From assembly GCF_009914755.1 (NCBI RefSeq), contig NC_060941.1: a DNA stretch of 64,000 bases; one strand, written 5' to 3'. Positions 1-64,000 of this stretch are shown in pieces (the first letter of the stretch is position 1; the number at the start of each line of letters is the position of its first letter). The position numbers were made by a program, and so were the translations under genes. The notes beneath the pieces were generated by a model. The model was not told where the DNA came from and searched no databases. It worked only from the letters and a program-made list of their open reading frames with translations. The DNA is from the human T2T-CHM13v2.0 reference genome, Homo sapiens.

Positions 1-256
1 TGTGTGATATGTTTGCCTGAGTGGGAGAAAAAGGGATAAAACTGCATCAAGCACCGCGTCACTTAACTCTATCTTATCTCGGTGCCAGCTGGTGGCTGGG
101 CTGGGCTGTGCCTGGCTGTCCTTGGGAGGGTGGCTCATGTGTAAATGTCATTGTCCTGGGGCAGGACAAGGCTGAGCATAGCTGATCAGAGCAGGGGTGG
201 TGAGGCAGAAGCAGGATTTCATCTTCACTGTTTTTGGCTCTCTAGGCCAAGGCTAG

Positions 257-855
<599 letters not shown>

Positions 856-1068
856 CAGTTCAGATGTTTTTGAGGGTGGCAGTCATGCCTTCTGCCCACC
901 CTGGCACCCCCTCTGGAGTCCTGGACACAGCGCTGGAGCTTGCATGAGGCTGGTCACCACTGGTGCTCATGTCTGCTCTAGCGCCTTCCAAGCTCCCAGG
1001 CATCATTTGGGAAATCCTTCTGGTCAGAAGCTGCCATGTGCTCCGACTTGAGAGTCTGCCTCGCTTCC

Positions 1069-1138
1069 TAGAGACCGGCCCCAGGAGCTTATCCAGTGTC
1101 CAGTAGAGACCGGCCCCAGGAGCTTATCCAGCATCCAG
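1069..1138. repeat. 35-bp tandem duplication
   Basis: tagagaccggccccaggagcttatccag(tg/ca)tccag twice. Confidence 0.92.
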
Positions 1139-2861
1139 GGGGAAAAGGCAGGGGAGAGGGGCTCAGCTCAGGGAGTGTTGGATGCTGCGCCCTTTTGACC
1201 GGGACTCAGGGCCTTGAACAATAATCATATGTGCCCTGGTGCCATGAGCGTGGACACCTTGTGCCTGATGGGGAAAAATAGACAGCATGACTGTGTGTAT
1301 GAGCGTCCAGTGACCGGTGATGTTAAAACCAGCTCTGTCCTCCTCTGGACTGTGTGTTTCTGGAGAGCCAGGGCTGCTGTCCATCAAGGTGCCTGCGAGC
1401 CATCTCCAGAGGCCCTCTGCTAAGCCCAGAGTCGCCCTATAGCATCTGGTGGGGGCTTGTTTTACTTCCCCTCCCTGCGTGCTTTTCCTTGCTGGGCTCC
1501 TAGCCTTACAGGGGAGCAGCTGTCATTCTCACCATGGGCCCGAAGAGGACCTGAGGGTGATGCCCTCCTGCTTGATCATTCTTCCTTTCCCCCATCATGG
1601 CTCTTAAAGGCCAGGCCCATTGAGGAGGAGCTGTGGCTGCTTGGGAGAGGGCCAGGTGGAGGAGGCGGTGAGCCTGTGCTGGACCCAGCTCTGTTGTGCA
1701 CACAGGCAGGTGAGTGTCTGGCAGAGCAGCCAGACTGGAGCCTACGGTGGTAATGTCCAAGGCCGTACATAGAAGGAGGCTGGCAGCTCTAGCTGAGAGG
1801 TAGCAGGAGCTGGTGCCTGCTTTTGTGTGTGTGTGAGAGTGTGTGCACACACCTAGGAGCTATCTCAGCCCTGCTGGTTTCTTGAGCCAGTTACAGCCTG
1901 GATCAGGCGGGAGAGTCCCCCCTCTCCAGCCATCAAAACTTACATCAACAAGGTCCAGGAAGAAAGAAAGAGGAAGGGAGATGGGGAGCAGGAGACAGGG
2001 ATTGCCAGGTTCAGGTTAATGGGGTGGAATGGATTCTCTGCCAAGCCAGGTAGTCCCCAGGCCCCTGATGTGGCTCCCTAGTTGGCCACAGGGAGGGCTG
2101 GTCAACTGCAGGGGCAGGCAGGGGTACACATGACCCAGGCCTAGCCTGGAAGTGTTCTCAGCCTGGTCCTGCTCCGTGGGCTCAGGGAGCCAGGCAGGAT
2201 GGGGTCTGGGCCTGGAAACCTGGAGGGCTGGGCTCTGTAGGGAGGGTGGGTTTCTGTCATGAAGAAGGTGTGGGGTTGGAACTGTCGCTTCGCTGGCAGG
2301 ACTTGGGCTGGGAAGAGGGGCAGAAGGATTCTCTGGAGGTGGCAGTGGGGGTGCTTTGATCATTTACGCAGGACCTGGGGGTTGGGCTGACTCTCTCTGC
2401 TGCTTCAGAGCGGGGCTGTAGAGGAGGACACACTTGTAAAGTTGGGGGCTTTGACGGCTCAGCCCGGCCCTCTTCGGCTTTTAATACGGTTCTCCCAGCC
2501 CCCTCGTCCCCTCCTGGGTACAGCCAGAGCTTGTTCAGGACACTGGAGTCCCTCACCCGGGAATTCCCCAGGCTCTGCCCAGCTGGCCCTGTTGTGCAGC
2601 CGTGGCTCTGAAGGCTGATCCCATGCCAAACCGTCTGCTTGGTGATGGGACCGCACACAGCACTCCCCGGTCACCAGCGAGGGCCAGATGGAAAGTGGGG
2701 AGTGTGTGAGCGCGGCAAACTTGTCGCAGTCATGTTGCCATGGTGACACAACTCTGTTTAGCTGCCTCTCTACCGTCCTAGCCCACATGGACTAAGTTAA
2801 GTTTTACCTGCGGTTGCACGGCAGGCAGCCCTGTCTCCCGAGGACAGCTTTTTGACCAGGG

Positions 2862-2863
<2 letters not shown>

Positions 2864-2908
<45 letters not shown>
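2864..2908. repeat. (TG)22 microsatellite
   Basis: Uninterrupted TG run. Confidence 0.97.
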
Positions 2909-2911
<3 letters not shown>

Positions 2912-2994
2912 TGCAGAGGGGCTCAAGGGAGAATGAATCCGCGTTTCTCCCCTCCTCTTCTCACACCCAGCCCCAGTCCTGGATCTCTTTAGCC

Positions 2995-3161
2995 CCGTGG
3001 TTCTCAGACTTTGCCGTGTAGCAGAATGACCTGGAGAGCTCGTTGGAGCGCAGGTTCCTGGGCTCATCACTGGAGAGCCTGGTGTGCACCTGCAAATGTG
3101 CATGTCTTTCGAGTTCCCAGGTGCCGCTGGTGGTCCAGGGACCATACTTAGAGTAGCACTG
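2995..3161. mobile_element. MER5A-like hAT-Charlie fossil
   Basis: Ends ccgtggttctc...gagtagcactg resemble the TIRs; degenerate 8-bp TSD ctttagcc/ctttagat. Confidence 0.75.
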
Positions 3162-3167
3162 CTTTAG

Positions 3168-3521
<354 letters not shown>

Positions 3522-3622
3522 TGCATTGTATGTTAAACTGTGTCCGAGAGCCCAGTCACTCTTGGAGGAGAGAAGGGAAGGCGCAGGCAGGTCCTCACTC
3601 ACCTCTTTTGGCCTCTTCACAG

Positions 3623-3707
3623 GAAGCAGGAGCTGGCCAACAGCTCGGATGCGACCCTCCCAGACCGGCCGCTCTCCCCTCCTCTCACGGCACCTCCCAC
3701 CATGAAG
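3623..3707 (+). CDS. RAP1GAP2: RAP1GAP2 coding exon (85 nt): (K)KQELANSSDATLPDRPLSPPLTAPPTMK
   Basis: Acceptor cttttggcctcttcacAG, donor AAG|gtaaga. The peptide matches the RAP1GAP2 N-terminal region as recalled. Ends in phase 0, compatible with the next exon. Confidence 0.96.
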
Positions 3708-5187
3708 GTAAGAGGCTTCGATTCAGGAAGGCAGGGAGGGGAGAGTGTGGGGAAGTTGTGAGGCCTTGCTGTGGCTTTGGCTCCAGGCCCAGCAGCGTCC
3801 GTCGCAGTGGGGCTGTGGAGTGTCCTGACACCTCGGAGGAGGTGATGTTCAGTTAAGCACCAGTGCGGGGGAAGCATGACAAGAGACTCAGGGTGTCTGT
3901 GTCAAGGGGCGGTGAGGACATTGGGGTTGAAATGGGGTTGGCAGGACTCTTGGTAATTGGTAGTGGAGTTTGGGAACAAGGGGCCCAGCCAGGAGGAAGC
4001 CGGGGGATAGAAGGCAGCTGCCCAGAAGGACTGCCTGGGGCTGGGCTGTGGCCCTCCTGGGACTTGAAGGGCATTTGCATGCTGGTCTGCCGGCCTCTGG
4101 CTGGCCCTTCTGAGCTGGGCCTGTTCACGGCAGTCCCCATGGAAGGGTTGGCTGGAGGTTCGGGTCGGGGTGGCAGTTATTTTCTTATCAGCACTTCCTT
4201 CGTGAGCCTTTTTCCTGGGGAGACCACAGTCCAGGCTGCTAGGCCCAGGACCTTCTCACTCCTGGACGGGAGCCGAGGGAGCAGTGCCCTTCTGCCACCA
4301 TGACCTTCCCCCATCACTTTTCAGTCCGACGCCTCGGCAGGATGGCCACACAGGCCTGAGCTGGTCCTCAGAGGAGACTTTTGGCTCAGCCAGTGTTTCT
4401 GCATAGGCTGGCATGCACGCTCTCCCTCCCTCCCTCCCTGCCTCCCTCCTTCCTTCACACTCTGTGGAGTGAGTGAGGACTAGTGCTGAAGAAGTCACCT
4501 GCCTCCTGAGTCATCTGAGGGGACATCTAGGCCAGCTCCTCTCTGTCCTGGGGCTGTGCTCTGAGTGGCTCACAGGGAGATCATCAGGCATCTCTTCCTC
4601 ACTGCTCTGCATCACCCCTCCTCTTCCCTGAACCTAATCTTTTGCAAGATGACAACCCATAGGAAGCAGATAAAACCCATCCATCTTCCTGTTGTTGTCC
4701 TGTATCCGATACCCATCACATACAGAGCCATGTGGTATGCCTCGAGGAGCCTGTGTGTTGAGGGGTAGCCAGAGCCTGCCCTGGGTGGGTTAAGTGGTCA
4801 GCGGTGGGCGGGGGGGCAGGACAGGGTGCAGGGCTGACCAAGGAGAGCTGTGCTGTCTTCCTTGTGCAGTACCCAGAGGGCAGTGGAAGCCAGACCACCT
4901 TCACTAGCCTAGTGCCTGCCCCAGCACCCAGCTCAGTGTTGGTATCTGAGCCGGGTGCTGGGCCAGCTCTTTGCACAGGGTAATGCTAAGAAGCCTGTCA
5001 CCATTCCGAGTGTCCCCTTGGTCTACAAAGGTGGCTGTGGGATGCTTGTCTCTGTCCTCACAGATGGCAGGAGTTTGCAGGGAGAAGTCTGACAGTCTCC
5101 TAGGAGGAGTCCCTGAATTCTCTTGGCAGATTTTACTTACTCATGTACTCATTTAATTCATTTAATACCCAGTATTTATTTGAATTT

Positions 5188-5660
5188 TGTATTAGTTAGG
5201 ACTCTTGGTTGTAAGTGACAGAAACATAACTCACTCTGGCTTAGTCATAAAAGGGTATTTTTTGCCTTTGTAATTGCAAGCATAGACGGCAGGCATGACT
5301 GCATCCGCAAGATCAGTCTCATTCTTTCTCTCTTCTGTGTTGGTTTCATTCTTTGTCAAGCTGCCTTTGTGGCAGCCGAAGGGTGGTAGCAGCTCCTACC
5401 TGTGAAGTAACCCCAGTGAAAAGAAAAGTATTTTTTTCCCCCAGTAGTTCTAACAAAGTCCCAGGGAAGAAGCTCATTGGCTGGCTTAGGTCACATGTTT
5501 GTCCCTGAACCAATTACCGGCACCAGAAAGATGAAAGGCTCTGATTGGCCAGACCTGGGTCTCATGACCGCCCACCTAAACCATAAGAACTGAGAATGAG
5601 GGAGGGGTAGGTCCTAGAGGGAAATGGCGGTGGTACCATGAGAAGAAGGGGAAGGGATGC
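5188..5660. mobile_element. Old MaLR LTR (MLT1J/K-like)
   Basis: Starts tgtattagttaggactcttggttgtaagtgacagaaac; contains ctctgattggccagacctgggtc. Confidence 0.65.
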
Positions 5661-5739
5661 GGGGCAGGCAAGACCCACAGCTTTCCGCCACATGTGCGCA
5701 TGCTCAGCCAGGCCCAGTGCTCGGTTCTGGGGACCTTGT

Positions 5740-7800
<2,061 letters not shown>

Positions 7801-9059
7801 GGAGTGTGAGGAAATGTGGAAAGGAGGGAGTGAGGCAGGGGTGCTCAGGAATCTGGACCACAGCAGGGATTATTTTTAACATATTCTTTCAAAAAATGAT
7901 TTGTGAGCATCCACTGGGTGCCTGCCCCTGCTGCGCTCTCCCATGACAGGCTGTCGGGAGGGGCCTCAGGCAGGCCCGGAGCAGAGCAGCCTCAGGGAAA
8001 GCTCAGCAGCTGCAGTCAGGAGGTGTCCCTTCCTCCTCCTCCCCCGTGTTCTGTCCTTCTCCCCTTTGAGCTCAGCTCAGCAATTTCCCAGCCTGTGACT
8101 TTACTGCCCAGGCCCCAAGCACAAGGTCAGAGCTGGGAAGGGAGGAAGGGGTGAGGGATTGTCCTGGGGACTCAGACTGGGTGGGGGTCCTTCTGTGGTT
8201 GGGGTTGGGGGTCAGTGTGTGTGGTGTGCCTGGCCCGAGGGGTTCTCTTTGTGACTGTCATTTGGGTTCATTCTGTGGCTTAGCCTGTGGCTGCAGTTAG
8301 GAGTCTGTCTATGGCGAGGAGGTTTTTTCCCTTTGTGTGAAAGCTAACCACCCATGAGGGATTTAAAACCACAATCCTCACCTTACACCAGCCTGCTCAC
8401 CACAGGAGTGTCCCATCACAAAAGTGATGACATTGATGAAATAATATTGCAGCTCCTGCTTGCAGGCTGTCCGATTCTTTCCTTAACTTGAGTTCCCTGA
8501 GCATAGCGACTGTGTCCTATTCTTTAGGGCCCCCAGGCCCTGGCTTAGGGTGGGGACCTGGGACTTGTTTATGGTTGCTGACAGTAAGGGACATCTCGGT
8601 CAGAGGAGGTTGTTCTGCTCCTGACCCTCCACTCCTCTGCTTCTGGCTGGATCCTATATCCCAGCAGGCCTGGGCTCCACCTGCCACATCCCTGTCCTAG
8701 GGTGAGGCCAGGCCTCTGCTTGGTTGACACATCCCAGGTTATTATAGCACACTGAGGCCAGAGACGCCCTGGATGGAGGCTGGCCTCTCTCCGAGGGTCC
8801 CTGGCCCTGAGGGTTCATGAATCAGTTCTCTGTTCTTTGAGCCTCGGGCAGTGGGAGAAGGCTTCACCTGGTTCTCTTGGCAGTGCAGGCTCAGGGAGGG
8901 TGTGGCAGGGGCACCCCTTTGGTTGATTAGCTTGGGAGTCACAGAAGATTAGGGATGGGCGATCCATTTCCTTTATAGGTAAACCAGAAGCCCCAAGGTA
9001 GGAAATGACTCTCCCAACGCAACGCCGTTCCTCCTCGAGTCAACAGAATAAGTTACATT

Positions 9060-9337
9060 CTTTATTTTTATATTTATTTTTTGAGACGGAGTCTCACTCT
9101 GTCACCCAGGCTGAAATGTAATGGCGCGATCTCGGCTCCCTGCAACCTCCGTCTCCCAGGCTCAAGCAGTTCTCCTGCCCCAGCGCACCACCACACCCCG
9201 CTAATTTTTGTATTTTTAGTAGAGATGGGGTTTCCCCCTGTTGGCCAGGCTGGTCTCGAGCTCCTGACCTCAAGTGATCCGCCAGCCTTGGCCTCCCAAA
9301 GTGTTCAGATGACAGGCGTGAGCCACTGCACCTGGCC
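9060..9337 (-). mobile_element. Alu with internal ~30-bp deletion
   Basis: cctgccccagcgcaccacc lacks the usual gtagctgggattacagg block. Confidence 0.9.
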
Positions 9338-11218
9338 CACGATAAGTTAAATTCTAAGACCCAAACTAGTTTTGGTCAAGTGCTCGGCTCATCTCATGCT
9401 TGCTCATCTCACGCTTGCGGGCCCAGGGACGGCCTCTTGTGGCTCTCCCACTGGGAAGGGCTGGCTGGAGCAGTAGCTGGCCTCCAGCCTGAGAGTCTCT
9501 GCCGCGCTCCCCCCGGGCCCCCACCCTCACTGGCGTGCCTGCTGCTACCCGACCTATACGCACCCTCCCCCACCTCTTTGCTGTTTGTTTTGAAGGGGAT
9601 TTTTTTTTTTTGCTAATATGAAGCTGATAAAAAGCAACCAAAGAGATGCTGACCAGATGGGCTGAATAAGATCCCAGTTCCCAGCCAGAGCTCAAACTGG
9701 CTGGTGCCGGGTGGGCTGGGAGAGGGACTTGAGGCTGCGTCTGTGGGAATACCGTAGGTGGTTTCCAGGCCCATATTTTTTTTTGGAAGCTGATTTTCAT
9801 GCCCCAATGGATCAGCAGGCATTTAGGGAGGGGCAGTTGTATGCCCAGAATTGTGCTGGGTCCCCTGGGTCACATCGAAGCTGCAGTCCTCCACCCTCAG
9901 AGAGCCTGCCGTCTACAGGGGCCCTGACTGAGCCGGAGAAACCAGATGGCTCAGTGTGACAAGGCTCAGATGTGAAATGTGGCTTCTCAGTGGGGAGGAG
10001 AGGAGGGGGAAATGCTATGTGGGGAGGTGGGGTGGGATGGGGCGGGGTGGTGCAGCCGGAAGGGGCCCTAATGGCAAGCATGGGGGTCAGGGTGACCCCC
10101 TGGGACCATAGACAGTAAAACCTTCCCAGGCCCCGTGAAGTAAAGGGGTTGATTCTCCTGATTCTCTCGACGCTCATGGGAAGGACACAGAGCATTTCAC
10201 TGAAGTTCACTCTGCTGGGACTTGACCTGACCTTGTCCCTGGAGCCGCACCGGGCCCTGAGCTGGCTCGGTCAGCTGGGAGGTGGCCCTTGCTCAGCCTT
10301 CCACACCCTTCTTTGTGCAAGTCTGAGGGCAGCCCCTCTCAGACCTTCTCCTTTCCAGAAGAGGATAATGTGCGCTTGGAGTTCCCACTGCAGGGACCAG
10401 CAGAACGTCTGGTTCCTCCCTTGCTCCTTGGCACGTGGCTCTCCACGGCCAGGGAATGCCCCCACCGCCTCTATGGTAGGTAAGGCAGGTGTGCAGGCTT
10501 CCTATGGCAGGGAAGAGGATGGAGATCAGAGGAGCCTCCTCCTTGCCCCTCTCTATCCCTCTGGGCAGAGCTGGGCTGGGCCTCCCTTTCTGGCTCATGG
10601 ATTACCCACCGGCCACCCTCTCTCCCTGGGGTTGGGGGGTGGTGTTGGGGGGCTTCTGTTCCAGCTTGTAGCACAGCCCCCGGCCTGATTTCGTCTCTTC
10701 TTTTGCTCCTGGTTCCTGCCTCCTGTCTTCTGTTAGGCTGTGCAGGGAGACTTGCCCCTCATCAGGGTGGAGTGACAGTGTCAGCCCCCCATACATCCAC
10801 CGGCTCTGGATGGATGAAGGGAGGAGGCATTTGTGGGAGGGTTGACGGGAGCCTTTCTGGGCTGGGGCAGGAAGGGCTGAAGGACATCAGCAAGGAGGTT
10901 TGGTTTTTCCCTCTTCAAGAAAACCCTGTGTAGGGACAGGAGAGGACAGATATATATTCCCTCCATCCCTACTGCTGGAGGGAGGCCCTTGCTGAAGCTC
11001 TGTGGGTCCTGGGAGAGTCACCTCTGGTCTCCACATCGATTGTGTTTCTGTTGCCGCTCCGGACATGGTTGGGATACAACCCCATCTCCTCAGGAGCCAC
11101 TGCCCATTGTTCTCTTGACTCCATCCAGGAGCCAAGGAAGTTCACATCTGATTTAATGCAGGCATGAGGAAGGGCTTATTTGGCTACTGAGGGTGAGGAT
11201 GCTAACTAGGAGGCTTTA

Positions 11219-11536
<318 letters not shown>

Positions 11537-11624
11537 CATGAAGATGTCTGCATGTGCACCTACTTACCTGCATGCATTTCCCTCCTCACCTGTGCACACC
11601 TGAGCATGTGCCTATTTTCCCTAA

Positions 11625-14530
<2,906 letters not shown>

Positions 14531-15548
14531 AAGTGTACACGTGTGTTTGTTTATTGTCTCTCCAACCATGGTGTTTCTCTGCATCAGGGATGGAAAATAC
14601 GTGCCATCCGTGCCGTCAGTCCACCGTTTGGCTCCCGTGGCAGATACTGGTAATTGATCATGGCACTCTTTCCCAAGAGCTTAGACGTGGTCTCAGAATC
14701 CTGTTCAACAAAGCACCGTAGGCAGCCACTGGCAGTCATTTGGAGTTGTCATTTGAGATAAATCACTTCTGGCATCTCTGATTGAAATTGTCACAAGAGG
14801 TTATTTGCTGAAGGTCCCACAGCTGGTGAGTGGCAGAGCCAGGATGTGGGCTCAGGTTTGTCTGTGTGGGTCTGAAGCCTGTGCTGTCTTCCCCACCTCT
14901 ACAGACTGCTCTGCGTGAATCATTTCAACAGGTCGCTTCATCTCCGTGACCTCCAGTCTCTTCACTTGCATAATAGGGACGGTGGCCACCGGGAGGAGTG
15001 GGTGTGGGCAGTAATGAGGTCATCCACAGAATCGCTAGTGGAGCATCTGATACGCAGGTGCTCCGTGATGGACTGTGACGATGGCGATGGTGGCGATGAC
15101 AACCATGATGAGTGAGATGCAGATGCCCTTGAGAAACACACAGTCAGGGCTTCTCTCTAGGGAACCCAGAGTAGCTGGCTCATCAGAGTCCCTTGCCTCT
15201 TCTTATGTATCTTCGGGCCCGTGGCCTTCCAAGCTGGAGGCCCCAGAGCGGAGCCACGCTTCCTCAAGTTTGCTAATAGGGTGCGAGCCACGGGCTTCGG
15301 CCTAGGCGTCTAGGCCAGCTGAGCTGTGCTCCTTCTCTCTTTGTGGGAGGAACAGCTGGCTGGGTTCGTAGAATTCTCTTTCTGGGAACCTTCTTGCCCT
15401 CTCTGTTGATTCTCCAGCCCATCTTTCTTTCCTTTGGATTGGCCACATGATCCTGCCTGCCACAGGGGCGATTAATCCAGCTCCTTCGACCTGGTCCTGG
15501 ACCCCTCTGAGGTTCTTCTTAAGAAGTTGAAGCAATAGAGGGTTGTAG

Positions 15549-16354
<806 letters not shown>

Positions 16355-16421
16355 AAAGCTTACCCTCTTCTTAGCTGTATAACCTCTGTGCATCTCAGTT
16401 TCCTCATTTGTAGAATAGGGA

Positions 16422-17156
<735 letters not shown>

Positions 17157-17871
17157 AGGATAATAAGAGTACCTGCCCTGGGTGGCTGTAGTGAAGATTA
17201 ATTGAGATAATATGCCTTTATTGCTTAAAACAGAGGTATGCAGTAAGTGCTACATAAATATTAGTCATTATTATTCCTCCAAAAAACTTTGTTTCTGAAA
17301 TGTGCGGAGAATAGCAATGCTTAGAGAGACCATCTAGGGGGAAGTACACCAGGTTTTCGGTGAATATAGTTTGTCAGGACGCCCTGATTTCTGCCCTGCC
17401 AGGTGCCCACAGCTGAGGGGCCTGTCTGTGGAATGAATAAGGATTGAAATTGCATTTTGTGTGAGTGGCCTTCCAAGAGCCTTGTGGATCAGACTCCAAA
17501 CCCTGCCTGATAAATGTGGATGCCCTTGAGGGTCTTGGAAAAAGGCTAAAAACCAGGATCCAGCCCAGCATCTGAGCCAGACCTGGAGGAAGGAACATCT
17601 TTCTGGGTTGTGCTTTCACCTCTTGCCTTCTGAATCTGACCCAAACAGGGGTCTCCAGGGTGGCAGAAAGAACCTGCAGGGTCGCCATCCTCATGAAGGT
17701 TTTTGGGACTAGACTGAGTCGAGACTTGGATAATTCGGGGCTGGGAGCGTCCCAAGGCTGGCGTTGGAATGAGTTTTATGAGCAGTTTGTCCCTATCATA
17801 AGTTTCTTTCCTAACTTCTTTTGCCTGCAGCTGATATTAAAATGAGTCTGTATTTCGGGGACAGATGCTGA

Positions 17872-18570
<699 letters not shown>

Positions 18571-19455
18571 CTTTCCCCTTTTCTCGTCGTGCTCTCCTCC
18601 TCTTTCTGCCTGTTGGTGAGGGCTCGGCTCTGTCTCCCCTTGATGGCATTCAGAAGACTGATAGAGCACTTGGCATTCAGGGCGTCACCCAGGGGATGCC
18701 CCCAGGGGCCCCCCAACCCCCGCCCCAGGCATGCCACCTGCCTTTGGAAGCCTGACCAGCCATCCCACCCCAGAACTTAGCCCCTGGGTCTGTGACATCC
18801 CTGCCTGTTTTCAGGCCCTGCCTCCCCCGCTGGATGGTGCTGGGTCTGGGGACAGAGCCCTTGCCTCTTCCTGGGATTTAGAAACCAACTGTGTGACATC
18901 GTGCAGTTCAGTCATCTTCTGTGGACCTCGGTTTCCTCATTTATAGAACGGAGCTCACCCTGTAGGGTTACTGCAGGGATTAAAGGAGGAAGCAGGCGGA
19001 CGAGGGCTTCGTCAAGTGCCAGGCTTCTGCAGGTGTCGAATATCGGCACATAATGGACACCAGTGGTTGTTATCATGGTCAATATGCCAAACACGCATAG
19101 GGTGGTTTCATTGATAATCCCGCCCTTCTGCTCTGCCAACTGCCATAGACTCTACTCCACTGAGACCGGCTCAGCAGCGGGATGCTGCCAGATTCTGTGT
19201 TCTGCCACCCACCCCCATCCGCTACCCTCTTCCATGAGTGTCATTTACCCGACACTCAAGCCTGCTGTGTCTGGGACTTCAGAGGCCAGTGGATGGTGGG
19301 TTCTGTGTTGCTTCGTGAAGGGATGTCCCCTGCGTAGATCTGTGCCTCAGTGGGTTCCTCCTGTGTGTGCCCCTCCCGCTGGCTTCTTCTCCCGGAGCCC
19401 CCCCGGCAGACTCTGCTCTTGGCGGAGTGTGGAGCTGGAGTTTCAGGCCTTGGGG

Positions 19456-20790
19456 TGTAGATTTGATTCCTAGGGTTGCTGTAACAAATTACTGTGAACT
19501 TGATGGGTTGAAATAAAAGGATAAAAGGAATTTCTTATCTTTTTTTTTTCTTTTTTGAGACAGAGTCTCACTCTGTCACCCAGGCTGAAGTGCAGTGGCG
19601 TGATCTTGGCTCACTGCACCTTTCTGCCTCCTGGGTTCAAGCAATTCTCCTGCCTCAGCCTCCCAAGTAGCTTGGGATTACAGGCACCGGCCACCACACC
19701 CGGCTAACTTTTTGTATTTTTAGTAGAGACGGTGTTTTGCCATGTTGGTCAGGCTGGTCTTGAACTCCTGATCTCAGGTGATCCACCCGCCTCAGCCCCC
19801 CAAAGTCCTGGGATTACAGGCATGAGCTACCATGACCGGCCAGGAATTTATTTTCTCACAACTCTAGAGGCCAGAAGTCTGGAATTAAGGTGTCAGCAGG
19901 GCCGTTAAAGTGTCCGCAGGGCCTTTAAGGTGTCTGCAGGGTCGTTAAGGTGTCAGCAGGGTCGTTAAGGTGTCAGCAGGGCCGTTATGTGTCCTCAGGG
20001 CCGTTAAGGTGTCAGCAGGGCCGTTAAGGTGTCCGCAGGGCCGTTATGTGTCCACAGGGCCGTTAAGGTGTCAGCAGGACCGTTAAGGTGTCCTTAAGGT
20101 GTCCGCAGGGCCATGTTCCCGCCAGAGGCTCGAGGGGAAGCTCCTTGCCTGCCTCTTCCAGCGCCTGGTGGCTCCAGGCCGGGGACTGCACAGCTCTGCT
20201 CTCTTCCTCCGTCTTCTTCACATGTCTCCCTCCTCTTCTCCCTGGGGGTCTCTCCTCTGTGTGTCTCTTTTAAGGACACTTGTCATTGGATTTAGAGCCC
20301 ACCTGGGTAATCGGGATGATCTCATCTCAAACTCCTTCATATCTTAAAATTATATCTGTTATCTCAGTCTGTTCCAACTGTTACAACAAAATACCTTAGA
20401 CTGGGTAATTTACAAACAATAGCCATTTATTTCTCACCATTCTGGAGGCTGGGAAATCCCAGATCAAGGCTCCAAGAGACCCACTGTCTGATGAAGGCCC
20501 ACGTTCTGCGTCTAAGATGACACCTTCTTGCAGTGTCCTCACAGGGAGGAAGGCGGAAGGACAGAAGGGATTCGCTAGTCCCTCAGGCCTTCTATGAGGA
20601 CGTTAATCCCGTTCCCGAGGGTGGAACCTTTATTACCTGGTCACCTCCCTAGGCCTTGCCTTCTAATTCCATCACCTTGGGAGGGACATGTACATTCAGA
20701 CTGCAGCATGGGTAAAGACCCTTTTTCCGAATAAGGTTACACACTCAGGTTCCTGGATACAGACATATCTTTTTGGGGGCCACCATTACG
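19456..20790. mobile_element. MLT1C/D-like LTR with nested Alu (19541-19841), VNTR and second MaLR LTR (20360-20708)
   Basis: Outer LTR text resumes after each insert. Alu TSD aggaattt(c/a)tt(a/t)tct; outer end taaagaccctttttccgaataagg...tttttgggggccacc. Confidence 0.8.
19885..20113. repeat. 20-bp minisatellite (ttaaggtgtcagcagggccg), about 11.5 copies
   Basis: Counted directly; includes two 19-bp variants and one truncated unit. Confidence 0.95.
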
Positions 20791-21153
20791 GGGTCAGGGC
20801 TGCCCTCTCCTGGGAGTTCCTGGTGGGAGCTTGGTGAGGTCCCCGAGGTCTGCCAGCACCTGCTCTCCTTGTGTAGTTGTAAGTCATTCAAGTGCCACTG
20901 CAAGGGTGTGTGTGTGAGGTACAGGGTGTTGCGGGGCTGGGAGGACCCAGTGCAGCTCCAGCTCGCACAAATGGGGTAGAGCATGATCTTCCCATCCCTG
21001 CTGCCCCGGGACCTGGTACATATGGGGCCATGGCAGGTGCTTCATAAACACTTAGTAGTTGGTGCTTAATAAATACTCACAATAGGTTTTCAGTGAATCC
21101 TCATTGATTGATCCAGCCTTAAGGATGTGGCAATGAACAAAAAAGTGCCCAGT

Positions 21154-21970
<817 letters not shown>

Positions 21971-23589
21971 CTGTTTTCTTAGATAATTTTTATCAGTTTT
22001 TTTTTTGTGTGTGTGCAAATAACCAGCAAATATGAAACACCCCAGACAATTTTAAATAAAATGATATATGCATATTATAAAGTTAAAGCAATTGTAAAGT
22101 ACAGAGAAAATAAAAAAATGAATAATGTCCTAATCATAATCCTACCATCCAGAAATATCCGTTCTTACCATTTGCTAATCGTCCAGACATCTTGGCATCA
22201 TACACATAGATAGAGGCAAACATAAATGAGATCACACTGTTTGTGCTCCTTTGTAATAAAAAGAGCTAAATTCAATTTTCCTTGCATTAACCAATGAAGA
22301 AGAAATAAACAAGTGGCTCAGAAGGAGTTGCTGAAGTTTAGAGAAATGTTTCCTCTCTGTAAGAGATATTAATTTCTCTAAGAGTTCTCTAACAGTGAGG
22401 AAAAAGATTATGATAAAAAGAACCAAACCTTTGGGGTAGAGATATTAATTTAAAAAGGTAATTTCAACTTTATACATAGAGTTTGGCTCCCTGCTTTGAA
22501 TATGAGAGCCAGGTGATTTTGGAGGAGAGAGGGTGCAGTCTGGGAACTTTGAGAGTGCTCCTTTTGAGGGGACCTGCTGTTCTCAGAAGAGCAGGCTGAG
22601 TAACGGTCTGCACCTCCCGATGCCTGGAGGGAGTGTTCCGAGCCGAGGCTCAGTTACACGTGGGAATCAAGCAGAGCCCATCCCGGGAGCGAATAGGGTT
22701 TGTTAGCAAATGACATGGCTGAGCTGATTTGATTTGGCAGCAGGACTGAGAAGTTTCTGAAATGTCAGATGTTAATAGGATGGCTGGTTGTCTCTAAACG
22801 GGAAGCCAGAAGTGGGGGTGGATGGCCAGGTGACGTCATCTGCTGTAGAGGAGGAATTTGGGAGAAAGGAAATCGGAGGTGGGGAGGGGAAAAGAGGGAA
22901 GGAGGGAAGGAAGGTGGAAGATGGAGGAGAGAGGCCAGTGGCATTAGAGGTGGAGGGGGAAAGCGAATGAGATGGGGCTGGTGGAGGAGTTGGGTTTGCT
23001 TCCCCGAGGATCATACGTTGGGGTGGGCTGAGTTTGTCCTCAAATATGTTTTGTTTGGCCAACGTGATGTTAAAAAAGTCATTTCAATACTCTTTAGGGG
23101 GAATGTCCCCTCCCCAATCCTATTTCGTCTTGGAGCCTATCTCCTCCCTGGCCCCTGAAGACATCTGGGTTTGAGACCTTCGCCAGATGACCTGTGGCTC
23201 TTTCTAGAGCTCTTTCCTCCGGGGGGCTAGTGGGTGGCCCAGGCTCAGAGGAGACCAGAATTGCATCTCATCTCAGAGATGCCACGGGGATCAGGAGAAT
23301 TCTGAGAATCAGGTGAGATCCCCAATGGTGCCCTGACCTCAGGCCGCTGTGGATTCCAGATGTGGTTTGGGACTGTATGTGAGTGCCCCTTGGCGGTGGT
23401 CAGTTCCGTGGTCTGGAGAGCTGGGCTGTGGGAGACAGGAGGCAGGAGCTGTTGTTCTTGTCTGCTTGGCCTCGTGCTTGGTGACTCTTGGTTGAACCGG
23501 GAAGATGTGATCTCTGTTCTTTGAAGACATAATGGCCGTGAGGAGGCAAAAACCACAGAAACCTTCCTCCAAAAGTGATGCAAGATGAG

Positions 23590-23935
23590 CCATTCGCACA
23601 CTGCTGTAAAGAAATACTTCATCGCAGTATAAATAGAAGAAATACCGGAGACTGGGTAATTTATAAAGAAAGAGGTTTAATTGACTCACAGTTCTGTATG
23701 GCTGGGGAGGCCTCAGGAAACTTACAATCATGAAGGAGAAGCAAGTGCCTTCTTCACAAGGCAGCAGGAAAGAGAAGAGCGAAGGAGGAGCTTCCAAACA
23801 CGTAAACCCGTCAGATCTCATGAGAACTCACTCACTGTCACGAGAACAGCGTGGGGAAAACCGCTCCCTCGCTCCACTCGTGGGGATTACAGTTCGAGAT
23901 GAGATTTGGATGGGGACACAGAGCCACACCTTTGC
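23590..23935. mobile_element. THE1-type MaLR solo LTR
   Basis: gagactgggtaatttataaagaaaagaggtttaattgactcacagttc...gagatttggatggggacacagagcca. Confidence 0.85.
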
Positions 23936-24195
23936 CAGGGTAAGCTGAAAAGGCCAGGAATTCCTTGGATGATGCTCTCCCTGCCTTTTCTCTAAGAGGA
24001 GGTTGATTCTGGGGCTTGGAAGGTACTTCCAGGCCATCCTTGAAGGAGCTCAGAGTGAGTCCTTCAAACACCAGCATGGAAAAGCAGAAAGCAGGCCAGC
24101 AGCCCTGGTCAGATCTGGGGAGCAGGAAGGCAGGTCTGCAAAGCCTGGGGAGGGTCCAGTCAGCGTGGGTCCGGGCCGGGTTAGGAACCTGGTCA

Positions 24196-24482
24196 GGCCA
24201 GGCCCGGTGGCTCATGCCTGTAATCCCAGCACTTTGGGAGGCTGAGGCAGGTGGATCACCTGAGGTCACGAGTTTGAGACCAGCCTGGCCAACATGGCGA
24301 AAGCCCTGTCTCTACTAAAAATACAAAAATTAGCTGGGCGTGGTGGTGGGTGTCTGTAATCCCAGCTACTCAGGAGAGTGAGGCAGGAGAATAGCTTGAA
24401 CCCAGGAGGCAGAGGTTGCAGTGAGCCGAGATCATGCCCGGGCAACACAGCAAGCCTCTGTCTCAAAAAAAAAAAAAAAAAA
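24196..24482 (+). mobile_element. Alu with perfect TSD
   Basis: TSD aggaacctggtca at 24183-24195 and 24483-24495. Confidence 0.95.
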
Positions 24483-24924
24483 AGGAACCTGGTCAGAGCA
24501 GAGCAAGGCTGAGCCCTGGGGGTAACTGAGCTTAGTGTTACTCATGGAGACAGGAGCCAGGAAGCGCAGGCCTCCCGGCCCATCGGTGCAGCCTGACTTG
24601 GCGTGGACAGCCCCACCTCCACGGGCAGCGCCCACGTCCTCTTCACACGGCATGATCTCTACAACCCATCTGGCAGCTTTCTCCTTGCTGTGTGAGTCTT
24701 GGGCCTGGTAGAAGTCAGGAGTGTACACTTGGTTTTTTGAGGAGCAGCTCAGAGCTTCAAGGCAGTTACAACAATAAAGCTCACTGCACACTGTGAATAT
24801 GTGCCCCAGAGCATCGCAGTTTTGAGGATGGGAGTGAGACTAGCAGTTCAGAGGCACGGTGCCAGAGTGTCACAGTTCCTCCCTCCCCCAAAGCCAGCTT
24901 GTACTTGAACCTGTCGGGAGGTTT

Positions 24925-26045
<1,121 letters not shown>

Positions 26046-27283
26046 AGGACCCACCTTCATGGGCTTTGCTCAGCCCTGGGTCCTCATCGGTAAAACGGGC
26101 ATCTCTACCTGCTTCCTAGAGGAAACGCTAGCCGGCCCACCGCATAGCGGGCCTTCCCTCTGTGGGATTCCGTAGTTCTGGGACTAATTCTTCACCTGCC
26201 TGATCTCATTGCTTTGCGAGCCCGTGACTGATGATACAGTATCAGATGTCCTTGCCCTGATCCCACGACCATGAGACTTGAAGGGCAGGGATGGAATATG
26301 TGCCTAAGCATTTCCACAGAGAGAAGAGGGACATAGCACACACGCTGCAGCCTAGAGGAGCTATGACCTTGGTTTTGTTACCGTCAGTCAGCTGCTTGCT
26401 GATCCCCCAGCAACTGATGGAAAAGCCACCACTCCTTGAGAGAGGAAGAAAAAAGACTTATGTTAAGCTTTGCCCAGCTCTGATTTGGACTTGCCCAATT
26501 TTACTTGAAGGAAGGTGCCACTGTCCGCTTCCCATTCACACATCGCCGCCTTCCTCCTGTCTAACCGGAATCTTTCTTGTTGCAATTTCAGCCTGCTGGC
26601 TCTCCATGCGGCCGGTGGGGAAACAGCAAAGCTGGTTCCCACATTGATAATGACACCTAATCCTGCAATCTGCTTCTGTCCGGTTCTAATCACGCCACTG
26701 CTTCCATTCCCAGGAGGACCAGGGGCACCCTCTGTTTCGTCCTGACAAAGTGGACTGCCCATGGTTGACAGCCTGCGTGTCCGGGGTCGCCTGGGGGTGA
26801 GGGTGGGAAGGTGTGGGAGGGACGGAGGCACTGCCTTCTGCTCAGATGAGCAGCACGTAGATAACCCTCCCCAGGTGACCTGCCTGGCATGGAAAGTCCT
26901 TCTCGTGGTCCCCCAGGTCAGATAGCGTTGCCTGGCTACGGGGCAGTCAGCGAGGCTCCGGCAGGGCGAGTAAACAGGCACACATGTTTAAAATTCAATA
27001 TCACTGGCGGGCAAACACTCCAGCAGCGCCTTCCAGCCCACCGATAATCTCTAATTCTCCTCGCTTGATGCGTGTGGGGGCCCTGCACCAAGACCCAGAT
27101 GGTCTCTTCTGGGAATTGGTCGTCAGCCGTTGTGAGGGATGGGGAGTCGGAGGGGTGGGGGTGCCTGTTATAGCCTCAGCCTCATGCAGACTATCATCCT
27201 GATCGCTCTGGGCAGGCTCCTGAGAGACCCAGGGGCTGGTCTGGATTCACTGGCTGGGTGGAGCTTCCAGGGTGGGGAGCTGT

Positions 27284-27598
<315 letters not shown>

Positions 27599-29171
27599 TC
27601 ATGCAGATTTTTGTCTGCCTTGGGCTGCAAAGAGGCTGTGGAGGGGGCAGGGCCTGTGGAGGGTGTGCACCCGGCACAGGCGATGAGTGAGGGCTGGAAT
27701 CTGGCAATCCCCTGGCCCCGCCAGGTGACTGTGATGGGCGGCATTTATTAAGAGGAAGGGGTGCTCCATCTGCAGGGTGGAAGAAGGTAAGCCAGCCTCC
27801 TCTTTGCTGGAGGTGCACACATGGCTGCCTGGGGCATCTCCTGGGGCAGTTGGTGAGCTGGTTCCTGGTAAAGTCATTCCTCGTAGGGATCGTTTGGCAT
27901 CAACACGGGGAGCAGGTGAGGTTGACTGTTTTCCCTGCATGTGCCTCATGCTTGCCCTCTTCCGTTGCTTAGGCTTCCTTCCCTTCACTGCCTTTCATGT
28001 GTCAAGGCCAGGTTATGCCCCTGGTAGCGAAGACCCCGGGACTGCCCTGCCCGCTCCACGAAGGCAGTGGGCTCTTTTCCTGGGTACACTGTTTTCCAGA
28101 GGCAGCCCTGATCCAGGCTGCCTGATAGTTCCAGGAGATGACGGTCCTGAGGGTGCGTGCCCAGCCTGAGGCTTGTAGGTTCAGCCCAGATCACCAGTGC
28201 ACCCCGAGATCACCAGTGCACCCACTTCTCCAGTAGACATGGCCTGTCCTTCAGGCCTCGGCGGGGGGCAGGGCCACGATGAGCAGACTCGTCACTCCCG
28301 GAGCCACCTGCTCACCCTTCCCTCTGAGTAGCAGTGTGGCCAAAGGACCTCTTAGTTTAGTGCTTTGGGGCCATGGTGTGTCACCTGCCCTGTGTGGCTC
28401 TGAAAGGCTCCTGGAAGGGTGTCTGGGACTGTAAGAGGCCAGGGCTCTCTTCGAGATGGATCTGCCTTGCAGTCAACTGCCTCAGCCTCATCCATCGCTG
28501 GCTGGGAGATGACTGGGAGCGGGATTGTCCCAGCTGTGGGTCTGGACCTTCCTACAGTGGCTCACCAGGCCCCCTTGTGGCCAATACCATCAGTACCACG
28601 TGGGAGCCTGTGGCTGGGGCTGGGGGTCTGGGGAGGGGTGACAAGCCCACCAGCTGCTCACTGTGCCAGCTGGGTAGACCCAGAGGGTCAGGCGGCCAGG
28701 AACTGGGACCCTGCCCTGCGTCCACTGCCAGCCTCAGTGCTCAGGTGCCCTGGAGACCTCATTAGACCAGGCCTGAGTGGGGGCGTGGCAGCTTCCTCAC
28801 TCGGAATGGAGGCTTCTGTTACTTGCCCTGCATTTCCTACTTCGCAGGCTCATCCGGAGTTTCAGTCTTGCCTGGCCTGCAGCTTCAGCCGAGGTCTGCA
28901 AGGCAGCACCAGCTCTTGGAGCCAGGTGGGAATGCCGCTTCAAACACACGCACAGAGGCATCGCTCTCTTTTGGTAGAAAAGCTGTCGGATTGTAAGACA
29001 AAGGCTGAGGTCTCTAACGTGTCCTCCTTTACTCTGGGTGCCTCTTGTGTTACCTTTGTGCTTGAGTGGGGGGACCACAGGACAGGCAAATTAGAAACTG
29101 CACGAAACAAAACAAAATGCAAAGAAAAACAAAATCGAAACAAAGAAATACAATATAAAACAAAACAAAAG

Positions 29172-29475
29172 AGCTGGGCGTGGTGGCTCACGCCTGTAAT
29201 CCCAACACTTTGGGAGGCCGAGGCGGGCAGATCACTTGAGGTCAGGAGTTTGAGACCAGCCTGGCCAACATGGTGAAACTTCATCCCTACTAAACATACA
29301 AAAAAACTAGCCAGGCGTGGCATGCCCTGTAATCTCAGCTGCTTGGGAGGCTGAGGCAGGAGAATCGCTTGAACCTGGGAGGCAGGGGCTGCAGTGAGCC
29401 GAGATCGTGCCCTTGCACTCTGGCCTGGGTGACAGAGCGAGACTCCATCTCAAAAAAAAAAAAAAAAAAAAAAGA
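29172..29475 (+). mobile_element. Alu (AluS-type)
   Basis: Plus-strand Alu dimer with poly-A. Confidence 0.95.
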
Positions 29476-29609
29476 AGAAGAGAAACCACAACAGATGATA
29501 ACTGTTTATGGCAGGAGGGTGTGTGCAGCTGGGTCATGGTCCCCACCTTTTGGGCTGATAAACCTGGCTGAGGGCTAGGCGTGTATGTTTGCCATGAGTG
29601 AGTGTTTCT

Positions 29610-29636
29610 TGTGTGTGTGTGTGTGTGTGTGTGTGT
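29610..29636. repeat. (TG)13 microsatellite
   Basis: Read directly. Confidence 0.93.
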
Positions 29637-30859
29637 TGGGTGAACGTGACTGTGAATGTTGTGGGTAGTTCTTTGTTGTATCAAGTGTTTTGGATGTCTG
29701 TTTGGGGGTGGATATTGTGGGACGCCACGTTGGTGTGAATGTATCTGCAGCTGAGTGATTCCCCCAGCCAGGACAGCGGGGCCAGGAAGGACAGCCCATT
29801 GTCCCTACCCTAACCTCGTTAGGGCCTCGTTTGCCCCAGCACCCCCTTCTTCAGCCCCAGCTGGCAAAAGGGGGTGGGGCAATCGTGTTATTTAACATAC
29901 AGCTTATAGGGAAGAGAGCTGTTGAGCATTAAAGCCCCCATGCGGTTGTTCATGTATAATTAGGCTGTGGGAGCTTGGGGACTGACTGACTGTTAGAATC
30001 ACTCGGGACCGAAGCACTTATTTAAGTAATCATTAACTGGAAGATGGGAAAGGAACAGAACATGCAATTTGCAGATGTCCCCTCTTCTTGCAGGTCAGCC
30101 TGAAATGAAACTCCCAGCAAGTGAGGAGGCTGGCGCCTTGCTCAGCCTTCCTCTTCCCTCTGGTGAGGGGAAGGGCAGGTTAGGGGATGCTGGGGCTGAG
30201 TTGGGGTTATGGAGATGGCATCTCTCAGGCACATCAGAAGCACAAGCCCCCCAAAATTTCCAGCTTCTCATGACTCCTTCGCTGACACCGCCCTTTACCC
30301 AGCAGCACAAAGATATATAATGATATATTCAGTTCTCAGTCCGGCGCATTTGATCAACACCTGCTCTGCACTAGGCCAGGAACGGCTCCAGCGAAGTCCC
30401 AGTAATCCGTTGTCCCAGGTGGAGGAGGATGTTAACAGGAAGAGCCCAGATAATTGAAATTCTGGTTTAGCTCATCTGTAAATCTGCTTTTGCTGCTTCC
30501 CAGCAGTGCTGATGTGGTCATGGGGGATGGGACGCTGTGTTTTCCTCCTTCGCGCTGAAGCAGAGGGTGCCTGGCTGGGGGTCTCTAGGCAGGAGCGTGT
30601 GGGAGCGGCCAAGTTCTGGAGCAGTTAAGGCTGTTAGTGGTGACGGGGCACCTCATGGTCTCTCTGGGGGACAACTGCAGCCCCAGTGGAGGAGGAGGGA
30701 GACTGGCCAACTGCATATCCCATAACAAGTGTGGGACCCGGAGCTCAGGGAGAGGAGAGGGAGGAAGGGTGTTCGGTATGTGGTGTGTGTCTTGGCATAT
30801 GATGCCTCTTGCTTTGGAAATTCTGTGAGGTTCCATCCTTTTTATTTATTATTTATTAT

Positions 30860-31166
30860 ATCGCGCCACTGCACTCCAGCCTGGGTGACAGAGTGAGACT
30901 CCATCTCAAAAAAAAAAAAAAAAAAAAGAGGAGCTCGAGACCAGCCTGACCAACATGGTGAAACCCCGTCTCTACTAAAAATACAAAAATTAGCCAGGAG
31001 TGGTGGCGGGCGCCTGTAATCCCAGCTACTCAGGAGGCTGAGGCACGAGAATCACTTGAACCCGGGGGAGGCAGAGGTTGCAGTGAGCCAAGATTGCACC
31101 ACTGCACTCCAGCCTGGCAGCAGAGCAAGACTCCATCTCAAAAAAAAAAAAAAAAAAAAAAAAAAA
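30860..31166 (+). mobile_element. Two 5'-truncated Alu pieces in tandem
   Basis: 3' stub plus poly-A (30860-30927), then an Alu starting at ggagctcgagaccagcc (30929-31166). Confidence 0.88.
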
Positions 31167-31508
31167 GGAGAGCAGGGACCACGGGCAGGGTATGGGTTCC
31201 ATGTCTGGTCTGTGATGTGTTCCCTCTGGATGGGCAAACCCAGAAGCTTCTTCAGCCCCTTTCCTCCTCCAGGCACAGGTCGAGGCTGGGATTGCGGGAG
31301 GAGGGGAATGGCACTGGGATCTGGAGTGCCTGGTTCTCAACACTTGCTTGGCAGAGGGGAGGAGGCCCAGTGTCCCCGCGTACAGGGCAGCATGGCTGCG
31401 GTTTCCCTCCTCCATGAGCCAGCCAGCCAGACAGTGGGCAGGAGAGGGCGGGAAGAGAGAAGGGCGAGTGGAAGGAAATGGAGTCGTGTGGGCGGGTGAG
31501 CAAGTTGG

Positions 31509-31734
31509 AAAGCGCCTGGTGTAGAGAGGAACATTGTTGGGGAGCAGAGACCACTGCGGAGTGAGGGAGGGGGCCAGCTGTGCCTCTTGACACAGCCAGA
31601 CACCTGCCCGCCAGGGCCAGTAAAGTGCCTGGTGTAGAGAAGAACCTTGCCTGGGGGGCAGAGACCACCGTGGAGTGAGGGAGGGGGCCAGCCGTGCCTC
31701 TGACACAGCCAGACACCTGCCTTCCAGGGCCAGT
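31509..31734. repeat. ~113-bp tandem duplication of non-TE sequence
   Basis: aaag(c/t)gcctggtgtaga...gacacagccagacacctgcc..ccagggccagt, twice (copy starts 31509 and 31622). Confidence 0.9.
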
Positions 31735-32465
31735 TAGGAGAGGGTACAAGCTGCGGAGCCCATGGGGCTTTGCATTTTCCAGGGACAAGGAAGCTTGGAG
31801 CGAAGCAGAGATTTTCCGGGAGGCCAACACCTCCCTTTTCTCCCACTCTGTCAGCCTGGGGGGCTCTTTATTCCCATTCTTTAGAGAGAGACACGGTGGA
31901 GAAGATGGGACCACAGCTGTGGCTGCTGGGTAGACCGAGGCCAAACCAGCCCCCTGCTCACTTTCCTGCCTCTAAGCCTTTGCCTGGGCTGTTCCCTCTC
32001 CTAGAATGCCTAACCCTCTAGTTGACCCTGTTACGGACCTGGCAAGGTTAGTCTTGAATAACCTGATGAGATTTCCAGAGCTGCTTTTTTCCAGTTCCCC
32101 CACTAAGAGGCTTAGACCTGAAGCTGAGCCCCACTTTGGGGGAAGACTGGAAGTTTCAGGTTGAAGACCGGATCAGGACCAGGAGCTCGGCCAGCTGACG
32201 CTGCAAAGCCTGCCTTGGAGAGTCTGTGGCGTAGGAACCTTACGCCTTAACCAGCGTGGGCAGCTCGGAAGCAGGAGCCCCAGTTGTTTCTTGGAAAAAT
32301 GGGGCCGATTGCCCCAAGGCAGCCACGCCCTTACAGAGCCTCTTGCAAATACCCACAGGGTCACCCGTCTTTGGTCACAGCCACGGATGGCGTCCGTCAT
32401 CCATGCCTCATCTTTATCCTGTTTGTACTTTAGGTTGGTTCAGTACTTGACTGTTTACAAAGCAC

Positions 32466-32757
<292 letters not shown>

Positions 32758-32956
32758 TTGCAAAGCACTTTCTTGAACTCTTCTGGTTCTTGCAGAAAAG
32801 AAGAATGATTTCCCCATTGCGCAGAGAAGAAAATGAAATACTCCTTTTAGCCAGCTGGTAAGACACAAACCTGAGTCTTGAGATTTCAAATCCACTGTTC
32901 TTTCTGTTACCCCAAGAAATAATTACTGAGTACAAATAATTACTGAGTGTCTACTA

Positions 32957-33136
32957 CTGTATTTCATTGCTTCGAAGACACTTTCTTCCCTCTCATTTAA
33001 CAACTCTGAAATCAGGGTGCATCTCATGAGCAATAGCACACCGTAATTTGTAATTGGAAGCATTTTTGCTTTCTTAGCGGAGAACAAAATAATGTGTACC
33101 TTCCAGTGGATGTCCTTTTAGTTTGACGAAATCTGG
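32957..33136. mobile_element. MER104-like TcMar-Tc2 fossil
   Basis: ctgtatttcattg...ctctgaaatcagggtgcatct...gacgaaatctgg with degenerate TIRs. Confidence 0.65.
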
Positions 33137-33514
33137 TGCGTGCACAACTGTGGTGTGTGTAAATATGGCCTCTGCCTGCAAGGTGTGCAGTTTAGAGGAA
33201 AGATCAGTCTTAGCTATTCGTGTGAAACAGAATATGACGCCTACCAAAACCAACTCGAGTGCCGTGGGAATTCCAGCTGAGGGGCTTCAGAAAAGCTTTA
33301 GGGAAGACGGGTGGGATTTGGCCTCTCAGCATCCTGTACCATCTGCATCAACCAGCTGATTTAGACAATACACCCAAGCCCTGTTAGTGTGAAGGCTCAA
33401 AACTTGGCCCCTGGAGGCTGACTATGGGTTTGCATTGCCTGTCGTTCTAGATGTTTAACTCTCAGCCTCAGTTTTCTCAGTGACAGAGTGGATGTGATGA
33501 TAGTGCTTGCCTCA

Positions 33515-33900
<386 letters not shown>

Positions 33901-34431
33901 TCAATAAATGTCACCCCCCCGCCCCCATCCTGAAATTAATTCTATAAATCCAGTACACGTAGAGCCGGCAGACATTTGTCGTTCGATCACTGTTGCAATG
34001 TCAAGCACGTTCACATTTGTGGCCTCATTTGATCTTCGGAAGTGCCGGAGGATGGGGATCATTACTCCAGTGTCACAAAGGAGGCAAGTGAGGCGCGAGG
34101 CCTCACAGCTGGCCGGTGACCGGGCTGGGATTCGGAGGCTGGTCTGTCTGACGCTCAGTCCCATGCTCTCTTCACCGGATTGCAGCTGCTGGAGAAAAAC
34201 CACAAGCAAGGAAGGAAACGCGGCCGATCTGGCGGGTTTGCTCCAGCCGGGGTATTTTATAAATGAATGATCACTGCTGGGCATCCTTAATAGTGGGGTT
34301 TCTGGTTTCGAGAGAAGAGAGGTCTCATTTAGAGGCTCAGGAGGCTAATTTGACGGTGGGGAGATGTGCGCAGACCGCCATCTCCTCTCCCTGTCTCCAC
34401 CTCCAGTGGCCGGTGGCCAGTTTTGCCTCTT

Positions 34432-34592
34432 TTTTTTTTTTTATTATTATACTTTAAGTTTTAGGGTACATGTGCACAACGTGCAGGTTTGTTACATATG
34501 TATACACGTGCCATGTTGGTGTGCTGCACCCATTAACTCGTCATTTAGCATTAGGTATGTCTCCTAATGCTATCCCTCCCCCCTCCCCCCAC
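34432..34592 (-). mobile_element. Severely 5'-truncated primate L1 (L1PA3/4-like 3' end)
   Basis: ttattatactttaagttttagggtacatgtgcacaacgtgcagg...; perfect 15-bp TSD ccagttttgcctctt (34417-34431 and 34593-34607). Confidence 0.93.
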
Positions 34593-37030
34593 CCAGTTTT
34601 GCCTCTTAAGTACTATTTGTCTCGCTGGCCTTCGTGCCTCCTTCTTTGCTTGGTTGCCTCCCCTGGCCATGGAGAGGATGTCAGAGTGTGGTCACACTGG
34701 TCTCTGCTCATGACCCTGCCAGGGGCTGTGGGCCTTCTCCGCCAGCCAGATTCTCCTTTGTGCCCTCTGAGGTTAACACAGACAAACGCACTCACCTTCT
34801 TCCTCCCTCTTCCTCTCCTTCCTCCCTGCCTCGAACCTCTTTCACTCAGAACACCTGGCTTTGCTAGTAACAGGCTGTGTGACCTTCAGCAGGCCAGTTA
34901 ACCTCTCTGAGCTTTAGTTACCCTCCCCCGGTGCCCCAAAATGGATGATCATGAGGGTCAAATGGGAGGTGGTAGGAATGGGTCCTGGGCTCTGATATTG
35001 AGTCTTGCTCTTCTACTGTGTACCATTAGACGCAGCCCTGACTTCCTTTTTACCTCTGTGGCTTTATCTCCAAAACAGAGGGAATAACTCTCTGGAAGTC
35101 CTCCCGGGACCCCCTTCCTTGCAGGAGAGCCATTGCCCACTCCTCTGTGCGCCCAGGCAGCTGTGGGCTTTACCCATGCTCCTTGCTCTTCGTTTTCCGG
35201 ATTGTAATTATTTGCTTCTATGATTGTCATAGTCACCAGACTGAAGTCAGTTCCTTTCTTCAGTTATTCATTCAGCAAGTGTTTACTGAGCATCTGTGTG
35301 CCAGGTGCTGGGATTACAGATGAAATGGGGGAAACAGCTAATTAAACGAGAAGTTTTAAAGCTGAGAGTTAAAGTGGTTGGATAGGGCATGTGTAGGACG
35401 GGAGTACCACCTTGGGACAGGGAGGAGGGTGCAGACCAAGAGGGCTTCCTGGAGGAGGTGACCTCCAAGTTAAGACCTAAAGGCCAAGTAGGAGTCAAGC
35501 AAATAAAGTGGAGTGGGAAGGAGGAGAGGGACCGAGGGTGATCTTCCTTGGTCTCCAGCTCCAAGCCAGTGCCTGGCCTGGAGGAGATCAGTAAGTTGGT
35601 TCTCCATCTCTCTTCTTCCTTGCTCCTTCTGAATGCCTTCCTGCAAAGAGGCAGGAGCTTGGATCCTTGGTTTTCTGGACCCTGGGATGCTGTGGCCAAG
35701 GGGGTTGCAGAAGTGTTCTGGATATGGCATGTCCTTCCAGCTTGGGGCACGCCACGTTCCTGAGGCTGGGGCTGCAGGAACGGGCATGGCAGCATGTGCT
35801 GGGGGACACTGTGCTGAATGATTCACTGGCTCTGAGTAGGAGTGGAGATGAGCCAGGCCAGCAGCACGTGCAGGAGGGAGCTGGAAGGATGCTGAGGATG
35901 CACGAGCCTTATCCTGGGTCCCTTTTTCCAGGGGAAGGAGAGAAGGGCTCAGTAGGGGACAGCGAGGCTCATGAACTTGACAATATCATTTCTCCAAGAT
36001 AGTCTTTTATGTCAGAATTTTGAGTTGGAAGGAACATTGCCAGGCCTCTCTGCAGCTAGGGGTCCCTCTAGCACATGGAGCTTCCAAAGGAAGTGAGGTG
36101 GTGCAGTTCACATGCTAGAGCTATGCTCCTCTCCTCCTTTATGCCCTGACCTCCAGCGTCATTTTAAGCCCCCGGGGATGGACCTGTGCCAAGGTCTTCT
36201 CTGCCTGGCCTCGATTAAGCTGTGTCTTCCCCCAGCCCCTGGAGACATTTCCTGGCCTCTGTTCTCCCTTGGAAGACTGTGGGGTTCTGGAGCTGAAGCA
36301 AGCACAGGATAGGGCTGTGCTGGAGAGAGGAGACGGGCTTTGTGCCTGGTGGCAGGCTGGGCAGGAGCAGGGAGCGAGCACGGAGCCAGGGCTGGGAGGA
36401 AGGATCGATGATCATCACAATCCCCATTGACAGAGGACATTTCGTGTCTCACCTTGCTCTGGACACAGCACGTACGTCATGTCCTATTCTACAGCCACTT
36501 TGCAGAGTGGCTTATATTTCTCCCATTTTATAGATATAGAAACTGAGGCTCAGAGGCTGAGTGACCAACCCATGCAGCTTGTCAGCAGCAGGGCCACGAG
36601 TTAGTAGCTTGTCTGCCCCACACTAGGTCTGGAGCTGTTTCTCCCACACCACACTGCCTTGTTTTGAGGGTTTAAAAAATTCATTCCTTTCCTTCCAAGC
36701 TGGGGACCTTGCTTTCCTCTCAAAGCTGGAACAGAACCGAGGGCCCTGGATGGGTATGGAGCGTGACATGTCATTAGTGTTGGAAAAAGACTGTGAGACC
36801 CAGGGGATCCCTGGGCTGAGCCGGGGCTGGCTTCTCCTTCCCCACAGCACCAAGTGCCTCTGGGCCCTGAGCTCATGGTGTGTCTCCCCCAGCCATTCGC
36901 TATCTTTAATTTTTTTTGGTAAAATAATTACAGGGCATGAGCACTGCTATCTTTATTTAAACCATGTTAATTTTTTTTAAAACAGAGTAACACACACACA
37001 AAACACCTTGGATAAAAAAAATAAATATCT

Positions 37031-37713
<683 letters not shown>

Positions 37714-38119
37714 CGCACTTACTCTTTTAGCTCTTTCTTCACACCTCTTAGGTGGTGTGAGGTGCGTGGGAATGCCTCGAAAGATGCAGGCACCGGTCTC
37801 TCTTTTACTTGTTTTTATTTTTCTTGCACAGAGAGGGCTTCCCAGTTCAGAGAAGGGAAAATTGAGGCCCCCACCAAGGGGAGCCTGCTGGAGTCTCCAA
37901 ACACACAAGACCCGGGGTCTCCTTCAGGCCCAACACTGTGGCTGGTTTCCTGTGTCCCAGTCGTGCCTTCCGTCCGGCCACGCGGGCCAGCAGTGTTGAG
38001 AACTCACTCAGGGCAGGGATGGAGTGGGGAGGCTTCTCACCCCTTTACCTTCCTAGGCCCCAGTGGGCATCCATTCATCACCTGCTGGCGTGGGGCCTCT
38101 CCCTTGGAAGGGACCCCCT

Positions 38120-38380
38120 TGCCCTTATGACGTAAGACGTGTGGCACCTCCATCAGCCCTGGGTTCCCCAGAAAAACGCCCGCGGCAGAGGACAGGTCAA
38201 AGGTCAGCGCTAGTCAGCGTGGACTAACAGCTTCGGGCGGACACCCGAGTCCTGTAGTTCCTTGTTTGATCTGAAGGAAGTTGTCCAGCGTCAGCAGCAG
38301 CCGCCGCCGTGGTGGTAGCAGCTGCAGTGGAGCTAAAGGCAGCAGGGCCCCGACTCTCGGGACCCAGGCCCTGGCGGGAG
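38120..38380 (+). promoter_or_regulatory. Candidate intronic alternative promoter/enhancer and 5' UTR
   Basis: Non-repeat, CpG-retaining segment with TGACGTAA (38128-38135), perfect DR1 AGGTCAAAGGTCA (38194-38206), GGGCGG (~38235), AGGAAGT (38275-38281) and a GCAGCAGCCGCCGCCG leader-like run. Confidence 0.55.
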
Positions 38381-38404
38381 ATGGATTTCTTAAAGTACCT
38401 TTTC
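38381..38404 (+). CDS. RAP1GAP2: Candidate alternative first coding exon segment MDFLKYLF
   Basis: GAG-ATG-G Kozak context, first ATG after the promoter-like motifs, 8 codons then gtgagt at 38405. Phase 0 matches exon 56097. Not verified with transcript data. Confidence 0.5.
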
Positions 38405-39445
38405 GTGAGTGTCCCTGGGCTGTGGAGGGATGCCCGTCCAGGCCCTGCTGCCTGGAGGGGGTGGGGAACAGAGCCTCTCCTGTTGTCACCTGGCTGGGAG
38501 CCCCGAGTGGCTGTTTGCCTGCCACGGGTCATGGAAGCCACCCTTCACTCAGGGGAAGGAGGAACCGAGACCAGGGACAGAGGGGCCTCTGGGTGGGGGA
38601 TGTGGAGGGCAGGGGACAGACTCAGCACCCGGGCCTTTCCTCCCTGGCTTGGAGATTCGAGGTGGGTCCTGGCAGAGGGCTGGAGAGAACTCACTTCTGT
38701 GTTCCTCTGGGAAGGCTTCTCGGCTCCCTGCCGGGGCCCGAGGGAACCCACTGCCAGCCAAAGGCTGTGCATAGGTGGGAGTTGCCATGGCGAGAGGGGG
38801 AGGGACTCCTCAGCTGGGCTTCCGCCTGGCCTGGACGCTTGGAGCTGGCCAGGCTGCGGGTCCCGCCCTCTCTTCTTTGGGCTGTGGTTCTGGGGACTCT
38901 GTGTCCTGTCACGGAGCCTCAGAGTGTGGTTAGTGTGAGGCCCAGCGAGGAGAGTGTGAGCCGTGGTCCTCTGCTGCCAAGCCACACTGTCCCTGCAGGC
39001 TCTGCAGACGCCCCTTCCAGCTTTGGCAGGCCCTTTGTGCCCGCTCCTGGTGAACATGGGGGGCCCACGCGGACTTGGCCAGGTGGGGACTGTGAGGCTC
39101 TTCGTCTTTCCCCTGCCTGCTGCCAGCCCGGGACTGGCTGTTTTCTTGCCTTTCTTCTCCCTCCTTGGCTGTGTCATCTTTTTCTCTATGGGAGTCAAGG
39201 GTGACAATTCAGGGACGAGTGTGAGGAGTGACAGGACACTTGTTTGTGGGGTTGGACCAAGGAGTTCCCCAATCTCAGGCTGCACCGCCATGGGCTCCAG
39301 GATGCTGTGGGGGGACCGGGGACCTTGTGACCAGCCAGAAACGGCCCAACCTCTCTGGACCCTGGCAGGGTGTGGGTAGTGGTATAGTGGAGAGTTTTAA
39401 GCTGCGAACTGATCTCACCTGATTGATGTTTCAAAAGACCGCGTG

Positions 39446-40309
<864 letters not shown>

Positions 40310-40974
40310 GACTCTCTGGGCTTTGTCCTGAGTGTCACTGAGATGGCTTTTGAGGGAAAGAATGAATGAGAGTTCCTGTTTTGGCCTCTAACTTGGGAAG
40401 TTTGAGGTGCCTGTCAGACATGCACGTGAGATGCTGAGTTGGCAAACCTTGATGGATCTGAATTTGAATCAGGATTCATTCTGGGCAAGTTGCTTAACCA
40501 CTCTAAGTCTCCAACCCTCCAGGCCTCCCTCCCCGAGTACGTGTGAGGCGTATGGAAAGTGCCCAGTTCAGTGCCTTATACCTGCCTGGCACATCACCAG
40601 TGCCCAACAGAGGATACCTTGGGACTTCCTACAACATTGCTTAATATCATCTCATCTTCCAGCTCAGGAACATTCAGTGGCTTCCATAGCTTGAAACTTG
40701 TGTTTGGGGCTGAAACTTGGGGGCTGATTTGGCTCATAGAATGATTACGTTTGGTCCACATAGAGATTTTTAAAATTTTGTGTCATCCATGTACAAAAAT
40801 TGGGAGACTCACACAAAAAATTGGATTTCTGGCTTATTTTGAAAACTTCAGCAACACTGAGCTTGCCTTTCTGCTGGACAGCTTAGTGAGAGATAAGTAA
40901 ATAGTGGCCGCCCCCTTTGGAATGGCCGTGTGCTCTTCAGTGTACCATTGTCTCAGTCTCATGCTCTTTTTCTC

Positions 40975-44780
<3,806 letters not shown>

Positions 44781-45002
44781 CCCATCACTCGTTTAGGTTG
44801 CTTGCCTCGTGCCTGAAGTCATTGGCATCTTCTAGTCCTGTCTTAGAATTTAAATATGAGTCTGCCTAATTTAAGATGTCCTATAAAAACCCAACCATCT
44901 TCCCACCCTTCCCCACCTTGCCACATCTCTGCTCTGGTATCTCTGCTGAGAGATGGTCCCTCCCACACAGCAGCAGCATTCAACATGATGAACCCCATAG
45001 GT

Positions 45003-45432
<430 letters not shown>

Positions 45433-46764
45433 ACACTTAACAGAGAGCCATTGCAGGCTCCTGGCCCCAGTGACATAGTGAAATGGCACCTCTGAAACGC
45501 TCCAGCAGCAAAGGAGCCGTGAGCATCAGGAGTTGGTGGAAAAAGGAGACCAGAGAAGGGAAAGAGGAGCAAGCAGGTGGCTTGGCGGGGGTGGTGGGGG
45601 GAGACTTGGTTGGAACAGGACCTGATTCTGGAGGACGGTTCATTATTGGGAGCACCCACTGGGCATAGGGTTGGCCATCCAGGGTGAGGGGTGCAGTCTG
45701 TGGTCAGAGCACAGACAGCTGTTAATAGCAGTAACACTGGCCCGTCCAGCCCTGACTCTAGCCATCCCAAGAAGCCCGCCCTGGCCACTCCCAGGCCAAG
45801 ACTCAGCCCTCACCGCTTGCTTCGTTGCATCTTGCTTAGCAGAATATTTAGTCATTCATCTGGCAAATGTTTATTGAGCATCTACTGTGTGCTAGGCAGT
45901 TCTATTAATAGCACAGGGATATGGCAAGGATCACAGCAAACGAAGAGCTCTGCCCTCGAGGACCTTCTGTTCTGCAGCCAGCCTGGTGGCCGGCTGGTTC
46001 TCATCCTGCTTGCCCTGTGGATGGGGACTTCTGGACCGGTAGCGGAGTCGGGCAGTGTGGCGTGCTCGGTGGTCAGACGACATGGGACACATCCCATCCC
46101 GCTCCCAGGGCGTGCCCTGTTTCCCCAGCTTTCCAGAAACGGGTTTAGAGAACTCTCCAGAAATCCTTTTCCTTGGTCATGTCTTCCCTCTTCATCCGGA
46201 TGAGAAACTCACTCTGACCTGTTTGCTTCTCCCCCCAGCACTTTCTGGCCCGCATCTCCCCCCGATTTTCCTGGGACCCACGTAGGTGCAAAACACCTGC
46301 TCCTCCATCCTTGTCTTCTGGTAATGTTTTTAGTTTGCTGTTGATGTAGCCTTGCCCCCTCCGTGTGTCCTGGATTGGGGTGGGCGGGAATAACGAGGCG
46401 ATTGCAAGGACTCATTGAGCGACCTGTGTGCCAGGCTCTGTACACGCTGGCCCGTGTGGTCCTGCCACAGCTCTGTGAGTTAGCGGTCATGTTTTCAGCC
46501 CCATGCAAAGGCGCAAGCACTCAGACAGCGTGGTTCTGTGAACATGAGTGTGTGGTGCCTCCCAGGAGCAGGGATTTTAGCGAGGCTGCTGACACATAAA
46601 CACACCCCCACCTCCAGAAGCAGAGGAGAGGAGCCCAGGGCCAGGGCAGGTAGCTCAGCAAGGACCCAGCATGCTGCAGGTGGGGCCAGTGAGAGTCACT
46701 TCTCCAGCGAGGGTCAGAGAGGAGAGAGGCAAGAGTGTTGCAGGGGCGAGGGTCTCATGAGCTG

Positions 46765-47175
46765 GGGTGCGGCAAGAGGGAAGGAACAGGTGGATGCCTG
46801 TCTGCAGGAGAAGCTGTGCCTGTGTGTAGAGCTGCTGTGGACCAGGGGGAGGCAGGGAGGGCACAGGGTGGTGATGAGATGGAGAGAAGGGGTCCTGGAC
46901 TCGGGTGCAACAAGAGGGAAGGAAGAGGTGGCTGCCTGTCTGCAGGAGAAGCCGTGTCCATGTGTAGAGCTGCTGTGGACCAGGGGGAGGCAGGGAGGGC
47001 ACAGGGTGGTGATGAGATGGAGAGAAGGGGTCCTGGACTCGGGTGCAACAAGAGGGAAGGAACAGGTGGCTGCCTGTCTGCAGGAGAAGCTGTGCCTGTG
47101 TGTAGAGCTGCTGTGGACCAGGGGGAGGCAGGGAGGGCACAGGGTGGTGAGATGGAGAGAGGGGGTCCTGGACTC
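46765..47175. repeat. 138-bp tandem repeat, 3 copies
   Basis: Copies start at 46765, 46903 and 47041; the third has a 3-nt deletion. Confidence 0.95.
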
Positions 47176-47723
47176 ACACGAGTGCCATCTTTTCCCGTCG
47201 CTTCTTCTGCTTTGCCGCCTGGGCAGTGGGCTGGCACCCAAACCGGCAAGTAGGGGCATTGGGAAAGATCCCTCAAGATTTCCCAAGCCTAAATTACTCC
47301 TTGTGGTTCTTGTTCACGTCTGCCCCTGCTACCTGGGACCTCCTCCAGCATCCTCCTCCCCAAAGACTTCTCTGCCTTTCTGAAGGAAGACCAGGCTGTT
47401 TCTGTATCGGGAGGTGGTGGGGACAGGGGTGCAACTTGGGGCCTAGACGGAGTTCCTCGGCTGAGTGCTGGCTCTGCGTGGTTATCTATTGACTGGCTGT
47501 GAACGCAGAGTCCACGGGGAAATGCTGGCCGCCCCTCTGATTTGGGTGGCAAGAGCTGCTGCTGCTAATACATTAGACAGCTGCATGGACGCTGCTATTG
47601 ATGAGGAGACCCAATTACATGCCTCTGTGAAAATCCAGCGGCTGGCTTCCTGGTGGATGGAGATCCCTTCCGAAGGCTGTCCCGGGCAGGACGTTAGTCT
47701 CTGGGGCAATGCCAGTGAGTCAG

Positions 47724-48032
47724 TGAGCATTAACTGAGCACCTGCTGTGTGCCCTGAGCATTAACCGAGTGCCTGCTCTATGCCCTGAGCATTAACTGAG
47801 TGCCTGTTGTGTGCCCTGAGCATTAACTGAGTGCCTGCTGTATGCCCTGAGCATTAACTGAGTGCCTGCTGTATGCCCTGAGCATTAACTGAGTGCCTGC
47901 TGTGTGCCCTGAGCATTAACTCAGTGCCTGCTGTATGCCCTGAGCATTAACTCAGTGCCTGCTGTGTGCCCTGAGCATTAATTGAGTGCCTTCTGTGTGC
48001 CCTGAGCGTTACTGAGTGCCTGCTATGTGCCC
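47724..48032. repeat. 31-bp minisatellite (tgagcattaactgagtgcctgctgtgtgccc), 10 copies
   Basis: Exact 31-nt period from 47724 to 48003; last copy 30 nt. Confidence 0.96.
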
Positions 48033-48304
48033 TTGGCTGTATGCAGCCATCTCAGGGTGTGTGGATGAGGGTGTGTCCGAAAGGCTGAGCTGCTGTTCCC
48101 GGCTGGCCTGAGTCACGCTGCTTCTGGGTGGAAAAGGAGACTCACTCCCTGCCAACTGTCCCATTGGAAAGTGCAGCAAGTCGCTGAGAAGTGGGGCCGG
48201 CCCAGCCAAGGCCATGCTGCCACTGGCTGATTTCTGCTGCTGGGCACTGTCCATGCAGGGATCATCCACCCAGCACGTTGCTCATGGCTGAGGCTGAATC
48301 ATAG

Positions 48305-51700
<3,396 letters not shown>

Positions 51701-51834
51701 TGTTTTTATAAAATTGAGATTATATTCAATGTATTGTCTCTGATTTCCTCCACCCCTCAACTTAATATATCTTGGAGAGTGTCATATGTAAGCAACATGA
51801 ATCTGTTGCTGTCTTTTTGAATGATTGTATAGTT

Positions 51835-54370
<2,536 letters not shown>

Positions 54371-55182
54371 GCTTCTGTTGCATTATCCTCCTCCTGTTCA
54401 TCTTTCTATCCGTATTGATTGGTATAAGCTCTTTACGTCTGCTAATCCTGGTCTCCTAAGCCTGGAGATGGTAAGAATGCCCCGCGTGGGTGGTGCATGT
54501 GCACCTGAGCAAGTTGGAAGAGGAGGTTTGGCATCTGGATGTTTGGCGGCTCACTTCTGGTCAAGGGAGTTGGGCGCGGGTGCCCTAAGCCCACCCCTGT
54601 ACATTCACACGTGGGGTTTCTAGATGCCAGATCCTGAACTGCTGGTAGGTCGGAGCTTTTTGCCTCTGACACGCTGGCTTTGGCCTGACAGAGGTTGTCT
54701 GGAGTCAACAGCAGGGCTGGGTCTCTCCAGGGACTTCACCAGGCTCCTTCCCAGGGCGGGTCTGGGAATTCTGGGAGCAGTGGGAGCTCCAGGCAGTTCT
54801 GGCCCATGGGTGCCTGCAGAGGTAGGAAGAGTGCTTGGAGGCCCCACCTCTGCCTGAAGAAGAACCGAGGACACTGTTCCTCATCCCTGCTTTCTTTTCT
54901 CTCGTCTTCACTGGGGACTGTCTGTTCTGGGCACTCATGACCTCCCGGCTTCGCGGTGCCCAGATGTGGGCAGTGACATTAGTCTGAGGAGGAGTAGCTG
55001 TTTTCAGGGGATAGGAAGTGGGGTGGCCTCTGTGTGTTTTGTTGGGGTAGAGTTGCCAGCCCCTCACGCTTCCATTCCGCTTCCCTTTTCTCCTTTTTGT
55101 TTTTCCTGGATACACAAGGGTGGCACCAAAGTAGGTCAAAGGTTTGGACAAGTGCAATTGGGATTTTAAAAATAACCCATCT

Positions 55183-55518
<336 letters not shown>

Positions 55519-56096
55519 TCAATGGTGTTCAGGCTTTGCTTCACCAGCTTTAGGGTGCCAGAGTGGTGCCTTGTGGGCAGGGGACCGGGCAGGCAGAGGC
55601 AGAGGTGGCATAGCGGGCCCTCCCCCTCCTTCCCTGGCTGCTGTGGCCACAGCGACCCTGCTTTCACCGGTTGGTTTTCTGTATCAGGGTGTGGAACGCC
55701 GCTTGTGTTGGACACCTTGGCCCCACTGTTGGGTTGAAAACATCCTAAATATGGCTCCTGCCGGAGGCTGAATGCCGAGGACGATAGGCGTTTGCAGAAT
55801 TTGGCTCTTCCCAGGGGCCGGCAGGCCCCTTTCCTTGACAGAGGCTGAGTGTCTGCTCCCCCAGCACCATTCATTTGCCAGCCCAGGTGTGCCTTAGCCT
55901 CTCTCCTGTTGTATGGGGTGTTTGGCCCTCTAGCCCTGCAAAGGCAAAATCAAATTATCTTCTCTGTTGATCCAAATGAATTTTGTCCCTGGGGAAGCCC
56001 CAGGCTCAGCTTCCTGATAGTTGGTGAGGAAGAGGCTTTTGCTGTGGACCTCCCGGCTGATCCCTGTCTTTCTGTCCCCCTGCTTTTGTCTTTCAG

Positions 56097-56132
56097 TCGT
56101 CGGAGTTCTTTGAGATGCTGGAGAAAATGCAG
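56097..56132 (+). CDS. RAP1GAP2: RAP1GAP2 coding exon (36 nt): SSEFFEMLEKMQ, first half of GoLoco-like motif
   Basis: Long polypyrimidine tract ending tttcAG, donor CAG|gtgagt. Homologous to RAP1GAP ...FEMIEKMQ. Confidence 0.96.
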
Positions 56133-58105
56133 GTGAGTACGTACCCCCACCGTGGCGGGGAAGAAGCCCAGCCCCAGATGTGGGTGGCATAGGGACCAGG
56201 CAGAACCCACGGGCAGAAGCCGGGTGCCCTGGACGGGGGTGCAGAGAAGAGACAATTGCATCCCCTTGGCCCAGACAACCTGAGGCCATTTTGCTGTTGA
56301 GGGGTACGGAGCACTTTGGGAAGACTCCTGCGGAGGGACAGGGAGGATAAAAGCAGAACTTCCCCAGCAGGGCAGCTGGGGAGGCCATAAGCCCTGTGGA
56401 TGTGGAGGAGGGTTTGAAGGGTCCATTGTTCCTAGCACGAGCTGGAAAGAAGGCCTGAAAGAACTAGCTGCTTCTTGGAGGAGTCATCTTGCATAGGGAG
56501 GCAGAGGGGTGGGGTGGGAGGCTGGCTTGTGTTCAAGTCCTGCACCAGACACTTACTAGCACCAGTTCCTTTCCTGTGCTAAGCCTCCATAAATAAATAA
56601 GAATGAATGCACCCACTTACATGGTGGTTGGGGTGAAATGAGATAATCGGTGTAAATACTTGGTAGACACTACATAAAAGTTGGTGTGTGATGTGGGTTT
56701 GGGGGTTCTTCGTTGTTCCTCACCAGGGTCAGGGCTCCCAGGTAAGAGCTGCTGCCCTGGGGAGTATGTGCAGAGGCCCGGCAGGGTTCATTGACGTGGG
56801 CGGGAAGACTGGGAAGACAATGCTGATAATACACCTGTAGCTCAAGCACTTCACTGGGCTCAGAGATTGACAGGCGTCATTTCTTCCTGCTAAGGCCTTC
56901 AGAAGTAGGCATATTATTATTATTATTATCCCCATAGGACAGGTGAGAAAATCGAGGCACAGAACAATTAAAGGCAGCACTCAAAGGGTGCGTGGCTCAT
57001 AAGTAGCTTCAGAGCCAGAGAGTCCAGCCATTATGTCATGATGCTTTTTACCATAAGTAGGTGCTCCAGGCTCAAGGGAGGAAGATTCTGCAATAATGGT
57101 CTGGAAGTCCTAGGAGGAGGGGCAAATACAGCACCCACGGCAGTCCTGAGATGTGGGCCAAGCAGCCAGGTGTCCCTGAGGGTGGGGAGGGAGGGGAGAC
57201 GCTGTTTGAAGGGAAAGTATTGTTACTGCCGTGTCACCGAGAGCCAGTTATTAAAATTGTCCTCTGCGCCCAGCAGCGTGTAGATGACAGACTCATCTTC
57301 TACGCATTTAGGGAACTTATCATCAGCTTGCGGAAACCAGGCTGGCATGTGCCTCACAGTGAGGGGTGGGAGATGGTATATAATCAAGTGCTCCATTGCT
57401 TGGAGCAAAGCTGGGATTTTCGCCTCTAGTCAGTGGGATCCTGGCACTCTGGGAAGCTGGCAGGGGGTTTGCAGCCCACCCAGCCTTCTCTCCGGTTGCT
57501 CCTCAGATCCTCTCTTCCTTCTCCCCCAGCTGGAGTCCCCTTCCCACAACTTTGCCCCACACAGGGTCTCTCTGAGCACAGCATTCAGCCCCAGTTAACC
57601 AGCCTCAGAGTGTTGTGTTGTGTAGAGGCTGCAGGGCTTGTCTGTTCATGTAGATCGGGTGCTTTCTAGGGTAGGGGTCTTGTTTTATTCTCCCTCTGTC
57701 TGTGCAATGGCTGATCCCCCTGGGTAGCGTGCCTGTTCCCTTTCAGTTGAGACTGTTGAAGCCAAATTTCTGGGTGTTTAAGTCCCTACCATGTGCCCCC
57801 TGGGCCCAGCCTCAGAGGGTTCACTCTTAGTAAGAAGCTCACGTATGGGGCACTGCTGGCCATGGAGTGCCCGCGTGGGCCTTGAGCCTGGGCTCCATCT
57901 CTCTTCATCTTGCACGTGTGGAAACTGAAGCTCAGAGCAGTGAAGCGCCCGGGTCACTTAGCTAGTTGTGAAGAGCTGAAACTGGAATCCGGGATTCCCG
58001 ATACCTAGCCCAAGAGTCTGGGAACTGGGAGAAGGCAGAAGCTTTGGATTCCTTCAGTCCTGGGTTCAGGTTCTAACCCTGACGCTTTCTAGCTGAGTAT
58101 CTTCA

Positions 58106-60563
<2,458 letters not shown>

Positions 60564-61009
60564 TGATAATACCGCCTCCTTCATGATGATAATGACCCAC
60601 AGCATTTATTATATACCAGTCAGTGTTCCAAGTGCTCAACCCATTGTTAACCTTTAACCTTCACCACCATAGTCGATGCCATCATCATTCCCATTTTACA
60701 GATGAGAACACTGAGTCACAGAGAGGTTTCTGTGACTTGCCAAGGTCATCAGGCTGATAGGTGGCAGTGTTGGGATTTGAACCCCGGCGATCTGGCTCAA
60801 GTCTATGCTGTTAGCCCAGCGGCGCTGTTGCCTCACCTGAGGCTGCTGTGAGGCCCGCCCCTGGGCAGGTGTGATGTGTGCAGGCCCAGCACGGGCCAGC
60901 TTTTGCTGCTGCTCCTGTTACTAACCCCCTGTAAGGCCAGGTGCTCTTTATCTGGCCCTGTCTTCTGACCTTTGCTTTTCTGTGGATCCTGTTTTCCTTG
61001 TTTCTATAG

Positions 61010-61054
61010 GGGATCAAGCTTGAAGAGCAGAAGCCGGGACCCCAGAAGAACAAG
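61010..61054 (+). CDS. RAP1GAP2: RAP1GAP2 coding exon (45 nt): GIKLEEQKPGPQKNK, cassette exon with second half of GoLoco-like motif
   Basis: Acceptor ttccttgtttctatAG, weak donor AAG|gtgggc, phase 0/0. Its 15 aa match the recalled length difference between the long and short RAP1GAP2 isoforms. Confidence 0.94.
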
Positions 61055-61769
61055 GTGGGCTGGGTGGGTGAGGGGGTGGCCAGACGGCCCTGGTGAGGGG
61101 CTAGGGCGAGAGGAAGGCAGGAGGGGCTGCCGGGATGCTGGGGTCTTCTGTCTCACACCTGTCTAACTCTGACTCGCACCACGGGCCGCTTCACGACTGC
61201 CTTGTTAGACCAGTGCACGGTGGGCAGCAGAGGGGTCCTGGCTTGATGCCTTAGGACAGCTTCAGAGCAGGCTGGGGGTGGAGGCCTCGGTGGGACCTCA
61301 GGCTTGGCCGTTTGGCCCGGCTCTTCCCTACCCTGTGCAGTGTGTAAGGGTGTCAGGCTCTGTGCCCCGGGTTCCAGTGGGCAGTCAGCTCTCAGCTTCC
61401 CAACCCAGGGGTGCCGCTTATCACTTGGAGGTCAGTCCGCCTGCCTGGAAAGGGGTGCTGGGGGAGACTAGGGGTCATTTTCCGGAATGAGCGTTCTAGG
61501 ATGAGAAGCTGGTATCACGAGGGGTGAGAAGTTCAGCACCTTCGGACACTGCATCATCAGCTGGCAGGGTTTATGTTTGGGTTCTGTCAGTTTGGAGAAG
61601 AACATGGGGGATGTTAGATTCCAGAGCTGATTCTGAGCTGTTCTTCCATCGAATGTTCCTCCCTCAAAGCCCCCCCACAACATATCCCCCTTGCAAGACC
61701 TGGAAACAGTGGTCAGACTTTACGGGCACTGCCGGGACTAACGGTGGCATCATCTGGTTTGTCTTGCAG

Positions 61770-61802
61770 GACGACTATATCCCATACCCCAGCATCGACG
61801 AG
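61770..61802 (+). CDS. RAP1GAP2: RAP1GAP2 coding exon (33 nt): DDYIPYPSIDE
   Basis: Branch-point-like GACTAAC at 61736-61742, acceptor gtcttgcAG, donor GAG|gtaggt. Homologous to RAP1GAP EDYIPYPSVHE. Confidence 0.96.
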
Positions 61803-62195
61803 GTAGGTGCCCTCCCCTCACTCCCACCTGCCCTGCAGCCTGCTCTGGGTCCCGTCCCTGGGGAAATGATGGCGATGGCCTGTGCCCAGCCCCCCAGGGG
61901 AGAGAACCTTGGGCCTGGGACCTCTCTTCCTGTCTTTGCCTTTGTAACCTCAGCTTCTCCATGTGTTAAGTTGGGGGTGCTCATCTAGGCCTTTCAGCCC
62001 TGGGGCTACAGGGTTGGCGAATGAAGCTGGAGGTGTTGTGGGGCTTGGAGGAGGGGTTCATGTCACTGCCTTTGGCCTCAAGTACCAGTGGGTACCAGGC
62101 CCCACTCCTGGGAGCAGCGCAGAGGGGACACCGCCACCGGCCCCCTCCCTCCCCTGCGGTCCCAGGGGAGCGCACGACCCTCCCTCTGCCTTCAG

Positions 62196-62408
62196 GTTGT
62201 GGAGAAGGGAGGCCCGTACCCTCAGGTCATCCTGCCACAGTTTGGGGGCTATTGGATCGAGGACCCGGAGAACGTGGGCACCCCAACATCGCTGGGGAGC
62301 AGCATCTGTGAGGAGGAGGAAGAGGACAACCTCAGCCCCAACACATTTGGCTACAAGCTCGAGTGCAAGGGTGAAGCCAGGGCCTACCGGAGGCACTTCC
62401 TGGGGAAG
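62196..62408 (+). CDS. RAP1GAP2: RAP1GAP2 coding exon (213 nt): VVEKGGPYPQVILPQFGGYWIEDPENVG...YKLECKGEARAYRRHFLGK
   Basis: Acceptor ctctgccttcAG, donor AAG|gtgagg. Contains the Rap1GAP-family signatures LPQFGGYWIE and YRxHFLGK. Confidence 0.98.
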
Positions 62409-62740
62409 GTGAGGCTGGGGGAGAGGAGCTGCTGGGGGTTGGGGGCAGAGGCTGGGGACGCTGGGAGAGAGGAGGTACCAGGCGGTAGGGGATGGGGAGA
62501 GGTTGAGGGAGGCTGTGGGAGGCTGTGGGAGAGGAGCTGCCAGGGGTGGGGGTGAGGCTGGGAGAGGCTGTGGGAGAGGAGCTGCCGGGGATGGGGGTGA
62601 GGCTGGGGGAGGCTGTGGGAGAGGAGCTGCGGGGGGTGGGGGTGAGGCTGGGGGAGGCTTGGGGGACAGAGGAGCTGGCAGGGGTGGGGGGAGGGGCTGG
62701 GGGCCCTGGGGGAGAGGAGCTGGCGGGGGTGGGGGTAGGG
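62409..62740 (+). repeat. G-rich 45-bp-period minisatellite starting at the exon donor
   Basis: ggctgtgggagaggagctgc recurs at 62521, 62566 and 62611, with degenerate copies on both sides. Confidence 0.88.
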
Positions 62741-63509
62741 CAGAGTGCCCCCCTTTTCCTTGGCCTCTTACCTCCTTCCTAGTCTGTCCTTTTGTTGCTG
62801 CCTGCTGCTGTCTTAGTTGGAGAGGTCTGAGGGCCTCTGTCCTGGGATAGGGGACGGGGCAGGGGAGCCATGTAACAATCAGGGAGGCCCAGTGCCATGA
62901 GTCCTTGTGGGGACCACCCCCCGCAAATGTTTCGGGAGGCGATGGAATGGGTAGTGTTTGGGGTGAAGGACGGTGGCTGGAGTTTTGACTGTTCGAGGAA
63001 AAATGTGTTCTCACACCTCAAGAAGTCTCTGTTTCCATCTAAATCACGCAAATCTCTCCGTCCTCATTCAGGCAGATCCTCTGAGTGCTTGTACTGCATA
63101 GTGTCTGCGAGCCTCTGATTGCTTAAAAGTGACAAAGTTAAATTTAAAAGAATAGATTCTGCCCTTCAGATTTACCAGGTTCTTGATGTACTGAGGGCAG
63201 ATTCCGGAAATCTGTAGCCTGAGGCCGCTTTGCAGAGTCTCACGTGACGGGAGGCTGCCTCAGAGCCCCTGGGTCTTGTTAGCATGCAGATTCCAGGGCC
63301 TCAGTCTGATCCAGCAGGTCTGGGGAGCTGTGTTTTTCGCCCGTGTTCCCCGAGCCAGGGAGTGACCCACTGGCTCAGGACACCTCCCAGCTCCCCTGGG
63401 TGGAGGTGCCAGGGTTCCTCCTTGCTGTCTTGCCCCAGATAGTGTGAACTGGTGAGGGCCGCCCCATGGGAATGAGAATGTGGACTCGGTATCTTGTGGT
63501 TAAGAACTT

Positions 63510-63720
63510 GCCCTTCAGAGTCAAGACAGCTGTGCGTTTGAACCCTGGATCTGTCCCTTACTCATCGTGTCATCCTGGGCAGTGACTTAACCCCCCGACC
63601 ATTGGTTTTCCCATCTGTGAAATGGGGATGATGTTCTCTCCCGGATACAGCTGTGGTCAGGACTGAAGGAGATAGTGGGTATTAAGCCCCTGGCACGGTG
63701 CCTGGCGCCTCCTGAGGATC
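63510..63720. mobile_element. MIR remnant
   Basis: gagtcaagacagctgtgcgtttgaaccctgg...ttttcccatctgtgaaatggggatg. Confidence 0.7.
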
Positions 63721-63879
63721 CGGCCGTCGGTACCTGTTAATGTCGTTGTCATTGTCATCAGTAGCATCCTTCTCTTCCTTGTTGCTGTGGGGCTTCTCCT
63801 GGTGAAGGAGGTGGTTTAGGGGGAACATACCTGGAAGGTTTCTTCCTCCTTCCTGCTCACACTCAGTTTCTTTTTTTAG

Positions 63880-63983
63880 GATCATCTAAACTTTTACTGT
63901 ACCGGCAGCAGCCTGGGGAACTTGATCCTGTCCGTCAAGTGCGAGGAAGCAGAGGGGATCGAGTACCTCCGGGTCATCCTCAG
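63880..63983 (+). CDS. RAP1GAP2: RAP1GAP2 coding exon (104 nt): DHLNFYCTGSSLGNLILSVKCEEAEGIEYLRVIL(R)
   Basis: Acceptor tttctttttttAG, donor CAG|gtaggg. Continues in frame from ...FLGK; region preceding the RapGAP catalytic core. Confidence 0.97.
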
Positions 63984-64000
63984 GTAGGGCTGTTGCGCTG

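What the first reader, a model, noticed from the sequence alone, without database searches (positions are those of the whole stretch)
38120..38410. Hidden intronic promoter and in-frame alternative first exon (MDFLKYLF) for RAP1GAP2
Seen: deep in the 52-kb intron is a repeat-free, CpG-retaining block. It carries a CRE-like TGACGTAA, a perfect DR1, a GC box, an ETS core and a GCAGCAGCCGCCGCCG leader with no ATG between ~38140 and 38380. Then come GAG-ATG-G at 38381, exactly 8 codons (ATG GAT TTC TTA AAG TAC CTT TTC) and a GTGAGT donor at 38405. The phase is 0, matching exon 56097, so splicing gives MDFLKYLF-SSEFFEMLEKMQ... Established (recalled): the canonical RAP1GAP2 N-terminus carries the Ser7/Ser9 phospho-switch for 14-3-3 binding. 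Inference: this is an independently regulated isoform that replaces the first ~55 residues, escapes that control, and places a hydrophobic helix directly before the GoLoco-like segment. I cannot tell whether it is already annotated.
Basis: partly seen in the sequence, partly recalled or inferred. Interest (0 to 1): 0.85.

Follow-up and report, generated by a model that had tools for sequence, protein, structure and literature searches.

The report
Annotated alternative first exon of RAP1GAP2

Summary
These are the CRE-like TGACGTAA, a perfect DR1, a GC box, an ETS core, the CAG/CCG leader, ATG 38381, eight codons (MDFLKYLF), a GTGAGT donor at 38405, and phase 0 into exon 56097.

It is not hidden. 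RefSeq uses this first exon in 2 of 16 RAP1GAP2 transcripts. NM_001437988.1 is curated, with exon 38287-38404 and a 668-aa product. XM_054315553.1 is a model, with exon 38277-38404 and a 683-aa product. Both have coding sequence 38381-38404 spliced to 56097.

The isoform replaces exactly 55 codons, including the RKRSVS stretch with Ser7 and Ser9. A review describes that stretch as the 14-3-3 switch. Losing the switch is not special to this exon: 5 of the 6 annotated N-termini that enter exon 56097 lack it.

The "GoLoco-like" segment is a decayed relic. It scores 15.1 bits, or 7.1 bits in the curated transcript. Twelve genuine motifs score 19.9-52.3 bits.

I could not test conservation in other species, junction reads or CAGE with these tools.

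Verdict: real, ordinary and already known.

The parts
38128..38135 (+). CRE-like octamer TGACGTAA, 159 bases upstream of the curated transcript start
   Evidence: one copy in the window, 0.30 expected
38194..38206 (+). Perfect DR1 (AGGTCA A AGGTCA), 93 bases upstream of the start. This is a nuclear-receptor type site (HNF4/RXR/COUP-TF/PPAR class, from established knowledge). Binding was not tested.
38235..38240 (+). GC box GGGCGG, 52 bases upstream of the start
38276..38281 (+). ETS core GGAAGT, 11 bases upstream of the curated start. It overlaps the model's start at 38277.
38277..38404 (+). Alternative first exon of RAP1GAP2. It is 38277-38404 in XM_054315553.1 and 38287-38404 in NM_001437988.1. 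The 5' UTR is 94-104 nt, GC 0.69-0.71, with no upstream ATG.
38294..38309 (+). CAG/CCG-rich leader, lying inside the annotated 5' UTR
38381..38404 (+). Coding part of the exon: ATG plus 7 codons, MDFLKYLF. Kozak context has G at -3 and G at +4.
38405..38410 (+). Splice donor GTGAGT
56097..56132 (+). Shared second exon, 36 nt, phase 0, SSEFFEMLEKMQ. It is the first half of the GoLoco relic. It matches the paralogue RAP1GAP in 12-residue length, EKMQ ending and a GT donor immediately after.
61010..61054 (+). Cassette exon of 15 codons, GIKLEEQKPGPQKNK. It is the decayed second half of the GoLoco relic. XM_054315553.1 includes it and NM_001437988.1 skips it.
61770..61802 (+). Next constitutive exon, DDYIPYPSIDE
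37521..38038 (.). RefSeq functional element 'H3K4me1 hESC enhancer', flanking the promoter block on the left
38556..39072 (.). RefSeq functional element 'H3K4me1 hESC enhancer', flanking the block on the right

Best explanation
This is one of at least eight annotated alternative transcription starts of human RAP1GAP2. A small, TATA-less, CpG-retaining promoter at about 38120-38290 starts transcription at 38277-38287.

The first AUG of the transcript, at 38381, opens an 8-codon coding stretch. That stretch is spliced in phase 0 to the shared exon at 56097.

The product is a RapGAP of 668 aa, or 683 aa with the 15-codon cassette. The first 55 residues of the select isoform are replaced by MDFLKYLF. 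These 55 residues include the RKRSVS site (Ser7/Ser9) and the 28 residues of exon 3623-3707.

Shown here: the sequence features, the annotation, the phase, and the loss of the motif.

Inferred: the isoform cannot bind 14-3-3 through phospho-Ser9, so it would not be restrained by that switch. Also inferred: the promoter answers to factors of the CREB, nuclear-receptor DR1, Sp and ETS classes.
For: - RefSeq uses exactly this exon, ATG and donor in 2 of 16 RAP1GAP2 transcripts, one of them curated (BestRefSeq).
- The sequence features are confirmed.
- It is the only GTRAGT donor of 25 in the intron that has an open phase-0 ATG in a strong Kozak context.
- CpG retention is in the top 0.5% of 300-base windows, in a stretch free of listed repeats.
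- RefSeq H3K4me1 elements lie on both sides, with a gap over the block.
- Exactly 55 codons are replaced, and Ser7 and Ser9 sit in the select first coding exon.
- The 14-3-3 switch is described in passages of PMC11139668.
- The downstream exon 63880-63983 matches Rap-GAP_dimer PF21022 at 34.6 bits against a cut-off of 27.
- The block and the peptide-plus-donor pattern are unique in the genome.
Against: - I saw no transcript, junction, CAGE or chromatin data. Support for expression rests on RefSeq's status labels.
- Conservation in other species could not be tested. The one protein search returned 3 fish fragments without N-termini, and 61 candidates were left out by the tool.
- No paper found mentions the exon or the peptide.
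- The individual motifs are each compatible with chance, and the ATG-free leader is ordinary.
- The functional consequence (14-3-3 insensitivity) is untested.
Confidence: 0.9

Rival explanations
1. The exon is real but biologically minor. It would be a weak, possibly lineage-restricted start site whose spliced product is rare and has no selected function. Annotation records it only because deep transcript data catch rare starts.
For: RAP1GAP2 has many annotated starts: 16 transcripts in at least 8 first-exon groups. The coding contribution is only 8 codons. No paper found mentions it. Conservation is untested. The CpG block is short: o/e falls to 0.44 over 517 bases.
Against: RefSeq curators gave it an NM accession. 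CpG retention suggests long-standing germline hypomethylation (inference). The start has a strong Kozak context, a consensus donor and a clean leader.
Confidence: 0.2
2. The block is chiefly an intronic enhancer for the upstream RAP1GAP2 promoters. The spliced transcript from it would be a by-product of enhancer transcription.
For: RefSeq lists H3K4me1 hESC 'enhancer' elements directly on both sides. The block carries a cluster of factor-type motifs: CRE-like, DR1, GC box and ETS.
Against: The annotated elements flank the block rather than cover it. Transcripts from it carry a complete open reading frame into the gene. Enhancer and promoter roles do not exclude each other.
Confidence: 0.15
3. 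It is a chance co-occurrence of motifs, an ATG and a GT in an intron, with no exon.
For: Each motif alone is within chance. 815 of 3028 GT dinucleotides in the intron have some open in-frame ATG upstream.
Against: The exon is annotated in two RefSeq transcripts with these exact boundaries. It is the only strong-donor, strong-Kozak case in the intron.
Confidence: 0.02

Closest known systems
RefSeq NM_001437988.1 and XM_054315553.1 (RAP1GAP2 transcript variants)
   Same: Identical first exon, ATG 38381, donor after 38404 and junction to 56097. This is the finding itself.
   Different: Nothing structural.
The other annotated alternative first exons of RAP1GAP2 (first exons at chr17:2644826, 2665930/2666387, 2685579, 2698075 and 2742041)
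   Same: Each gives its own N-terminus and joins the common body in phase 0 at exon 56097. Four of these five also lack the RKRSVS Ser7/Ser9 motif.
   Different: All five pass through exon 3623-3707. The exon studied here lies downstream of it, so it alone also drops those 28 residues. Its own contribution, 8 residues, is about the shortest: variant P2 starts with only 7 residues in its own coding piece.
GoLoco motif of the paralogue RAP1GAP
   Same: The exon architecture matches. Both have a 12-residue exon ending in EKMQ with a GT donor, followed by an exon carrying the second half.
   Different: RAP1GAP's two exons score 34.7 bits on a model of 12 human GoLoco motifs. RAP1GAP2 scores 15.1 bits with exon 61010 and 7.1 bits without it. 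RAP1GAP2 has K where the motif's final R stands. From recall, not from any call: the classical short RAP1GAP isoform starts inside this motif.

Membership tests
Annotated alternative first exon / alternative promoter of a protein-coding gene | Exon boundaries and coding start coincide with a public transcript record | tested here: met
   NM_001437988.1 (38287-38404) and XM_054315553.1 (38277-38404), coding sequence 38381-38404 then 56097-56132
Annotated alternative first exon / alternative promoter of a protein-coding gene | First AUG of the transcript, open frame, consensus GT donor and AG acceptor, and a phase compatible with the next exon | tested here: met
   No ATG in the 94-104 nt leader. 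GTGAGT donor, polypyrimidine/AG acceptor, and 24 nt plus 36 nt both in phase 0.
Annotated alternative first exon / alternative promoter of a protein-coding gene | Direct transcript evidence (junction reads, CAGE, cDNA) | not testable with these tools
The only support is the RefSeq label BestRefSeq.
Annotated alternative first exon / alternative promoter of a protein-coding gene | Conservation of the ATG, frame and donor in other mammals | tested here: inconclusive
   The protein search with the 71-aa exon gave 3 fish fragments that lack N-termini, and 61 candidates were left out by the tool. No vertebrate genomes were on hand. There is no second copy in the human genome.
GoLoco motif (Pfam PF02188) | Match to the family model over its cut-off | tested here: not met
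   The own-genome search with PF02188 gave 16 matches at E up to 10, of 80 candidates scored. None was in RAP1GAP2, while the second-half exon of RAP1GAP scored 26.2 bits. That search reads exon by exon, so a split motif is penalised. On a model of 12 human motifs, spliced RAP1GAP2 scores 15.1 or 7.1 bits, against 19.9-52.3 in leave-one-out scoring and 34.7 for RAP1GAP.
GoLoco motif (Pfam PF02188) | Acidic-Gln-Arg triad at the end of the motif (the importance of the Arg is recalled) | tested here: not met
   Exon 61010 reads GIKLEEQK..., with Lys in place of Arg. The exon is absent from NM_001437988.1.
14-3-3-regulated N-terminus of Rap1GAP2 | RKRSVS with Ser7 and Ser9 | tested here: not met
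   Present only in the select N-terminus, 1 of 6. It is absent from the MDFLKYLF isoform. The role of the site is taken from passages of PMC11139668.
CpG-island promoter | Length, GC and observed/expected CpG thresholds (recalled: at least 200 bp, GC at least 0.5 and o/e at least 0.6; stricter: at least 500 bp, 0.55 and 0.65) | tested here: inconclusive
   The 291-bp block has GC 0.59 and o/e 0.71, which meets the lenient thresholds. The 517-bp block has o/e 0.44, which fails the strict thresholds.

The most novel reading that the evidence does not exclude
The internal promoter is a tissue-restricted switch driven by a nuclear receptor (DR1), CREB and ETS factors. It would make a RapGAP that 14-3-3 cannot restrain, so the GAP is constitutively active. 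Its new hydrophobic 8-residue cap on the GoLoco relic would change partner or membrane binding. Cells could then set Rap1 tone by promoter choice rather than by phosphorylation. No paper found in the searches made describes this.
Probability: 0.1. Interest if true: 0.35.

Novelty: already known. Interest (0 to 1): 0.08.

Why it matters
As a discovery it does not matter, because the exon and its coding start are in the public annotation.

It does show that a sequence-only reading can recover a true internal promoter and a micro first exon to the base.

A modest open question remains. Only 1 of 6 annotated N-termini of RAP1GAP2 carries the Ser7/Ser9 14-3-3 switch, and the switch has been studied only in the select form. 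Which tissues use the switch-less forms, and whether those forms are unrestrained Rap1 GAPs, appears unstudied in the papers I could search.

Tried and rejected
**Conservation.**
- One protein search with the largest in-window exon (71 aa) returned 3 fish fragments that start downstream of the N-terminus.
- The tool's length window (0.55-1.75 times the query) cannot reach 668-730-aa proteins from any single exon.
- I did not pad the query with intron sequence to shift that window.

**Paralogous copy.** There is no second copy of the block. The back-translated peptide-plus-GT pattern occurs nowhere else in the genome. The exon therefore has no counterpart in RAP1GAP.

**Amphipathic helix continuing into the GoLoco relic.**
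- I expected the hydrophobic residues to stay in register across the junction.
- They do not. The joined 20-mer has a moment of 0.17, and 2718 of 5000 shuffles reach it.
- Shuffling only the 8 new residues gives a mean of 0.29, above the observed value.

**ATG-free leader as a signal.** Rejected: 29 of 820 gaps are as long.

**Rfam.** There were only two SRP-type matches, far from the site.

**PDB by sequence.** Nothing was found for the 71-aa exon. Pfam also found nothing for that exon.

**Papers.**
- Searches for Rap1GAP2 with isoform (82 papers, 25 listed), alternative promoter (2), GoLoco (0) and first exon (11) found nothing about this exon. So did searches for the peptide (0), the names Rap1GAP2a/b/c (4, all fish paralogue names) and the accessions (0).
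- I read passages only, in find mode, of PMC11139668, PMC4045674, PMC3382407, PMC11576107, 10.1101/766832, PMC13212118 and PMC13682646.
- PMC13212118 names RAP1GAP2 among genes with aberrant splicing in blood but does not give the event.
- The two primary papers (Schultess 2005, Hoffmeister 2008) are not held. I know them only from reference lists and recall.

Full report
**Observation.** I read 37900-38600 and checked each element by script.
- On the + strand are TGACGTAA at 38128, a perfect DR1 AGGTCAAAGGTCA at 38194, GGGCGG at 38235, GGAAGT at 38276 and GCAGCAGCCGCCGCCG at 38294.
- The only ATGs between 38019 and 38430 are at 38127 and 38381.
- The ATG at 38381 has G at -3 and G at +4. It is followed by seven codons (MDFLKYLF) and GTGAGT at 38405.
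- Exon 56097-56132 is 36 nt, sits behind a pyrimidine-rich AG acceptor and translates to SSEFFEMLEKMQ, so the junction is in phase 0.

**More than chance?** The picture is mixed.
- The DR1 (with up to one mismatch) and the octamer each occur once in 64 kb, against 0.25 and 0.30 expected. 22 and 29 of 100 shuffles give at least one.
- The 254-nt ATG-free gap is ordinary: 29 of 820 gaps are as long.
- CpG retention stands out. 38120-38410 holds 18 CpG at o/e 0.71, against window medians of 7 and 0.33. Only 0.5% of 300-base windows have as many.
- Among the 1429 of 2548 windows that are less than 10% masked, the block ranks second.
- The block lies in a 1746-base stretch without listed repeats.
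- Of 25 GTRAGT sites in the 52-kb intron, 5 have an open in-frame ATG in phase 0. Only this one also has a strong Kozak context.
- Sequence alone makes the exon a good candidate but does not prove it.

**What it is.** The RefSeq table for chr17 lists 16 RAP1GAP2 transcripts, and two of them start here.
- NM_001437988.1 (BestRefSeq) has first exon 38287-38404, 22 exons, skips exon 61010-61054 and encodes 668 aa.
- XM_054315553.1 (Gnomon) has first exon 38277-38404, includes exon 61010-61054 and encodes 683 aa.
- Both code from 38381 to 38404 and continue at 56097.
- The exon, its start codon, its donor and its junction are therefore public annotation.
- Relative to the curated start, the CRE-like site is at -159, the DR1 at -93, the GC box at -52 and the ETS core at -11.
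- No TATA is present in 37900-38600.
- RefSeq also lists 'H3K4me1 hESC enhancer' elements at 37521-38038 and 38556-39072, on both sides of the block with a gap over it. I read that as compatible with a nucleosome-poor promoter flanked by marked nucleosomes, which is an inference.
- Gene identity is backed by a tool as well as by the annotation. Exon 63880-63983 matches Rap-GAP_dimer (PF21022) at 34.6 bits against a cut-off of 27.

**What the isoform loses.**
- I fetched the select transcript's upstream coding exons from the same genome and translated them piece by piece.
- The pieces are 44, 36 and 85 nt, which total 165 nt, or exactly 55 codons.
- The first piece reads MFGRKRSVSFGGFG, with Ser at positions 7 and 9.
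- Passages of the review PMC11139668 state three things. Phospho-Ser9 binds 14-3-3. That binding goes with reduced Rap1GAP2 function. PKA/PKG phosphorylation of Ser7 releases 14-3-3.
- That the isoform escapes the switch follows from the missing motif but was not tested.
- The loss is not peculiar to this exon. I fetched the other upstream first exons and examined the six annotated N-termini that enter exon 56097. Only the select one has the RKRSVS motif (1 of 6).
- This exon is distinctive in being the only one downstream of exon 3623-3707. It alone also drops that exon's 28 residues.

**The 'GoLoco-like segment'.**
- A search of the whole genome with Pfam PF02188 gave 16 matches at E up to 10, of 80 candidates scored.
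- Fourteen were over the cut-off. They lie in GPSM1, GPSM2, GPSM3, RGS12, RGS14 and PCP2, plus a half-motif exon of the paralogue RAP1GAP at 26.2 bits.
- None was in RAP1GAP2. That search reads exon by exon, and the candidate motif here is split between exons.
- I therefore built a model from the 12 full motifs, dropping L017-L020 as half, partial or below cut-off. I then scored spliced pieces inside a script.
- Leave-one-out scores of the genuine motifs are 19.9-52.3 bits.
- RAP1GAP's two exons score 34.7 bits. RAP1GAP2 exon 56097 plus exon 61010 scores 15.1 bits. Exon 56097 plus exon 61770, as in the curated transcript, scores 7.1 bits.
- In both genes the 12-residue exon ends in EKMQ and is followed directly by a GT donor.
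- In RAP1GAP2 the next exon reads GIKLEEQK..., where RAP1GAP reads GSRMDEQR.... The motif's final Arg is Lys in RAP1GAP2.
- I conclude that it is a homologous but decayed relic, and that the curated MDFLKYLF transcript keeps only its first half.
- The eight new residues are hydrophobic (mean 0.38 on the Eisenberg scale). The joined 20-mer shows no raised helical moment: 0.17, reached by 2718 of 5000 shuffles. A helix was not otherwise tested.

**Relatives elsewhere.**
- The block is unique in the genome. The back-translated peptide-plus-GT pattern hits only this site, and the control pattern hits none. So the paralogue has no matching exon.
- For other species, the only route open here was the protein word search. 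The longest exon, 71 aa, can only reach proteins of 39-124 aa.
- That search returned 3 fish fragments beginning downstream of the N-terminus, and 61 candidates were left out by the tool.
- Conservation of the ATG, frame and donor is therefore untested.

**Literature.**
- Seven searches found nothing on this exon, its peptide, a GoLoco motif in Rap1GAP2 or the accessions.
- The passages read in six further papers gave no isoform information.
- The primary Rap1GAP2 papers are not held.

**Verdict.**
- Confidence in the structural explanation is 0.9. I put the inferred 14-3-3 insensitivity at about even odds of mattering in cells.
- The main rival is that the start is minor and without selected function (0.2).
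- Interest is low (0.08), and the novelty rating is 'already known'.

Noticed in passing
window 61010-61054 (and 56097-56132): The 15-codon cassette exon that distinguishes the 730/683-aa forms from the 715/668-aa forms carries the decayed second half of a GoLoco relic. Alternative splicing therefore removes or keeps that half: 15.1 bits with it against 7.1 bits without it, on a model of 12 human motifs.
   Followed up: partly
chr17:2644826-2886558, i.e. mostly outside the window; in-window first exon at 38277: RAP1GAP2 has at least eight annotated first-exon groups among 16 RefSeq transcripts. Only 1 of the 6 N-termini that enter exon 56097 carries the Ser7/Ser9 motif.
   Followed up: yes
window 33950-34250: This is the richest CpG block among unmasked 300-base windows (19 CpG, o/e 0.79). 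It lies between two listed repeats. By eye it resembles a MIR-type SINE (recalled consensus, not tested), which would be unusual for so old a repeat.
   Followed up: no
window 38381-38938: Read past the donor, the ATG at 38381 stays open for 185 codons into the intron (stop at 38936). This is probably a GC-rich chance frame. An unspliced transcript would encode it.
   Followed up: no
window 11643-11791 and 19555-19704, minus strand: Two Rfam Metazoa_SRP matches score just over the gathering score (72.1 and 72.5 against 70). I take them to be Alu elements rather than SRP RNA genes (inference).
   Followed up: no
window 62220-62305 minus strand against 62196-62408 plus strand: By the annotation supplied, an exon of the antisense lncRNA RAP1GAP2-AS1 lies wholly inside a coding exon of RAP1GAP2 on the opposite strand.
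   Followed up: no
window 29836-31329 and 45388-46429: Two further pairs of adjacent RefSeq 'H3K4me1 hESC enhancer' elements lie in the same intron.
   Followed up: no
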